From Elusimicrobiota bacterium (GTDB lineage: Bacteria; Elusimicrobiota; Elusimicrobia; UBA1565), in NCBI GenBank assembly GCA_003450735.1, contig DMEZ01000013.1, forward strand, positions 1 through 61,410: a stretch of 61,410 bases of DNA, written 5' to 3'. The notes under the pieces were generated by a model, which was not told where the DNA came from, made no database searches, and saw nothing but the letters and a program-made list of their open reading frames with translations. Positions 1 through 61,410 of this stretch are shown here, piece after piece (position 1 is the stretch's first letter; every line of letters starts with the position of its first letter). The position numbers and the translations under genes were made by a program.

Positions 1-1110
1 GACACGCCCGACCCGCCCGGCGGGCGCATCGAGCGCGGCCCCGGCGGCGAGCCCTCGGGCGTATTGCGCGAGGAGGCCATGGCGCTGGTGGAGAGCCTGC
101 TCCCGGAAAACAGCCAAGAGGAGCTGATGGAGGGCGCCCGGCGGGCCCTCAAGATGGCGGCCGGCTTCGGACTCACCGCGCTCCACGAGGCGGCGGCCGA
201 TGAGAAGACGCTCGCGGCCTACGCCGAGCTCGAGCGCCGCGGAGAGCTCACCGCCCGCGTCGACGCCTCCTTCCAGCTCGACCCCTCCAGCGGCGTCCCG
301 GACCTGGAGGCCCTGCGCGCGCGCCATCAAGGGAAGCTCCTGCGCCTGACCGGGGGGAAGATCTTCGCCGACGGCGTGCTCGAGGCCCGCACCGGCGCAG
401 TCCTCGAGCCCTATGTCGGCCGCGGCGGGCTCGGCACGGCGCTCTGGGACCAGAAAGCCTTCGATGAAGCGGCCTCGGAGCTCGACCGCCGGGGCTGCCA
501 GGTCCACGTGCACGCGGTGGGCGACCGGGCCGTGCGCATGGCCCTCGACGCGGTGGCCGAGGCCCGCCGGCGCAACGGCCCTGGCGGGCCGACGCACGAG
601 ATCGTCCACCTCGAGCTCATCGACCCCTCAGACCTGCCCCGCTTCAAGGCCCTGCGCGTCGCCGCCGGCTTCCAGCCGCTCTGGGCCTGGCGCGACCCCT
701 ACATCACCGACCTCACCGAGCCCGTGCTGGGGCCCGAGCGCTCCGCGCGCCTCTACCCCCTGGGCTCGGCCCTGCGCGCCGGAGCCCTGCTGGCCTGCGG
801 CAGCGACTGGTCGGTGAGCTCCATGAACCCCTGGGAGGCCATCCAAGTCGGTGCGACCCGTCGGGGCTTGGAGGAGGGGCCCGGTCAGGCCTGGCTGCCG
901 GGAGAGACGCTCCCGCTCGACGAGCTGCTGCGCTGCTACACGACCGGCGGGGCTTTGGCCGGAGGGCTGGACGCCGGGGCTCTCGAGCCGGGCAAGCCGG
1001 CGGACTTCATCGTGCTCGACCGCGACCCGTACCGCACGCCCCTGCACCAGCTCAAGGCCGTGAAGGTGCTCGAGACTTATCTGGAAGGACGCCGGGTCTA
1101 CTCGGAGTAA
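1..1110 (+). CDS. Amidohydrolase-family metal-dependent hydrolase (amidohydrolase 3 / YtcJ-like), 5'-partial; the frame is open to base 1
   Basis: ORF 64..1110 continues in-frame to position 1 without a stop. C-terminal motifs HVHAVGD, ACGSDWSV and KPADFIVLD are typical of the amidohydrolase TIM-barrel family. Confidence 0.7.
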   Translation, partial: DTPDPPGGRIERGPGGEPSGVLREEAMALVESLLPENSQEELMEGARRALKMAAGFGLTALHEAAADEKTLAAYAELERRGELTARVDASFQLDPSSGVPDLEALRARHQGKLLRLTGGKIFADGVLEARTGAVLEPYVGRGGLGTALWDQKAFDEAASELDRRGCQVHVHAVGDRAVRMALDAVAEARRRNGPGGPTHEIVHLELIDPSDLPRFKALRVAAGFQPLWAWRDPYITDLTEPVLGPERSARLYPLGSALRAGALLACGSDWSVSSMNPWEAIQVGATRRGLEEGPGQAWLPGETLPLDELLRCYTTGGALAGGLDAGALEPGKPADFIVLDRDPYRTPLHQLKAVKVLETYLEGRRVYSE

Positions 1111-2831
1111 GCGTAGAAGTACGGCAGTCCCAAAAAGCCCAGCCCCGCGACGTTCTCCTCGTTGCCGCAGCCCTTCACGCCCGCGCGGCAGGCCTCGAAC
1201 TCGGCCGGGGAGTAGGTCCAGATCTGCGGGACGTCCTCCTGGGCCCGGCGCAAGACCTTCGCCCAGGCCCGGCGCCGGGCTTTGGGATCCTCCGACGACG
1301 CCGCCTCGTCGATGAGAGCGTCGAGCCCGGGGCTGGAGTACCCCTGCCGCCGGGCGAGCCGGCCTCCGCTGTGGAGGAGCGGGTAGGCGAACGCGGCGAG
1401 GTCCGGGATCTCCGCGCTGAAATCCGCGACCGCCAAGGGCAGGGTGCGCGCGTCCAGCTCCCGCCGCAGGCGCTCGCGCTCCATGGGATGGAGGCGCGCC
1501 CTGAACTGCGGGCCGAGCGATTCGAGCCCCGCCTGCAGGACCCTCGCCGCGACCAGCTCCGCGGGGGAGCCGGCGTCGAAGGCGATGGGCAGGACGAAGC
1601 CCTTCCTCCAGAGAGCGCCCCCGCGGACACCCTTGAGAAGAGCCGCCGCGCGGGCGAGGTCCTTCTTCCAGCGCGGCCTGGCCGCGGTCTCCAGGAGGGC
1701 CGGCGGGAACGGGCCGTCCGTGCGCCGGCCCGAGGAGCCCAGGGCTTCCCGGTGGTAGCGCTCGTAGTCGAAGAGGAAGGAAAAGGCCTGGCGCACGGCG
1801 CGCTCGGCGAAGAGATCGGCCGGCAGGCCCTTCCCGTCCAGCACGCCGGAGCCCACGAAGGGCGAGGCGCTGGAGACGCGGAGGTTGAAGAGCACGAGCT
1901 TCCCCAGGCGCCCGAGCGGCGGGCTTTCGGCCCAGCGGATGCCCGGGTAGCCTTTCGCTCGGCGGGCGAAGGCGTCCTCCATGTCCGCGGCGTCCGCGTC
2001 TGCGGCCTCGAGGCGGAGGATGCGCTCCCCGGCGCTGGGCACCACGCGCAGGGCGGCCCTCCGCAGGGCCGCGGGCTTGCGCCAGTAGCCCTCGTGGCGG
2101 GCGAGCAAAGCATCCCCGGAGTCCGCCTTCTCGAGCCGGTAGGGGCCGGTGCCGTTCATGCGAGCGTCCAAGGGGCTCTTCGCGGGCCGCTCGGCGAGAC
2201 GGGCGTACCAGTCCGCCTCGCTCCCGTCCCAGTCGCCCTGGGCGAGAGCCCAGTCCTTGGAGGTCATGACGGGCATGGAGGCGATGAGCTTGAGAAGGAG
2301 CGGGACGGGGCGCTTGAAGCGCAGGACGAGCGCCCCCTTGCGGGCTTCGACCGCATCGAAGGCGGCCTTGAGCTCCGAGGCCGGCAGGACGCGGGGGTCC
2401 GGGCTGTCCGGCCGCCCCGCGAGGAGGCCGAGCAGGATGGAGGCGGCCGAGCCCTCGTCGGCGTAGATCATCGCCCGGAGGAAGGAGTAGCGCACGTCCT
2501 CGGCGCTCAGCTCGGAGCCCCCGTGCAGGCGCACGCCCTTGCGCACGGGGAAGGCCGCGACGAGGCGGTCTTCGGAGAGCAGGCCGTTCTCATGGGAGGG
2601 GATGTCCTCGGCGAGGAGCGGGAGGAAGACCTCCGACTGCCGCTCGCCCAGGAAGGCGAGGAGGGGCTCGTAGACGTTGCCGGCCAGCAGGAAATCCGAA
2701 GCCTCCGCCGTCCGGGCCGGGTCCATGCTCGTCCAGGGGCGGTCGAGCAGGTAGGTGAAGGTGCCCGTGTCCTGGATCTGCGCCGAGGCGGGGAGCGCGA
2801 AGGCCAGCAGGGCCGCGGGGAGCGCTCTCAT
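1098..2831 (-). CDS. ABC transporter substrate-binding protein, family 5 (peptide/nickel SBP-like), secreted
   Basis: A 577-aa product from an internal ATG (MRALPAALLAFALPASAQ signal peptide). Size and overall architecture fit SBP_bac_5. The N-terminal 23 aa of the longer ORF look non-coding. Start overlaps the upstream gene's stop as ATGA. Confidence 0.6.
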   Translation of the reverse strand: MRALPAALLAFALPASAQIQDTGTFTYLLDRPWTSMDPARTAEASDFLLAGNVYEPLLAFLGERQSEVFLPLLAEDIPSHENGLLSEDRLVAAFPVRKGVRLHGGSELSAEDVRYSFLRAMIYADEGSAASILLGLLAGRPDSPDPRVLPASELKAAFDAVEARKGALVLRFKRPVPLLLKLIASMPVMTSKDWALAQGDWDGSEADWYARLAERPAKSPLDARMNGTGPYRLEKADSGDALLARHEGYWRKPAALRRAALRVVPSAGERILRLEAADADAADMEDAFARRAKGYPGIRWAESPPLGRLGKLVLFNLRVSSASPFVGSGVLDGKGLPADLFAERAVRQAFSFLFDYERYHREALGSSGRRTDGPFPPALLETAARPRWKKDLARAAALLKGVRGGALWRKGFVLPIAFDAGSPAELVAARVLQAGLESLGPQFRARLHPMERERLRRELDARTLPLAVADFSAEIPDLAAFAYPLLHSGGRLARRQGYSSPGLDALIDEAASSEDPKARRRAWAKVLRRAQEDVPQIWTYSPAEFEACRAGVKGCGNEENVAGLGFLGLPYFYAYSE

Positions 2832-3529
2832 GGCATATCCGAAGTCAGCTTGGTGCCGCTCCGGTCGTACATCACGGTCTTCATGCTCATCCCGCCCCAC
2901 GAGGAGAGCGCCCCGCCCTGGACCGCGAGGGCGAGCATGGCCCGGTCGAGGCCGTCCACGGAGAGGCCGCGCACGTAGTTGCGGCCCAGGTTGTAGATCT
3001 GCTGGAACCAGAGCGTGTCGCCCGAGGCGTCCAGGTGGAGGATGCGCGCGGGGTAGCTGCCGTCGCTGAGGACGCAGGAGCCGGCGACCCAGGCCTCGCC
3101 CGCCTCGTTGGCCGCCGCGTAGGACGCCTCGCAGCCCGGGGCCGTGGTGTCCGAGCGCTCCCAGAGATAGTCCCCCGAGGGCGAGTACTTCATCATCCAG
3201 AAGTAGCGGCTCCCCTGCCAGAGCCGCATGCCGGCCAAGAGGATGCCGCCGCGGGGGTCGAGGGCGAGCGCATTGGCGTGCTCTTGGTAGCCGTCCGAGT
3301 GGGTGCGCTCCCAGAGCAGGCTGCCCGTTCCGTCGATATAGGTGATCCGGAGGGAAGTGTTCTGCCCGTCGAAGAGGCTCATCGCGCTGATCGAGTTGCC
3401 GGCGCTGTCGAAGACCTGCAGTAGCCCGCCGTCCTGCCCGCCGATGCTCGCGGCGCCGAAGCAGGGGGGGCGCGCGCAGAGGAGCGCGAGGGCGAGGGCG
3501 AGGGCGGCGGTCTTGAGCGGGAGGCGCAT
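2828..3529 (-). CDS. Secreted beta-propeller repeat protein (SBBP-like repeats)
   Basis: Signal peptide MRLPLKTAALALALALLCA. Repeated DG(S/T)LLWER / GDYLWER / GDTLWFQ motifs resemble Solibacter-type beta-propeller (SBBP) repeats. ATGA overlap with the SBP gene. Confidence 0.5.
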   Translation of the reverse strand: MRLPLKTAALALALALLCARPPCFGAASIGGQDGGLLQVFDSAGNSISAMSLFDGQNTSLRITYIDGTGSLLWERTHSDGYQEHANALALDPRGGILLAGMRLWQGSRYFWMMKYSPSGDYLWERSDTTAPGCEASYAAANEAGEAWVAGSCVLSDGSYPARILHLDASGDTLWFQQIYNLGRNYVRGLSVDGLDRAMLALAVQGGALSSWGGMSMKTVMYDRSGTKLTSDMP

Positions 3530-3599
3530 GGCTTCCCAGGATTTCAGCAATTTCCTCGAAGCCTTGCCAGCGGGAGCTCTCAAGGGCTATGCTCTATGC

Positions 3600-4778
3600 G
3601 TGAGTCCGCGCCTGCTTTTCCCGGCCCTGCTCCTGCTGGCCGCCTGCTCCAAGGGCTCCGCCCCCGTCGTCGGCCGGCCGGCCCCGGAGTTCAAGCTCGA
3701 CAAGGTCCTGCAGGCCCCGGTCGAGCGATTCGAGGGCTGGAAGAGCCTCCAGGGGAAGGCGGTCGTGCTCGAGTTCTGGGACACCGGCTGCGTCTCCTGC
3801 GTGGACGCCATCCCGCATCTCAACGACCTCGCCGAGCGCTTCAAGGACCGGCCCGTCGTGTTCCTCTCCGTGACCAAGGACGACGAGGAGACCGTGCGCG
3901 CCTTCCTCAAGGGCCGGCCCATGCGCGGCTGGGTGGGCCTCGACTTGGCCAAGCGCGCCTACGACGCTTTCCGCGTCCGCGCCGTGCCCCGCACCTTCAT
4001 CGTCGACGCCGGCGGGCGCCTGGTGGCCGACACCTACCCCGGCATGCTCGACGCCGAGACCCTCGAGAAGGCCCTGGCCGGGGCTCTCATCGAAGCCCCC
4101 ACCGACGCGCAGAAGGAGACGGCCGCCCTGCGCGCCATGCTCGGCCTGCAGGACGAGGAGCCGCTGCCCGCCCTCCTCGTGCGCGTCTCGCCGACGCGGC
4201 CCGGAGCCGACGGCGGCAAATACGGCCCGGGCCTCTTCAAGCAGTTCGGCATCACCTTCGAGGACATGGCGGCCTACGCCTACGAGGGGCGCAGGGGGCG
4301 AGTCGATTTCCGTTCCACCCGGGCGCTGGAGCGCTGCGACGTCCTCCTTTATTCCGCGGGCGCCGACGAAGCGCGCAAGCGGCGCCTCATGGGAGAGGCC
4401 CTGCAGACGCTCTTCCCGCACAAGGCGCGGCGCGAGGCCCGCACGGTGGACGTCTACCGCCTCGTGATGCGGGCCGGCCCCGCCCCGGGCCGCCGCAAGC
4501 CGGCCGACACGGACGTCATGGGGGGCGGGGGGAAGAAGGGCTCCGGCAGCCTCAAGTACAAGAACACCCCGCTAAGCTGGCTCGCCTCGGGCTTGGAGCG
4601 GGAGCTCGAGCGGCCCGTCTTCGACAAGACCGGCTCCAAGGAGAGCTTCGACTTCGAGATCGTCTGGGACGCCGGAAAGAAGGGCGCCCTCGAGAAGGCC
4701 CTCGACCCCATCGGGGTGCGCCTCATCCCCGCCAAGGCCCCGGTCGACTACCTCGTGGTCGAGGAGGAGCGCCCGTGA
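3600..4778 (+). CDS. Lipoprotein: TlpA-like thioredoxin/redoxin domain (CxxC) fused to a C-terminal TIGR03435-like 'soil-associated' domain
   Basis: GTG at 3600 gives MSPRLLFPALLLLAACSKG (lipobox LAAC). Redoxin motif WDTGCVSC plus RAVPRTFIVD. C-terminal ~230 aa carry DKTGSKESFDFEIVWD, which resembles the TIGR03435 signature. The true start is uncertain; the ORF extends to 3342 but would overlap the divergent gene. Confidence 0.55.
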   Translation: MSPRLLFPALLLLAACSKGSAPVVGRPAPEFKLDKVLQAPVERFEGWKSLQGKAVVLEFWDTGCVSCVDAIPHLNDLAERFKDRPVVFLSVTKDDEETVRAFLKGRPMRGWVGLDLAKRAYDAFRVRAVPRTFIVDAGGRLVADTYPGMLDAETLEKALAGALIEAPTDAQKETAALRAMLGLQDEEPLPALLVRVSPTRPGADGGKYGPGLFKQFGITFEDMAAYAYEGRRGRVDFRSTRALERCDVLLYSAGADEARKRRLMGEALQTLFPHKARREARTVDVYRLVMRAGPAPGRRKPADTDVMGGGGKKGSGSLKYKNTPLSWLASGLERELERPVFDKTGSKESFDFEIVWDAGKKGALEKALDPIGVRLIPAKAPVDYLVVEEERP

Positions 4779-5509
4779 GGCGGGGGCTGCTCCTCGCCGC
4801 GCTGCTGCCCCTGCAGGCGTGCCTCTACACCCATCACCGGGAGAAGGCCGCCCTCGCCCCCCAGGAGAGAGCGGTCTCCGGCGGCCTGCGAGCGGGAGAC
4901 ATCCTGGCGGACTGCTTCGTCTACCGCTCCTCCGAACTGCCCCTCTCGGCCTTCTTCCGGCGCCTGGCCAAGGGCGAGTTCGACAAGGCTCTCCAGAGCA
5001 TCCGCCTGCGCTACGAGCCCTCGGCCCACGACGGGAAGGCGATGAAGGCCCTGCTCAAGGCGCGCTTCGTGCCCGTGCTGGTGCGCGCGCGCAACGAGGG
5101 CTCCGCTTCCGCCGACCTCGGCGCCGTGCGCTGGACGCTCCACAGCGCCGACGGCGTGCTCGACCCCATCCCGCCCGCGGAGCTGCCCAAGGCGCTCGAA
5201 GGCGTTCACTGGCCCGCGGTCGCGGCCAACGTGTACAACACGACCGTCGTGGTGGTGGGCTACACGGCCGTGCTGGCCGCCATCGCCGCGACGGTCTACT
5301 ATGGAGGGAACGGCCCCATCCCCGCGGAATTCCTGTCCCTTCCCGAGCGGGATGCGGTATGGAACCCGGTCAAGAAGACCTTGGACCTCGACTACCAGGA
5401 CTTCCTGCTGCGCGGCGGGACGCTGGCCCCCGGCGAGAGCCGGCAGGGCCTGCTCTTCTTCCGCCTGAAGGGCAAGGACTGGGGAGGGCTCGCCCTCCAG
5501 GCAGGGTGA
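4775..5509 (+). CDS. Lipoprotein of unknown function
   Basis: GTG start overlapping the upstream stop (GTGA). MRRGLLLAALLPLQAC lipobox. Contains an internal hydrophobic segment TTVVVVGYTAVLAAIAATVYY. No domain recognised. Confidence 0.45.
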   Translation: MRRGLLLAALLPLQACLYTHHREKAALAPQERAVSGGLRAGDILADCFVYRSSELPLSAFFRRLAKGEFDKALQSIRLRYEPSAHDGKAMKALLKARFVPVLVRARNEGSASADLGAVRWTLHSADGVLDPIPPAELPKALEGVHWPAVAANVYNTTVVVVGYTAVLAAIAATVYYGGNGPIPAEFLSLPERDAVWNPVKKTLDLDYQDFLLRGGTLAPGESRQGLLFFRLKGKDWGGLALQAG

Positions 5510-5510
5510 C

Positions 5511-6197
5511 ATGATCGGGATCCTGGCGGCGGCGGTCGGCATCTCATCGGCGACCCTGGTCTGGCAGCCCTCGCACCAGACCGACACGGGGGAGGCCTAC
5601 GACGAGTCCGCGGTGTGCGGAGGCATCGTGGACGCCGCGATGGCCGCCGCGCCCGCACTTCAGGAGCACAGGGTCTGGAGCCGCGGAGTGAAGAACCTGC
5701 ACCACGCGGACTCCGGCACCAACACCCTCATCGCCCACACCTCCGCGCTGGTCGGGGGGAGGAAGTCCGGCTACGCCTACGAGCTCGACCTCTCCAACGC
5801 GCTCAAGCCGCTCGTCTTCGTGGGCGTGCACAACAACGGCGGCACGAAGCGCCACGCGGTCTGGGCTTACGTCCACGACGGCGACAGGCACGAGGCGCAG
5901 AGCCGCCGGCTGGCCGCGCTCCTCCTCGAGGAGGTCGCGGCCGCGACCGACCTGCAGGATCGCGGGACGCACCTCGACAGCTCCACGGGCCGCAACGACT
6001 ACCGCTGCAGGGCCACCGGCAAGCTGGCGTTCTACAGCATCGACGAGAACGTGAACGCCGCCCCTTACCGGGTACTCATGGAGATCGGCGACCTCGACGC
6101 GAGCCGGGAGTTCCTGCAGGACCCGGCCAACCAGAAGAGGCTGGGCGAAGCGCTCAAGCGCGGGGTCGCGAGGTTCCTGGAGAGCCTGCCCCGATGA
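5511..6197 (+). CDS. Zinc amidase, Amidase_3 (MurNAc-L-alanine amidase)-like with a divergent N-terminus
   Basis: NLHHADSG resembles the AmiA SIHADA motif. VLMEIGDL...LGEALKRGVARFL resembles the AmiA VLVETGF...LAEAIYKGLRNYF tail. The canonical DAGHGG motif is absent and possibly replaced by SHQTDTGEAYDE. N-terminal hydrophobic segment present. Confidence 0.4.
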   Translation: MIGILAAAVGISSATLVWQPSHQTDTGEAYDESAVCGGIVDAAMAAAPALQEHRVWSRGVKNLHHADSGTNTLIAHTSALVGGRKSGYAYELDLSNALKPLVFVGVHNNGGTKRHAVWAYVHDGDRHEAQSRRLAALLLEEVAAATDLQDRGTHLDSSTGRNDYRCRATGKLAFYSIDENVNAAPYRVLMEIGDLDASREFLQDPANQKRLGEALKRGVARFLESLPR

Positions 6198-7114
6198 GAG
6201 CCCTGCTGCTCCTCGCCGCGCTCTGCGCGTGCTCCCGCCAGGAGGACACGATGAAGACCTATTCGGCGGACGGCCGGCTCCCCATCGAGAAGCTCTTCGA
6301 GGCCCAGGACACGCTCCTGCGCTCGGGCCGCTGGGAAGTCGAGACGGTCTTCGATGACCGAGGCCTGCCCTCGCGCGTGTTCCGCACGAAGAAGAAGGGC
6401 CCGGCCCTCTGGGTGCTGGCCGGCATCCACGGCGAGGAGCCGGCCCCGCCCAACGCGGTGGCCCAGAACATCGAGAAGTTCGACGCCCTCGCAAGAAAGG
6501 GGATCCCGGTCGTGCTCTTCCCGCTCTGCAACCCCGTCGGCTACGTGAAGGCCTGGCGCTACCCGGACTCGGAAGGGCGCTCGGGGACCGGGCACAGCGT
6601 GGGCGACAGCGACCATCTGCTCCCGGACAAGGCGGGCAAGCCCCGGGCCATGAAGGCGACGTCCGCCCAGGCCGGCGCCCTGACCGCCAAGGTGCTCGCG
6701 CTCTCCAAGGACTATCCGCCGGTCCTCTCGGTCGACCTCCACGAGGACGACTCCATCGCGAAAGGCTACCTCTACTCCCAAGGCCCGAAGGGCCGGCAGG
6801 ACCCCGCGGCCAAGGCCATCATCGCCGAGATGGACCGCCTGGGCTATCCGGTCCAGCTGACGGGGCAGACCAGCTTCGACGAGATCATCGTCGGCGGGGT
6901 CATCTCCGGCGTGCAGGACGGCTCGGTGGACGAGCTCATCGCGGCCCGCGAGATCCTCGTCGACGGGGCGAGGCGCCCGGGGCCGGGAGGGAAGTCCGTG
7001 GTCGTCGTGGAGACCAGCACCATGAAGGCCCCCATCTCGGAGCGCCTGCGGGTGCACGACGCGGTCTTAAAGATGCTGGAGAAGCTCTACCAGGAGACGA
7101 ACTCGTCCTTCTGA
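6194..7114 (+). CDS. M14 zinc carboxypeptidase-like / AstE-AspA family lipoprotein (MpaA-like murein peptide amidase candidate)
   Basis: ATGA overlap with the upstream gene. MRALLLLAALCAC lipobox. Zinc-site motifs WVLAGIHGEEP (HxxE) and VDLHED. Confidence 0.55.
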   Translation: MRALLLLAALCACSRQEDTMKTYSADGRLPIEKLFEAQDTLLRSGRWEVETVFDDRGLPSRVFRTKKKGPALWVLAGIHGEEPAPPNAVAQNIEKFDALARKGIPVVLFPLCNPVGYVKAWRYPDSEGRSGTGHSVGDSDHLLPDKAGKPRAMKATSAQAGALTAKVLALSKDYPPVLSVDLHEDDSIAKGYLYSQGPKGRQDPAAKAIIAEMDRLGYPVQLTGQTSFDEIIVGGVISGVQDGSVDELIAAREILVDGARRPGPGGKSVVVVETSTMKAPISERLRVHDAVLKMLEKLYQETNSSF

Positions 7115-7467
7115 GCGTAGTCCTTGAGGTGCCAGACGACGCCTTCCCGGTCCGTGAAGAAGTAGACCTTCCCCGAGGCGTTCTCCGCCGTCCTGTCGAT
7201 GGGGAAGCCCAGTTCCTCCTCGATGAACCTCTTCGCGCCGGAGCGGCGCAGGCAGGGCTGGCAGATGCCCGAGGCGGCGGGGGGAGAGGGAACGGCGCGC
7301 TTCTTGACCTCCACGCAGAGGCCCTCGGGGCTGATGAACATGGCGGTGCCGGCCGCGTCCACGACCTTGTGGCGCCCGCCGCCGAAGAGCTTCACGAGGA
7401 AGAGGCAATAGGCCGGCACGTCCTTCACGTGAGCCTCGATGTGGTCGAACGACGCGGTCAAAACCAT
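7087..7467 (-). CDS. VOC/glyoxalase-bleomycin resistance family protein
   Basis: A 126-aa product. Size and composition fit a VOC-fold protein. Convergent 28-nt overlap with the upstream gene. Confidence 0.45.
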   Translation of the reverse strand: MVLTASFDHIEAHVKDVPAYCLFLVKLFGGGRHKVVDAAGTAMFISPEGLCVEVKKRAVPSPPAASGICQPCLRRSGAKRFIEEELGFPIDRTAENASGKVYFFTDREGVVWHLKDYAQKDEFVSW

Positions 7468-7514
7468 GGCCGCCTCCCTTGCATGGATGCCATTGAGGTA
7501 TACTCTACCATCTC

Positions 7515-8879
7515 ATGAGACTGAGAGTCCGCTTCTCGCTGGTCATCCTGAGCCTCATCCTGCTCAGCCAGGTGTTCTTCAGCGCGGCGTACTACTACAT
7601 CGAGCGCCGCTCCGAGATGGGCCTCATGTACCAGCAGGCCATGCAGAGCGTGCAGCTGGCCACCGCCGAGTGCCACGAGGCGATGGTCACCGGCGACTGG
7701 GGCACCGCGCGGGAGTACTTCGTCGCGCTCGGCATGCTCCCGGCGGTCCGCCACGCCGACTGCATGGACGCGGGGGGCCGCATCCTCGCCCACTCCGACC
7801 CGACCCGCATCGGCGAGAGGAACCTGGACGCCTTCGGCGTGGCCGAGGGGGTCTGGCAGGTCTCACGCTCGGTCCGCCTCCCCGGCCGCGGCGCGGGGCT
7901 GGCGCGCATCGGCTACGACGCCGCCGAGCTCGACGCCCAGGTGCGCGGACGCCTCGCCCGGACGATGCTCGTCCTGAGCCAGGTGGGCGTGTTCTCCATG
8001 GTCTTGGGTTTGCTCGCCGCCTTCCTGGTCGCCCGCGCCCAGACCCGGCCCATCGAGGAGCTGGCGGCGGCGACGGCCGAGCTCAGCGCGGGCCACCTCG
8101 ACTTCCGCCTCCCGGAAGACGCCCGGCGCGACGAGCTGGGGCTTCTGCGCCTGAAGTTCAACGAGATGGCGCACCGGCTGGGGGAGCTCGACAAGATGAA
8201 GCGGCGCCTCGTCGAGAGCCTGACCCACGACCTCAAGAACCCGCTGGCCGGCATCAAGGCGAGCCTCCAGATGATGCTCGACCGCAACGCCGGCCCCCTG
8301 ACCGCCGCGCAGAAGAAGTACATGGAGTCCTCGCTCGAGTCCGCGGACCGGCTCTGGGACACCATCGACGGGATCCTGGATGCCATGCGCCTGCAGGCCG
8401 GGCCCTTCCCCATCCAGCTCGAAGACGCGGAGGTCGAGGCGCTCGTCCGGCCCGCGGCGGCCGGCCTGGAGCCGAAGGCGGAGAGGTGCGGCGTCAAGCT
8501 GAAGACCTCCGTCCCGAAGGGGCTGCCCCGGGTGAAGGCCGACTGCGAGCTGGTCCAGCGGGTGCTCGGCAACCTCCTCGCCAACGCCCTCAAGTTCACC
8601 CCGTCGGGGGGGACCGTCACCCTCCGCGCCGAGAAGGACGGAGGGACCGTGCGCTTCGAGGTGCGGGACACCGGGGCGGGCATCCCGGCCGAGGAGCTCT
8701 CCCGCATCTTCGAGCCCTTCTACCAGGTCTCGGAGACCGGGAGCCTTGCGCGGGAGCACGGTTCCGGCCTGGGCCTGAGCATCTGCGAGCGCATCGTGCG
8801 CGAGCACGGCGGCCGCATCTGGGCCGAGAGCGAGTTCGGGAAAGGTTCGGCGTTCTTCTTCACCCTGCCCGCGGCGTGA
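7515..8879 (+). CDS. Sensor histidine kinase (2 TM, HAMP, HisKA, HATPase_c)
   Basis: H-box SLTHDLKNPLAGI. N-box/G-boxes LGNLLANALKFT, RDTGAGI, GSGLGLSI. N-terminal TM helix and a second TM before the HAMP-like linker. Confidence 0.85.
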   Translation: MRLRVRFSLVILSLILLSQVFFSAAYYYIERRSEMGLMYQQAMQSVQLATAECHEAMVTGDWGTAREYFVALGMLPAVRHADCMDAGGRILAHSDPTRIGERNLDAFGVAEGVWQVSRSVRLPGRGAGLARIGYDAAELDAQVRGRLARTMLVLSQVGVFSMVLGLLAAFLVARAQTRPIEELAAATAELSAGHLDFRLPEDARRDELGLLRLKFNEMAHRLGELDKMKRRLVESLTHDLKNPLAGIKASLQMMLDRNAGPLTAAQKKYMESSLESADRLWDTIDGILDAMRLQAGPFPIQLEDAEVEALVRPAAAGLEPKAERCGVKLKTSVPKGLPRVKADCELVQRVLGNLLANALKFTPSGGTVTLRAEKDGGTVRFEVRDTGAGIPAEELSRIFEPFYQVSETGSLAREHGSGLGLSICERIVREHGGRIWAESEFGKGSAFFFTLPAA

Positions 8880-9104
8880 GCCGCCCTCACGGTAGCCCGA
8901 CCGACGAGGGGTCGGGCAGGTCCCAGGCCTTCCACAGGCGCAGGTAGTCCCTGCTCGAAAGCAAAACCAGCTCGGCCTTCGAGGCGGGGTCCAGCCAGCG
9001 AAGCAGCCGGATCATCCGCTCCTCCGAGAGCGCGACGCAGGCCGAGGTCTGGTCGCCGGCCCCGGACGATAGCGGAATCGAAAGCGCGCTTGTATAATGC
9101 GTGC

Positions 9105-11300
9105 ATGAGAAAACTGCTGGCGCTCGCCCTCCTCCTGCTCTCCCCGACCCTGTCCTGGAGCCTGGACCAGGCGCTGGAGGCGAAGATCGGCGCCCTCCTC
9201 GGCAGGATGACGCTCGAGGAGAAGCTCGGCCAGCTCCAGCAGCTCGGCGGCCCCGGCACCCAGCCGGCGCCGCCGAACTACTCCGAAGCGGCACGGAAGG
9301 GCCGGCTCGGCTCCGTGCTCACCCTGCTCGGGAGCAAGAACATCAACGAGCTCCAGAAGGCCGCCCTGGAGTCGCGCCTCAAGATCCCCATCCTCTTCGG
9401 CTTCGACGTCATCCACGGCTACCGGACGATCTTCCCCATGCCCCTGGCCGAGGCCGCCTCCTGGGAGCCCTCGCTCGCCGAGAAGGCCGCGCAGATCGCC
9501 GCGGCCGAGGCTTACGCCGCCGGCGTGCGCTGGACCTTCGCGCCCATGGTGGACATCGCCCGAGACCCGCGCTGGGGCCGCATCATGGAGGGCTCCGGCG
9601 AGGACCCCTACCTCGGCTCGGTCTTCGCGGCGGCGCGCGTGCGGGGCTTCCAGGGCACAGACTACTCCGAGCCCGGCCGGCTCGCGGCCTGCGCCAAGCA
9701 CTGGGCGGCCTACGGCGCCGCCGAGGCGGGACGCGACTACAACACGGCCGACGTCTCCGAACGGACCCTGCGCGAGGTCTACTTCCCGCCCTTCAAGGCC
9801 GCCGTGGACGCCGGAGTGGCCACCTTCATGAGCGCCTTCAACGACCTCGACGGCCTGCCCGCCTCGGCCAATCCCTGGACGCTCACCCAGGTTTTGCGCA
9901 AGGAGTGGGGGTTCGAGGGCTTCGTGGTCAGCGACTACGAGTCCATCAAGGAGCTCATCAAGCACGGCGTGGCGGCCGACGCGGCCGGCGCCGCCCTGGC
10001 CGCCCTGCCCGCCGGAGTGGACATGGAGATGGTCAGCGACACCTTCATGGCGAGCGTCCCGACGCTGGTCCAGCAGGGGGAGCTCTCAATGGAGACCGTC
10101 AACGAGGCCGTGCGCCGCGTCCTGCGGATCAAGATGCGGCTCGGCCTCTTCGAGCGCCCCTTCGCGGAGGACCTCCCCGAGGCCGAGACGATGAAGAAGC
10201 CGGAGTACCTCGCCGCGGCCAAGGAGGCGGCGGACAAGTCCCTCGTCCTGCTCAAGAACGACGGGCCGACCCTGCCCTTCACGAAGGACCTCAAGACCCT
10301 CGTGGTGGTGGGGCCCCTGGCCGCCGACACCACCTCGATGCTGGGCTGGTGGGCAGGCGACGGGAAGCCGGAGGACGCGATCACCCTGCTCGACGGCCTC
10401 CGCCGGAAGCTGCCCACCGCGTCCGTCAAACAGTTCCAGGGCTGCGACATCGACTGCTTGAGCGACGGCGGCTTCGCCGAGGCCGTCGAGGCCGCGAAGT
10501 CCGCCGACGCCGTGGTCCTCGCTCTCGGCGAGAGCTACACCATGAGCGGCGAGGCGGCCTCGCGCTCTTCCATCGACCTGCCTGGGCATCAGCTCGAGCT
10601 GGCCCTCGCGGTGCTGGCCGCGGGCAAGCCTACGGCCGTCGTGCTCTTCAACGGCCGCCCGATGACGCTCTCGAAGCTGCACGAGAAGGCGCCGGCCATC
10701 CTCGAGGCCTGGTTCCCCGGGACGATGGGCGGCCACTCGGTGGCCGACGCGCTGTTCGGGGACGTGAACCCGGGGGGGAAGCTGCCCTCCACCTTCCCGA
10801 GGAACCTGGGGCAGGTCCCGCTCTACTACAACCACAAGAACACCGGCCGGCCGGCGCTCAACCCGACCGACCGTTACCTCTCGAAATATATCGATTCGCC
10901 CAACGCGCCGCTCTACCCCTTCGGCTGGGGCTTAAGCTACACGACCTTCGCCCTCAAGGACCTGAGCCTGGACCAGAAGACGATTCCCCCGTCGGGGAGC
11001 ATCCAGGCCTCGGTCACGGTGGAGAACACGGGCCCCGTGGCGGGGGATGAGGTCGTTCAGCTCTACATCCGCGATGCCGTGTCCTCAGTCTCGCGGCCGG
11101 TCCGAGAGCTCAAGGGCTTCCAGCGCGTGACGCTCAAGCCCGGCGAGCAGCGGCGCGTCGGGTTCGCGCTGGGGCCCAAGGAGCTCGGCGCCTACGACCA
11201 GGAGATGCGCTGGAAAGTGGAGCCCGGGACCTTCCAGGTGTTCGCCGGCACCTCGTCGGCGGGGGGGCTGGAGGCGTCCTTCGATGTTTTATCGAAGTGA
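9105..11300 (+). CDS. bglX: Glycoside hydrolase family 3 beta-glucosidase (BglX-like), secreted
   Basis: Signal peptide MRKLLALALLLLSPTLSWS. GH3 motifs GFDVIHGYRT, KHWAAYGA, FVVSDYESI. Perfect TATAAT at 9093-9098, only 6 nt before the ATG. Confidence 0.85.
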   Translation: MRKLLALALLLLSPTLSWSLDQALEAKIGALLGRMTLEEKLGQLQQLGGPGTQPAPPNYSEAARKGRLGSVLTLLGSKNINELQKAALESRLKIPILFGFDVIHGYRTIFPMPLAEAASWEPSLAEKAAQIAAAEAYAAGVRWTFAPMVDIARDPRWGRIMEGSGEDPYLGSVFAAARVRGFQGTDYSEPGRLAACAKHWAAYGAAEAGRDYNTADVSERTLREVYFPPFKAAVDAGVATFMSAFNDLDGLPASANPWTLTQVLRKEWGFEGFVVSDYESIKELIKHGVAADAAGAALAALPAGVDMEMVSDTFMASVPTLVQQGELSMETVNEAVRRVLRIKMRLGLFERPFAEDLPEAETMKKPEYLAAAKEAADKSLVLLKNDGPTLPFTKDLKTLVVVGPLAADTTSMLGWWAGDGKPEDAITLLDGLRRKLPTASVKQFQGCDIDCLSDGGFAEAVEAAKSADAVVLALGESYTMSGEAASRSSIDLPGHQLELALAVLAAGKPTAVVLFNGRPMTLSKLHEKAPAILEAWFPGTMGGHSVADALFGDVNPGGKLPSTFPRNLGQVPLYYNHKNTGRPALNPTDRYLSKYIDSPNAPLYPFGWGLSYTTFALKDLSLDQKTIPPSGSIQASVTVENTGPVAGDEVVQLYIRDAVSSVSRPVRELKGFQRVTLKPGEQRRVGFALGPKELGAYDQEMRWKVEPGTFQVFAGTSSAGGLEASFDVLSK

Positions 11301-11382
11301 GGAGCGGGAGATAGCGGGTCAGATTCCGGGCCTTCTTCTTGCGGAAGAAGGGCACCGTAGCGTAGAATAATGGAGAGGCCCC

Positions 11383-11793
11383 GTGATCATCACCGAATTC
11401 CTCCAGAACCAGGTCCCTTTCCTCAAGGGGCTCACGGACGAGCAGGCCCGCGAGCTCGCCTCCGCCGTGGAGGAGCGCGCCTACAAGTCGGGCCAGACGA
11501 TCGTCTTCAAAGGGGCCACCGTGGACGGCCTGCACGTGATCGCCGCCGGCAAGGTCTCGGTCTGCGCCAAGGCGGAGAAGAACAGCGCAGGGGCCCCGGG
11601 CGCCGTGCTGGGCCCGGGCGACGTCTTCGGCGAGCGGTCCATCGTCGAGATCACGACGGCGAAGGCGGCCTTCAAGGGCGCGGCCCCCGAGACCCTCCTC
11701 TTCGTCATCCCGCAGCGCGCCTTCGTCCGGCTCCTCCAGAACGACACGGCCCTCAAGTTCCGAGTCTACGCCCTCCTCAAATCCTCCGGCTGA
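11383..11793 (+). CDS. Cyclic nucleotide-binding domain protein (single cNMP-binding domain)
   Basis: GTG start. The beta-roll motif FGERS (GDVFGERSIVE) is typical of CAP-family cNMP-binding domains. Confidence 0.6.
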   Translation: MIITEFLQNQVPFLKGLTDEQARELASAVEERAYKSGQTIVFKGATVDGLHVIAAGKVSVCAKAEKNSAGAPGAVLGPGDVFGERSIVEITTAKAAFKGAAPETLLFVIPQRAFVRLLQNDTALKFRVYALLKSSG

Positions 11794-11796
11794 CCT

Positions 11797-12213
11797 CTAC
11801 GCCCCGGGCTTCAAGTAGCGGTCCACCAGCGCCATAAGACGCTGCGGCTCGATCGGCTTGTCGATGAACGCCTCGGGGGCGCTGCAGCCGTAGAACTTGC
11901 CCAGATCGTCGGCGGAGAACTTCAGCTCGGTGATGCGGTTGATGGACGAGAGCATGACGACGGGGATCGCGGCCAGAGCCGGGTCACGCCGCAGCTCCCG
12001 GAAGACGTCGAAGCCATCGGCTTTCGGCATCTGGACGTCCAGGATGACCATCTGCGGCCGGTGCTGCCGGATCAGCTCGAGCGCCTTCTCTCCGTCCGGA
12101 GCCTCGATCACCTCGCAGCAGGCATCCTCCAGGATCTGGCGCACGAAAGCGATGCAGTCCGGCTCATCGTCGGCGATCAGCACTTTGGGGCGTGGTTCCA
12201 CAGAGAGCCTCAC
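11797..12213 (-). CDS. Single-domain response regulator (CheY-like receiver)
   Basis: KVLIADDEPD, ILDVQMPKADG and a conserved K in the SAPEAFIDKP region. Paralog of the receiver at 26305..26706 (shared FYGCxxPEAFIDKPIEP tail). GTG start at 12213 or 12201. Confidence 0.7.
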   Translation of the reverse strand: MRLSVEPRPKVLIADDEPDCIAFVRQILEDACCEVIEAPDGEKALELIRQHRPQMVILDVQMPKADGFDVFRELRRDPALAAIPVVMLSSINRITELKFSADDLGKFYGCSAPEAFIDKPIEPQRLMALVDRYLKPGA

Positions 12214-12365
12214 TGGGGCGGCGCATCCCCGCGAACGCGGGCCGGGACTTCTCCGCCGTATCGATCCGGCCGCCTTGCAGACTATAGGATATTTCACCCT
12301 ATCCTGGACCTGGAAGGCCTCCAGGCCCGGGGTATTGTTGTAGAATCCCGCCTGAGCCGAGCTTC

Positions 12366-13958
12366 ATGATGGCCATCCAGAATCAGGCTCCACTCCTCCG
12401 GCTGGGAACGCTCATGGCGGGCTGGGCCTGCGCATCGGTCCTGGCCGGCTGCGCCGTCGCCGGCCGGAGGCCCGTCATCTGGCGGGAGCCGGCCCTCACG
12501 GTCTGGGACTTCTCTGACCCGGCCGCCCCCCTGACGCCCGCCTCGGGCCCCGCCAGCCTCGCCTATTCCGGCGCCGATGGGCCCGGCTGGGGAGCCAAGA
12601 CCAAGACGGGCCGGGCGAGCGCCCTGGGACTGCCCCCCATGGCGGACGGCGATCCGTGGGTCCTGGCCTTGCCGGCCAGGAGCGCACGGGAGGGGCTGTC
12701 CCTGACGCACCGGGGCTCTCCCAACGGGGCGTTCCTGCGCAAGGGCAGGGTCTCCAACTACACCCTCGTCATGGACGTGCTCTGGCCGGAATCGGCCGCC
12801 GGCTCCACCCGCAGCGTCCTCCAGACCGACCTGGGCGGCGCCGGCGAGGCCGAACTCCGCGTGAGCGCGGAGAACGAGCTCGGGAGCGGGGACGTCTTCG
12901 GAGGCGTCCTGGCGCCGGGACGCTGGCACCGGCTGGCCGTCTCGGTGCAGTCCGCGAAAGGCTACGGAGGGGTCGGGCAGGTCCATAAGTTCATCGACGG
13001 CCGGTTCGTGGGCGCCTACCTCACCGACAGCCCCGGGGAGGTGAGCCGGTGGACCCTGGGGGATTCCCTGCTCCTCTTCACGGACAGCGAGCCCGTCTCG
13101 ACCGAGGTCGCCCTTGGCGGCCTGATGTTCATCGACCGCAACCTCCCCATGGAAGAGCTCTCCCGCCTCGGCGGCCCCTCGGCGGCGGGCGCCGGCGCGC
13201 CTGGGCCGGCGCCCGGCCCGGAGAAGCCTCTCTCCAGGCGCGTAGGCGTCGTCGGACACCGCGGCGACAACTGCTGCGCCCCGGAGAACACCTTGGCCGC
13301 CATCCGGCAGGCCTTCGACAAGGGAGCCGAGTACGTCGAGGTCGACGTCCGCCGGACGGCCAACGGCGACCTCGTGCTCCTGCACGACGAGACCGTCGAC
13401 AGAACGACCGACGGACGGGGCCGCGTCGCGGACCTGACCCTCTGGGAGCTCAAGGCGCTCGACGCCGGCTCCTGGCACAGCCCGAAGTTCGCGGGCGAGA
13501 AGATCCCCACCCTGGCCGAGGCCCTGCTGGCCGCCAAGGGGCGCGGCAAGCTGATCCTGGACGTCAAGGCTCTCGATGTCGGGCAGGACATCCGCAGGGC
13601 GCTCTCCGAAGCCGGCGTCGGCCCGGACGCCATCCTGCCGGTCATGAACGTGGACGCCCGGGCTTTGGCGGACTTCCGCAAGCACCTCGGGGGAGCGGTG
13701 CTCCTGTGGGGGGAGGCGCCGGACCCCTCCGCCCTCGACGCCCTCAAGGCCTCGGGCGTGGGCGGCTTTGAAGTGCCGTTCTGGACCGTCAAGCCCCCGT
13801 TCCTCGAGGCCGCGCGCGCGCGCGGCATGCCGGTCATCGTCTATACGGTCATCGCCCCCGACACGATGCGCTGGCTGGCCGACGACGTGGGCGTGGACGT
13901 CATCGAGACGGATTTCCCCGGCGTCCTGAACTCCCTGCGGCCCAAGTTGCAGCCTTAG
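12366..13958 (+). CDS. Lipoprotein fusion: N-terminal concanavalin A-like (LamG-like) domain plus C-terminal glycerophosphodiester phosphodiesterase (GDPD) domain
   Basis: Lipobox VLAGC. C-terminal GDPD motifs VGHRGDNCCAPENT, EVDVRRTANGDLVLLHDETVDRTTDG. The N-terminal ~260 aa are predicted beta-sandwich; the LamG-like assignment is tentative. Confidence 0.65.
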   Translation: MMAIQNQAPLLRLGTLMAGWACASVLAGCAVAGRRPVIWREPALTVWDFSDPAAPLTPASGPASLAYSGADGPGWGAKTKTGRASALGLPPMADGDPWVLALPARSAREGLSLTHRGSPNGAFLRKGRVSNYTLVMDVLWPESAAGSTRSVLQTDLGGAGEAELRVSAENELGSGDVFGGVLAPGRWHRLAVSVQSAKGYGGVGQVHKFIDGRFVGAYLTDSPGEVSRWTLGDSLLLFTDSEPVSTEVALGGLMFIDRNLPMEELSRLGGPSAAGAGAPGPAPGPEKPLSRRVGVVGHRGDNCCAPENTLAAIRQAFDKGAEYVEVDVRRTANGDLVLLHDETVDRTTDGRGRVADLTLWELKALDAGSWHSPKFAGEKIPTLAEALLAAKGRGKLILDVKALDVGQDIRRALSEAGVGPDAILPVMNVDARALADFRKHLGGAVLLWGEAPDPSALDALKASGVGGFEVPFWTVKPPFLEAARARGMPVIVYTVIAPDTMRWLADDVGVDVIETDFPGVLNSLRPKLQP

Positions 13959-15556
13959 CCCGCCTTCGGCGTATAGCCGGGGATGCGGCTCTCGTCCACC
14001 GCGTCGATCTGGGCCGGGGGGAGGAACTGCTTGGCGTACGCCAGGTACACCTTCTCGCGGACGAAGACGTCGAAGAGGTCGGGGTCGATGTGTCCCCCGA
14101 GCTTCATCTTCCCCAGGATCTCCAGCGCTTCCGACAGGGTCTTGCCCTTCTTGTAGGGCCTATCCGCGGCGGTGAGCGCCTCGAAGATGTCCGCGATGCC
14201 GATCATGCGCGCCTGCACCGACATCTGCTCGCGCGTGAGCCCCTTCGGGTACCCCTTGCCGTCCATGCGCTCGTGGTGGCCGCCGGCGAACTCCGGCACG
14301 TTCTTCAGCTGCTTCGGCCAGGGGAGCGATTCCAGCATCTTGATGCTGACCTCGATGTGGCGGTTGATGATCCGCCGCTCCTCCTCCGTCAGGGTGCCGG
14401 CGCGGATGGTGAGATTCTTGACCTCGTCCTCGCTCAGGAAATCGGCCGTCCGGCCGTCGGCGCCGCGCCACCGGTAGGCGGCGATCCGGCGCACGCGCGC
14501 GCAGTCCTCCTCCGCCATGAACTCGCCGCCGACGTTGCAGCGCCGCAGGAAAGCGCGGTCGTCCTCGAGCTGCCGGAGGCGGGCCTCGTAGGCGGCGCGG
14601 AGGGAGGCTTCGCCGCCCCCGGCCGCCAGGGCGCGCAGCAGTTCGATCTCGGCATCCCGCTTGAGCACTTCGAAGCGCGTGTCCAGCAGGTGGATGCGGT
14701 CGAAGATGGTCTGCAGCTTGGTGGCCTTGTCGACGATGTCCACCGGAGTCGTGATCTTGCCGCAGTCGTGCAGCAGCGCCGCGATCTTGAGCTCGTGCCT
14801 CTGCGCGTCGGTCATGTCCGCGCCCGCCGCCTCGGCGAGCATCATGGTCAGGGCCGGCACGCGCGCGCAGTGGCCGCCGGTGTAGGGGGATTTGTCGTCG
14901 ATCGCGGTATTGATGAGGACGACGAGGGATTCGAAGAGCTCCTCGAGCTGCTCGATCAGCCTCCGGTTGGTCAGCACGATGGCGGCCTGCGAGGCGAGCG
15001 ACTCGAGCAGGTGCTGGTGGTCCTCGTCGAACGGGACGATCCCGCCGCTTTGCGGGTCCTGGGCGTTGATCAGCTGCAGCACCCCGATGACCTCGTCCTC
15101 GTGGTTGAGCATCGGCACCGTGAGGAAGGAGGTGGAGCGGTAGCCGTTCTTCGCGTCGAAGCTCTTCGTCCCCGAGAAGTCGTACTCCTCCGCGGCGTAG
15201 GCGTCCGGGAGGTTCACCGTCTCGCCGCTGAGCGCGGCGTGGGTGACCACCATCTTGTGGTCGGGCCGCCCCTCTTTGTCGTAGAGGGAAATCGGATCGA
15301 AGCGGATGGGCACGCCCGAGGTGCCGCCCATCGCGACCTTCAGGGAATCGGTGCGCAGGATGGCGAAGCGCAGGACCCGCTGCTCCGGGTCGTGGAGGTA
15401 GAGGGTGCCGGCGTCGGCGTTGGCGACGCGCTTGGCGGCGAGCAGGATGGTCTCGAGCAGGTGGTCGAGGTCGCCCTGCCTCGAGAGCGCGATGCCGATC
15501 TCGTTGAGCTCCTTGAGGCGGTGCGCGAGGTTCTCGTCGGAGCGCATGGGCGTCAT
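13955..15556 (-). CDS. GAF domain + HD-GYP domain c-di-GMP phosphodiesterase
   Basis: HD motif LLHDCGK. HD-GYP signature HHERMDGKGYP. N-terminal GAF-like region. ATGA overlap with the upstream gene. Confidence 0.8.
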   Translation of the reverse strand: MTPMRSDENLAHRLKELNEIGIALSRQGDLDHLLETILLAAKRVANADAGTLYLHDPEQRVLRFAILRTDSLKVAMGGTSGVPIRFDPISLYDKEGRPDHKMVVTHAALSGETVNLPDAYAAEEYDFSGTKSFDAKNGYRSTSFLTVPMLNHEDEVIGVLQLINAQDPQSGGIVPFDEDHQHLLESLASQAAIVLTNRRLIEQLEELFESLVVLINTAIDDKSPYTGGHCARVPALTMMLAEAAGADMTDAQRHELKIAALLHDCGKITTPVDIVDKATKLQTIFDRIHLLDTRFEVLKRDAEIELLRALAAGGGEASLRAAYEARLRQLEDDRAFLRRCNVGGEFMAEEDCARVRRIAAYRWRGADGRTADFLSEDEVKNLTIRAGTLTEEERRIINRHIEVSIKMLESLPWPKQLKNVPEFAGGHHERMDGKGYPKGLTREQMSVQARMIGIADIFEALTAADRPYKKGKTLSEALEILGKMKLGGHIDPDLFDVFVREKVYLAYAKQFLPPAQIDAVDESRIPGYTPKAG

Positions 15557-16344
15557 TTCGTCTTCAAGTCCTTCAGGTCCCAGCCGTAGAACCAGCTCAG
15601 GGAGAACCGCAAGGTCTTGACCGTCCGATGGAGCTGAGGATAGGTCTCCCAGCAGTATTCCGAGCCGACGTCGAAATACTTGCCCTTGAAGACCGCGGCG
15701 AGGGAGGGCCCGTGCACGTCGTAGTACTGCCGGTTCTTGGAGCGCAGGCGCCAGTCATAGGACGCGTAGGTGTGGAACATCCAGCCCCAGCCGAGCGCCG
15801 CCCAGTCCACACCCTGCCGGACCCAGCCCTGCGAGCCGGAGCCTTCCTCGCCGTGGAGATCGTAGGTCATCTTGCCCCAGGTGGAGAGCGGAAGGGCGAG
15901 CGGGGCGCGGGAGCCCAGGCGGGGCTTCCCGGTCCACTTGGAGACGTCCCAGGAGCTGAACCAGCTGCCGAAGAGGGAATAGTTGTTGTCGTCAAGGGGG
16001 AGGTCGGGATAGCGCAGCCATGCGAACTCCGCTCCGGCGGTGAGGGGCCCTTTCGCGAGCGAAGCGATCAAGGACGGCCCGTAGGTGTTGTAGTAGGTCT
16101 TGTTCTTGTTGCGCACGCGCCAGTTGTACGCGGCGTAGGTGTCCATGTCCACGTCCCCTTTGAACCGGACCCAGCGCACTCCCTGCCTGGCCCAGCCCTG
16201 CACGCCGGTGCCTTCCGTGTCGTCGGAGCCGCGCTTAAGGCTGCCCCAGGTGGAGCCGGGGTAGCCCTCGGGGGAGTAGGTCTCGGAGCCCGCCGGAGCG
16301 GACGCGAAGACGAGGAGCGTCAAAACCGCGGTTCGAAGCCTCAT
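15553..16344 (-). CDS. Secreted W/Y-rich protein with an internal tandem duplication (two ~115-aa repeats)
   Basis: Signal peptide MRLRTAVLTLLVFASAPAGS. Repeat 1 GVQGWARQGVRW...YAAYNWRVRNKNKTYYNTYGPSL matches repeat 2 GSQGWVRQGVDW...YASYDWRLRSKNRQYYDVHGPSL. ATGA overlaps at both ends place it in the bcs operon. Confidence 0.5.
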   Translation of the reverse strand: MRLRTAVLTLLVFASAPAGSETYSPEGYPGSTWGSLKRGSDDTEGTGVQGWARQGVRWVRFKGDVDMDTYAAYNWRVRNKNKTYYNTYGPSLIASLAKGPLTAGAEFAWLRYPDLPLDDNNYSLFGSWFSSWDVSKWTGKPRLGSRAPLALPLSTWGKMTYDLHGEEGSGSQGWVRQGVDWAALGWGWMFHTYASYDWRLRSKNRQYYDVHGPSLAAVFKGKYFDVGSEYCWETYPQLHRTVKTLRFSLSWFYGWDLKDLKTK

Positions 16345-18134
16345 CGGGCCACCTTCCTGAAGTCCTGGGGGGACGGTATCGTGCCGGAAGGCGTCAGCGC
16401 ATATTCGGGCAGCGGCTTCCACTCGTCGCTCTTCAGCCTGTAGACATAGCCTTCGCCGAGCCGCATCACGGCGGCGTTCTCGTCCTCGGCCAGGAACTCC
16501 GTGCCGGGAACCTCCGCGGCGAGAGCCTCCGGCCTGCGGGCGTCCTTGGAGAAGGGGTCATGGCGCAGGAACTCCGCGAGGAGCCAGGCCAGGGCGAGAA
16601 AGCTCGCGGGCTTGGTGATGACCTGCGGTTTCGCGGCATCCGCGTGGAAGGGCTTCCCGACCAATCTCACGGCGACGGGCACGGTCGCGATGGGGGGGAG
16701 CGGGATGTCCCGGACGTCCTTGGCCTGCATCTTCGTGCCGGTCAAGGCCGCGCCGTGCTCCGGCACGAACACCACGACCGCGCTGCGGCCCGATCTCTCG
16801 ACCGTCGAGAGGAAGGATTCCAGCTGTGCGATCATAGCCTCGAGCCTTCCCCTGTAGGAGGCGGCGTCGTCCGGGCCTCCGGAGACTCCCGACTTGTGCG
16901 TTCCCATGTGGAGATTGGCGGTATTGTAGTACAACGCCGCCCTCGGCGCCGACGACTCCTGGCGGGCTTTCCAGAATCGGCTCAGCGCCGCTTCGTCCTG
17001 GCTCATGGGGGAGTCGTCGAACATCCGATAGGCCGTCGGCAGGCCGTCGATGCCGATAGGCGGATCTCCCCGGCCGTACTTCTGCACGTTGACCGCGAAA
17101 TCGGCGTACTTGCCGTCGTTGTTGGTCATCGTGTAGGTCTTGAACCCGACGCTCCTCAGCCGGCCCAGGAGATAACAGCTGGCGGGGGCTTCGTCATAGA
17201 GCGCCTTGTGCCGCATCTGTCCGCAAGGGGCCTTCAGCAGGCGCAGCGACGCCGGGCCACTGTAGGAGCAGGCCGCGCTGAAATCGGTGAAGACGTAGTC
17301 GAACCTCGAGAAGAACGGCAGCAGGTCGGCCCCGGCATCCCTGATGTCCTTCCACGAGAGCGAGCAGATGTGCAGGAGGATCACGTCGAAAGGCCGCGCG
17401 CCATTCTCGGGAGGCGGGATCGCCACCACCCTGCGGCGTTCCTTCCGGTAGAAAGCCGCCGGCGACGCGCTGGGCCCCTCCGGCTCGGCCTCCTCCTCCG
17501 CCGGCTCCGGCTGCGGGGCGGGCGCCTCGGACCGGGCGAGGGCGGCTACCCTGTCGTAGAACGGGTCCTCGGGCAGCGGCTTCCTCGGCTCCAGGACCGG
17601 CCTCCTCGAGAGTTCCGCGGGAGCGTCCTCGCCCTCCAGGGCCAGGACGCCGTGCTTCGCCTGCAGACCCCACGCCGCGCCGAAGAGGACGTAGGCGCAG
17701 AGGGCGAGCGTCAGGGGCTTCCTGCGTGAGACGAGGAAGCATGCCGCGCAGAGCGCGAGCCCGGCCGCGAGCATCGGCAGGTTCAGGAACTGCCAGAGGA
17801 ACTCCGATAGGTAGCGCGCCGACGGGCGCTGCTTCGGGTCCGCCAGAAAATCAATGATCGTCATGGGAGGAGGGAGGAAGGATTCCCGCCACAGGAGCGC
17901 CAGCGCCGCGACGGCCGCCGACGCCCCGATGAGAGCGGTGAGGAGGCGGCTCTTCTTCGGGGGGGCGTGGAGCGCTAGATGCACGGCAAGCGCGAGCGCC
18001 CCCGTCAGGGCCGCATCGAGGGTGAGATAGCCGGCCAACGAGAGGACCGCCGCCGCGGCCAGGTACGCGTACCAGGCGGCCGCCAGCTCCTCGGAGAACC
18101 CACGGGGATCGAACGCCAGGCCGGCGATTCTCAC
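16341..18134 (-). CDS. bcsG: Cellulose biosynthesis protein BcsG-like phosphoethanolamine transferase (N-terminal TM domain + alkaline-phosphatase-like domain)
   Basis: N-terminal multi-TM region. Catalytic-domain motif ILLHICSLSWKDI (Cys/Ser ligands). PEHGAAL (Glu-His). The gene sits immediately downstream of bcsB. Confidence 0.55.
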   Translation of the reverse strand: MRIAGLAFDPRGFSEELAAAWYAYLAAAAVLSLAGYLTLDAALTGALALAVHLALHAPPKKSRLLTALIGASAAVAALALLWRESFLPPPMTIIDFLADPKQRPSARYLSEFLWQFLNLPMLAAGLALCAACFLVSRRKPLTLALCAYVLFGAAWGLQAKHGVLALEGEDAPAELSRRPVLEPRKPLPEDPFYDRVAALARSEAPAPQPEPAEEEAEPEGPSASPAAFYRKERRRVVAIPPPENGARPFDVILLHICSLSWKDIRDAGADLLPFFSRFDYVFTDFSAACSYSGPASLRLLKAPCGQMRHKALYDEAPASCYLLGRLRSVGFKTYTMTNNDGKYADFAVNVQKYGRGDPPIGIDGLPTAYRMFDDSPMSQDEAALSRFWKARQESSAPRAALYYNTANLHMGTHKSGVSGGPDDAASYRGRLEAMIAQLESFLSTVERSGRSAVVVFVPEHGAALTGTKMQAKDVRDIPLPPIATVPVAVRLVGKPFHADAAKPQVITKPASFLALAWLLAEFLRHDPFSKDARRPEALAAEVPGTEFLAEDENAAVMRLGEGYVYRLKSDEWKPLPEYALTPSGTIPSPQDFRKVAR

Positions 18135-18140
18135 GGCCCT

Positions 18141-20306
18141 CTACTTGCCCGTGATCCGCTTCTTCCTGTACTTGTTCAGGAAGTAGAACAGCGCCAGGCT
18201 GAGGGCGACGACGACGAGGGCCAGCAGGGCGTAATACAGCCACGGATGCGCGTACAGGTACGCATCCATCTTCGAGATCGGGCCGGCCTTCCCAGCGAAA
18301 TACTTCCTCCCGATGCTCACGGCGATCATGTTCTTCTCGGGGTCGTTGAGGTCGAGCAGGACGAGGTCGCCTTTCAGGTTCGCCTGCACGCTGTACTTCA
18401 TGAGGGCGAGGGAGAGGGCCCGGACTTCCTTGGGAGTGCGGGCGGTCAGCAGGACGACGCTGTGCCCTTCGCCGTAGGGTGATTGGAACTCCATCACCGC
18501 GCCGGTGTTCGTGCTCAGCCCGCTGACCTGCCGGCTGAACGCGAACTGCGATTCGTCCGCCCAGCCCTGCACGACGGGGTAGGGGAACGACATCTCCTTG
18601 GTCAGCGCGAGGGGCGCCTTCTCGCGAATCCCGGCGGGCAGGCTGTCGATGTCGCCGATGATCATGAGCTCGCCGTCGTATCTCTTGGGCGGCTGGGTGA
18701 TGAACTGGATCTCCAGGAGCGGGTGGCCGTTCTTCTGGGTGATCGAGCCCAGGAGGTTCAGCGCGGCCTCGATGCCCTCCCGGCCCGTGTTCGCCAGGTA
18801 GACCCTGGCGCCGTGCCCGTCGGGCCAGCGGGTGATGGGGAACCCGTTGAGCATGAAGAGCTCCAGGCGCGGCATGTCCACGTAGTGCGGCATGGGCGGG
18901 AAGCGGATCGTGGAGACGTCCATGACGGTCAGGAACAGGTTCTGGGTCTGGAAATACTCGCAGTTCTTGCCGATGGAAGGCGTCAGGACGGGCTCCAGCC
19001 GCAGGACATTGCTCCCCGGCTTGAAGAGGTAGGTGGGGATGTCCAGCATGTAGCCTTCGACGAGGCCGCCCTTCTCGTCGTTGAGGTGGATCCCGCGCAG
19101 GAGCTGGCCGTTCAGAGACAGGTTCACGACCGAGTCGGAGCGCCCGGCGGCGCCGTAGGAGTAGCTCAGCGACAGCTTGGCATAGAGGTTCTGCTTGATG
19201 AGGAAATCCGGGGGCAGGCGGAAGCTCAGCTCCGCCATGCTGGAGTTGATGCCCTTGAAGGTGCGGGTGGGGAAGTTCAGGGACTTGAAGGTGTAGGTCT
19301 TGTCCGCCTTGATGACCTCCTTGCCGCCGTAGAGCGGGATGTCCGGCATCTTGATCCCCGTCACGGTCATCTCGTCCATCTCCGGGAACGGCGCGGACAT
19401 GATGGCGAAGGTCTCGGCGGCGAGCTTCAGGTGGTCCTTGTTCAGGCCCGATACGACGAGCAGGGCATGGTAGGGGTCGCTGAGGCCCTCCCGCACCTGC
19501 CGGACGGGCAACGGCATGATCTTCAGGAACGGCCCCTTGACCCCCGCTTTGGCGTCGTACCCCGCCGCCTCCAGGACCCTGCCCGCGAAATCCGCGTCCC
19601 CGATGAGGATGTTGTCGTAGCCGGGCACGATCTCCCGCGACACGGCGAAGACGACTTCCCGATAATCGAACCTCATGGCGACGCCGGAGGCGATGATCCC
19701 GGCGATGGAGATGGTTTCCGCGGAGCTGTCGGGCATGACGATGACGACCTCGCCGCGGGGGGTCAGCTTGGGGTCGAAGAGGAAATTCGTGACCGCGGAC
19801 AGCCTCAGGGGGACCCGTTCGAGGGCATACTCGATCTCGAGGACCGCGTCGTCGTCGCCCAGCTTGAGCGTGGTCCAAAGCTCGGGCTGGCACGGGAATT
19901 CGCAGCCCATGGTGTAATGCTGGTGAGCGATGAAACTCAGGTCGTTGTAGCCCGGCTTGAACAGCTTCGCTGGCAGGTCCACCTTCATCGCCCCTTCGGG
20001 GGCCAGCGGGTTCAGGTTCCTCTGCGCGACCGCCTCCCCGTTGAACCTCACGATCAGGCGCGAGTTGGCGGCCAGGAGGGCGGTGGAGTTGACGAAGCCG
20101 AAGGAAAGCGACGCCTTCTTGACCTTCCAGCGCTCCGGGACAGGCAGGGACACCCCGTATTCGGCGGCCGTGCATTTGAGGTCGTAGCGCGTGGCCGAAC
20201 TGACCTTGTAGAGCGGGATCCGGATGGTCTCGGAGTGCGCCGCCTCGAGGCCTGCCGACGAGAGCAGGGCGCACGCCAGCATCGCGGAGGCGAAGGGGCG
20301 TCTCAT
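18141..20306 (-). CDS. bcsB: Cellulose synthase subunit BcsB-like (periplasmic, C-terminal TM anchor)
   Basis: Signal peptide MRRPFASAMLACALLSSAGLEA. Large periplasmic protein with a single C-terminal TM helix (YYALLALVVVALSLALFYFL), the topology expected of BcsB. Located in the bcsA operon. Confidence 0.6.
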   Translation of the reverse strand: MRRPFASAMLACALLSSAGLEAAHSETIRIPLYKVSSATRYDLKCTAAEYGVSLPVPERWKVKKASLSFGFVNSTALLAANSRLIVRFNGEAVAQRNLNPLAPEGAMKVDLPAKLFKPGYNDLSFIAHQHYTMGCEFPCQPELWTTLKLGDDDAVLEIEYALERVPLRLSAVTNFLFDPKLTPRGEVVIVMPDSSAETISIAGIIASGVAMRFDYREVVFAVSREIVPGYDNILIGDADFAGRVLEAAGYDAKAGVKGPFLKIMPLPVRQVREGLSDPYHALLVVSGLNKDHLKLAAETFAIMSAPFPEMDEMTVTGIKMPDIPLYGGKEVIKADKTYTFKSLNFPTRTFKGINSSMAELSFRLPPDFLIKQNLYAKLSLSYSYGAAGRSDSVVNLSLNGQLLRGIHLNDEKGGLVEGYMLDIPTYLFKPGSNVLRLEPVLTPSIGKNCEYFQTQNLFLTVMDVSTIRFPPMPHYVDMPRLELFMLNGFPITRWPDGHGARVYLANTGREGIEAALNLLGSITQKNGHPLLEIQFITQPPKRYDGELMIIGDIDSLPAGIREKAPLALTKEMSFPYPVVQGWADESQFAFSRQVSGLSTNTGAVMEFQSPYGEGHSVVLLTARTPKEVRALSLALMKYSVQANLKGDLVLLDLNDPEKNMIAVSIGRKYFAGKAGPISKMDAYLYAHPWLYYALLALVVVALSLALFYFLNKYRKKRITGK

Positions 20307-20322
20307 GGAGCGCGTGATTCTA

Positions 20323-21282
20323 TCAAAAGTAATTGTAATAGCCCATCCATAGATTCTCGAAGAACCCGCACTGCAGGTCGTTGAGGAGGCCCGCCCGGAC
20401 CTGTTCCGCGATCTCGTGCTCCGCATGGCATGCCCCCGCGCCGGCGTGGCCGCCTCCGCCGTACCTCTTCATGATGCTACCGATGTCCAGGGGGCAGGTC
20501 CTGTCGAGGACGGATTTTCCCGCCGCGAAGAACGCCCGGCCGCTCTTCCCGGTCGAGGAGACGTGCATGGACACGTTGCACTCGGGGAACAGGGCGTAAG
20601 TCATGAACTTGTTTCCCGGGACGATCCGCTCCTCCTGCCTCATGTCGGTGAGGACGAGGTTGGAGTGCACCGACGCGCATCTCAGGATCTGGCCCTTGTA
20701 CTCGTCGATGCACGCGAAATAGAGCTCCAGCCTCTCCTCCACGTCCGGGATGCTCAGGAGCTCCCATACGGTGCGGCGCTTCGCCTCGTCCATCAGCTCG
20801 ACGATGAGCTCGTCGTGGGACGCACGGAACCTCTTGAACTGCTCCAGGCCCGTCCTCGTGTCGATCAGGTAGCTCAGGAGGGTCCAGCCCGTCGGATACA
20901 GGATCTCCTCGCTCGCGATCCGGGCGCTGAAGCCCTTGTCGACCGCGTCGAGGATGTCGTCGTGGATGCCCGCGAACCGCTCCGCTCCGTAATGGTTGAA
21001 GATCACCCTCGCCGTGGAGGGCGCCCGGGTGTCGACCTTCAGATTGTGCTTGTCGACCGCCGGCTTGTGCGCGGAGGGATAGTGGTCGAAGGCCAGGTGG
21101 GCGTCGTCCTGGTACGGGAGCCCCGCCGTGATGTCGCCGGCCGTGACCTTGAACTTCCCGCTCTCGACGTCCTTCGGGTGGACGAAGGCGACGCTCTCGA
21201 GGAGGCCCAGCTCCTTGAGGAGCATGCCGCAGACCAGCCCGTCGAAATCGCTCTTGGTGACGAGCCGGTATCTTCCGCCCAA
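20323..21282 (-). CDS. DHH/DHHA1-family phosphoesterase-like protein (NrnA-like), with the DHH motif degenerate to DHY
   Basis: Motif I DFDG. FDHY sits in the place of DHH. DHHA1 signature GGGGHAGAGA. Inserted between bcsA and bcsB. Confidence 0.45.
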   Translation of the reverse strand: MGGRYRLVTKSDFDGLVCGMLLKELGLLESVAFVHPKDVESGKFKVTAGDITAGLPYQDDAHLAFDHYPSAHKPAVDKHNLKVDTRAPSTARVIFNHYGAERFAGIHDDILDAVDKGFSARIASEEILYPTGWTLLSYLIDTRTGLEQFKRFRASHDELIVELMDEAKRRTVWELLSIPDVEERLELYFACIDEYKGQILRCASVHSNLVLTDMRQEERIVPGNKFMTYALFPECNVSMHVSSTGKSGRAFFAAGKSVLDRTCPLDIGSIMKRYGGGGHAGAGACHAEHEIAEQVRAGLLNDLQCGFFENLWMGYYNYF

Positions 21283-21283
21283 G

Positions 21284-23557
21284 CTAGGCCTCCGCCCTCG
21301 CCCAGAGGCGGTCGACGTAGCCCGCGAGGCGGTTCGAGTGGAGCTTGACGTGGTCCATCGAGGGGACGAGGATGAACTTGAGCACCGCGACGTAGAACAC
21401 CCGCAAGCCCATGGCGCTCGACTTGAGGAGGAAGAGCAGGATCCACACGGGGTTGGCCGGCTTGGTCTTCTGCTCCCAGAAATCCGCCCACCGCTGGCTG
21501 TCGCCGAAGACGAACTCGACGGCCTCCATGCGCTGCTTCTCGTCGCTCAGGATGAACTCGCAGCCGCAGGCCCAGGTTGTCCCCCTGCGGACCTGCCGCT
21601 GGACACGCGCCTCGATCCTGAATCTCTTGCCGTGGCTGTTCCGGGTCTCGAGGATGAGGTGCTCGAGGGGCGCCAGCTCGTCGGCCAGCTCGAAGGAGAG
21701 CCCGACGCCCGACATGGAGATGTCGTCCATCTGCGCTTCCAGCGCCTTGCCCAGCCTGGGCAGGGTGAGATGCGCCGTGCCTTTCGCCCACATCCGGTGG
21801 TGCCGGCGCACCTGCTTGCGCTCGAAGAACGCCCCGAACGACGAGAGCGCCAGCAGGAGGTTCACCAAGCACCACACGAAGGTGATCGTCGTGATGTCCC
21901 GGTAGATCGGGTACGTGTACCACTTGATCGCCGCGGCCGGGACGGCGACGATGAGCACCCCGGTCAGCAGGAGGAAGGGCAGGGCGAACCCGCTCAGGAA
22001 GTCGCTCTCCAGGCTCTTCCCCTTCGGCGTCACCTTGAAGGACGGCTTCCTCGGGTTCAGGAAGACGGACAGGACCACGGGGATCAGGAACAAAGACTGG
22101 ATGCCCTCGAAGAACTCCGAGAAGAAGGGCCAGCGGAACCGCCCGTAGAGGAACCCCGTCAAAACCATGGACCCCAGCACGTGCGGGAGCGCGTAGGCCA
22201 AAACCTGGGGCACGGAGGCGAAGAAGACCCTCAAATCCAGGAGCAGGAACGCCGCCGGCGCGACGTAGAAGATGACCCTCGACGCCCCGAAGAACCAGTA
22301 GAAGCAGCTGTTGAAGTAGCAGAGCTTCTGGTAGAGCTTCAGGCCTTTCGCGAACAGCGGGTTGTTCAGGACGAAGATCTGGGTCATCCCCTGGGCCCAG
22401 CGGCTCTTCTGCACGATCAGGTCGTCGAACGTCTCCGGGGAAAGGCCGCAGACCATGGGCCGCGGGATGTAGACGCTCTTATAGCCCCGCTGGTGCAGGG
22501 CCACGGCGGTCTCGCAGTCCTCGGTGATGGTCTCGCCGCAGACGCCCCCGATCTCCTCGAGGCAGCTCCGCCTCAGCAGCGCCGCCGAGCCGCAGAAATA
22601 GCTCGAGTTCCACATGTCGAGGCCCGGGTGGATGCCGCGGTAGAACATGTCGTTCTCGCTGGGCGCGTCCTTGAAGATCGCCATGTTCTTCTCGATCGGG
22701 TTCGGGTTGATGAAGAAGTGCGGCGTCTGCACGAACGCGACCTTCTCGTCTTTCAGGAACCAGCCCGCGGTGTTCTTCAGGATGTCCCTCACGGGGACGT
22801 GGTCGCAGTCCAGGATGAGCACCAGGTCGGCGCTCGTGTGCCCCAGCGCGTGGCTGAGGTTCCCGGCCTTGGCCCTGAGATTCTTCTCGCGCGTGATGTA
22901 GCCGATGCCGTGCCTCTCGGCCAGCCCCTTCAGGGCGTAGTACCTCTCCCAGGCCTGGGGCCCGGTCTTCGGGTCGCACCGCTTCGCGACGGTGGCCCCG
23001 TCGTCGAGGATGTGGATCTTCAGCTTGTTTTTTGGGTAATCGATGTTCAGGGCGGCCAGGGCCGTGAGCTTCACGATGCCGATCGGCTCGCTGTAGGTCG
23101 GGATGAGCACGTCCACGGAAGGGTAGCTGGACGTGTCCGCGGGCAGCGGCATGATCTTGTTCTCGAGCGGCCAGATGCTCGTGAAGATGCCGAGCAGGTG
23201 GACGCTGATGGCGTACATCTCGGCGAGGTAGAGGGCCATCATGGCCAGGGTGTCCGCCGGCCCCGTATAGACCAGGGTCTCGGTCGTCCTCCAGACCACG
23301 TAGCGGAGGGTCAGGAAGGAGGCCAGGACGATGAAGAGGATCCTCAGGGGGGGCTTCTTGACCCTGTCGATGGGCTTGAGGAGGAAAAGGACGGCGAGGG
23401 AGCCCCAGCCGACGACGTACTGGCTGCTGAGCTCCAGGTGCAGCTGCGCGAGATGGTAGAAGAGATAGAGCGCGGCGGCGAGGAACGCGTACGAGAAGCC
23501 CGGGATGACGCCGGGATGCTTCAGCAGGAAGTCCTTCAACGAGCCGGCGGACGTCAA
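21284..23557 (-). CDS. bcsA: Cellulose synthase catalytic subunit BcsA (GT2) with C-terminal PilZ domain
   Basis: GT2 motifs D,D,D (ILDDG, LDCDH), TED, QKSRWAQG (QxxRW). PilZ motifs RRHHR and DISMSGVGL. TTG start at 23557 overlaps the cyclase stop (TTGA). The N-terminal 70 aa of the longer ORF look non-coding. Confidence 0.9.
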   Translation of the reverse strand: MTSAGSLKDFLLKHPGVIPGFSYAFLAAALYLFYHLAQLHLELSSQYVVGWGSLAVLFLLKPIDRVKKPPLRILFIVLASFLTLRYVVWRTTETLVYTGPADTLAMMALYLAEMYAISVHLLGIFTSIWPLENKIMPLPADTSSYPSVDVLIPTYSEPIGIVKLTALAALNIDYPKNKLKIHILDDGATVAKRCDPKTGPQAWERYYALKGLAERHGIGYITREKNLRAKAGNLSHALGHTSADLVLILDCDHVPVRDILKNTAGWFLKDEKVAFVQTPHFFINPNPIEKNMAIFKDAPSENDMFYRGIHPGLDMWNSSYFCGSAALLRRSCLEEIGGVCGETITEDCETAVALHQRGYKSVYIPRPMVCGLSPETFDDLIVQKSRWAQGMTQIFVLNNPLFAKGLKLYQKLCYFNSCFYWFFGASRVIFYVAPAAFLLLDLRVFFASVPQVLAYALPHVLGSMVLTGFLYGRFRWPFFSEFFEGIQSLFLIPVVLSVFLNPRKPSFKVTPKGKSLESDFLSGFALPFLLLTGVLIVAVPAAAIKWYTYPIYRDITTITFVWCLVNLLLALSSFGAFFERKQVRRHHRMWAKGTAHLTLPRLGKALEAQMDDISMSGVGLSFELADELAPLEHLILETRNSHGKRFRIEARVQRQVRRGTTWACGCEFILSDEKQRMEAVEFVFGDSQRWADFWEQKTKPANPVWILLFLLKSSAMGLRVFYVAVLKFILVPSMDHVKLHSNRLAGYVDRLWARAEA

Positions 23558-24369
23558 TTCGTATCGCCCGTGATCGTTACGCTGTGCTCGGTCGTCCGCC
23601 TTTCCTCGTCGGAGCCTGAGCGGCCCAGCTTCCAGTAGGCCGCGGCCGCGAGGAGGATCGCGCCGGCCAGGGCCAGGAGGACCTTGATGCACAGCGGGCA
23701 CTTCTCTTGGACATCCTGGACCGGCTTCCTGGCGGAGAGGTCGCGCTGGATCTCGGTCTTGTTCCAATAGCCCTTGTAGAGCTTCATGGGCTCTTTCTTG
23801 CCCTTCAGCTCGACTTCCTTGGCGAAGCCGCAGTAGATCTCGGCGCGGTCCGAGAGCGCGTTGTAGGCCTCCTCCGAGAGGAGGATCTCGCCGGGGTTCG
23901 CCTGCGCCTCGATCCTGGACGAGACGTTCACGACGTCGCCGAAGATGTCGTTCTTCTCCACGATGCCGAGGCCCACGTGGATGCCGATGCGCATGAGGAT
24001 CGGGATCGTGAGCTTCTTCTCCAGGTTGAACGCGTCGATGCCCTTCTGGATCTCCGCGGCGGCCCGCAGGGCGCTCTGGGCGTTCTCGTAGTAGGACATC
24101 GTGCCGTCGCCCATCGTCTTGACGAGGATCCCGTCGTGCTTCTTGATGACCGGGAAAACGATGTCGAAGTGCTGTTTTATCAGCGTCCGGTGGGCGATGT
24201 CCCCGTGCGTCTCGGCGATGGCCGTGGAGCCCTTGAGATCGGTGAACATGACCGTGATGGTCTTCTGGAACCGGTCCTTGAACAGCTTGTCGAGGCGGGC
24301 GCGCTCCTCGATGATCTTGTCTACGTTCAAATCGTCTTCAGGATCTTCTTTCCGCTGTTCATCTGCCAT
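23554..24369 (-). CDS. Class III adenylate/guanylate cyclase (CHD) with a C-terminal transmembrane anchor
   Basis: Metal-binding Asps in FTDLKGST and KTMGDG. GIHVGLGIV and NVSSRIE motifs. The Lys before TMGDG suggests ATP specificity. C-terminal TM helix VLLALAGAILLAAAAYW. Confidence 0.75.
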   Translation of the reverse strand: MADEQRKEDPEDDLNVDKIIEERARLDKLFKDRFQKTITVMFTDLKGSTAIAETHGDIAHRTLIKQHFDIVFPVIKKHDGILVKTMGDGTMSYYENAQSALRAAAEIQKGIDAFNLEKKLTIPILMRIGIHVGLGIVEKNDIFGDVVNVSSRIEAQANPGEILLSEEAYNALSDRAEIYCGFAKEVELKGKKEPMKLYKGYWNKTEIQRDLSARKPVQDVQEKCPLCIKVLLALAGAILLAAAAYWKLGRSGSDEERRTTEHSVTITGDTN

Positions 24370-24399
24370 GCGTCAGGCCTCGCGCGACATGTATAACAT

Positions 24400-24429
24400 T
24401 TACCAATTAGCATCGCGATATTACCAATT
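24400..24429. promoter_or_regulatory. Direct repeat TTACCAATT x2, spaced 21 bp, in the promoter region of the cyclase-bcsA operon
   Basis: Repeats at 24400-24408 and 24421-24429. They lie 31 and 52 bp upstream of the cyclase ATG (24369, minus strand), in a locally AT-rich 84-bp intergenic region. Confidence 0.35.
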
Positions 24430-24453
24430 TTCCGACTCGCTGACCCTAGGCCT

Positions 24454-26235
24454 CTATCTTCTCAGGGTGAGAGTGAGGGAAGCGCCTTCTCTGGCGAGCG
24501 AGGCCGGACTTGCGGCCGAGAAGGGCCCGGAGGAGGCCGTGATCTCGTAGTCGCCCAGGAACGCGCGCGCTCGATACTCCCCGCGCCAGTCCGCGGTCCC
24601 GCCGGTCTGCGTGTTCCAATCCTTCAGGAGGAGCTCCTCGAGCGCGGCGGCCGCCGGCTTCTTCGACCAGTCCCTCCGGTAGAGCGCCATGACCGGTTCG
24701 GAATGGACGCCCTCCCAGAAGCCCCAGAGGGTGATGCCCTCCACCGCGGGGTGGCTGAACATCGCGGTCATGAAATCGCGCAGGTAATCGGCCTGGAGCT
24801 CCTCGTCGGCCACCTCGACGTCGAGCTCAGTGGCCTGCAGGGGCTTGCCGAGCCGTCCGAACCGGTCGAGGACCCTCAGCAGCCGCTCGGGCGGCGTAAG
24901 GTCGTAGCGGAAATGACACTGCAGGCCGACGCCGTCGAGCGGGGCCCCATCCGAAAGGATCCGGCGGATGAGCGCTTCGTAGCGGTCCTGCTGCTCGAGG
25001 TTCAGGCCGAAGCCGTCCAGGACGTCGTAGTCGTTCACGAAGAGCCTGGCTTCGGGGTCGGCCTTCCGCGCGAGGCGGAACCATTCGAGAGCCTCCCCGC
25101 GGCCCAGGAGGCCGAGGACCTCCGGGTGGCCGATGGGCTCGTTGAGCACGTCCCACTCCGCGGCCTTCCCTCGGTAATAGGCCGCTTCCTCCGTGATGTG
25201 CCCGCGGATGGTTTTCCGCAGTCGGTCCGGGTCGTTCTTCAGGTTCTCCATGCCCTCGGGCATGTGCTCCCAGCCGGGCCAGACCAGGGTATGGCCCCGG
25301 AGCTTGATGCCCCCGGCCTTCAGCCAGGCGGCCGTCTTGTCGGCCCAGGCTCTCTGCTCGCCTTTCCAGAAGGGCCACTTGAGTCCGTTCTCTATGGTGG
25401 CGGAGTTGAAGAGCCGCAGGAAGGTCTCCTTGTAGCGGCGCCGGTCGTCGTCCCGGCCCCCGGAGAAGAGGGTCGCCGAGTTGATCGCGCTGCCGAAGAA
25501 GAACGCATGCCGCTTCAGTCTGACCTGGACGGCCGCGCCCGGCGCCGGCTTCCCGTCCGGGTCCACGACCTTGACCGTGATGCCGGCTTTCCGGATGCGC
25601 TCGATGCGCTCTTCGGCGGCTTTCCTCCACGGGGCCCCGGGCTCCCGGCCTTCATAGAACCCGGCGGCGGGGACCCGGACAGGGCTCCGGCCGAGGCCGA
25701 CGAGCTCGAAGCCGGCGAGCTCCACCGTCTGCGCGCCGAATCCGAGCCTGAAAGCGATCTGCGCTCCCCCGGCCGGATAATCCCCGGCCGACCTGAAAGG
25801 TACGTCGATGCGCCGCCAGCGCAGGCCGGCCTCCGCCGGGAGAACGATGGATTTCCGGTACTCGCCGCCGACCTGCTCGAAGACGAAGTCCACCCGGGCC
25901 TTCGCGGGCGAGAACAGCGGCCTCCGGACGTAGAACCTGGCCGCCAGAAGGTCCCCGGCGCGCACCGGCGCGGCCGTCGGCGCTCTCAACTGCACCTCGT
26001 AAGGCTGAGGCGGCCTGGCCAGGGTGCGCAGGCGCAGCGCCTGCCCGCGGATCGAGACAGCGCCGCGGCCGCCGGCAAGAAAGGAGGCAGGGTCGCTCAG
26101 ATCGGAGGGCCTCACCAGCGGGGTCCCCGGCGGGAGCGGCGGCGCGGCGGGAAGCCTCAAGACGTAGAAGCCGTATGCCGAGTATGCCGCGGCGGCGGCC
26201 AGGGCGGCGCAGGAGGCGGCCAGGAGGCGCTTCAC
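24454..26235 (-). CDS. Glycoside hydrolase family 10 (endo-beta-1,4-xylanase-like) with an N-terminal beta-sandwich (CBM4/9-like) region, secreted
   Basis: GH10 catalytic motifs WDVLNEP (acid/base) and QATELDV (nucleophile). In-frame GTG starts at 26265 or 26235 (MKRLLAASCAALAAAAA signal peptide). Confidence 0.7.
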   Translation of the reverse strand: MKRLLAASCAALAAAAAYSAYGFYVLRLPAAPPLPPGTPLVRPSDLSDPASFLAGGRGAVSIRGQALRLRTLARPPQPYEVQLRAPTAAPVRAGDLLAARFYVRRPLFSPAKARVDFVFEQVGGEYRKSIVLPAEAGLRWRRIDVPFRSAGDYPAGGAQIAFRLGFGAQTVELAGFELVGLGRSPVRVPAAGFYEGREPGAPWRKAAEERIERIRKAGITVKVVDPDGKPAPGAAVQVRLKRHAFFFGSAINSATLFSGGRDDDRRRYKETFLRLFNSATIENGLKWPFWKGEQRAWADKTAAWLKAGGIKLRGHTLVWPGWEHMPEGMENLKNDPDRLRKTIRGHITEEAAYYRGKAAEWDVLNEPIGHPEVLGLLGRGEALEWFRLARKADPEARLFVNDYDVLDGFGLNLEQQDRYEALIRRILSDGAPLDGVGLQCHFRYDLTPPERLLRVLDRFGRLGKPLQATELDVEVADEELQADYLRDFMTAMFSHPAVEGITLWGFWEGVHSEPVMALYRRDWSKKPAAAALEELLLKDWNTQTGGTADWRGEYRARAFLGDYEITASSGPFSAASPASLAREGASLTLTLRR

Positions 26236-26304
26236 GTTCGCTCCAGATGGATGATACGCATCCACCGGATGCGATGCAAGCCGGGAAGCGGCCCCGCGGG
26301 GAGC

Positions 26305-26706
26305 CTAGGCCGGCTTGAGCAGACGGGCTACGGTCTGTTCGAGCAGGGCCGGCTCGATGGGCTTGTCGATGAAGGCCTCGGGCTCCTTGCAGCCGTAGTA
26401 CTCCCCCAGGTCCTCGGCCGAGAACTTCAGCCCGCTGCGCCGGTTCACGGATGTCAGCATGATGACCGGGATCGAGGCCAGGTCCTTGTCGGTCCGCAGC
26501 GCCGCGAACACCCCGAACCCGTCCATCTTGGGCATCTGGACGTCCAGGATGACCAACCGAGGCCTGCTCTGGCGGATCAGCTGGAGCGCCTTCTCTCCGT
26601 CGGGAGCGTCGAGCAGTTCGCAGGGGAAGCCTTCCAGGACGCCCCGCACGAAAGAGATGCAGTCCGGCTCGTCGTCGGCGATCAGGATCTTGGGCTGTTC
26701 GTTCAA
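26305..26706 (-). CDS. Single-domain response regulator (CheY-like receiver)
   Basis: KILIADDEPD, ILDVQMPKMDG, LTSVNR...KPIEP. TTG start with a GAGGAGG SD 7 nt upstream. Paralog of 11797..12213. Confidence 0.8.
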   Translation of the reverse strand: MNEQPKILIADDEPDCISFVRGVLEGFPCELLDAPDGEKALQLIRQSRPRLVILDVQMPKMDGFGVFAALRTDKDLASIPVIMLTSVNRRSGLKFSAEDLGEYYGCKEPEAFIDKPIEPALLEQTVARLLKPA

Positions 26707-26737
26707 GGTCGTTCCTCCTCGGCGTCTCTTCGGCGGG

Positions 26738-27166
26738 TCAGGCCAGCACCTTCTTGACCGTCTCGATCAGGACCTGGGGGTCCACGGGCTTCTCGACGTA
26801 GGCGTCCGGCTTGGCGTCGACGCCGACGACCTTCTTCTTCGCCGCGGCATGCGAGTCGTCGCAGAGGTAGGACTTCATGTCCACGCCCGTGACCTTCGAG
26901 GCGCCGCTCACCACGATCACGGGGACCTGCCGGAAGCCCTCCTGCCGCTTGAATTGGTTGAAGAACGCCAAGCCGCTCTGCCCCGGCATCATGAGGTCGA
27001 GGAAGACGATATCGGGCCTGCGCCCGGAGGCCTTCTCCAGGGCGTCCTTGCCGTTCTTCGCCGAGAAGGTCTCGAAGCCGTGGTCCTCCAGGATCTGCGA
27101 GATGAAATCGATGTTGTCCTGCTCATCGTCCACGACCAGCGCGACCTTGCCGTTGAATTCTGCCAT
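26738..27166 (-). CDS. Single-domain response regulator (CheY-like receiver)
   Basis: VALVVDDEQD, FLDLMMPGQSG, VIVVSGASK. AGGAGG SD upstream of the ATG. Confidence 0.8.
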   Translation of the reverse strand: MAEFNGKVALVVDDEQDNIDFISQILEDHGFETFSAKNGKDALEKASGRRPDIVFLDLMMPGQSGLAFFNQFKRQEGFRQVPVIVVSGASKVTGVDMKSYLCDDSHAAAKKKVVGVDAKPDAYVEKPVDPQVLIETVKKVLA

Positions 27167-27205
27167 GGTCCTCGATCCTCCTGGAATCGGCGGGCTTCGA
27201 AAGCC

Positions 27206-28735
27206 CTACCCGCCCTGCCGGCCTGCGTCCATCGCGGCCTGTCTGCTCCTGGGGAGCCGGAGGCTGAAGGTGGTGCCCCGGCCGAGGGCGGTGTCGACCT
27301 CGATGCGTCCCCCGTGCTCTTGAACGATCTTGCGGGTCACGGAAAGGCCGAGCCCCGTGCCCTTGGAGCCCTTGGTGCTGAAGAAGGCCTTGAAGAGGGA
27401 CCCGCGCGCGGCCTCGTCCATGCCGCAGCCCTGGTCGGCCACGTCCACCGCCACCTCGCCGCAGTCGAGCTCGCGCACGCGCACGTCCACGCCGGCCCCT
27501 TCGCGCCCCTCGCAGGCGTCCAAGGCGTTGGTGACCAGGTTCAGGACGCACCGGCAGATCCCCTGGCCGTCGAGTTCGACCGGGTTCGGCCCGGGGGTCG
27601 GCTCGAAGCGCAGGGGCACGCCCCGCTCGTGCGCCTTGGGAGCCATCAGGTCCACGACGCCCTTCACGACCTCGTTGAGGTCGCACGCCTGGTATTCGGG
27701 CCGGCGCTCCTTCGCGTAGGTCAGCATGTCCTGGACGAGGTTCTTCAGGAGCTCGAGGTTCCTGTCGATCATCCCGATGCTGCGGCCCGGGATGTCCGAC
27801 CCGGCCTTCTTGACCGCGGACTTGAGCAGGTACATCCCGCCGCTCAGCCCGTTGAGCATGTTCTTGATGCAGTGCGCCACCCCGGCTACCGCCTCGCCGA
27901 TGGCGGCCAGGCGCGCGGCCTTGAGGGATTCGCGGATGAGCTGCGCGTTGTGGATGGCGACCGCGATCTGGCCGGCTACGGCCTCCGCGAGGGCGAGGTC
28001 GTGGCGGCTGAAGCCCTCGCCCCCGTTCTTGTTGACCAGCTCGAGGGCGCCGATGCACTGGGAATCGACGATCAGCGGCACGCAGAGGATCGAATGGGTG
28101 AGGAAGCCGCTCTCTTCGTCCGCCTTCTTGGAGAAGCGCGGGTCCTGGAGGGGGTTGTTGACGATGACCGCCAGCCGCTTGGACACGCAGTCGCCCACGA
28201 TGCCCTCGCCTTCCGCGAGGCGGAAGCTCGCCAGCTTGGAGGCGCCGCCCTCCGTCACCACGAACTGGAACACGAGCTCGCGCGCCCCCTTGTCCCAGAG
28301 CGCGATGGTCGCCCCTCCGACGTCCAGCATCTCGCCGGCGATCCGGATGACCGTGGGCAGGAGCTTATCGAGGTCCTGGGACGCGCTGTGGATCAGGCGC
28401 GAAGTGTCGACGAGGCCCCGGAGCTCGGCCAGCAGGAAGCGGTGGGCGTGGTCGTTGCGCCTGCGGCCGATCGCCTGTCCCGTCCTGGATGAGAGCTTAG
28501 CGACGATCAGCCCGCCGCAGCCGCAGGCGACCTCGGTGTCGGCCCGGAACGCCGCCAGGTCGTATTCCCGACCGCAGGTCGGGCAGGACATCCGCTTCCT
28601 TTCGCTGACGATCCGGCGGTAGGCGAGCCACGGGAGGATCCGGATCCTTTCGCCGCAGGAGCACGCGATCTCGGTCTCGTTGAGAGACCGGTCCGCCTCG
28701 TAACGATGACGGCACTTAGGGCATTCGGCCAGCAT
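27206..28735 (-). CDS. Sensor histidine kinase: duplicated N-terminal zinc-ribbon, GAF, HisKA, HATPase_c (cytoplasmic, no TM seen)
   Basis: Two CPxC(x16-18)CxCG repeats (CPKCRH...CSCG and CPTCGR...CGCG). GAF-like region. H-box GVAHCIKNML. HATPase LNLVTNALDA, DQGCGM, GTGLGLSV. Confidence 0.75.
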   Translation of the reverse strand: MLAECPKCRHRYEADRSLNETEIACSCGERIRILPWLAYRRIVSERKRMSCPTCGREYDLAAFRADTEVACGCGGLIVAKLSSRTGQAIGRRRNDHAHRFLLAELRGLVDTSRLIHSASQDLDKLLPTVIRIAGEMLDVGGATIALWDKGARELVFQFVVTEGGASKLASFRLAEGEGIVGDCVSKRLAVIVNNPLQDPRFSKKADEESGFLTHSILCVPLIVDSQCIGALELVNKNGGEGFSRHDLALAEAVAGQIAVAIHNAQLIRESLKAARLAAIGEAVAGVAHCIKNMLNGLSGGMYLLKSAVKKAGSDIPGRSIGMIDRNLELLKNLVQDMLTYAKERRPEYQACDLNEVVKGVVDLMAPKAHERGVPLRFEPTPGPNPVELDGQGICRCVLNLVTNALDACEGREGAGVDVRVRELDCGEVAVDVADQGCGMDEAARGSLFKAFFSTKGSKGTGLGLSVTRKIVQEHGGRIEVDTALGRGTTFSLRLPRSRQAAMDAGRQGG

Positions 28736-29105
28736 GCGTCCCCCTGCTGCGCAGGCGTGCGGCGGGATTAGGGCCTCGGCGCACGGTAACACGCCCCGAG
28801 GACTGAAGACAAATGAATTTTTTTCATCGTCGTATTAGCGCATCTAATATCCGGAGCCTCCGGCCCGGCCGAGACTGGACGTCCATGCCGCATTATACCA
28901 CCCAGGCCCCGGCGGCGGCCAGGACGGCGACGCCCAGCGCCGCGTCCGCGCCGCGACGCCGCCGAAGAGGACCTGCAGCGTCACCTCGAAGGACGTCCAG
29001 CCGAGCCAGAGCGCTCCCGCCACCGGCAGGGCGTTCCTGGCCAGCACCAGCCACGGCCCCAGGTTTCCATGAAGGACTCGGAACGGTTTCTTGGGAGATG
29101 CTCCA

Positions 29106-31112
29106 TCACGTCCCAAGCCGGACGAGCGCCCGCGCCCGCGCATCGGTCGCCGACAGGAAGCTCGAGTGGCTCCACGACAGGTCCCGGCCCGAGGCCGGCG
29201 CGCCGGTCTCCTTGTCGAACTGCTCGGCCAGCTCGCCGGAGGGGGGGGTCGCGCGCTTGAGCGTCCTCAGCAGGTCGTCTCCGCGCAGGACGAGGCCCCG
29301 CAGCAGGCTCTCCCGCTCGGCCAGGGCCTCATCGCGCAGCGCTCCTCCTCCCGCCCGCCTCAGCGCCCTCGAGAGGAACTCCCGGTTGAGCGGGGTCACG
29401 GGGATGGACTCCTTTTTCGACAGCAGTTCCGCGGCCCGGTAGTGGAGCTCCGCGTAGGCCATCGTGGCGAACACCCACGGGTTCCCGCCAAAGTAGGTGT
29501 CCCCGTTGTAGCGCCCCATCGCCACGCCCTCGTCTTCGGCGCGCTTCTTGTTGAACGGGTATAGGGACTCGAAGAGGTCTTCCAGCTTCACCGCGGTGGA
29601 CAGCACGCGCTCGTCGAGGGGGGACGTCCGCCCCTCCGTCAGGCCCCCATGCAGGGCCGCGAGCAGCACCGCGACGTCCAGCCCCTCGCCGGGCTTCTCC
29701 TTCACCGTCCCGTCCCAGTAGGTCCGGGGCCCCAGCGCGAAGGCATAGTAGCCCTTGTCCTCCAGCCAGAGCTTGTCCAGCTCCGCGTACAGCCGCCTCG
29801 AGGCCTCGACACGGCCGCCCGCCCTCAGGGCCGCGGCCTGCACCGCGCGGGTATAGTAGTCGTGCCCGCGGTACTCCTCCCACAGGTCGAAGCCCTCGCG
29901 CTCCGTGTCCGAGGCGATGAAGTCCAGGTCGGTCTTCGCCGCCTCGGGGTCCACGCGCAGAAGGGCCAGCGCCCGCAGGGCCGGCCCGTCGTACTGCGGC
30001 CTCGACCAGCGCAAAAAGTCTCGGGAGCCGTCGGCATTGAAGCGCGGCTCGCCCAGGTCGGAGGCTTGCAGGGAGCGGGAGAACGCGGCGAAATCCTTCA
30101 CCTGCTGGTCGTGCCCCAGCGCCGCCAGCTCGGACATGACCAAGGCCGAGTCCCGCACCCAGTGGAAGAAATAGTCCGGCTCCGGGGGCTTGCCCGCCGG
30201 GGCCGCGACCACGGAGCCCGGCTTCGGGGTGATGCTCGCCCGGATCTTCCCGCCTTCGATCTTCAGGCCGGCCTTGCGGGCGGGGTCGGCGTGGACCTCA
30301 TCGAACTCTTTCTCCACGACGGTCCCCGTCGAAGACACGTTGCGCAGGAGGCGCTCGAGCGAGAGCTTCCTCTGAGCGGCGATCCAGGTTTCGAGCCCGA
30401 AATGGGCGAAGATCCGGTCGAAGGCCTCCCGCTCCTTCTCAGGATGGAACTGCACCGCCAGGATGGAGCCCTTCTCCATCGCCTCGACGACGCCGTCGTC
30501 CGCCGCGGCGGCGACCGTGAAGCCCTCCGCCGGCCGCTTGACCGCCTGATGGTGGTACGAGTTCACCCGGATGCGGTCCTTTCCCAGAAGCGCCCGCAGC
30601 AGGCTCCCTTTCTTCAGGTCGACTTCGTGGTAGCAAGGCTTGGACTTCCCGTCCTCGCGGACGCGGTGGACGATCTTGCCGACCTGGGAGGGGAGGTCCT
30701 GGTAGAGGCTGCCCCCGGCGTAGACGTTGAGCAGCTGGTGGCCCTTGCAGATGCCGAGGATGGGGAGCTTCCGCTCCAGGCTCCTCTTGACCGCGGCGAA
30801 CTCGTAGAGGTCGAAGCCCTTGTCGACCGTCTCGAGCTTCGGGTGCGGCTCCTCGCCGTAGAGGTCGGGCGAGACGTCGTCGCCTCCCGGCACCAGCAGG
30901 CCGTCGAGGGAGTCGAGGCGCGCCTCGGTCTCGCTGGAGGCCAGCGCCTGGAAGAGCGGGACGATCTCGGCCCCGTGGGCCTTCAGCGCCTTGGAGTAGT
31001 AGGGGAGCTTGTCCTCCGCGGCCAGCGCTTGCTCCTCAGTGTAAAGCAGTCCGATCCTGGGAGGGGCGGCCTCCGCGAGCGCGGCCGCGGCGAGGAGGGC
31101 GAGCCAGGCCAT
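29106..31112 (-). CDS. Secreted fusion protein: class I glutamine amidotransferase-like (peptidase C26) domain + GH15 glucoamylase-like (alpha/alpha)6 domain
   Basis: Signal peptide MAWLALLAAAALAEA. GATase1 triad motifs ILGICKGHQLLN and VQFHPE. GH15 motifs HWVRDSALV and GFDLWEE. Confidence 0.65.
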   Translation of the reverse strand: MAWLALLAAAALAEAAPPRIGLLYTEEQALAAEDKLPYYSKALKAHGAEIVPLFQALASSETEARLDSLDGLLVPGGDDVSPDLYGEEPHPKLETVDKGFDLYEFAAVKRSLERKLPILGICKGHQLLNVYAGGSLYQDLPSQVGKIVHRVREDGKSKPCYHEVDLKKGSLLRALLGKDRIRVNSYHHQAVKRPAEGFTVAAAADDGVVEAMEKGSILAVQFHPEKEREAFDRIFAHFGLETWIAAQRKLSLERLLRNVSSTGTVVEKEFDEVHADPARKAGLKIEGGKIRASITPKPGSVVAAPAGKPPEPDYFFHWVRDSALVMSELAALGHDQQVKDFAAFSRSLQASDLGEPRFNADGSRDFLRWSRPQYDGPALRALALLRVDPEAAKTDLDFIASDTEREGFDLWEEYRGHDYYTRAVQAAALRAGGRVEASRRLYAELDKLWLEDKGYYAFALGPRTYWDGTVKEKPGEGLDVAVLLAALHGGLTEGRTSPLDERVLSTAVKLEDLFESLYPFNKKRAEDEGVAMGRYNGDTYFGGNPWVFATMAYAELHYRAAELLSKKESIPVTPLNREFLSRALRRAGGGALRDEALAERESLLRGLVLRGDDLLRTLKRATPPSGELAEQFDKETGAPASGRDLSWSHSSFLSATDARARALVRLGT

Positions 31113-31122
31113 CTCAGAGCTT

Positions 31123-31631
31123 CGGGCTCTGGAAGCCGAGCCTCTTCAACCCCGCCTTCACCTCGGGACAGCTCATGAAGAGCCTCCAGAGGAGGCCGGT
31201 GCGGTAGTTCTCGATCATGACCACGATGGGCCCCTGGTCGATGGCCAGGTGGGACTTGGCGGTCCAGCCCTCCCCTGGAAGAGGAAGGAGGTCTCCACGA
31301 GGTCCCCGCCGTCGTCCTTGCGGCTGAAGGGGATCACCAGCCGGCCGGCCGCCGCCTCGCGGCTCACCCCGCCGCGCTCCGCGGCGACGACGAGGGCCAT
31401 GACGCCGAACCCGGTGCCGCCGATGGTGACGACCTCGCCGCCGTAGCCGTAGGCCCTGTGGCTCCTTTCGCGGGCCAGGCCGCTGTCGGGGTGTGCGAAG
31501 TCCCAGAAGTAACGGACGGTCTGCTTCTGCACGAGCTCGAGGAGCTCGTCGTCGCTGAGCTTCACCGGACGAAGCTCGGCGAAGGCCCGGGCGGGGAGCA
31601 GCAGAACGGCGGCCAGGAGGAGGATCCTCAC
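31123..31631 (-). pseudogene. Remnant of a glycoamylase-like (PF10091/DUF3131-type) gene: frameshifted and internally deleted
   Basis: N-terminal segment (GTG 31631, signal peptide, TVRYFWDFAHPDSGLARER, GGTGFGVMALVVAAERG) runs in one frame. The conserved C-terminus DQGPIVVMIENYRTGLLWRLFMSCPEV...KLGFQS reads only in a different frame, 31123..~31270. About 300 aa of the expected middle are missing. Confidence 0.35.
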
Positions 31632-33202
31632 GCGGGGGAGAGGTTGGCGAGCTTCACCGCCGGATTCTTGCCCATGAAGTACTCGCAGTCCCAGAGGGTC
31701 TTGAAGAGGGCGACGGCGCGGCCGTCGACATCCTGGGCGAGGCGCGCTCCGGCGGGCAGGAGGTCTTCCCCGAAAGGCGTCAAAACCCAGCGCACCACCG
31801 TCCAAGGGGAGGCCTCGAAGCGGGACTCCGCCCCGTACTCGTTCCTCAGGCGGTACTGCAGGACCTCGAACTGGAGGGGGCCCACCGCGCCGAGCAGGGG
31901 CACGCGGGAGGCCGCTCCGGGCAGGGTGAAGGTCTGCACGACCCCCTCCTGGAGGAGGTGGTCGAGGCCCGTTCGGAAGCGCTTGAACTCGGCCGTGCGG
32001 GTGCTGTGCAGGAAGGCGAAATGCTCGGGCGGGAATTTCGGCATGGGCTTGAAGGCGATGGCCGCGTCCTCGGTCAGGGTGTCGCCGATGCGGAACTGCG
32101 AGTGGCCCACGAGGCCCACCACGTCGCCGGCGAACGCCTCGTTCAGGAGTTCGCGGTCGCGGCCGAAGAGCTTGTGGGAGCTCGAGAGGCGCATCGTCTC
32201 GCCCGTGCGCGCGTGGAACACCTTCATGTCCCTTTCGAAGCGGCCGGAGCAGACACGCAGGAAGGCGAGCTGGTCGCGGTGGCGGGGGTCCATGTTCGAC
32301 TGGATCTTGAAGATGAAGCCGGAGAAGCGGGGGTCGTCGGGCTCCACTCGGCCGCTTGTCGTCGGCTGGGGGCGCGGGGGGGAGGAGAGCTTTAGGAAGC
32401 CGTCCAAAAGCAGCTGGACGCCGAAGTTGTGGACCGCGCTGCCGAAGAAGACCGGGGTCATGTCGCCGGCCTTCACCGCCGCCGGGTCGAAGGGCGTCCC
32501 CGCCCCCTCGACGACGGCCAGCTCGTCCTGGACCTTGCGCGCGGCCTCCGGGGCGAGGTGCTCCGCGAGGGCCTCGTCGAAGCCCTCGAGCACGGTGAGG
32601 GGAGCGCGGAACGCCCCGCCCGGCGCGCGCTCGAAGAAGTGGAGGCGCCTGGGGCCGCGCTCGAAGACCCCGTTGAAATCCTCGCCCATGCCCAGCGGCC
32701 AGTCCATGGGGAAGGGGTGCAGATGCAGGCGGCGGTCGATCTCATCGAGCAGTTCGAGCGGCTCGAGCGAGGGGCGGTCGAGCTTGTTGATGAAGGTGAA
32801 GATGGGGAGCTGGCGGAAGCGGCAGATCTCGAAGAGCTTGAGGGTCTGGCTCTCGATGCCCTTGGCTCCGTCGAGCACCATGATGACCGCATCGACGGCG
32901 GTCAGCACGCGGTAGGTGTCCTCCGAGAAGTCCCGGTGCCCTGGGGTATCCAACAAGTTGAGATGCCGGCCCCCATACTCGAACTGCAGGACCGTCGAGT
33001 TGACCGAGATGCCGCGCTTGCGCTCCAGTTCCATCCAGTCGGAGGTCGTGTTCTGCTCCCTCCTGCGCGCGGTGACCGAGCCGGCCAGCTGGACGGCGCC
33101 GCCGTAGAGCAAAAGCTTCTCGGTGAGGGTGGTCTTGCCCGCGTCGGGGTGGGAGATGATGGCGAGCGTGCGGCGCTTGGAGATCTCCTCGCGGTGGTCC
33201 AT
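31628..33202 (-). CDS. prfC: Peptide chain release factor 3
   Basis: GTPase motifs AIISHPDAGKTT, DTPGH, NKLD. Full-length (524 aa) RF3-like. Confidence 0.9.
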   Translation of the reverse strand: MDHREEISKRRTLAIISHPDAGKTTLTEKLLLYGGAVQLAGSVTARRREQNTTSDWMELERKRGISVNSTVLQFEYGGRHLNLLDTPGHRDFSEDTYRVLTAVDAVIMVLDGAKGIESQTLKLFEICRFRQLPIFTFINKLDRPSLEPLELLDEIDRRLHLHPFPMDWPLGMGEDFNGVFERGPRRLHFFERAPGGAFRAPLTVLEGFDEALAEHLAPEAARKVQDELAVVEGAGTPFDPAAVKAGDMTPVFFGSAVHNFGVQLLLDGFLKLSSPPRPQPTTSGRVEPDDPRFSGFIFKIQSNMDPRHRDQLAFLRVCSGRFERDMKVFHARTGETMRLSSSHKLFGRDRELLNEAFAGDVVGLVGHSQFRIGDTLTEDAAIAFKPMPKFPPEHFAFLHSTRTAEFKRFRTGLDHLLQEGVVQTFTLPGAASRVPLLGAVGPLQFEVLQYRLRNEYGAESRFEASPWTVVRWVLTPFGEDLLPAGARLAQDVDGRAVALFKTLWDCEYFMGKNPAVKLANLSPA

Positions 33203-33219
33203 GGGGATAATATATTACC

Positions 33220-35367
33220 ATGTCCGTCGCAGCCGAGTCCCCGCGCATGATCCGCCGGAAAGAGTGGCAGCTGTTCGCGGTCTCCTTCGTCAGCCTGTTC
33301 TTGGAGCTGATGCTCATCCGCTGGTCCCCCGCGGTCGTCCGCCTCATCGCCTATTACGCCAACCTGCTTTTGATCAGCTCCTTCCTGGGGCTGGGGATCG
33401 GCGCGATGCAGGGGCTTCGCCGGAAGAGCCTCTTCGGGCTCTTCCCTCCGCTCCTGCTCCTCCACGTCGGGGTCCTGCTGCTCTGCCGCCAGGCGATCCT
33501 GCCGGGGAGCGGCCTCGAGCTCCGCTTCGGGGGCGAGGAGCACGCCCGCCTCCTGAACTACGCCGTCCTGGTCGGCGTCTTCCTCGCGAACGCCGCCGTC
33601 TTCGTGCCGCTGGGACAGAGGATCGGCTCGCTCTTCGAAAGCCTCCCCGCCCTCAAGGCCTACGCATGGGACCTCTCCGGAAGCCTCTGCGGCGCGGTCT
33701 GCTTCGGCGTGTTCTCCTGGTCTCATTTCTCCCCGCTGGCCGGCCTCGCCCTCGTTTCGGGCGTGGTCCTCGCCCTCTCCGAGAGGAAGGAGCTCCGGCT
33801 CCGCCTGCCCTGCTTTTTGGCCGTCCTGGCGTGCGTCGGCCTGTCCTCCGAGCAGGGCGCCGTCTGGTCCCCGTACTATTTCGTCACGGTCCATGAGGGC
33901 AACCCGGGCGCCAAGCGGCTGGGCGGGGACAACGTCCTCGCGGAGCTCTTCTTCGCCGACTCGCGCCCGGTCTCGCGGCCCCGGGAGGGCCTCCGCGCGA
34001 TGAAAGACCCTCCGATCTACACCGCCCGGGTCAACCAGTTCTTCTATCAGCCCAACCTGACCTTGAACCCCGCCCGCTACACCGACCCGGCCGTCTCCGC
34101 CTTCATCGAGTGGCTCAGCCACGGCTACCGGCTGCCCTTCGCCCTCTCCCGCGCCCATGAGCGCGTGCTGGTTTTGGGGGCCGGAGGCGGCACCGACGTC
34201 GAAGCCGCCCTCGCCTCCGGGGCGGAGCAAGTCGACGCGGTGGAGATCGACCCCGTCCTCGTCGGCCTCTCCCGGAAGTTCAACCCGTCCGGCGTGTACG
34301 ACTCGCCCCGGGTGCGGGTGCACGTCGACGACGCCCGGGCGTTCCTGCGAAAGGCGGCCCCGGGCTACGACATGGTGCTCTTCGGCCTCCTCGACTCCCA
34401 GGCCCTCTTCAGCCAGATGAGCAGCATCCGGCTCGACGGCTACGTCTACACCGTGGAGAGCATGCGCTCGGCCTACGCGCTGCTGGCCCCCGAAGGCCTG
34501 CTGAGCGTCTCCTTCATGGCGGGCAAGGACTGGGTGGCGGCCAAGCTGCTGCGCATGCTGCAGGAGGCCACCGGGAAGACTCCGCTCATGTACGCGGACC
34601 TCGGCCAAGTCGTCCTCTGCGTTTCCCGCGGTCCGGCGCCCGAGGCGCCCCCGAGCATCGGCCGCTTCCGCCGGGTCCGGATGGAGTCGCTCCCGTCCCT
34701 CGAAGCCCCCAGCGACGACTGGCCCTACCTGTATCTCTCCGGGAGGAGGATCCCGCCGGACTACCTGGCGGTGATCCTGACCCTGCTGGCCTTGTCCATC
34801 GCGGCCGTGGTCCTCCAGCGCGGCCGGGGCTTCGGGGCCGAGGACGGGAAGTTCCTGTTCCTGGGCATGGGGTTCCTGCTGCTGGAGACCGCGAGCATCA
34901 GCGACTGCTCGCTCTACCTCGGGACCACCTGGCTGGTGACCACGGCCGTGGTCTCGGGAGTCCTGCTCATGTGCCTGGCCGCGAACCTCGCGGCGCAGAA
35001 GCTCAGGCCGCCCCCCTGGAAGATGGCCGTTCCCCTGTTCGCGACCCTCCTGCTCCTTTACGCGATGCCGAAAGACCAGGTGCTCTCGGCGCCCCTGTGG
35101 GGGAGGCTCCTGTGGACCGTGCTCGTCGTCCCTTTGCCCGTGTTCTTCGCGGGTCTCCTGTTCTCCTCGTCCTTCCGGGACGCCGGCTCCCGGTCGGCGC
35201 TCTTCGGCGCCAACCTCATCGGCGCCGTGATCGGGGGCTTCTGCGAGTACCTGGGGATGGCGATCGGGCATCGCGCCCTCCTGCTGATCGTGATGGGGGC
35301 CTACGCCGCCAGCCTGCTCGCCGGCTCAGGTCCGGCGGGACGGCAGGACTTCGAGCACGGCCGCTGA
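33220..35367 (+). CDS. Membrane-embedded spermidine synthase-like (polyamine aminopropyltransferase fold) protein with N- and C-terminal multi-TM domains
   Basis: Central Rossmann-type motif VLVLGAGGGTD...VDAVEIDP...VHVDDARAFL...YDMVLFGLLD. Flanked by ~7 N-terminal and ~6 C-terminal TM helices. The start may be 33247. Confidence 0.65.
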   Translation: MSVAAESPRMIRRKEWQLFAVSFVSLFLELMLIRWSPAVVRLIAYYANLLLISSFLGLGIGAMQGLRRKSLFGLFPPLLLLHVGVLLLCRQAILPGSGLELRFGGEEHARLLNYAVLVGVFLANAAVFVPLGQRIGSLFESLPALKAYAWDLSGSLCGAVCFGVFSWSHFSPLAGLALVSGVVLALSERKELRLRLPCFLAVLACVGLSSEQGAVWSPYYFVTVHEGNPGAKRLGGDNVLAELFFADSRPVSRPREGLRAMKDPPIYTARVNQFFYQPNLTLNPARYTDPAVSAFIEWLSHGYRLPFALSRAHERVLVLGAGGGTDVEAALASGAEQVDAVEIDPVLVGLSRKFNPSGVYDSPRVRVHVDDARAFLRKAAPGYDMVLFGLLDSQALFSQMSSIRLDGYVYTVESMRSAYALLAPEGLLSVSFMAGKDWVAAKLLRMLQEATGKTPLMYADLGQVVLCVSRGPAPEAPPSIGRFRRVRMESLPSLEAPSDDWPYLYLSGRRIPPDYLAVILTLLALSIAAVVLQRGRGFGAEDGKFLFLGMGFLLLETASISDCSLYLGTTWLVTTAVVSGVLLMCLAANLAAQKLRPPPWKMAVPLFATLLLLYAMPKDQVLSAPLWGRLLWTVLVVPLPVFFAGLLFSSSFRDAGSRSALFGANLIGAVIGGFCEYLGMAIGHRALLLIVMGAYAASLLAGSGPAGRQDFEHGR

Positions 35368-35733
35368 AGCCAGGGCGAGCACGGCGAAGAAGACCGCCGC
35401 GAGGGGATAGGCGGGGATGGAGACGGGGAGCTCGGCGAGGATCCGGATCTGCCCCTTCTGCCGGCGCAGCTCGTCCAAGGGCACCTTGGCGAAAGGGACC
35501 TTCTGCTTGTCGACGACGACGCCGTCCATGATGGCGAGGGTGTAGTAGAACCGCTTCTCGGCCGGCGCGAAGGAGAACTGCAGAGGGCTGCGCTTGAGCA
35601 CCACGATGGCGACCTTCCGATCGCTCTCGCGGGTGGCCTGGACCCCGGAGACGTAGCTGAAGGCCTGGTAGGCGACGACCTGCGCGGCCATCAGGAGCAG
35701 GGCGAAAGGGTGGCGCTTGAGCTGCTGCAGCAT
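35326..35733 (-). CDS. Small membrane protein of unknown function
   Basis: A 135-aa product with N- and C-terminal hydrophobic helices. Start is 2 nt after the asnS stop. Convergent 42-nt overlap with the upstream gene. Confidence 0.35.
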   Translation of the reverse strand: MLQQLKRHPFALLLMAAQVVAYQAFSYVSGVQATRESDRKVAIVVLKRSPLQFSFAPAEKRFYYTLAIMDGVVVDKQKVPFAKVPLDELRRQKGQIRILAELPVSIPAYPLAAVFFAVLALASAAVLEVLPSRRT

Positions 35734-35735
35734 GA

Positions 35736-37148
35736 TCAGAACTCCGCCGAGCGCGGCACGCGCGGGTAGGGGATCACGTCCCGGATGTTGGACATCCCGG
35801 TCACGAACTGCACCGTGCGCTCCAAGCCCAGCCCGAAGCCCGCGTGCGGCACCGTCCCGAAGCGGCGCAGGTCGAGGTACCACCCGTAGTCCTCGGGCTT
35901 CATGTTCATCGCCCGGATGCGGCCTTCCAGCACGTCGAGCCGCTCCTCGCGCTGGGAGCCGCCGATGATCTCGCCGATCTTCGGCACCAGCACGTCCATC
36001 GCGGCCACCGTGCGCTCGCCGCCGTGATCTGCGGCGTCGTCGTTCATGCGCATGTAGAACGCCTTGATCTTGGCCGGGTAATTCATGAGGATGACCGGCT
36101 TCTTGAACTTCTCCTCGGTCAGGTAGCGCTCGTGCTCGGTCTGCAGATCCACGCCCCAGGACACCGGGAACTCCCAGGTCTTGCCCGACGCCTTGAGGAT
36201 CTCCACCGCCTCCGTGTAGGAGAGGCGCACGAAGTCGCTCTGGATGATGTGCTTGAGCGTGTCGGGCAGGGTCTTGTCGTTGCGCTCGCTCAGGAAGGCG
36301 ACGTCCTTTGGACAGCGCTCCAGGGTCTTGGACAAGATGTGCTTGAGGAAGGCCTCGGCGAGGTCCGCGTCGTCATCGAGGTCGCAGAAGGCCATCTCCG
36401 GCTCGACCATCCAGAACTCGGAGAGGTGGCGGGGCGTGTTCGAGTTCTCGGCCCGGAAGGTCGGGCCGAAGGTGTAGATCTTGTCCAGGGCGCAGGCGTA
36501 GGTCTCGCCCTCGAGCTGGCCCGACACGGTCAGGAAGGTCGGGCGGCTGAAGAAATCCTGGCTGTAGTCGATCTTCCCGTCCGCGCCGCGGGGGGGCTTC
36601 TCGAAGTCGAGGGTGCTGACGCGGAACATCTGCCCCGCGCCCTCGCAGTCGCTGCCCGTCACGATGGGCGTATGGACGTACAGGAAGCCCCGCTCCTGGA
36701 AGAAGCCGTGGACCGCGGCGCAGACCGCGTTGCGCACGCGCGCCACCGCGCCGAAGGTGTTGGTGCGGGGGCGCAGGTGGGCCACCGTGCGCAAAAACTC
36801 CATCGTGTGCTTCTTGGGCTGGATGGGGAAGGTCTCGTCGGCCCGGCCGAGCAGCTCCACCTCGGAGGCCTTGAGCTCCACCGCCTGCCCCTTGCCCGGG
36901 CTCGCCGCGAGCTCGCCGCGGACGAGCACCGAACAGCCGGCGGTGAGGCGCACGACGACGCTCTCGTAGTTCGAAAGCGAAGCCTCGGCCATCACCTGGA
37001 TGCTCTCGAAGCAGGAGCCGTCGTTGACCGTGATGAAGCTGAACCCGCCCTTGCTGCAGCGCAGGGTCCTGACCCAGCCGGCGAGGACGATCTTCCCGCC
37101 GGGGGGCGAGGCCAGCGCCTCGCGCACGAGGGAGCGCTTCGGGAACAT
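35736..37148 (-). CDS. asnS: Asparagine--tRNA ligase
   Basis: Class II aaRS motifs ([12 protein letters not shown]). N-terminal OB-fold anticodon-binding domain. AsnS-specific length. Confidence 0.9.
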
Positions 37149-37149
37149 A

Positions 37150-37773
37150 TCAGACGGTGAAGAGGCGGTCGCCCGCGTCGCCCAGGCCCGGCACGATGTA
37201 GCCGTGCGTGTTGAGCACCGGGTCCACGGCCGCGGTGAAGATGTGCACGTCCGGGTGCTCGCGGTGCACGCGGCGGATGCCGGTGCGGGTCGCGAGCAGC
37301 GTCACGAGGCGCACGTCCTTCGCCCCGTCCGTCTTGAGGATGCGCACCGCCTCGGCGGCCGAGCCGCCGGTGGCGAGCATCGGGTCGAGCAGGAGCACGA
37401 AGCTCTTGTCGAGCCCGGCGGGCAGGCGCACGTAGTAGCGGATCGGGTTGAGCGTCTCCTCGTTGCGGTAGAGCCCGATGTGGCCCTCGCGCGCCTCGGG
37501 GAGGATGCGGCTCAAGCCCGGCATCATCCCGAGGCCCGCGCGGAGGATGGCCACGAGCGCGGCCGGCTGGCCGAGCTTGCGCGCGGAGGCGGTCTTGAGC
37601 GGGGTCGCGACCTGCTCGGGCTGGGTCTTGACGCCCTTCAGGGCCTCGAGGCCGAGGATGAGCCCGGCGTTCTCCATGAGCTCCTTGAAGCGGGGCCTCG
37701 GGGTGGCCTTGTCGCGCAGGCCGGCGAGGGCGTGCTGGAGGACGGGATGGTCGCAGACGATGAGCTTGCTCAC
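37150..37773 (-). CDS. upp: Uracil phosphoribosyltransferase
   Basis: GTG start overlapping the deoA stop (GTGA). PRPP-binding motif [14 protein letters not shown]-terminal [12 protein letters not shown]. Confidence 0.9.
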
Positions 37774-39080
37774 TGGATCACCTTCAGGATGGTCTTGCGG
37801 GGCGCGGGCGCCTTGCGCCCCACATCCAAAGCGCTCTGGGCCATCTTGAGGCCCTCTCCCAGGCGCTTCGCGTCCGAGGCATAGACCGAAGCCAGGGTCT
37901 CGCCCTTGCGCACCCGGTCGCCGAGCTTGCGGCGCAGGGTGAAGCCGGCGCCGAAATCGATCTTGTCTTCCTGGCGGTCCCGCCCGGCGCCCAGGGCCAC
38001 CGCGGCGCGGCCGAAGAGCTTGGCGTCGAGCCGGGTGAGGAAGCCCTCCGCGGGCGCCTTCAGCTCGGCCTTGAGCCTGGAGACGGGGAGGAAGCGCTCG
38101 GGGTCGTCGGCCACGCGCGGGTCGCCGCCCTGCGCCTTCACCATCTCCTTGAAGCGCTTGAGCGGCTTGCCGGTCAGGATGAGCTTCTTGAGGCGCTCGG
38201 CGCCCTTGCGCCAGTCCTTCTCGAGGCGGCCCAGCACCAGCATCCAGCCGCCCAGGGTGAAGAGCACTTCGGCGTAATCGGAGGCCGTGAAGTCGCCGCG
38301 CAGGATGTCCACCGCCTGACGGATCTCCAGGGCGTTGCCCACCTGCAGGCCCAGGGGCTGCTCCATGTCGGTCATCACGGCCACGCAGCGCAGGCCCGAG
38401 CCGCAGGCGGTGCGCACCAGGTCGCAGGCCAGCCCTTCGGCCTGCTTCGGGTCCTTGAAGAAAGCGCCCGAGCCGCACTTCACGTCCATGATGAGGCCGT
38501 CGAGGTCCTCGGCGAGCTTCTTCGAGAGGATGCTCGCGACGATGAGCGGGCGCGACTCCACGGTCGCGGTCGCGTCGCGCAGGGCGTAGAGCTTGCCGTC
38601 GGCCGGGGCGAGGTCGCCGCTCTGCCCGAACATGCACACGCCGAGCCGCTTCACCTGCCGCTCGACCGCGGGGATGGGGATGCGCACCTTGAAGCCGCGG
38701 ATGCTCTCGAGCTTGTCGAGCGTGCCGCCCGTGTGGCCCAGCCCGCGGCCCGACATCATCGGGACCGCCGCGCCGGCCACGGCCAGGAGGGGGGCGAGCG
38801 GGATGGAGATGCCGTCCCCCACGCCGCCGGTCGAGTGCTTGTCCACCTTGGGCGCCTTGACCTTGGAGAGGCGCACGGTGCGCCCCGAGCGGGCCATCGC
38901 CCGGGTGAAGGCGACGGTCTCCGTGCGGCTCATTCCGTTGAGCCGCACGGCCATCAGCCAGGCGGAGAGCTGGTAGTCCGGCACCGAGCCCGAGGCCGCG
39001 GCCTTGGCGATGAACTCGAGCTCCGCGGGGGCGTGCTCGAGGCGGTCGCGCTTCTTGGCGATGAGGTCGAGCATCCTCAT
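37770..39080 (-). CDS. deoA: Thymidine/pyrimidine-nucleoside phosphorylase
   Basis: KHSTGGVGD and HTGGTLDKLE motifs. A 437-aa product from the internal ATG. The upstream 86 codons of the long ORF look non-coding. Confidence 0.85.
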   Translation of the reverse strand: MRMLDLIAKKRDRLEHAPAELEFIAKAAASGSVPDYQLSAWLMAVRLNGMSRTETVAFTRAMARSGRTVRLSKVKAPKVDKHSTGGVGDGISIPLAPLLAVAGAAVPMMSGRGLGHTGGTLDKLESIRGFKVRIPIPAVERQVKRLGVCMFGQSGDLAPADGKLYALRDATATVESRPLIVASILSKKLAEDLDGLIMDVKCGSGAFFKDPKQAEGLACDLVRTACGSGLRCVAVMTDMEQPLGLQVGNALEIRQAVDILRGDFTASDYAEVLFTLGGWMLVLGRLEKDWRKGAERLKKLILTGKPLKRFKEMVKAQGGDPRVADDPERFLPVSRLKAELKAPAEGFLTRLDAKLFGRAAVALGAGRDRQEDKIDFGAGFTLRRKLGDRVRKGETLASVYASDAKRLGEGLKMAQSALDVGRKAPAPRKTILKVIQ

Positions 39081-39084
39081 GCGC

Positions 39085-39987
39085 TCAACCCTCCTGCAGG
39101 CCCTCGAGCAGGCTCTCGAGGAAGCTGCGGATGACCCCGGCCATCTTCTGGCCGAGGGCCAGCACGTCGCTGTGCTCCAGGTTCTCCTTGGAGAGGCCGG
39201 CGGCCATGTTCGAGATCCAGCCGAAGGCGAGCACCTCCATGCCGATCTGCCGCGCGGTGATGGACTCCGGCACGACGGACATGCCGACCACGGTGCCGCC
39301 GAGCTGGGCGAAGGCCCGGATCTCGGCGGGAGTCTCATAGGAGGGTCCGCCCACCGCGGTGTAGACGCCCTCGTGGGCGGTGATCTTGAGCTTTTTGCAG
39401 AGCTCGAGCGCCTTCCTGCGCAGGGCCGGGGTGTAGGCGCCGGCGAGATCGGGGAACATCTCGCCGAACTCCTTGGTGTGGTAGCCTCGCAGAGGGTTGG
39501 CCCCCATGAAGTTCATGTGGTCGTTCATGAAGACGAGGTCGCCGGGCTTGATCTCCTCGCGCAGGGAGCCCACGGCGGCGCTCAGGACGAGCTTCTTGGC
39601 CCCGAGGGCCTTGAGGACGCGGACCGGGAGGGTGATGGCGTCCATCGTGTGCCCCTCGTAATAGTGGAAGCGTCCCTGCATGATGGCGACCCCGAGCGAC
39701 CCCATCTCGCCCAGGACCAGCTTGCCCGCGTGCCCGCTCACCGTCGGCTTGGGGAAGCCCGGGATGTCGGAGTAGGAGATGACGACTTGGTTCTGCAAAG
39801 TCGGGACGGCGCCGGAGAGCCCGCTGCCCAGGATGATGCCCACATCGGGGGACTTCGGAGCGGCGGCTCCGAGTCCCTGGATGCGGCCTTCCAGGAAGGC
39901 GGCGGCTTCCTGGATGCGCTTGAGATAGTCGACGCGGTCGTGGTCTCTGTTCACTTTTTTTCTTTGGAAGTTGCGGTTTTTCCTCAA
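39085..39987 (-). CDS. punA: Purine nucleoside phosphorylase (PNP/MTAP family I)
   Basis: Motifs GIILGSGL, VGMSVVPE, YETPAE. The exact start is uncertain. Confidence 0.8.
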   Translation of the reverse strand: MRKNRNFQRKKVNRDHDRVDYLKRIQEAAAFLEGRIQGLGAAAPKSPDVGIILGSGLSGAVPTLQNQVVISYSDIPGFPKPTVSGHAGKLVLGEMGSLGVAIMQGRFHYYEGHTMDAITLPVRVLKALGAKKLVLSAAVGSLREEIKPGDLVFMNDHMNFMGANPLRGYHTKEFGEMFPDLAGAYTPALRRKALELCKKLKITAHEGVYTAVGGPSYETPAEIRAFAQLGGTVVGMSVVPESITARQIGMEVLAFGWISNMAAGLSKENLEHSDVLALGQKMAGVIRSFLESLLEGLQEG

Positions 39988-40032
39988 GAATTCTCTGGCC
40001 GGAGTTTAGCATTTTTTTATACCATCCCGTTT

Positions 40033-40848
40033 ATGAGCGTCGACGAGCTCAAAACCTTGGCACGCGGGCTTCGCGTGGACATCGTCCGCATGATCGAGGC
40101 GGCCGGCTCGGGGCATCCGGGCGGCTCGCTCTCCGTCGTGGACATCCTGGCGGCGCTCTACACGCGCGTCCTGCGCCACCGCCCCGAAGAGCCAGGCTGG
40201 CCGGAGCGCGACCGGTTCCTCCTCTCGAAAGGCCACGCCTGCCCCGCGCTCTACGCGGTGCTCGCCCACTGCGGCTACTTCCCTAAGGAAAAGCTCTCCA
40301 CTCTGCGCCGGCTCGACAGCCCGCTCCAGGGCCACCCCGACCGCCTCCGCCTGCCCGGCGTCGAGGCCTCCACCGGCTCGCTCGGCCTGGGGCTCTCCAT
40401 CGGGATCGGCATGGCCCTCGCGGCCAAGCTCGACAAGAAGGGCTTCCACACCTGGTGCGTGCTCGGAGACGGCGAGATGCAGGAAGGCCAGGTCTGGGAG
40501 GCCGCCATGGCCGCGCCCCAGCTCAAGCTGGGCAATCTCTCCATGATCGCGGACTTGAACGGGGGCCAGATCGACGGGCCCGTCGCCGAGGTCATGGACC
40601 TCGAGCCGCTCTCCGACAAGCTGAAGGCCTTCCGCTGGGACGTCCGCGTCATCGACGGCCACGATTTCAAGCAGATCCTCGATGCGTTGGAGTGGGCCGC
40701 GGCCGCGAAGGACCGCCCCGCCGCCATCCTCGCCAAGACGGTCAAGGGCAAGGGCGTCTCGTTCATGGAAGGCGTCATCGACTGGCACGGCAAGGCCCCG
40801 AACAAGGACGAAGCCGACCGGGCCGTGCGGGAGATCGAGAGTGCCTAA
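40033..40848 (+). CDS. Transketolase, N-terminal (thiamine diphosphate-binding) subunit
   Basis: GSGHPGGSLS, GDGEMQEG and SKGHA motifs. Split-type transketolase. Confidence 0.85.
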   Translation: MSVDELKTLARGLRVDIVRMIEAAGSGHPGGSLSVVDILAALYTRVLRHRPEEPGWPERDRFLLSKGHACPALYAVLAHCGYFPKEKLSTLRRLDSPLQGHPDRLRLPGVEASTGSLGLGLSIGIGMALAAKLDKKGFHTWCVLGDGEMQEGQVWEAAMAAPQLKLGNLSMIADLNGGQIDGPVAEVMDLEPLSDKLKAFRWDVRVIDGHDFKQILDALEWAAAAKDRPAAILAKTVKGKGVSFMEGVIDWHGKAPNKDEADRAVREIESA

Positions 40849-41779
40849 GGCCACGCGTCAGGCCTTCGGCGAGGCCCTCGCCGAGCTCGCCGCCTCCAGG
40901 CCCCAGGTCGTCGTCCTCGACGCCGACCTCTCCAAGTCCACGATGACGAGCCTCTTCGGCAAGAAGTTCCCGGAGCGGCGCTTCCAGTTCGGCATCGCCG
41001 AAGCCAACATGATCGGCGCGGCGGCGGGCCTGGCGCTCTGCGGCAAGGTCCCGGTCGTCAGCAGCTTCGCCTGCTTTTTGGTCGGACGCCTCGAGACGAT
41101 CCGCGTCTGCGCGGCCTACAACCGCACGAACGTGAAGCTCGTGGGCACCCACGCGGGGCTCGGCATCGGAGACGACGGCGCCTCCCAGATGGGCCTCGAG
41201 GACCTCGGCGCCCTGCGCTCCCTGCCCAACCTGAGCATCCTTCAGCCCGCTGACGAGCTCGAGACCCGGCAGATGACCGAGTGGATGCTGGACCACGACG
41301 GCCCCGTCTACCTGCGCCTCACGCGCCAGAAGACGGCCGACGTCCACGGCCCGGACTACCGCTTCAAGCTCGGCGCCGCGGACACGGTCTACGAGCCTCC
41401 GCCCGGAGCGCCCCTGCAGGCCACCCTCTTCGCGAGCGGGGGGACGGTCGGCGAGGCGGTGAAGGCGGCGCGAGCCCTGATGGATCGGGGATTCAGGGCT
41501 CGCGCCGTCAACTGCGGCTCCCTCGTCCCCTTCGACGAAGAAGCGGTCGTCCGGGCCGCCCAGGACAGCGCCCGGCTCGTGACCCTCGAGGACCACCACG
41601 TCAACGGCGGCCTCGGCAGCGCCGTCTGCGAGGCGGCCGCGCGGCGCGCCTGCGCCGTCCCCGTCCTGCGGCTCGGGGCCACGGAGTTCGGAGAGTCCGG
41701 GACGGCCGAAGAGCTCTACGAGAAGCGGGGCCTCTCCTGGTCGCACGCCGCCGAGGCCTGCCTCAGGAACCTGGCGTAG
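40841..41779 (+). CDS. Transketolase, C-terminal (pyrimidine-binding) subunit
   Basis: GTG start overlapping the upstream stop. FGIAEANMIGAAAGLA motif. Transketolase C-terminal domain. Confidence 0.85.
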   Translation: MPKATRQAFGEALAELAASRPQVVVLDADLSKSTMTSLFGKKFPERRFQFGIAEANMIGAAAGLALCGKVPVVSSFACFLVGRLETIRVCAAYNRTNVKLVGTHAGLGIGDDGASQMGLEDLGALRSLPNLSILQPADELETRQMTEWMLDHDGPVYLRLTRQKTADVHGPDYRFKLGAADTVYEPPPGAPLQATLFASGGTVGEAVKAARALMDRGFRARAVNCGSLVPFDEEAVVRAAQDSARLVTLEDHHVNGGLGSAVCEAAARRACAVPVLRLGATEFGESGTAEELYEKRGLSWSHAAEACLRNLA

Positions 41780-41781
41780 CT

Positions 41782-42453
41782 GTGCGTTCCCTTCCCTTCT
41801 TTCTGCTCACGGCTTGGACGCCGTGCGCCTTCGCGCAGACGAACCCGAACTATCTGCCGGTCTTCGAATCCGGCATGAAGTCGGCCGGCCTTCAACTGGG
41901 CCTGAACCGGCCGATGGCGACTCGGGATTTCGATCAGGACGTAGGCCCAGGGGCGGCTTTGAACCTGTCTGGGAGCTACTTCGTCTTGGATTGGATCGCG
42001 ATCGGAGCCGAGCTTGGCTATGTCACGTTCGGAGCTCGGACCCACGCCGAGACGGACGCAGTGGGAACCACCGCCGACATAGAGCGAGAAGCCGCAGGAT
42101 TTTATGCAGACATCATCGGGCGGTTCAATCTCGTGCGTGAACGGACATGGACGCCGTATGTCCTCGGCGGCGTAGGGCGCCATACCGTCGTGATGGCCAT
42201 CACATCGAAGACTCCAGGCGCCCTCCTCTGCTCGACCTCTGGACAGTGCTCCTCGACCGCCACAGGCTCAGCCGGGAGCGGCATGACATGGACCGTCGGA
42301 GCAGGCGCCGAGTTCTTCATCATCCGCGGCATGACCCTGTCCCTGGAGGCCCGCTACCGCCAGTTCAATCTCAACAAGCAATTCCTCATTCCCAACTCCA
42401 TTGAGTCCTTGAGTTATCAGCTTGGCATGACATTTTATTTCGGTCACTCATGA
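41782..42453 (+). CDS. Outer-membrane beta-barrel protein (OmpA/OmpW-like small barrel), copy 1
   Basis: GTG start. Signal peptide VRSLPFFLLTAWTPCAFAQ. Alternating beta-strand pattern. C-terminal aromatic YFGHS. Confidence 0.45.
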   Translation: MRSLPFFLLTAWTPCAFAQTNPNYLPVFESGMKSAGLQLGLNRPMATRDFDQDVGPGAALNLSGSYFVLDWIAIGAELGYVTFGARTHAETDAVGTTADIEREAAGFYADIIGRFNLVRERTWTPYVLGGVGRHTVVMAITSKTPGALLCSTSGQCSSTATGSAGSGMTWTVGAGAEFFIIRGMTLSLEARYRQFNLNKQFLIPNSIESLSYQLGMTFYFGHS

Positions 42454-43019
42454 TGCCCCTTCATCGCCTGCGAAGCCTGGCGGCTCCGCTGCTCTTCTTC
42501 TGGGCCGCAACGGCCTCGGCCCAGTCGGCGCCGGGCTACACCCCTCTATTCGATGAAGGCCTCAAGTCGGTCGCGCTCCGTCTAGGAGCTTCGCGCCCCA
42601 CTCCTTCCAACGGCTTCGACAAGGACGCCAAGGCCGGCCCGGGGCTCTCCCTGCAGGGGCTCTACTACGCCTGGGACTGGGTCGGCGTCGGAGCCGACCT
42701 GGGCTATCATACCTTCGGGAAGGACGCGAATGCTCTCGCGCTCGATGCCATCGTCCGATTGAACTTCCTTCGGGAGTCTTCATGGTCGCCTTATCTTATG
42801 GGAGGGGCTGGCCACGCCCAGAGCTCGGTGACCCGCAACGGCGCGAAAGAGTCGTCGACCGGAGGCTCCTTCCTCGCCGCCGGAGGGATCGAGGCCTTCG
42901 TCCTGCGCGGCATGAGCGTCTCCTTCGAGGCGCGCTTTACGGCGTTCCGGGGAGGCGGCAGCGGGGTCGAGTCCCTCGCCTACCTGCTCGGGGCCGCGTT
43001 CTGGTTCGGCTACGACTGA
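42450..43019 (+). CDS. Outer-membrane beta-barrel protein, tandem paralog (copy 2)
   Basis: ATGA overlap. Signal peptide ...AATASAQS. Same architecture as copy 1 (PLFDEGLKS..., C-terminal FWFGYD). Confidence 0.45.
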   Translation: MMPLHRLRSLAAPLLFFWAATASAQSAPGYTPLFDEGLKSVALRLGASRPTPSNGFDKDAKAGPGLSLQGLYYAWDWVGVGADLGYHTFGKDANALALDAIVRLNFLRESSWSPYLMGGAGHAQSSVTRNGAKESSTGGSFLAAGGIEAFVLRGMSVSFEARFTAFRGGGSGVESLAYLLGAAFWFGYD

Positions 43020-43095
43020 GGGCCCGCCCTTCCCTCTTTGACCAAGAGTCTCAAAAAGGAGTAGCATCCCGCTCAGGCGTCCTGGAGGCACAGTC

Positions 43096-45132
43096 ATGGA
43101 TCTGATGCTCGCCGCCGTGGTCCGCATCGAGTTCTGGCTCGCCGTGGCCGGACTCTTCGTCGTCTACCATTCCATCGTCATCGTGGGCGGGACGCAGATC
43201 GCCATCCTCGAGCGCCGCTGGCTCGGCCGCAAGCTGCCGGGCGGCCGCGTGGTGGCCTACTCGACCGAGGTCGGCATGCAGGCGCGCACGCTCGCGCCGG
43301 GCCTGCACTTCGTCATCCCCTTCATCTACCGCGTCGAGAAGACCCCGATGCTCAAGATCGGCGAGGATGAAGTGGGCCTCATGGAGTCCATCGACGGGGT
43401 GCCGGTGGAGCCGGGCCGCATCTTCGCCCGCGTCGTGGAAGGGCACTCCCTGTTCCAGGACGGCGAGACCTTCCTTAAGAACGGCGGGGAGAAGGGCCCC
43501 CAGCTCGAGGTCCTGCCTCCCGGCCTCTACCGCATCAACCCCTATCTCTTCCGGGTCGAGCGCGTCCCCATGACGCGCGTGCCCAACTCGCAGATCGGCA
43601 TCGTGGTGGCGACCGACGGCAGGCCCATCGAGTCGCCACGGCTGCTGGGCAAGAAGATCGAGGGGCACAACAACTTCCAGGACGGCCGGGCCTTCCTCGA
43701 GAAGGGCGGCCAGAAGGGCCCCCAGATCGACGTGCTCCTGCCCGGCTCCTTCCGCATCAACACCAAGCTCTTCCAGGTCGAGATCAAGCCCGCGATCATG
43801 GTCCAGGCGACCAAGGTCGGCCTGGTCACCGCCCGGGACGGCGAGCCCCTCCCCCAGGGCGAGTACGTCGCCAAGACCGTGGAGGGCGACGAGGAGTTCC
43901 AGAACGCCGCCGCCTTCCTGGCCAACGGAGGCCAGCGCGGCCCGCAGTTCGACTTCCTGCGGCCGGGCACCTACTACGTGAACCCGCTGATGTTCGAGGT
44001 GGGAGTGGCCGACGTCCTGCTGGTCCAGCGCGGCGAGGTCGCCGTCATCGTCTCCAACGTGGGCAAGGACCCCTCCCGTCCCGCCCAGGCCGAGCCGGAG
44101 AACCGCCTGATCCAGGGCGTGGAGCGCTACGTGGTCGAGCCCGGCTACCGCGGTATCCAGCGCGAGGTGCTCGGGCCCGGGACCTACTACATCAACCGCT
44201 GGGCCTTCACCCCGCACCTCATCCCGACGGTCAACATCACCATCGACTGGGCGGACACCAAGCCGACCAAGGATATGCCCGTCGTATTCAACCCCTTGGC
44301 CATCGTGTCCAAGGACGGCTTCGAGATGACCGTCGAGGTCAAGGTCATCATCCGGGTCCTGCCCCAGCAGGCGCCGCACATGGTCGCCCGCATCGGCACC
44401 ATCCAGAACCTCATCGAGGCGGTCATCCATCCGCTCATCGACAGCTCCTTCCGCAACCAGGCCTCCTCCACGGAGGCGATGAACTTCATGCAGGACCGCC
44501 ACGAGCAGCAGCGGCTGGCGGAGCAGCACGTCATCGAGGAGCTCAAGCGCTACTACGTCGAGTGCGTGAGCGTGCTCATCTGCCAGATCAAGCTGCCCGA
44601 GCGGCTGATGCAGACCCTCACCAACAAGGTCGTGGCCACCCAGCAGAAGTCCATGTTCGACGCCCAGCAGGAGGCCGAGGGCCGCCGCAAGGAGATGGAG
44701 AAGACCAAGGCCCAGGCGGACCTCCAGCCCTCGCTCGTGAAGGCCGAGATCGACGTGCAGATCGCCAGCCAGCAGAAGCAGCAGGCCATCGTCCTGGCCG
44801 AGGGCAAGGGGCAGTCCACCCGTCTCGAGCAGGAGGGCGTCGCGGCCGGCGTCGAGGCGGTGGGGCGCGCCGAGGGCGAGAAGATCCGCGCCATCGGGCA
44901 GGCCACGGCCGAGGCCTACCAGAAGCAGGCGAACGCCCTGGGGATGCTTCCTCTCGCGATGATCGAGGTCATGCGCCGGGTCTCCGAGGGCAAGGTCAAG
45001 ATCACCCCGGACGTGGTCGTGAGCGGCGGGGGGGGCGCGGACAACAACGCCAACATGTCCGGCGTCCTCTCCGCGTTCATGGCCTCGATCATGGCGGACA
45101 AGCTCTCCGCCCGCGGTCCGGACAAACCCTGA
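43096..45132 (+). CDS. Flotillin-like SPFH/band-7 family protein (YqiK-like) with three internal repeats
   Basis: N-terminal TM. Three repeats FQDG.xFLxxGGxKGPQ...PG.YRIN...F. Long coiled-coil/Ala-Gln-rich C-terminal half. Confidence 0.75.
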   Translation: MDLMLAAVVRIEFWLAVAGLFVVYHSIVIVGGTQIAILERRWLGRKLPGGRVVAYSTEVGMQARTLAPGLHFVIPFIYRVEKTPMLKIGEDEVGLMESIDGVPVEPGRIFARVVEGHSLFQDGETFLKNGGEKGPQLEVLPPGLYRINPYLFRVERVPMTRVPNSQIGIVVATDGRPIESPRLLGKKIEGHNNFQDGRAFLEKGGQKGPQIDVLLPGSFRINTKLFQVEIKPAIMVQATKVGLVTARDGEPLPQGEYVAKTVEGDEEFQNAAAFLANGGQRGPQFDFLRPGTYYVNPLMFEVGVADVLLVQRGEVAVIVSNVGKDPSRPAQAEPENRLIQGVERYVVEPGYRGIQREVLGPGTYYINRWAFTPHLIPTVNITIDWADTKPTKDMPVVFNPLAIVSKDGFEMTVEVKVIIRVLPQQAPHMVARIGTIQNLIEAVIHPLIDSSFRNQASSTEAMNFMQDRHEQQRLAEQHVIEELKRYYVECVSVLICQIKLPERLMQTLTNKVVATQQKSMFDAQQEAEGRRKEMEKTKAQADLQPSLVKAEIDVQIASQQKQQAIVLAEGKGQSTRLEQEGVAAGVEAVGRAEGEKIRAIGQATAEAYQKQANALGMLPLAMIEVMRRVSEGKVKITPDVVVSGGGGADNNANMSGVLSAFMASIMADKLSARGPDKP

Positions 45133-45142
45133 GCGGGATCCC

Positions 45143-46393
45143 ATGCCCCTGAAAAGAAGCCGGAACGCCGACGCCGAAATCCGGGCCCTGCGGGCCCAGC
45201 TCGCCCGCGAGCGCTCCCAGAGCCGGCGCCGCGCGGAGCTCTTCGAGAAGGCCATCCAGACCAACGACCTGCGCGAGGTGGGCGAGGAGATGTACCGCTA
45301 CTTCTTCAGCCACTTCGGCGTCTACAAGGGCGACATCACCATCCTGACCGACTACGACGAGCGCGAGTTCTACGACCTCGTCGGCTGGACGCCCCGCCAG
45401 GACACGCCCTCCCCCGAGGAGCTGCTGCGCCTGGCGACCCAGCACTGCGAGTACCTGCGCAGCCTCGTCGAGGAGCAGATCTTCATCGGCTACAGCCCCG
45501 ACGAGGAGCGGGAGATCAAGGAATCCTACCTGGTCGAGCAGAGCATGCTCGAGAGCATGGTCACCAAGGCGCCCCGCCTCGTCAACGACGTGCTCTGTGA
45601 GCTCTCGGCCAAGGAGATCGAGGAAGCCAAGAAGCAGCAGACCCGCTCCTGGCTGAACTGGACGGTGCTCCACCCGGACAACTCGAAGCTGCTGGCCAAG
45701 ATGCACATGTCCTTCCGCAAGGCCCGCAAGCGGACCCTCGCCGAACTCACGCGCCAGCTGCGCCCCTTCGAGAACCTGCTCGGCTACCGCATCCTGCACA
45801 CCCGGGACTTCAAGCGGGTCAAGTACCTCTCCGAGCGCGACGCCCTGACGGGGCTCTACCTGCGCCCCACGCTGGCCAAGCGCTGGGACTACGCCGTGGA
45901 CCACGGCTCGCGCGGCCGCCGGAAGGCCGCCGTCAGCGTGGCCATGCTGGACCTGGACCTCTTCAAGCGCTTCAACGACAACTACGGGCACGAGGTGGGA
46001 GACCGGGTCCTGCGGCACTTCGCGCAGTCGGTGCAGTCGGCCCTGCGCGGGACCGACGTGGTGGGCCGCTACGGCGGCGAGGAGTTCGTGGCCCTCTTCC
46101 CCGGCGCCGACACGGGCGGGGTGCTCACCATCCTCAAGCGCATCCACGAGCGCATCAAGGACGTCAACTTCCTGCCGCCCGCGGCCTGGGTCGCGGGCGC
46201 CACGCCCGAGCACCTGCGCTTCAGCGCCGGCGTCTTCACCCTGGAGCCCGGCCGCAAGGACGCGAAGCCCAGCTTCGACGAGGCCATCAAGGCCGCCGAC
46301 GAGCTGCTCCTCTACTGCAAGCAGTCCGGCCGCAACGCGGCCGCCTACCGGGACTCGGCCGGCCGCATCCGGCGCTTCCGCTTCGAAGACTAG
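45143..46393 (+). CDS. Diguanylate cyclase (GGDEF domain) with an N-terminal domain of unknown function
   Basis: GGEEF motif RYGGEEF. GGDEF signatures FKRFNDNYGH and DALTGL. 10 nt downstream of the flotillin gene. Confidence 0.8.
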   Translation: MPLKRSRNADAEIRALRAQLARERSQSRRRAELFEKAIQTNDLREVGEEMYRYFFSHFGVYKGDITILTDYDEREFYDLVGWTPRQDTPSPEELLRLATQHCEYLRSLVEEQIFIGYSPDEEREIKESYLVEQSMLESMVTKAPRLVNDVLCELSAKEIEEAKKQQTRSWLNWTVLHPDNSKLLAKMHMSFRKARKRTLAELTRQLRPFENLLGYRILHTRDFKRVKYLSERDALTGLYLRPTLAKRWDYAVDHGSRGRRKAAVSVAMLDLDLFKRFNDNYGHEVGDRVLRHFAQSVQSALRGTDVVGRYGGEEFVALFPGADTGGVLTILKRIHERIKDVNFLPPAAWVAGATPEHLRFSAGVFTLEPGRKDAKPSFDEAIKAADELLLYCKQSGRNAAAYRDSAGRIRRFRFED

Positions 46394-46413
46394 CGGACCG
46401 CGCTGGAGCCGTC

Positions 46414-47307
46414 ATGCTATCGCCGATCCGCATATCCCCGAGCCTCGCGGCGCTCCTGCTCGCTCTGCCGGCGCATCCGGCCGCGCCGCAGCCGTCCACG
46501 ACCGAGATTATCCATACCGGTCATCTCATCGTGGATGATCATGAAGTCCCGCCGCCCTACAAGGTCGAAGCGATCGGGGAGATTGTCCTGCTGAACGGCA
46601 TCCAGATCTACCCGCACAAGCCCACGCCCTCCGAGATCGCGGAAAACGCCGAGAAGCAGGAGGCGAGGAAACTGCTGGACTCGCTCCACGAGGAGTTCGA
46701 CAAGATTGAGAAGCTGGAGGGGCATGAGAAGGCCGTCGACCAGCTAAGAATGGAATTGAGGAAACATCCCAAGTACAAGAACTTTTCAATCGAAGAGACG
46801 GATGGGGGTACCAGAGTCGATCTTGGGATGGGTAGCGATGATGCACTGGAGCATAGCTACTTCTTTCGATTCATGGGTAAGAAATATCGTCAATTTAATG
46901 ACAGTCACAGAGGTCCACTAATCGATCCAGGCTTAGGAATAGGGGACATCATCGAAATCGCAGTAAATCGGGTACTACTGGACCCTCTATTGCGGCTGGC
47001 TAGAGCAATCCTCGGAATCAAGATACAAAACGAAGAGAACCACCCCGGTTTCGCCAGCAAGACTATCCAAAGCGAGTTTAACTCGGTTACACATCCTTTG
47101 GGAACCAAGGGCTGCGTAGTGGTATTGGAAGGGCATTTATATTGGACAACCAAATTTAAAGCCAAGTTCGCTTGCGATGAATACTTGAGGGTCGTCCACA
47201 ATAAAACCACTATGGATGCCGCATGGAAAAACCTGCGCTATCATTTCGTGGACTCAGACTACATGGAGAAACATCTGCGGCGATACCTGAAAGCCAAAGG
47301 CAGATGA
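46414..47307 (+). CDS. Secreted hypothetical protein; the 3' two-thirds of the gene is compositionally anomalous (low GC)
   Basis: Signal peptide MLSPIRISPSLAALLLALPAHPAA. No domain recognised. GC drops sharply from about 46740 onward. Confidence 0.4.
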   Translation: MLSPIRISPSLAALLLALPAHPAAPQPSTTEIIHTGHLIVDDHEVPPPYKVEAIGEIVLLNGIQIYPHKPTPSEIAENAEKQEARKLLDSLHEEFDKIEKLEGHEKAVDQLRMELRKHPKYKNFSIEETDGGTRVDLGMGSDDALEHSYFFRFMGKKYRQFNDSHRGPLIDPGLGIGDIIEIAVNRVLLDPLLRLARAILGIKIQNEENHPGFASKTIQSEFNSVTHPLGTKGCVVVLEGHLYWTTKFKAKFACDEYLRVVHNKTTMDAAWKNLRYHFVDSDYMEKHLRRYLKAKGR

Positions 47308-47518
47308 TACATTCACGACGGGATACCGCTTGCCGTTGTTCGAGCTTCCGCCCCGCCGATAGGCGGGGACGAAGCCGCGCGCCCGAGGCGCGTAAAAAGC
47401 GCCTTTTCGACGGATCGGATCGCTCTATCCCATCTCTCGATCGTTGAACATGCAAACATTCTTCAAGGAGCGAGTCGCTCTCCCATCGATCAACCCTGTC
47501 TACTCCGACTTATAACCA

Positions 47519-47550
47519 CCTGTTCCGGCTCCATCCTGTTCCGGCTCCAT
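47519..47550. repeat. 16-bp perfect tandem duplication (CCTGTTCCGGCTCCAT x2)
   Basis: Read directly from the sequence. Confidence 0.9.
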
Positions 47551-47600
47551 CTTCTCCCGTGGGGGGGACTACTTGGAAATAACGCTTAAATAATAAGCCA

Positions 47601-47628
47601 AATCAACATCGTCCGGACGATGTTGATT
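47601..47628. repeat. Perfect 28-bp palindrome (AATCAACATCGTCC|GGACGATGTTGATT)
   Basis: Read directly from the sequence. Lies in the low-GC intergenic island between 47307 and 47919. Confidence 0.9.
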
Positions 47629-47918
47629 GTGCTGAAAAAATAAGCGGAATCTCAGAGGGGTGGGGGGGGCAGCCGTTCTCCCGGAGTCTCAACAACCCAT
47701 GAGGATCCCCTCATGTACCGATAGCATCGCAAGCGTTGGCACTCTTTCCACTCAAACGACCGGCACCCCGCCGGAACCGATGCGGACATCCCCGCTTGAA
47801 AGCCCAATCGCCTAGGCCCCCGAGCCCGACCGGCCCACTGCGCAGGCCCATTAGGCCCAGCGTGTTTTCAGGCCCCTAGCCCCTGTCGGCGCCCGCCTGA
47901 CGCCGCTACACTCAAGAC

Positions 47919-49736
47919 ATGAAGCGGTCACTGGGCCTCCTCCTCGCCCTCCTCCTCTCGGCGCAGACCTCGCAGGCGCAGTTCGTGCAGAGCGCGGCCG
48001 CCCTCGCGGCCCCGAAGGCCGGCGTCGCCCTCCCCGCGGGCCTGGCCTTGCCGCAGGTCGCCGCCCCCGGGCTCCTCAGCCCGCTCTACGCTCCGAACCT
48101 GAACCTCGGCCTCCCTCTGCCGGCCGCCCCGCTCGCGGCGCCGAAGGTTTCGGCCCCGGCCAAGGCCCAGGCCCCGCGCGCCCTGCTCAAAGAAGCCCCC
48201 ATCCCCGCGTCGCCCCTAGGCGACGCAGGGACGGCGCGAGCGGAGAACGGCCAGCGCGCCGCGACCGTCCTCGAGCAGCTCCAGCAGGTCCAGGCCCCCG
48301 CCGCCGAGGCCGCCTCGCCCGAGCGCATCGAACAGCTCTACAACGGAGGGGTGAAGCCGGAGGCGTCCGCGGCCGAGGCCCTCGAGGCCCCGGAGGTCGA
48401 GGAAGGCCTGCCGCTGGGCTGGGTCCGCAAGGAGCAGGCCAAGAGCCGCTCGGTGGACTCGAGGACCGCCAGGCTCCAGCGCAAGGCGCAGAGCCGGGGC
48501 TTCTCCAGGGCCGCCCTGAACCCCGAGGTGCTCAAGCGCCACAACGCCCATTACACGCACGAGGTCCCGGTCGGCGAGGTCACCGACCAGAAGTCGTCGG
48601 GCCGCTGCTGGATCTTCGCCGGCCTGAACATGATCCGCTCCATGATGCTCGCCGAGGGGCGCATCGGAAAGGACTTCGAGTTCTCGCAGAACTACCTTTA
48701 CTTCTTCAGCCAGCTCGAGCAGTCGAACCGCTACCTCGAGCAGGTCATGAAGGCGGCCTATGAGCCGGGCTCGGTGAAGCACATCCCGCGCGACCTCCAG
48801 ATGATCGCCCCCAGCGTCGAGGACGGCGGGCACTTCGAATACCTGCAGTTCCTCGTCGGCAAGTACGGCCTCGTCCCGAAGAGCGCGATGCCGGAGACCA
48901 AGAGCTCGGGCGCGACGGACGGGCTCGACGGCGAGCTCAACTACAGCCTGGGCATCACCGTGCGGGAGTTGCTCGAGGACGCCCGCGCCCTCGAGAACGG
49001 CCGAGGCCCCTCCCGCGCGCGTGAGATCCGGGAGCGGGGGATGGACCGCGTCTGGAAGATCCTGGCCGCGCACCTCGGCACCCCGCCCGAGCGCGTCTCC
49101 CACCCCGTGAAGGGCCGCAAGCGCTCCTTCACGCCCCAGCGCTTCGCCAAGGACTTCGCCGGCTACCGCCTAGACGACTACGTCCACGTCACCGCCTACC
49201 CCTACGAGAAGCAGGGCGTCGCGGGAGAGGAGGACGACAGCTCGATCGGCGCCGCCACGCGCGGCCACCGTGCCCGCAACGTCAAGGCCCTCAACGTGAG
49301 CCTCGACCGGCTCGAGCGGCTGGCCCTCGCGGCCCTCGAGGGCGGCCAGCCCGTCGACATCTTCGCCTCCATGAAGCGGGACATCAGCGGGAAGACGGGC
49401 ATCATGCACCCCGCCGTCTTCGACCGCGCCGCGGTCTACGGCTGGTCGGCCGAGCAGGAGCGTGAGAAGCTCACCCGCGCCCAGGGCGTCTCGCTGGGCC
49501 TCAACGGCCCCGACCACCTCATGATGCTGACCGGCTTCGACCGGCCCGACCCGGAGAAGCCCGTCGTCAAGTTCAAGGTCGAGAACTCCTGGGGCCCGAA
49601 GATCGGCGACCACGGCGTCTTCCACATGTACCGCGAGTGGTTCCGGCAGAACCTGTTCGGCATCGTCGTCCACAAGAGCTTCCTATCCAAGGCCGAGCGC
49701 AAGGCCTGGGAAGCCGCCAAGAAGAACGCGGACTGA
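47919..49736 (+). CDS. pepC: Peptidase C1B (aminopeptidase C / bleomycin hydrolase)-like cysteine peptidase with an N-terminal signal peptide and Ala/Pro-rich extension
   Basis: Active-site QKSSGRCWIFAGLNM. C-terminal catalytic region NSWGPKIGDHGVFHM. A signal peptide and ~150-aa low-complexity N-terminal region precede the catalytic domain. Confidence 0.75.
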   Translation: MKRSLGLLLALLLSAQTSQAQFVQSAAALAAPKAGVALPAGLALPQVAAPGLLSPLYAPNLNLGLPLPAAPLAAPKVSAPAKAQAPRALLKEAPIPASPLGDAGTARAENGQRAATVLEQLQQVQAPAAEAASPERIEQLYNGGVKPEASAAEALEAPEVEEGLPLGWVRKEQAKSRSVDSRTARLQRKAQSRGFSRAALNPEVLKRHNAHYTHEVPVGEVTDQKSSGRCWIFAGLNMIRSMMLAEGRIGKDFEFSQNYLYFFSQLEQSNRYLEQVMKAAYEPGSVKHIPRDLQMIAPSVEDGGHFEYLQFLVGKYGLVPKSAMPETKSSGATDGLDGELNYSLGITVRELLEDARALENGRGPSRAREIRERGMDRVWKILAAHLGTPPERVSHPVKGRKRSFTPQRFAKDFAGYRLDDYVHVTAYPYEKQGVAGEEDDSSIGAATRGHRARNVKALNVSLDRLERLALAALEGGQPVDIFASMKRDISGKTGIMHPAVFDRAAVYGWSAEQEREKLTRAQGVSLGLNGPDHLMMLTGFDRPDPEKPVVKFKVENSWGPKIGDHGVFHMYREWFRQNLFGIVVHKSFLSKAERKAWEAAKKNAD

Positions 49737-49740
49737 AGGG

Positions 49741-50190
49741 CTAGCGCCCGCCCGTCTCGTCGACGGTGACCGACTGGAAGACGGGCGGCTCGATCCTGGG
49801 AGGGCCGGTGTCGCCCGGCCTCGGGCGCGGCAGGATGGGCTTCCGCTGGATGTTCTTGCCCTTGTTGACGAGGAACAGACTCATCACGATCATCCAGAAG
49901 ATCAGCAGGCCGAAGAAGCCCCAGGCCAAGTAGCGCGCGATCGGGGGGGCGGGGGGCTTCTCCTTCGCCGTGTCCTGACGCAGGAGGGCGAAGATCTCCT
50001 CATCCTTCATCGGCGCCTTAGGCTCACCCTGCGGGGACTGCTGAACCGGCACGGCGGGCGGAGGGGGAGGCGGAGCAGGCTCCGCAGGCGCCGCTTTCAC
50101 CGGCTTTTTGAAAGGCTCCTTGCAGAAGTCGCACCACGCCTGAGTGTCGGGAGTCTCGAAACCGCAGGATGGGCACTTCACCGCGTCCAC
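49741..50190 (-). CDS. Zinc-ribbon-containing, Pro-rich membrane protein (hypothetical)
   Basis: GTG start. CPSCG...CDFC zinc-ribbon. Pro-rich linker. TM helix YLAWGFFGLLIFWMIVMSLFLV. Confidence 0.4.
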   Translation of the reverse strand: MDAVKCPSCGFETPDTQAWCDFCKEPFKKPVKAAPAEPAPPPPPPAVPVQQSPQGEPKAPMKDEEIFALLRQDTAKEKPPAPPIARYLAWGFFGLLIFWMIVMSLFLVNKGKNIQRKPILPRPRPGDTGPPRIEPPVFQSVTVDETGGR

Positions 50191-50540
50191 CCCTGGGCCG
50201 AGAAGGCGTCCTTGACATGGCGGATTTCGCCGTCCTGCAGGGCGACGACGTCGAAGCGCACCGGCGCGTCGAGCTTCTCGCGCTGGAGATAGGCGAGCGC
50301 GGCCCGGACGATGCGTCCCTGCTTGCGCCGGTCCACGGCGCACTCGGCCGGCCCGAAACGGCCCGAGGAGCGCGCTTTGACCTCCACGAAGATTACGGTG
50401 CTCCCGTCCCGGGCGATGAGGTCCACTTCGCCCATCCGGGTGCGCCAGCTTCGGGCCAGGATGCGCCAGCCCAGGGACTCCAGGAAGCGCTCGGCGGCGG
50501 CCTCGCCGGCCCGTCCCAGCTTCAGGCGCTCCTCAGACAC
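50178..50540 (-). CDS. yraN: YraN-family (UPF0102) endonuclease
   Basis: A 120-aa product with GE.DL(I/V)A and IFVEVK motifs. Confidence 0.7.
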   Translation of the reverse strand: MSEERLKLGRAGEAAAERFLESLGWRILARSWRTRMGEVDLIARDGSTVIFVEVKARSSGRFGPAECAVDRRKQGRIVRAALAYLQREKLDAPVRFDVVALQDGEIRHVKDAFSAQGWTR

Positions 50541-51168
50541 GGACCATCCCCGATACCGGATGGAAGCTGCGGCGATGGACCGGCGAGGGGCCCAGGCGGC
50601 CGAGGGCGTCCATGTGCTCCGCGCTGCCGTAGCCCTTGCTCTTCGCGAAGCCGTAGCCCGGGTAGCGCGACTCGAGCACCCTCATCCAGCGGTCCCGCAC
50701 GACCTTGGCGACGACGCTCGCGGAGGCGATGGAGAGCGAGAGGTCGTCCCCGCCCACGAGCGTCTTCTGGCGCAAAGCCAGGCCGGGAACCGCCTGGTTG
50801 CCGTCCACGAGCACCCAGGGGGCCTCTTCCGGCGCCAGACGCAGGCGCTCGAGGGCCCGGCGCATGGCCAGGAAAGTCGCCTGCAGGATGTTGACCTGGT
50901 CGATCTCTTCGGGCAGCGCCCAGCCGACGCCGACGCGCGCGGCCCTGCGGATGAGGGGGAAGACCCTTTCGCGCCCCTTCGGAGTGAGCTTCTTGGAATC
51001 CTTGACGCCCGCGAGTTCGGGCAGGGGCCGCGAGGGGAGCAGGACGGCCGCGGCCACGACGGGACCGGCCAGCGGCCCGCGCCCCGCCTCGTCGATGCCG
51101 ATAAGAGAAGAGGCGCCTAGTCGGCGCCTCGTCTCCGTGTCGTAAGCTTCCAGCGTCCCGGTGTCCAA
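50533..51168 (-). CDS. rnhB: Ribonuclease HII
   Basis: IGIDEAGRGPLAGPVV catalytic motif. Confidence 0.85.
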   Translation of the reverse strand: MDTGTLEAYDTETRRRLGASSLIGIDEAGRGPLAGPVVAAAVLLPSRPLPELAGVKDSKKLTPKGRERVFPLIRRAARVGVGWALPEEIDQVNILQATFLAMRRALERLRLAPEEAPWVLVDGNQAVPGLALRQKTLVGGDDLSLSIASASVVAKVVRDRWMRVLESRYPGYGFAKSKGYGSAEHMDALGRLGPSPVHRRSFHPVSGMVRV

Positions 51169-51176
51169 GCGAGAGT

Positions 51177-51602
51177 CTACTTCTTGGCGGCGGGCTCCTC
51201 TTTGGCGGGCGCCGCGGCGGGCGGGGCCTCGGCGGCCGGAGCGGCCTCGGAGGCTTCCGCCTGCTCGCGCGTGTCCTCGTTGAGGCGGGCGGCCTTGCCC
51301 GAAAGCCCGCGCAGGTAGTAGAGGCGGGCGCGGCGAGCCTTGCCGGGCCGGGTGACCTCGAGCTTCATGAGGCGGGGGGAGTGCATGGGGAAGGTGCGCT
51401 CGACGCCGACGCCGAAGGAGACCTTGCGGACGGTGAACATCTCGCCGGCGCCGACGCCGCGCCGCGTGATGACCGTGCCTTCGAACGCCTGGAGGCGCTC
51501 GTTGTCGCCCTCGACGACCTTCAAGGTGACGCGGACCGTGTCGCCGGGCTTGAAATCCGGGAACTTGCGCTTTTCCGGCTGGGGAATCTTGAATGATGCC
51601 AT
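51177..51602 (-). CDS. rplS: 50S ribosomal protein L19 (with Ala/Pro/Glu-rich C-terminal extension)
   Basis: [20 protein letters not shown] and [10 protein letters not shown] motifs. Confidence 0.9.
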
Positions 51603-51626
51603 GGGACGTCCTCGCTTAGAACGGGT

Positions 51627-52346
51627 TCAGACCCTTAATCTTAACTTTTTTCGGGCGGGCTTTTCCAGCAGGTCGGGCCGCTTGAGGGCGGTGGCCCGCC
51701 GGGCTGCCTCGCGCCGCCAGGCGTCGATGCGGGCGTGGTCGCCGCTCAAGAGCACCTCGGGGACCTTGCGGCCGCGCCACTCTGCCGGACGGGTATACTG
51801 CGGGTAGTCGAGCAGGCGCTCGGTGAAGGACTCCTTCTCGGCCGCCCCGGGCTTGGCCAGCACGCCGGGCAAAAGGCGGGCGACGGCGTCCACGACCGCC
51901 ATGGCGGGGATCTCGCCCCCCGTCAGCACGAAGTCCCCGACCGAAAGCTCCAGGTCCACGAAGTCCAGGATGCGCTCGTCGACGCCCTCGTAGTGGCCGC
52001 AGACGAGGACGAGGTGCCGTTCCTTGGCGAACTTGGCGGCGAGCGCCTGGTCGAAGCGGCGGCCCTGGGGGGAGAGGAGGATGACCTTGGAGTTCTTCTT
52101 GCGAAGGCGCTTCAAGGCCTGGAAGAGCGGCTCGGCCATCAAGAGCATCCCGGCCCCGCCGCCGTAGGGCCGGTCGTCGACGGTATGGTGGCGGTCGGTG
52201 GAGAAATCGCGCAGGTCGGTGAGGCGGACGTCGAGGAGCCCGCGCTCCCGGGCGCGCTTGAGGATGCTCTCCGAGAAGGGCCCCTCGAACATCCGGGGGA
52301 ACAGCGTGAGGACGTCGAAGCGGAGCGGGGGCTTGGGTCTGCTCAC
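51627..52346 (-). CDS. trmD: tRNA (guanine37-N1)-methyltransferase
   Basis: FDVLTLFP, VCGHYEG, LTGGE motifs. Confidence 0.9.
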   Translation of the reverse strand: MSRPKPPLRFDVLTLFPRMFEGPFSESILKRARERGLLDVRLTDLRDFSTDRHHTVDDRPYGGGAGMLLMAEPLFQALKRLRKKNSKVILLSPQGRRFDQALAAKFAKERHLVLVCGHYEGVDERILDFVDLELSVGDFVLTGGEIPAMAVVDAVARLLPGVLAKPGAAEKESFTERLLDYPQYTRPAEWRGRKVPEVLLSGDHARIDAWRREAARRATALKRPDLLEKPARKKLRLRV

Positions 52347-52570
52347 TCCACGTCTAGGACGACCGTCTTGTCCGCCTTGGCGGCGGCGACGCCGACGATG
52401 GCGCGGATGGCCTTGATGACCTTGCCCTGCTTGCCGATGATCTTGCCCTTGTCCTCTTCGGCGACCTTCAGCATGAGGCGGGTCACGCCGCCTTCCTCGG
52501 AGGCCGTCACGTCGACCTTGTCCGGCTGGTCGACGAGCTGGCGGGCGATGTGGAGGGCGAGCTCCTTCAT
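52343..52570 (-). CDS. KH-domain RNA-binding protein (YlqC/UPF0109 family)
   Basis: A 75-aa product with the IIGKQGKVIKAIR KH motif. Located between rpsP and trmD. Confidence 0.7.
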   Translation of the reverse strand: MKELALHIARQLVDQPDKVDVTASEEGGVTRLMLKVAEEDKGKIIGKQGKVIKAIRAIVGVAAAKADKTVVLDVE

Positions 52571-52845
52571 GCCTTCGCCCCAGCGGCCTCCTGCTTCTGC
52601 TGCTTCTCGTAAGTCTTCAGCAGGGTGCGCGCGGTGTCGCTGGGCTGGGCCCCGTTCTTGAGCCAGTAGGCGACGCGCTCCACATTGATCTGGAGCTTGT
52701 CCTTGATCTTCTCGCCCCGCGGATTGTAGGAGCCCAGGACTTCGAGCGGCGTGCCGCTCTGCCCGCGCGTCTTGACGACGGCCACGAGCCGATAATGGGC
52801 CTGCTTGGGTTTGCCGATGCGCTGAAGCCGGATGCTGACCGCCAT
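52567..52845 (-). CDS. rpsP: 30S ribosomal protein S16
   Basis: MAVSIRLQRIGKPKQAHYRLV N-terminal signature. Confidence 0.9.
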   Translation of the reverse strand: MAVSIRLQRIGKPKQAHYRLVAVVKTRGQSGTPLEVLGSYNPRGEKIKDKLQINVERVAYWLKNGAQPSDTARTLLKTYEKQQKQEAAGAKA

Positions 52846-52895
52846 GGTGATATGCCTCCTGGAAAAACTCGCTGTCCCCGAAAGGACTCCTTATT

Positions 52896-53582
52896 CTACG
52901 ATTTTTTGAGGGCTTTTTGCGCGGCTTTCTCGATGCGGCGCGCCGCGGCGGCCGGATCCCGGGCGCCGAACACCGCGCTGCCGGCGACCAGGCTGTCGGC
53001 GCCGGCGGACGCGGCCGCAGGCGCGGTCCGTTCGTCGATGCCCCCGTCCACCTGCAGCCAGGCCTTCAGGCCCCGGCGATCGAGCTCCCGGCGAAGGACG
53101 CGCACCTTGGAGAGCATCTTCGGCATGAAGGCTTGCCCGCCGAAGCCCGGCTCCACCGTCATGACGAGGGCGAGGTCGAGGTCGGCCAGGAAGGGGAGCA
53201 GGGCCGAGACAGGGGTCTTCGGCTTGATAGCCAGCCCGGCGCCGGTGCCGCGCGCGCGCAGGGCGCGCAGCAGCGGCCGCGGGCGCGGGCAGGCCTCCAG
53301 GTGGAAGACCACCCAATCCGCGCCGGCCTCGGCGAAGAGGGGGGCGTAGCGGACGGGGTCCGAGACCATGAGGTGCGCATCGAGCCGGCAAGCACCGCTC
53401 CGCAGGGCCTTCAGCGCGCTCGGGCCGTAGGTGAGGTTCGGGACGAAATGGCCGTCCATCACATCGAGGGAGGCCCAGCGGGCCCCGGACCGATCGAGGT
53501 CGCGGCGCAAGGCGCCCGGATCGGCCGAGAGGAGGGAGGGGACCACCCGCACCCGTCCGTCGGGGCGCAGGGGCCGCTTCAC
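52896..53582 (-). CDS. rpe: Ribulose-phosphate 3-epimerase
   Basis: GTG start overlapping the upstream stop. PSLLSAD, DVMDGHFVPN, MTVEPGFGGQ motifs. Confidence 0.85.
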   Translation of the reverse strand: MKRPLRPDGRVRVVPSLLSADPGALRRDLDRSGARWASLDVMDGHFVPNLTYGPSALKALRSGACRLDAHLMVSDPVRYAPLFAEAGADWVVFHLEACPRPRPLLRALRARGTGAGLAIKPKTPVSALLPFLADLDLALVMTVEPGFGGQAFMPKMLSKVRVLRRELDRRGLKAWLQVDGGIDERTAPAAASAGADSLVAGSAVFGARDPAAAARRIEKAAQKALKKS

Positions 53583-54517
53583 AGGTTGCGCTCCTCGACC
53601 AGGATGCCGTTGAGGAAGATCTTCACGCGCGCCTTCTTGGTGGCCGGCACGGCCAGATCCACCTTCGAGCCGGGCGCGCGCAAGCCGTTGAAGAGCTCGC
53701 GCTCCCCCTGCTGGTCCACGAGCACGATCCGCAGCAGGCTCTCGCTGGCTCCCTGGGGGACCTGGTAGTGGAAGCCCGCGGCGGCGGCTTCTTCGCGGCC
53801 GCCGGGCCGGGCGCTGATGGTCAGGGTGACCTTGGCCCCGTCGGAGACGACGGCATCGGCCAGGGGCTGCTGCTCGAGCACGACGCCGTAGGGGAACAGG
53901 GAGCTCGGGTCCTTGACGACGGAGATCTCGACGCCGTGCTTGCCCGCCCACTGGCTCGCCTCGGCGATGTTCTTGCGCAGGAGGTCGGGCATCAAGACCA
54001 CGCCCTCGGGCGGGGCCCCGCCGGAGACGACCACGTTGACCAGGGTGTTCTTCTCAACGCTGGACTCCGCCTTCGGGTCCTGGGAGAGCACGAGGCCCTT
54101 GTCGAGGCGCAGCGAGTAGGACTCGCTCACCTCGCCCAGGGCCAGCTGGCTCTGGCGCAGGAGGATCTCCGCGTTGCGCAGGGGCAGGCTGGCCAGGGAG
54201 GGGGTGAACACCGTCTCGCCGCCCTGGGAGACCACGACCCGGATCGTCTTGCCCTCGCGCACCTTCGTGCCGCCCGGCGGGCGCTGGCGGACGATGGAGC
54301 CGATGGGCACGCTCCCGTTGAACTCCTCGCCCTCCTTCATCAGGGGAAGGTCGAGCGGGGCGAGCATGCTCAGGGCGCCGGCGATGGATTTGCCGCGGAT
54401 GTCGGGAACGACCTGGATCTTGCGGTTGTGCACCGCTCCCTCGATCCCCCAGCGCAACGCGGCGTAGCCGAGGCCGCCGAGGACGAGGAGGGCCAGGAGG
54501 ACCTCCAGAATGTGCAC
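53579..54517 (-). CDS. PASTA domain-containing membrane protein (three PASTA repeats)
   Basis: N-terminal TM. Three ~65-aa repeats with the V.VP.(L/V).G pattern. Confidence 0.65.
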   Translation of the reverse strand: MHILEVLLALLVLGGLGYAALRWGIEGAVHNRKIQVVPDIRGKSIAGALSMLAPLDLPLMKEGEEFNGSVPIGSIVRQRPPGGTKVREGKTIRVVVSQGGETVFTPSLASLPLRNAEILLRQSQLALGEVSESYSLRLDKGLVLSQDPKAESSVEKNTLVNVVVSGGAPPEGVVLMPDLLRKNIAEASQWAGKHGVEISVVKDPSSLFPYGVVLEQQPLADAVVSDGAKVTLTISARPGGREEAAAAGFHYQVPQGASESLLRIVLVDQQGERELFNGLRAPGSKVDLAVPATKKARVKIFLNGILVEERNL

Positions 54518-54528
54518 GCGGTTCGATT

Positions 54529-55479
54529 TCAGGGAAGAGTCTCCAGGCGGCCGCCGGGGCCCAGACGCAGTCCGTTGAGGAAATCCGCCGAGAAAACCGG
54601 CTTTTTCCCCTCAGGCTGGACTTGCGAGATCCACAACCGGCCGGAGCGCAATCGTATCAAAATCCCTCGAGAGCGTTCAACGCGGACCAGGTCGCCCGCC
54701 TCTCCCGGACCCTCCGCTCCCGCCTCCAGGGCCGTTTTGAGGACGGCCACGCGCAGGGGCTGCTCCCGGCCGGGGACCTTGAGCAGCAGGTAGGGCTTCG
54801 GCCCGCCCTGCAGGGCGCGCACCCTGTTGTGGAACTCCTCGGCGCTCTGCTTGAAATCGAGCCGGGCGATAGCGGCGTGGAGCTTGGGGGCCCGCGTCGG
54901 CTCGCCCGCCTGGGGTTCCCGGCGGACGCGGCCCTCGGCGACCTCGCCCAGAGCGGAGCCCAGTTCGCGCACGCCGAGGTCGACGAGGCGACTCATAAGG
55001 GTCGGCTCATCGTCGTCCTCCCGCACGTCCTCGGGAGCCTGGCGCTGGAGGGGCCCGGTGTCGAGGCCCTCCTCGATCCAGAACAACGACACCCCCGAGC
55101 GGCGCTCCCCGCTCAGGAGCGTCCAAGCGACCGGCGCGGCCCCGCGCCAGCGCGGGAGCAGGGAGAAATGCACGTTCAGGAAGCCGTGCCGGGTCGAGGC
55201 CAGCACCTCGGGCTTGAGGATGCGTCCATACGCAACGACGACGGCCATGTCCGCGCCCAAGGCTTGGAGTTCGGGCGCAGGCTCCGCGGGATCGGCCGGC
55301 TGGAGCACCCGGAGCCCCAGGCGCTGGGCCGCCAGCTTGACCGGCGGCGGTGAGAGCTTGAGGCCCCGGCCGGAAGGTTTGTCCGGCTGGGTGAGGACGG
55401 CGGCGACCTCATGCTCGCGGGCGCACGCCTCCAGGAACGGGACGGCCTCCCCGGGGGAGCCAAGGAAGAGGAGCCTCAT
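54529..55479 (-). CDS. fmt: Methionyl-tRNA formyltransferase
   Basis: MRLLFLGSP, NVHFSLLPRWRGAAP motifs. Confidence 0.9.
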   Translation of the reverse strand: MRLLFLGSPGEAVPFLEACAREHEVAAVLTQPDKPSGRGLKLSPPPVKLAAQRLGLRVLQPADPAEPAPELQALGADMAVVVAYGRILKPEVLASTRHGFLNVHFSLLPRWRGAAPVAWTLLSGERRSGVSLFWIEEGLDTGPLQRQAPEDVREDDDEPTLMSRLVDLGVRELGSALGEVAEGRVRREPQAGEPTRAPKLHAAIARLDFKQSAEEFHNRVRALQGGPKPYLLLKVPGREQPLRVAVLKTALEAGAEGPGEAGDLVRVERSRGILIRLRSGRLWISQVQPEGKKPVFSADFLNGLRLGPGGRLETLP

Positions 55480-55985
55480 AGCCAGGTCTTCTTGAGCTCT
55501 TTGAGAGCGGCGGCGACCTCGAGACGCTGGTCGAGGGTGAACTGATCGATGAAGAGCTTGCCGTCGAGGTGGTCGACCTCGTGCTGGAAGGCCCGGGCGA
55601 GCAAGCCCGTCCCCGTGCGCTCCCAGGGCTGGCCGTTCTCATCGAGCGCGCGGATGCGCACGCGGCTGTAGCGGCGGGTCTTGCGGTAGAGGCCCGGGAT
55701 GGAAAGGCAGCCTTCTTCCTCGATCACGAGGCCTTCGCGGCTGAGGATCTCGGGGTTCAGGAGGACGAGGCGCTCGGGCTTGCCTTCAGGCTTGACGTCG
55801 ATGATGGAGAGACGGAGGACCAGGCCGACCTGCTGGGCGGAGAGCCCCACCCCCCTGGCGGCGTACATCGTAGCCCACATGTCCCCGAGCAGACGGGGGA
55901 GCTCGTTCTTGACCGCGTCGAAATCGACGGGAGGAGCTGGCTTCTTGAGGACCGGCTCGCCGTGCTTGGTGATGCGCAGGATCAC
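55476..55985 (-). CDS. def: Peptide deformylase
   Basis: GVGLSAQQVG, EGCLS, HEVDHL motifs. Confidence 0.9.
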   Translation of the reverse strand: MILRITKHGEPVLKKPAPPVDFDAVKNELPRLLGDMWATMYAARGVGLSAQQVGLVLRLSIIDVKPEGKPERLVLLNPEILSREGLVIEEEGCLSIPGLYRKTRRYSRVRIRALDENGQPWERTGTGLLARAFQHEVDHLDGKLFIDQFTLDQRLEVAAALKELKKTWL

Positions 55986-55998
55986 CGAAGGGCGCCTG

Positions 55999-56574
55999 CT
56001 AGGCCGACTCTCGGCCTTCGATGTAAGCGATGACCTCGCCGGGCGTCTTCTTCTTCAGGAGGTCGTCGATGAAGGCCGGCTGGAAGAGAGCCGAGACCCC
56101 GCGCAGGAGGTAGAGGTGCTGCTGGAACATCTCCTGGCGCATGGGCGTGAAGAAGACGCACATCGCCCGGATGACGATATCGGGTTGCTTGGGGTCCGCC
56201 AGGCCCTGGGGGATGAGCCCGAAGACGGCCGAGATGGAGTCCAGGCCCTCGATGCGGGCGTGGGGGATGGAAAGGCCGGTGTCCAGGGTGGTGCTCATGC
56301 CCTGCTCGCGTTCGAGGATCTTGGAGAGCAGCCGCTTGGACTCGCCGAGCTTCTTGATCTTGCACAGCCGCTCGATGAGCAGTTCGATGAGCTGGTCCTT
56401 GCTCTTTCCCGCCGGCAGCCAAAGCACGAGTTCGTCCGACAGGAGGTTCCCAAGACGGATGCCGTTCGAGGAACCTGTCGGATTAGGAGAGGAGGGCTTG
56501 CTTGAGCCGGACGGCGCGGCGGCCTTACCGTCCTTTTTGCGGAACCAGCCGAGAGTCATTAACCCTCCTATCAT
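55999..56574 (-). CDS. PTS EIIA-2 (fructose/Ntr-type, PtsN-like) domain protein with an N-terminal low-complexity extension
   Basis: Phosphorylation-site-like SIPHARIEGL. EIIA-2 fold length after a ~40-aa Ser/Pro-rich N-terminus. Confidence 0.6.
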   Translation of the reverse strand: MIGGLMTLGWFRKKDGKAAAPSGSSKPSSPNPTGSSNGIRLGNLLSDELVLWLPAGKSKDQLIELLIERLCKIKKLGESKRLLSKILEREQGMSTTLDTGLSIPHARIEGLDSISAVFGLIPQGLADPKQPDIVIRAMCVFFTPMRQEMFQQHLYLLRGVSALFQPAFIDDLLKKKTPGEVIAYIEGRESA

Positions 56575-56615
56575 AACAATCCTGGAGTCTTTCTGTCAAT
56601 ATTCCGCTTTGATTT

Positions 56616-58172
56616 ATGCTGAAATTTCCGATAAAATGCGGGTTCATGGCCTCTCTTTCCGGCCAGACCGTGCTCCTCACCCGCCCCAAGCGCCAGTCCA
56701 GCGGGTTGGCTCGTTTGCTCGCGCGCCTGGGTGCCCGGAGCGTCCCGGTCCCGCTCATCCGCACGCGCGCCCCGCGCAGTTGGAAGCCGCTCGACGCGGC
56801 CCTGCGCGCCCTCGAAAGCTTCGATGCGGTGGCCTTCACGAGCGCCAACGGCGTGGAGGGCTTCTTCCAGAGGGCTCGCCGGGTCTTCAAGAGAACTCCT
56901 CGCGCCCCCCGGAGGATCTACGCCATCGGCCCGGCCACCGCCCAAGCCCTGGCCGGGCACGGCTGGCGGGCTCTCAGCGTCCCGGAGGACCACGAAGGAG
57001 GGGCCTTGGCCCGCCGCATGGGGAAGGTGAAGGGGATGAAGATCCTCATCCCCCGGGCCCAGACCGCTCGGGAGGAACTGCCGGCCCTCCTCCGGAAGGC
57101 GGGAGCCGACGTCCGCATCGCGCCCGCCTACCGGACGGAGCCTGATCCGGCAGGCCGCCGGGCCCTGCGCCGCTCATCAAGCGCCGACTGGGTGACCTTC
57201 ACTTCGGTCTCGACCGTCAGGGCGTTCTTCGACGCCCTGGGGGAGACGGAGGCCCGACGCTTCCTCTCCCGGGCCCGAGCCGCCGCCATCGGTCCAGTCA
57301 CGGCGGCCGAACTCAGGAGCCGCGGCGTCGAACCGGCGGCCCAGGCCCGGCCCTCCACCTCGGAGGGTCTCGCCCAGGCTCTCGCCGACGCCGCCGACCT
57401 CAGGGGCACGCTCGTCGCCGCCCTAAGGGAAGCCGGCGCCGTCCTGCGGGAGCGCTACGGGAAGGTGCATGTCCGCTACAAAGGGCGCGCGAACCTGGTC
57501 ACCGAGGCCGACCACGCCAGCGAGCAGCGCATCCTCGACGTCATCCTCTCCCGCTATCCGAGCCACGATTTTCTGACGGAAGAGCGCGAGCCCCGCTCGA
57601 CCGGCTCGGATTTCGTCTGGGTGGTGGACCCGCTCGACGGCACCACGAACTACGCGCACGGCTTCCCGGTCTTCTGCGTCTCCATCGGGCTCCTGCACCG
57701 AGGACGCCCGCTCCTGTCGGGAGTCTACGACCCCTGCCGGAACGAGATGTTCCTGGCCGAGCGGGGACGCGGGGCGATGCTCAACGGCAAGCCCCTGCGT
57801 GTCTCGAGAGCGGGGAACGTGTCCGAATCCCTCCTGCTGACCGGCTTCGCCTACGACCGGGCCGCGCGGGCCGACTACCTCATCCGCTTTTATAAGGAAT
57901 TCATGCGCCGCTGCCACGATGTGCGCCGTTCGGGCTCCGCCGCGCTGGACCTGGCGTGGACGGCCGCCGGCAGGGTGGACGGCTACTGGGAGTTCTCGCT
58001 CAAGCCCTGGGACGTCGCGGCCGGCTGGCTGCTGGTCAGCGAGGCGGGGGGGGAGGTCACCGACTTCTCCGGCAAGGCCTGGGACGGCCTGAAACTCCTT
58101 GGACGCGAGACCCTCGCCAGCAACGGCCGAATCCACGCGCAGATGCTCCGCCTCATCCGCCGCCACCTCTAA
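56616..58172 (+). CDS. Fusion protein: uroporphyrinogen-III synthase (HemD) domain + inositol monophosphatase-family (SuhB/IMPase) domain
   Basis: N-terminal ~250 aa HemD-like (VLLTRP...). C-terminal IMPase motifs TEADHASEQ, WVVDPLDGTTNY, WDVAAG. Alternative start at 56646. Confidence 0.65.
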   Translation: MLKFPIKCGFMASLSGQTVLLTRPKRQSSGLARLLARLGARSVPVPLIRTRAPRSWKPLDAALRALESFDAVAFTSANGVEGFFQRARRVFKRTPRAPRRIYAIGPATAQALAGHGWRALSVPEDHEGGALARRMGKVKGMKILIPRAQTAREELPALLRKAGADVRIAPAYRTEPDPAGRRALRRSSSADWVTFTSVSTVRAFFDALGETEARRFLSRARAAAIGPVTAAELRSRGVEPAAQARPSTSEGLAQALADAADLRGTLVAALREAGAVLRERYGKVHVRYKGRANLVTEADHASEQRILDVILSRYPSHDFLTEEREPRSTGSDFVWVVDPLDGTTNYAHGFPVFCVSIGLLHRGRPLLSGVYDPCRNEMFLAERGRGAMLNGKPLRVSRAGNVSESLLLTGFAYDRAARADYLIRFYKEFMRRCHDVRRSGSAALDLAWTAAGRVDGYWEFSLKPWDVAAGWLLVSEAGGEVTDFSGKAWDGLKLLGRETLASNGRIHAQMLRLIRRHL

Positions 58173-58297
58173 ACGCTGGTGCCTGAAACGCTGGTGCCTG
58201 TCATTACACTCCGCACACCATACACCTGGCGCCACAGGCCCGCATCAAGACCAAAGTGTAATGACCCGCAGGTGTAATGACAGGCACCTACTCCTAA
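58171..58297. repeat. Composite palindromic intergenic element: 15-bp tandem duplication, then a 17-bp perfect inverted repeat (GGTGCCTGTCATTACAC / GTGTAATGACAGGCACC) separated by 62 nt
   Basis: Tandem AAACGCTGGTGCCTG x2 at 58171-58200. IR arms at 58193-58209 and 58272-58288. GTGTAATGAC duplicated at 58257-58266. Confidence 0.85.
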
Positions 58298-59263
58298 CTA
58301 GAAGCGGGCGCCGATGGCGATGCGATGGGTGGTGCCGAGGTCGCCGAAGGGCACCCACGCGTAGTCCAGCCGCACGCGGCGCAGATCCACCCCGAGCCCC
58401 GCCGACGCCCCGGAGAAGCCTTCCAGGTCGCGCGCATAGCGCATGTTGTAGCCGCCGCGCACGCTGGCTCCGAAGCCCTCTCCGAAAGGCTGGTTGTACT
58501 CCGCGCCGAGGCAGAAGTACGGGTCCGAATCCACCGGCAGGTTCGCGTCCAGCAGGCCGTTGAAGCGAGGGCTGATGTGCCAGAGCGCACCGACCGCGGC
58601 CTTGAAGGGGAGCGGGTCGGACATCGAGCCGACCTTGATGGGGGGGCCGAAGTTCAGGATCGCGAGCCCGAGGTCGAGCGGGCTCTCGCCCAGGTCGGTG
58701 ATGCGCTCGACCTGGAGTCCGAAGTCCAGGGCGAAGGTGGAGCCCGAGGCGTCGTCGATCTCCGAACGGATGTACTTCAGGCTCGAGCCCAGCCGCACGC
58801 GCTTCAACTGCCGGGCGTAGCCGAACGCCAAGGCCAGATCGTTCGGCGCGAACTCCGAGGTCGGGTCGCCCACGGTGCTGTAGCCTTGGATGGCGGACTG
58901 GGAGAAGTAGACGAAGGACGCCCCGAGGACGCCCTTCTGCTCCGGAAGGGGGTGGGCGTAGGCGAGCGCGCCGGAATACATGGTCTCAAGGAGGTTGCTG
59001 TAGCCCATGGCTGCGTCGGGCCGGCCGGCAGCCTCCAGGCGGGAGAGCCCCGCGGGGTTCCAGAACATCGCCTCGGAGTTGTCCACGGCGGCGGCGCTGG
59101 CGCCTCCGAGAGAAGGGATGCGGCCGCCCGCCGGCAGCTTGAGAAAGGCCGCGCCGGTCGTGCCGGTAGCCTTGTCGGTGAAGGGGTCTTCCGGGAAGAC
59201 GCCCGCATGCGCCTGGACGGCCAACAGCGACGCGAAGAGGAGTACGGAGCTCAGACGGGCCAA
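58298..59263 (-). CDS. Outer-membrane beta-barrel protein (PorV/UPF0164-like, tentative)
   Basis: Signal peptide MARLSSVLLFASLLAVQAHA. Amphipathic beta-strand pattern. C-terminal ...IAIGARF aromatic terminus. Confidence 0.4.
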   Translation of the reverse strand: MARLSSVLLFASLLAVQAHAGVFPEDPFTDKATGTTGAAFLKLPAGGRIPSLGGASAAAVDNSEAMFWNPAGLSRLEAAGRPDAAMGYSNLLETMYSGALAYAHPLPEQKGVLGASFVYFSQSAIQGYSTVGDPTSEFAPNDLALAFGYARQLKRVRLGSSLKYIRSEIDDASGSTFALDFGLQVERITDLGESPLDLGLAILNFGPPIKVGSMSDPLPFKAAVGALWHISPRFNGLLDANLPVDSDPYFCLGAEYNQPFGEGFGASVRGGYNMRYARDLEGFSGASAGLGVDLRRVRLDYAWVPFGDLGTTHRIAIGARF

Positions 59264-60267
59264 ACCGGACCCCGGCCCTTCGGCTTTGGGATCGACTCAT
59301 CCGGCAGCGCCTCGTCCGCCGCGGGGGCGGCTGCCGGGGCGGGGGCAGGAGCGGGCGCCTGGACGTCCAGCTGGATGACAGGCTGAGCTTCAACGACGGG
59401 CGGCGGCACAGCGGGAGCCGGCTCGGCGGCGGGCGGAGGCGCAGCCGGCACGGCCGCCATCGCCTGGGCCAGCGCCTGCTCGGGAGTGGGGGCGGGGACG
59501 ATCTTGCCTGGGATCGGGATGCGGACAGGTTCGCGCTTCGTCGCGGGGAGCGGGGCGGCCGCGGGAGCCTGCTGCGGCGAGACGGCCTGCGGCTTCGGCG
59601 CCGCGGCGGGCGCGGGCGCGGCGGAGGGCTGGAGGACGACCGGCTTCGGAGCCGGAGCTGGGGCGGCCGTCCGAGGCTGCGCGGCCGGCTTCGAAGCCGG
59701 AGCCGGCGTGCCATGCGCTTCGACCTGTTCGTGGAGATCCCCCTGCAGTTCGGCGAGCCTCTTGAGCAGGGCGTCGAACTGGTTGTCGTGGCGGGAGACC
59801 ATCCCGTTGAGGTCGCCTCGGAGCTGGTGGATCTCCTTCTCGAAATGCTCCATCTGCATCTTCAGGTTCTGCAGGTAGACGACCGCCGGGCTCAGGCCCA
59901 GGGTGGTGACCTTGACGTCCGGCTTCTCCAGCGGCGAAGCCGAAGGGAGCGCGGCTTTGGATTCTGCGGCCGGGACCGGCGCCGGGGCGGGAGCGGGCGC
60001 AGGGGGGAGGGCGGCGGCGGGCTTGGGCGCCTCCGCCGGCTTCTCCTGGGGAACTTCGGCGACGAGCTTCGCGTCTTCTTTTTTCGGCGCTACGACCTTG
60101 ATCGGCTCGACGGTCTCCTCCGCTTCCGGCTCGATGGGAGGCTCGCCGGAATCCGTTTCGGCGACCACCTCGCGGTAGCGCTTGAGGAGAAAAGCGAAAA
60201 GACCGCCCCCGACGCCGAGGCCGGCCAGATACGCCCAAACCCAGTGGTCGAGAAAGATGGCTCCCAT
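59251..60267 (-). CDS. Membrane-anchored Pro/Ala-rich protein with a central coiled-coil segment (hypothetical)
   Basis: N-terminal TM WVWAYLAGLGVGGGLFAFLL. Long PAPAPAP low-complexity tracts. Central heptad-like region LQNLKMQMEHFEKEIHQLRGDL. Confidence 0.35.
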   Translation of the reverse strand: MGAIFLDHWVWAYLAGLGVGGGLFAFLLKRYREVVAETDSGEPPIEPEAEETVEPIKVVAPKKEDAKLVAEVPQEKPAEAPKPAAALPPAPAPAPAPVPAAESKAALPSASPLEKPDVKVTTLGLSPAVVYLQNLKMQMEHFEKEIHQLRGDLNGMVSRHDNQFDALLKRLAELQGDLHEQVEAHGTPAPASKPAAQPRTAAPAPAPKPVVLQPSAAPAPAAAPKPQAVSPQQAPAAAPLPATKREPVRIPIPGKIVPAPTPEQALAQAMAAVPAAPPPAAEPAPAVPPPVVEAQPVIQLDVQAPAPAPAPAAAPAADEALPDESIPKPKGRGPVWPV

Positions 60268-60326
60268 GGTCAGATTTGCAAGTTTAGAGGAATTTCATCC
60301 GTCTGTCAATAGGAGGTATGTGTTAT

Positions 60327-60431
60327 ATGCTGGAAAACTATGGATATGATGGATCAGCTGTTACGAATCATCAACAACAGGGTGTGGACGTTGTTAAACA
60401 ATTAATAAAATATTCAAGCCTGACACCATAA
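60327..60431 (+). CDS. Candidate small ORF (34 aa) in an AT-rich island
   Basis: AGGAGG at 60311-60316, 10 nt upstream of the ATG. Peptide MLENYGYDGSAVTNHQQQGVDVVKQLIKYSSLTP. Speculative. Confidence 0.2.
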   Translation: MLENYGYDGSAVTNHQQQGVDVVKQLIKYSSLTP

Positions 60432-60622
60432 ATTACAAACAATGATGAATACTGCTTGTTTTATATGCATTATAAGTGACTCTCTCGTGCATAACAAGTC
60501 TGGCACTCATTAACTTGACTGCCTGAGCTCCGGTTTGCTATCATTGCCGGACATGCTCGTACATTCGCCGAGTCCCTCCGCCGCGTGCATGCAATCCCAA
60601 CTGTGACGGGAGCCCCCATATC

Positions 60623-61410
60623 ATGAGAGAGAACATCTATTCCACCGAACCTATCGCCATCATCGGCCTCGGCGGCATCTTCCCGAAAGCCGCCGACATC
60701 CCGACCTTCTGGAAGAACATCCTCGGCAAAGTCGACTCGATCATCGAAGTGCCGGCCGACCGATGGGACTGGCATCTCTATTACAGCGCCGACCATTCCG
60801 CTCCCGACAAGACCTATTCCAAGATCGGCGGCTTCATCCAGGGTTTCAAGTTCGACCCGCTCCCCCTGCGCATCCCGCCGGGCGTCGCCAAGCAGATGGA
60901 CACCGTCCAGCAGTACGCCGTGGTCGCGACCGCCGAGGCCCTGAAGGACTCCGGCTACGACAAGAAGCCCTTCGACTCCGCGCGCACGGCCGTCATCTTC
61001 GGCAACGCGATGGGCGGCATCAAGAAGGAAGCCACCGATCAGCGCGTCTACACCGCCGAGATCCGCAAGCGCATCACCGAGTCCAAGGGCCTCTCGAAGC
61101 TCGATGACAAGACCCGCGAAGCGGTCGCCGACGAGATCGAGGCCTCCATCAAGGCCGGCCTGAGCCCCATCACCGAGGACACGATGCCCGGCGAGCTCTC
61201 CAACGTCATCGCCGGCCGCGTGGCCAACGTCTTCAACCTCAACGGCCCGAACTTCACGGTGGACGCCGCCTGCGCGGCCTCGCTCGCCGCCATCTCCCAG
61301 GCCATCAACGGCCTGCGCCTGCGCGAGTTCGACATGGCGGTCACGGGCGGCATCGACCAGATGATGGCCCCCCCGGCCTTCGTGAAGTTCTGCAAGATCG
61401 GCGCCCTCTC
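60623..61410 (+). CDS. Type I polyketide/PUFA-synthase-like beta-ketoacyl synthase (PfaA-like KS), 3'-partial
   Basis: IAIIGLGGIFPKA KS N-terminal motif. Active-site TVDAACAASLAAI. Open to the window end. Confidence 0.8.
   Translation, partial: MRENIYSTEPIAIIGLGGIFPKAADIPTFWKNILGKVDSIIEVPADRWDWHLYYSADHSAPDKTYSKIGGFIQGFKFDPLPLRIPPGVAKQMDTVQQYAVVATAEALKDSGYDKKPFDSARTAVIFGNAMGGIKKEATDQRVYTAEIRKRITESKGLSKLDDKTREAVADEIEASIKAGLSPITEDTMPGELSNVIAGRVANVFNLNGPNFTVDAACAASLAAISQAINGLRLREFDMAVTGGIDQMMAPPAFVKFCKIGAL

Follow-up and report, generated by a model that had tools for sequence, protein, structure and literature searches.

The Correia/nemis elements of Neisseria and the ERIC/IRU elements of enterobacteria are MITEs: non-coding sequences with terminal inverted repeats that occupy transcribed intergenic DNA near gene ends and give rise to a long hairpin in the mRNA. 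A second group of intergenic palindromes is built from REP units, which are by definition imperfect palindromes of 20-40 bp headed by GTAG or CGTC (PMC3733652). A third is associated with the TIRYTs, RAYT-like Y1 transposases that carry C-terminal Bac_DnaA_C or helix-turn-helix (HTH) domains and are flanked by terminal inverted repeats (TIRs). In some cases these TIRs reach into the 3' end of the gene, and they are also dispersed as singles or dimers (PMC3733652, PMC6006769).

The locus compared with these systems here lies in the phylum Elusimicrobiota. The window, by which the whole stretch of DNA analysed is meant (61,410 nucleotides), is part of a groundwater Elusimicrobia metagenome-assembled genome, and the source genome is densely packed and has a GC content of 68%. 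Within the window, a HemD-SuhB fusion gene and a PorV-family gene converge on a gap of 125 bp (58173-58297), which is filled, from one stop to the other, by the palindromic element to which an earlier note on this DNA had drawn attention (Table 1). The TAA stop of the left gene (58170-58172) adjoins a tandem duplication, and the stop of the right gene (58298-58300) lies 9 nt from the right-hand repeat. Other convergent gaps in the window mostly measure −31 to +56 bp on a crude GC3-based gene map. The HemD-SuhB fusion occurs throughout Elusimicrobiota, and the protein encoded here is 100% identical to one from an NCBI "Elusimicrobia bacterium" MAG; no tRNA is present. The terminal inverted repeats with their subterminal sites, the low GC content, the absence of the element from the same junction in relatives and the recurrence of one of its ends on a metagenomic contig (L026) together favour a MITE-like identity. 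It is most likely what remains of an as yet uncharacterised mobile element of Elusimicrobiota.

Table 1. Features of the convergent junction and of the element that fills it (positions in the window)
Feature	Position	Strand	Description
Left flanking gene, HemD (uroporphyrinogen-III synthase)-SuhB (inositol monophosphatase) fusion	56616-58172	+	518 aa, PF02602 + PF00459
Tandem duplication copy 1, AAACGCTGGTGCCTG	58171-58185	+	15 bp, external to inverted repeat
Tandem duplication copy 2, AAACGCTGGTGCCTG	58186-58200	+	Final 8 nt form the outer portion of the left terminal repeat
Whole miniature element, repeat to repeat	58193-58288	.	96 bp, 57% GC, one long imperfect hairpin
Left terminal inverted repeat (outer site), GGTGCCTGTCATTACAC	58193-58209	+	17-mer
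Left inner degenerate 10-mer, CACCATACAC	58216-58225	+	6/10 match to GTCATTACAC; three-end alignment
Central short hairpin, CCTGGCGCCACAGG	58225-58238	+	4-bp stem, 6-nt loop
Right inner 10-mer, GTGTAATGAC	58256-58265	+	6 nt inward of outer site
Right terminal inverted repeat (outer site), GTGTAATGACAGGCACC	58272-58288	+	Outer boundary after ...GGCACC common to L026
Right flanking gene, PorV-family outer-membrane protein	58298-59263	-	321 aa, PF19572

The framework of the element is a perfect 17-nt inverted repeat, GGTGCCTGTCATTACAC and GTGTAATGACAGGCACC, whose arms are separated by 62 nt. The right arm is locally duplicated, with GTGTAATGAC present at 58256-58265 and again at 58272-58281, and an inverted copy of the same 10-mer lies within the left arm at 58200-58209. 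These features, along with the perfect 15-bp tandem duplication located by a repeat finder, are as the earlier note had described them from the sequence; the left inner 10-mer, CACCATACAC, is an addition to that description. Each end of the element has an outer 17-mer and, 6 nt further in, a copy of the 10-mer GTCATTACAC, and the equal 6-nt spacing of the degenerate left copy indicates that the two-site layout exists at both ends. The 10-mer is present in the element three times in perfect form and once in degenerate form at a fixed 16-bp phasing. The perfect 17-bp repeat continues imperfectly to ~37 bp, taking in the inner 10-mers, and the element can be described as two ~38-bp ends held together by a ~20-bp join. 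This join carries the smaller hairpin that had been reported between the arms, CCTGGCGCCACAGG, which is present as the apex of the long predicted hairpin but has a stem of merely 4 bp and is weak by itself. Outside the repeat, copy 1 of the tandem duplication holds a partial extra outer repeat, GGTGCCTG, at 58178-58185. From 58171 to 58297 the order is AAACGCTGGTGCCTG AAACGCTGGTGCCTG TCATTACAC, the 62-nt interior, GTGTAATGAC CCGCAG GTGTAATGAC AGGCACC TACTCCTAA. The element has no coding capacity, and the long ORFs that cross it are spurious; with a non-coding length of 96 bp, it falls in the MITE size class of under ~600 bp and has terminal inverted repeats, as MITEs do.

Chance is ruled out as the source of the palindromic feature. 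When the gap was shuffled 1000 times, no perfect inverted repeat exceeded 12 nt, compared with the 17 nt of the real sequence, and the 17-mer and the 15-mer each have two matches in the window, where 0.03-0.04 would be expected. Of the 25 longest inverted-repeat pairs listed for the window, only the 17-nt pair is 100% complementary, and the 15-bp tandem duplication is one of only two perfect ones of at least 15 bp there. Furthermore, the composition of the element is atypical: its GC content of 57% compares with 68% for the window and 69-70% for the flanking genes, and just 5% of 96-bp windows in this sequence have a GC content as low.

A comparison of the same junction in relatives is informative. 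In the relatives compared, the HemD-SuhB fusion is 59-69% identical and the upstream gene order is kept, and a convergent PorV-type gene follows downstream wherever the fetched DNA extends far enough. The DNA between the two genes is another matter. In one relative (L054) the genes overlap by 4 bp, in two (L055 and L056) the junction spans 175 bp and holds unrelated small hairpins with A and T runs at their sides, in a further one (L052) it spans 246 bp with different repeats, and in the last (L053) it contains the start of an IS110-like gene. Neither the 10-mer nor the 17-mer was found at these orthologous junctions (L052-L056). The relatives' junctions all differ from that of the window; the lineages have thus acquired different DNA in the gap, and the element is specific to the lineage of the window.

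The four available copies of the window locus all come from near-identical strains, with one mismatch to the window over 14.8 kb (L002) and one over the 8.4-kb main alignment (L001). In two copies (L001 and L004), the 6 bp GTGCCT are missing from copy 1 of the tandem duplication, and the duplication thus exists as two alleles, 15+15 and 9+15. This 6-bp indel polymorphism shows that the left flank is evolving fast. Simple unit-length slippage does not fit the indel.

Further copies were sought within the genome and in public collections. No second copy of the element was found in the 61.4-kb window or in ~7 kb from a sister contig, together ~68 kb of the genome, and the 10-mer GTCATTACAC occurs nowhere else in the window. 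An exact scan for the 17-mer in 185,579 species genomes (one per species) returned 13 matches, all of them single arms. Three of these loci were read and proved to be coding-looking sequence (e.g. GVRVMTGT, MVPVITP and a Chloroflexi repeat protein), while BLAST extension of the others gained at most 4 bases; the 13 matches were all rejected as chance. The same scan of JGI metagenome contigs gave 34 matches, and in L026 alone did the similarity extend past the 17-mer; L031 and L033, considered as longer matches, were set aside as unrelated AT-rich sequence. Viral contigs searched with three DNA patterns and one protein query yielded nothing related, and plasmid and phage collections held no meaningful match to the element, the L026 segment or the L026 ORF. 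Apart from the L026 end, no further copy was found in the public genome, metagenome, viral, plasmid and phage collections. Because the element did not match itself there, the source assemblies must be absent from the collections scanned. A literature search on the repeat sequence returned unrelated primers only. That only one complete copy is known counts against the MITE-like reading.

The match in L026 places one terminus of the element at a second locus. L026 (Ga0156579_1273) is an Elusimicrobiota contig of 1249 bp in the JGI metagenomes, and its positions 485-520 are identical to the right end of the window element at 33 of 36 bases, the subterminal duplicate included. The right-hand ~38 bp of the element thus recur with the same two-site layout, and the homology ends at an identical outer base in both sequences, after GGCACC and before T. 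Aligned at this terminus, the window reads AAGTGTAATGACCCGCAGGTGTAATGACAGGCACC and L026 reads AAGTGTAATGTCCCCCAAGTGTAATGACAGGCACC, each followed by T. Outside the 17-mer used for selection, 16 of 19 bases match, for which our binomial estimate is ~1e-7 per locus. An alignment of three ends (window left in reverse complement, window right and L026 right) gives the consensus CCAR-GTGTAATGNC-N6-GTGTAATGAC-AGGCACC, in which the sites are conserved and the spacers vary. Across these ends the inner 10-mer takes the forms GTGTAATGAC, GTGTAATGTC or, at the left end, the degenerate GTGTATGGTG.

The surroundings of this terminus are unrelated to those in the window. Beyond the L026 boundary lies an FtsX-type ABC permease gene, whose best matches are Elusimicrobiota proteins with 60-80% identity, and the GC content is 54% inside the boundary compared with 68% outside. 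The low-GC segment, which is cut off by the contig start, is at least 519 bp long. In two relatives the permease gene is followed directly by a mutY-like gene, which identifies the L026 segment as an insertion or rearrangement. That one terminus occurs at two unrelated loci and ends at the same base in both is the hallmark of mobile DNA that has been dispersed. The L026 segment could equally be another element that inserted in a second miniature copy or a long parent element, and under either account the end of the element would have been dispersed.

This second locus also bears on the function of the repeated 10-mer. With its three perfect copies, its degenerate copy and their regular phasing, the element could be read as an operator array, in which three or four GTCATTACAC copies would be sites for a host regulator that controls a flanking gene. 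Yet the copies sit at the 3' ends of both genes and away from promoters, the 10-mer occurs neither elsewhere in the window nor at the orthologous loci, and the same array ends a foreign segment in L026; an operator function is therefore very improbable. Two site-specific recombination sites were considered and rejected: a dif/Xer site, as there is no XerD-arm-like half-site, and an integron attC site, as the GTTRRRY core is absent, the context in both cases being one of housekeeping genes.

Folding of the element as RNA, a check that the earlier note had proposed, gave a hairpin of −43.9 kcal/mol on the plus strand (z about −3.3 against shuffles) and of −57.5 kcal/mol on the minus strand (z about −3.65), both significantly stable. 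Such a fold on both strands, its exact placement between two convergent stops and the hairpins with A and T runs beside them in the L055 gap would suit an RNA hairpin that arose at this very locus and serves the two genes as a bidirectional terminator or 3'-end stabiliser. Several observations speak against this account. On both strands the sequence after the stem, UACUCCUAAC (plus) and AGCGUUUCAGG (minus), lacks a T/U run, and a scan called no terminator-like site in 58173-58297. With 17-bp arms around a 62-nt interior, the structure does not look like an intrinsic terminator; the orthologous gaps do not hold the sequence, and one relative has no gap at all. Moreover, a locus-specific origin leaves the 38-bp end at an unrelated locus unexplained, and the GC content is atypical for the genome. 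An origin in place is accordingly improbable, and the canonical bidirectional terminator that had been offered as one identity of the element is not borne out.

A structured small RNA had been offered as another, and the idea of an independently transcribed one has the significant folding energy, and nothing else, in its favour. Between 57900 and 58600, Rfam 15 gives no match even at E<=10, and over the whole window nothing reaches the gathering score. A scan found no promoter-like site in the convergent gap, the relatives show no conservation, and perfect duplexes of 17 bp are characteristic of repeats at the DNA level, not of functional RNAs. A small RNA is consequently the least probable of the accounts considered, and the suggestion is not supported.

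The gene carried by the L026 segment offers an indication of what the parent of a MITE-like element might encode. Its ORF is open for at least 170 codons from the contig start, and stop codons fall inside the outer repeat; insertion-sequence transposase genes commonly stop within the terminal repeat. No homologue of the ORF was found in an index of 5.8 billion proteins, nothing matched in PHROGs or in phage, plasmid and viral collections, and the PDB matches were noise only. The one signal is a sub-threshold HTH resemblance to the NCBIfam DnaA model (E=0.0015); the corresponding match to Pfam Bac_DnaA_C is likewise sub-threshold (E=0.08, with 13.4 bits where the cut-off is 31.5). The 168 aa present, from which the N-terminal part is missing as it lies off the contig, contain no recognisable transposase domain and no match to Y1_Tnp, and the former counts against the MITE-like reading. 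The fragment has no similarity to 12 published TIRYT C-termini, either by BLASTP or with a profile built from them.

The flanks of the element also count against that reading in one respect, for no target-site duplication surrounds the repeats: the left flank reads ...AAACGCT and the right flank TACTCCT..., although the left flank was altered later by the 15-bp duplication. A likeness between flanking CTAA motifs (CCTCTAA~CTCCTAA) was rejected as a target-site duplication; its bases lie 5-20 nt from the repeats, and the intervening bases on the right are not common to L026.

Movement as a single strand is a different way to account for these flanks. The element would then be a REPIN-like dimer of TIR units, moved in folded form by an HUH tyrosine transposase of the RAYT/TIRYT type with a DnaA-C-like HTH, and not the deletion derivative of a DDE insertion sequence. 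No target-site duplication is expected from single-strand movement, the 96 nt fold as single-stranded DNA into one hairpin over their whole length (z = −4.4), and the L026 ORF that ends in the repeat weakly resembles DnaA domain IV, with a precedent in the DnaA_C/HTH Y1 transposases that have TIRs (PMC3733652, PMC6006769). Nonetheless, the HUH/catalytic-tyrosine part of the L026 protein, if any, is off the contig, its remaining fragment is unlike the published TIRYT C-termini and its DnaA-C matches are far under curated cut-offs. The repeat also lacks GGGGWSAS, and its arms are not self-complementary as those of REPs are. A single-strand origin is thus rather unlikely, less so than an RNA hairpin evolved in place.

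The reading as a MITE-like remnant presents a model in which a 96-bp, non-coding, two-ended miniature would have inserted between convergent housekeeping genes at a junction that was originally almost free of a gap. The outer site, spacer and inner 10-mer of each end have the layout expected for paired transposase or recombinase sites, and these predicted sites may be bound by a protein that a longer relative provides in trans and that would move the element. A candidate for this relative is the low-GC segment of L026, which carries the same terminus at its end. On the left, the 15-bp tandem duplication would represent a later and still polymorphic local copying of the flank plus the initial 8 nt of the repeat.

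Where it now lies, the element is probably a passenger. Incidental stalling or termination of transcription, or protection of 3' ends, may occur, because the long hairpin would form part of the 3' end of each of the two convergent transcripts. Other intergenic palindromic elements have been reported to affect termination or 3'-end stability, and by analogy with them a secondary effect of this kind is plausible.

A more specific proposal, put forward tentatively and with a low probability of being right, is that the element and the L026 terminus represent an undescribed, Elusimicrobiota-specific transposon family that makes no target-site duplication, has at either end a pair of 10-bp sites phased by 16 bp and carries an orphan DnaA-domain-IV-like gene close to one end. 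Such a family could be a divergent HUH/TIRYT-like single-strand system, to which the 96-bp hairpin would belong as a non-autonomous, REPIN-like partner.

If confirmed, the mobile-element reading adds a small family to Elusimicrobiota, a phylum known almost wholly from metagenomes, and GGTGCCTGTCATTACAC with its GTCATTACAC repeats becomes a sequence handle for finding the autonomous parent. For annotation, the element accounts for an unusual 125-bp gap in a tightly packed genome and cautions against labelling such a hairpin a terminator or a small RNA. In kind it is a commonplace feature, from a family that has not been described before, and it has no bearing on major open questions.

A comparison with the known systems brings out both shared and distinct features. 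Like the Correia/nemis and ERIC/IRU elements, the element is small (~100-150 bp class) and non-coding, with terminal inverted repeats and a long predicted hairpin. It differs from them in lacking a TA or other target duplication, in its unrelated sequence, in a host phylum that is here Elusimicrobiota and in its presence as one copy in ~68 kb. REPINs and REP-BIMEs share with it the inverted units ~60 nt apart and a hairpin in an extragenic convergent gap, and the L026 copy adjoins a gene end just as REPs flank RAYT genes. In contrast to REPs, the arm GGTGCCTGTCATTACAC is not palindromic and has no GTAG or CGTC tag, and a single copy in ~68 kb stands against their dozens (tens to hundreds). Where the earlier note spoke of a REP/MITE-like element, the MITE-like half of that description stands, with its TIRs and subterminal sites, low GC, lineage specificity and L026 end, and the classical REP half does not.

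The TIRtrons and TIRYTs (Di Nocera et al. 2013, PMC3733652; Quentin et al. 2018, PMC6006769) resemble the element in having non-REP inverted repeats that flank, and in some cases overlap, the 3' end of a gene, as in L026. The repeat described here differs in lacking GGGGWSAS, the motif reported for most TIRYT repeats, and the L026 fragment is dissimilar to published TIRYT C-termini. TIRYTs are nevertheless an attractive analogue that would explain the missing target duplication, and they are best treated as a rival of low probability and not as a classification. Finally, the IS21 family, Mu/Tn7 and the IR-DR Tc1-like elements differ from the element in their termini (TG...CA, against GG...CC) and in the target duplication that it lacks. 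They share with it the pairing at each end of an outer site with a phased inner repeat of the terminal part.

The probable MITE-like element of 96 bp at 58193-58288 occupies the convergent junction between a HemD-SuhB fusion gene on the forward strand and a PorV gene on the reverse strand. The fusion gene (56616-58172) encodes a single 518-aa protein in which a uroporphyrinogen-III synthase (HemD) domain is joined to an inositol monophosphatase (SuhB) domain; in Elusimicrobiota, dozens of proteins 500-545 aa long share this architecture. The orthologous junction was compared in contigs from relatives, in which the fusion protein is 59-69% identical, and its contents differ from one relative to the next, as listed in the table. 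Extra DNA appears to have landed at this junction repeatedly.

Contents of the orthologous fusion gene/PorV junction in contigs from relatives
Contig	Junction	Content
L052	5552-5797	246 bp; GATCGCCCCTCTCCCGACCCTC twice and G/C-run palindromes
L053	5540-5763	start of an IS110-like transposase (MIHVGIDYHKRSS)
L054	5554-5557	genes overlap by 4 bp
L055	5636-5810	hairpins with A5 and T6 runs on their flanks

Variation at this locus also exists between near-identical strains. Contigs from two other samples, approximately 99.9% identical to the window, lack the six nucleotides GTGCCT found at 58178-58183 within the first 15-bp unit of the tandem duplication (L001, at 6812-6830, and L004). The allele without these nucleotides reads AAACGCTGG twice, followed by TGCCTG. 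The presence or absence of GTGCCT is a population polymorphism. A second difference lies in the ribulose-phosphate 3-epimerase gene, where the JGI strain contig L001 is 77 bp shorter (window ~53002-53078 against L001 ~1636-1640) and two ORFs are called, in contrast to the single 228-aa gene of the ENA contig. This difference is either a deletion or pseudogene in that strain or an artefact of assembly.

Two further regions of the window have a low GC content. A 297-aa ORF at 46414-47307, with a GC content clearly below that of neighbouring genes, adjoins a non-coding stretch of ~610 bp at 47307-47918 (GC roughly 56%). Apart from the one at 58.2 kb, the window has a single perfect tandem duplication of at least 15 bp, and it lies within this stretch (CCTGTTCCGGCTCCAT in 2.1 copies at 47519-47551). 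The stretch also contains an AT-rich, imperfect palindrome of 78 bp at 47576-47653, whose perfect 28-bp core is AATCAACATCGTCC|GGACGATGTTGATT. In sequence it is unrelated to the element at 58.2 kb; the stretch might be a further element of foreign origin or one with a regulatory role. The other region, 60281-60544, also has a GC content of 56%. Of the five sigma-70-like promoter matches in the 11 kb scanned, three fall within it in a divergent arrangement. It probably acts as a divergent promoter region, situated upstream of the genes at 59251-60267 (reverse strand) and beyond.

The right-hand terminal repeat of the 58.2-kb element recurs at an unrelated locus on L026, another Elusimicrobiota contig of 1249 bp. 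Positions 1-519 of this contig form a low-GC segment carrying an orphan ORF, at least 170 codons long, whose stop codons fall within the terminal repeat. No homologues of this ORF were found in any collection searched; its product has a weak match to a helix-turn-helix resembling that of DnaA domain IV.
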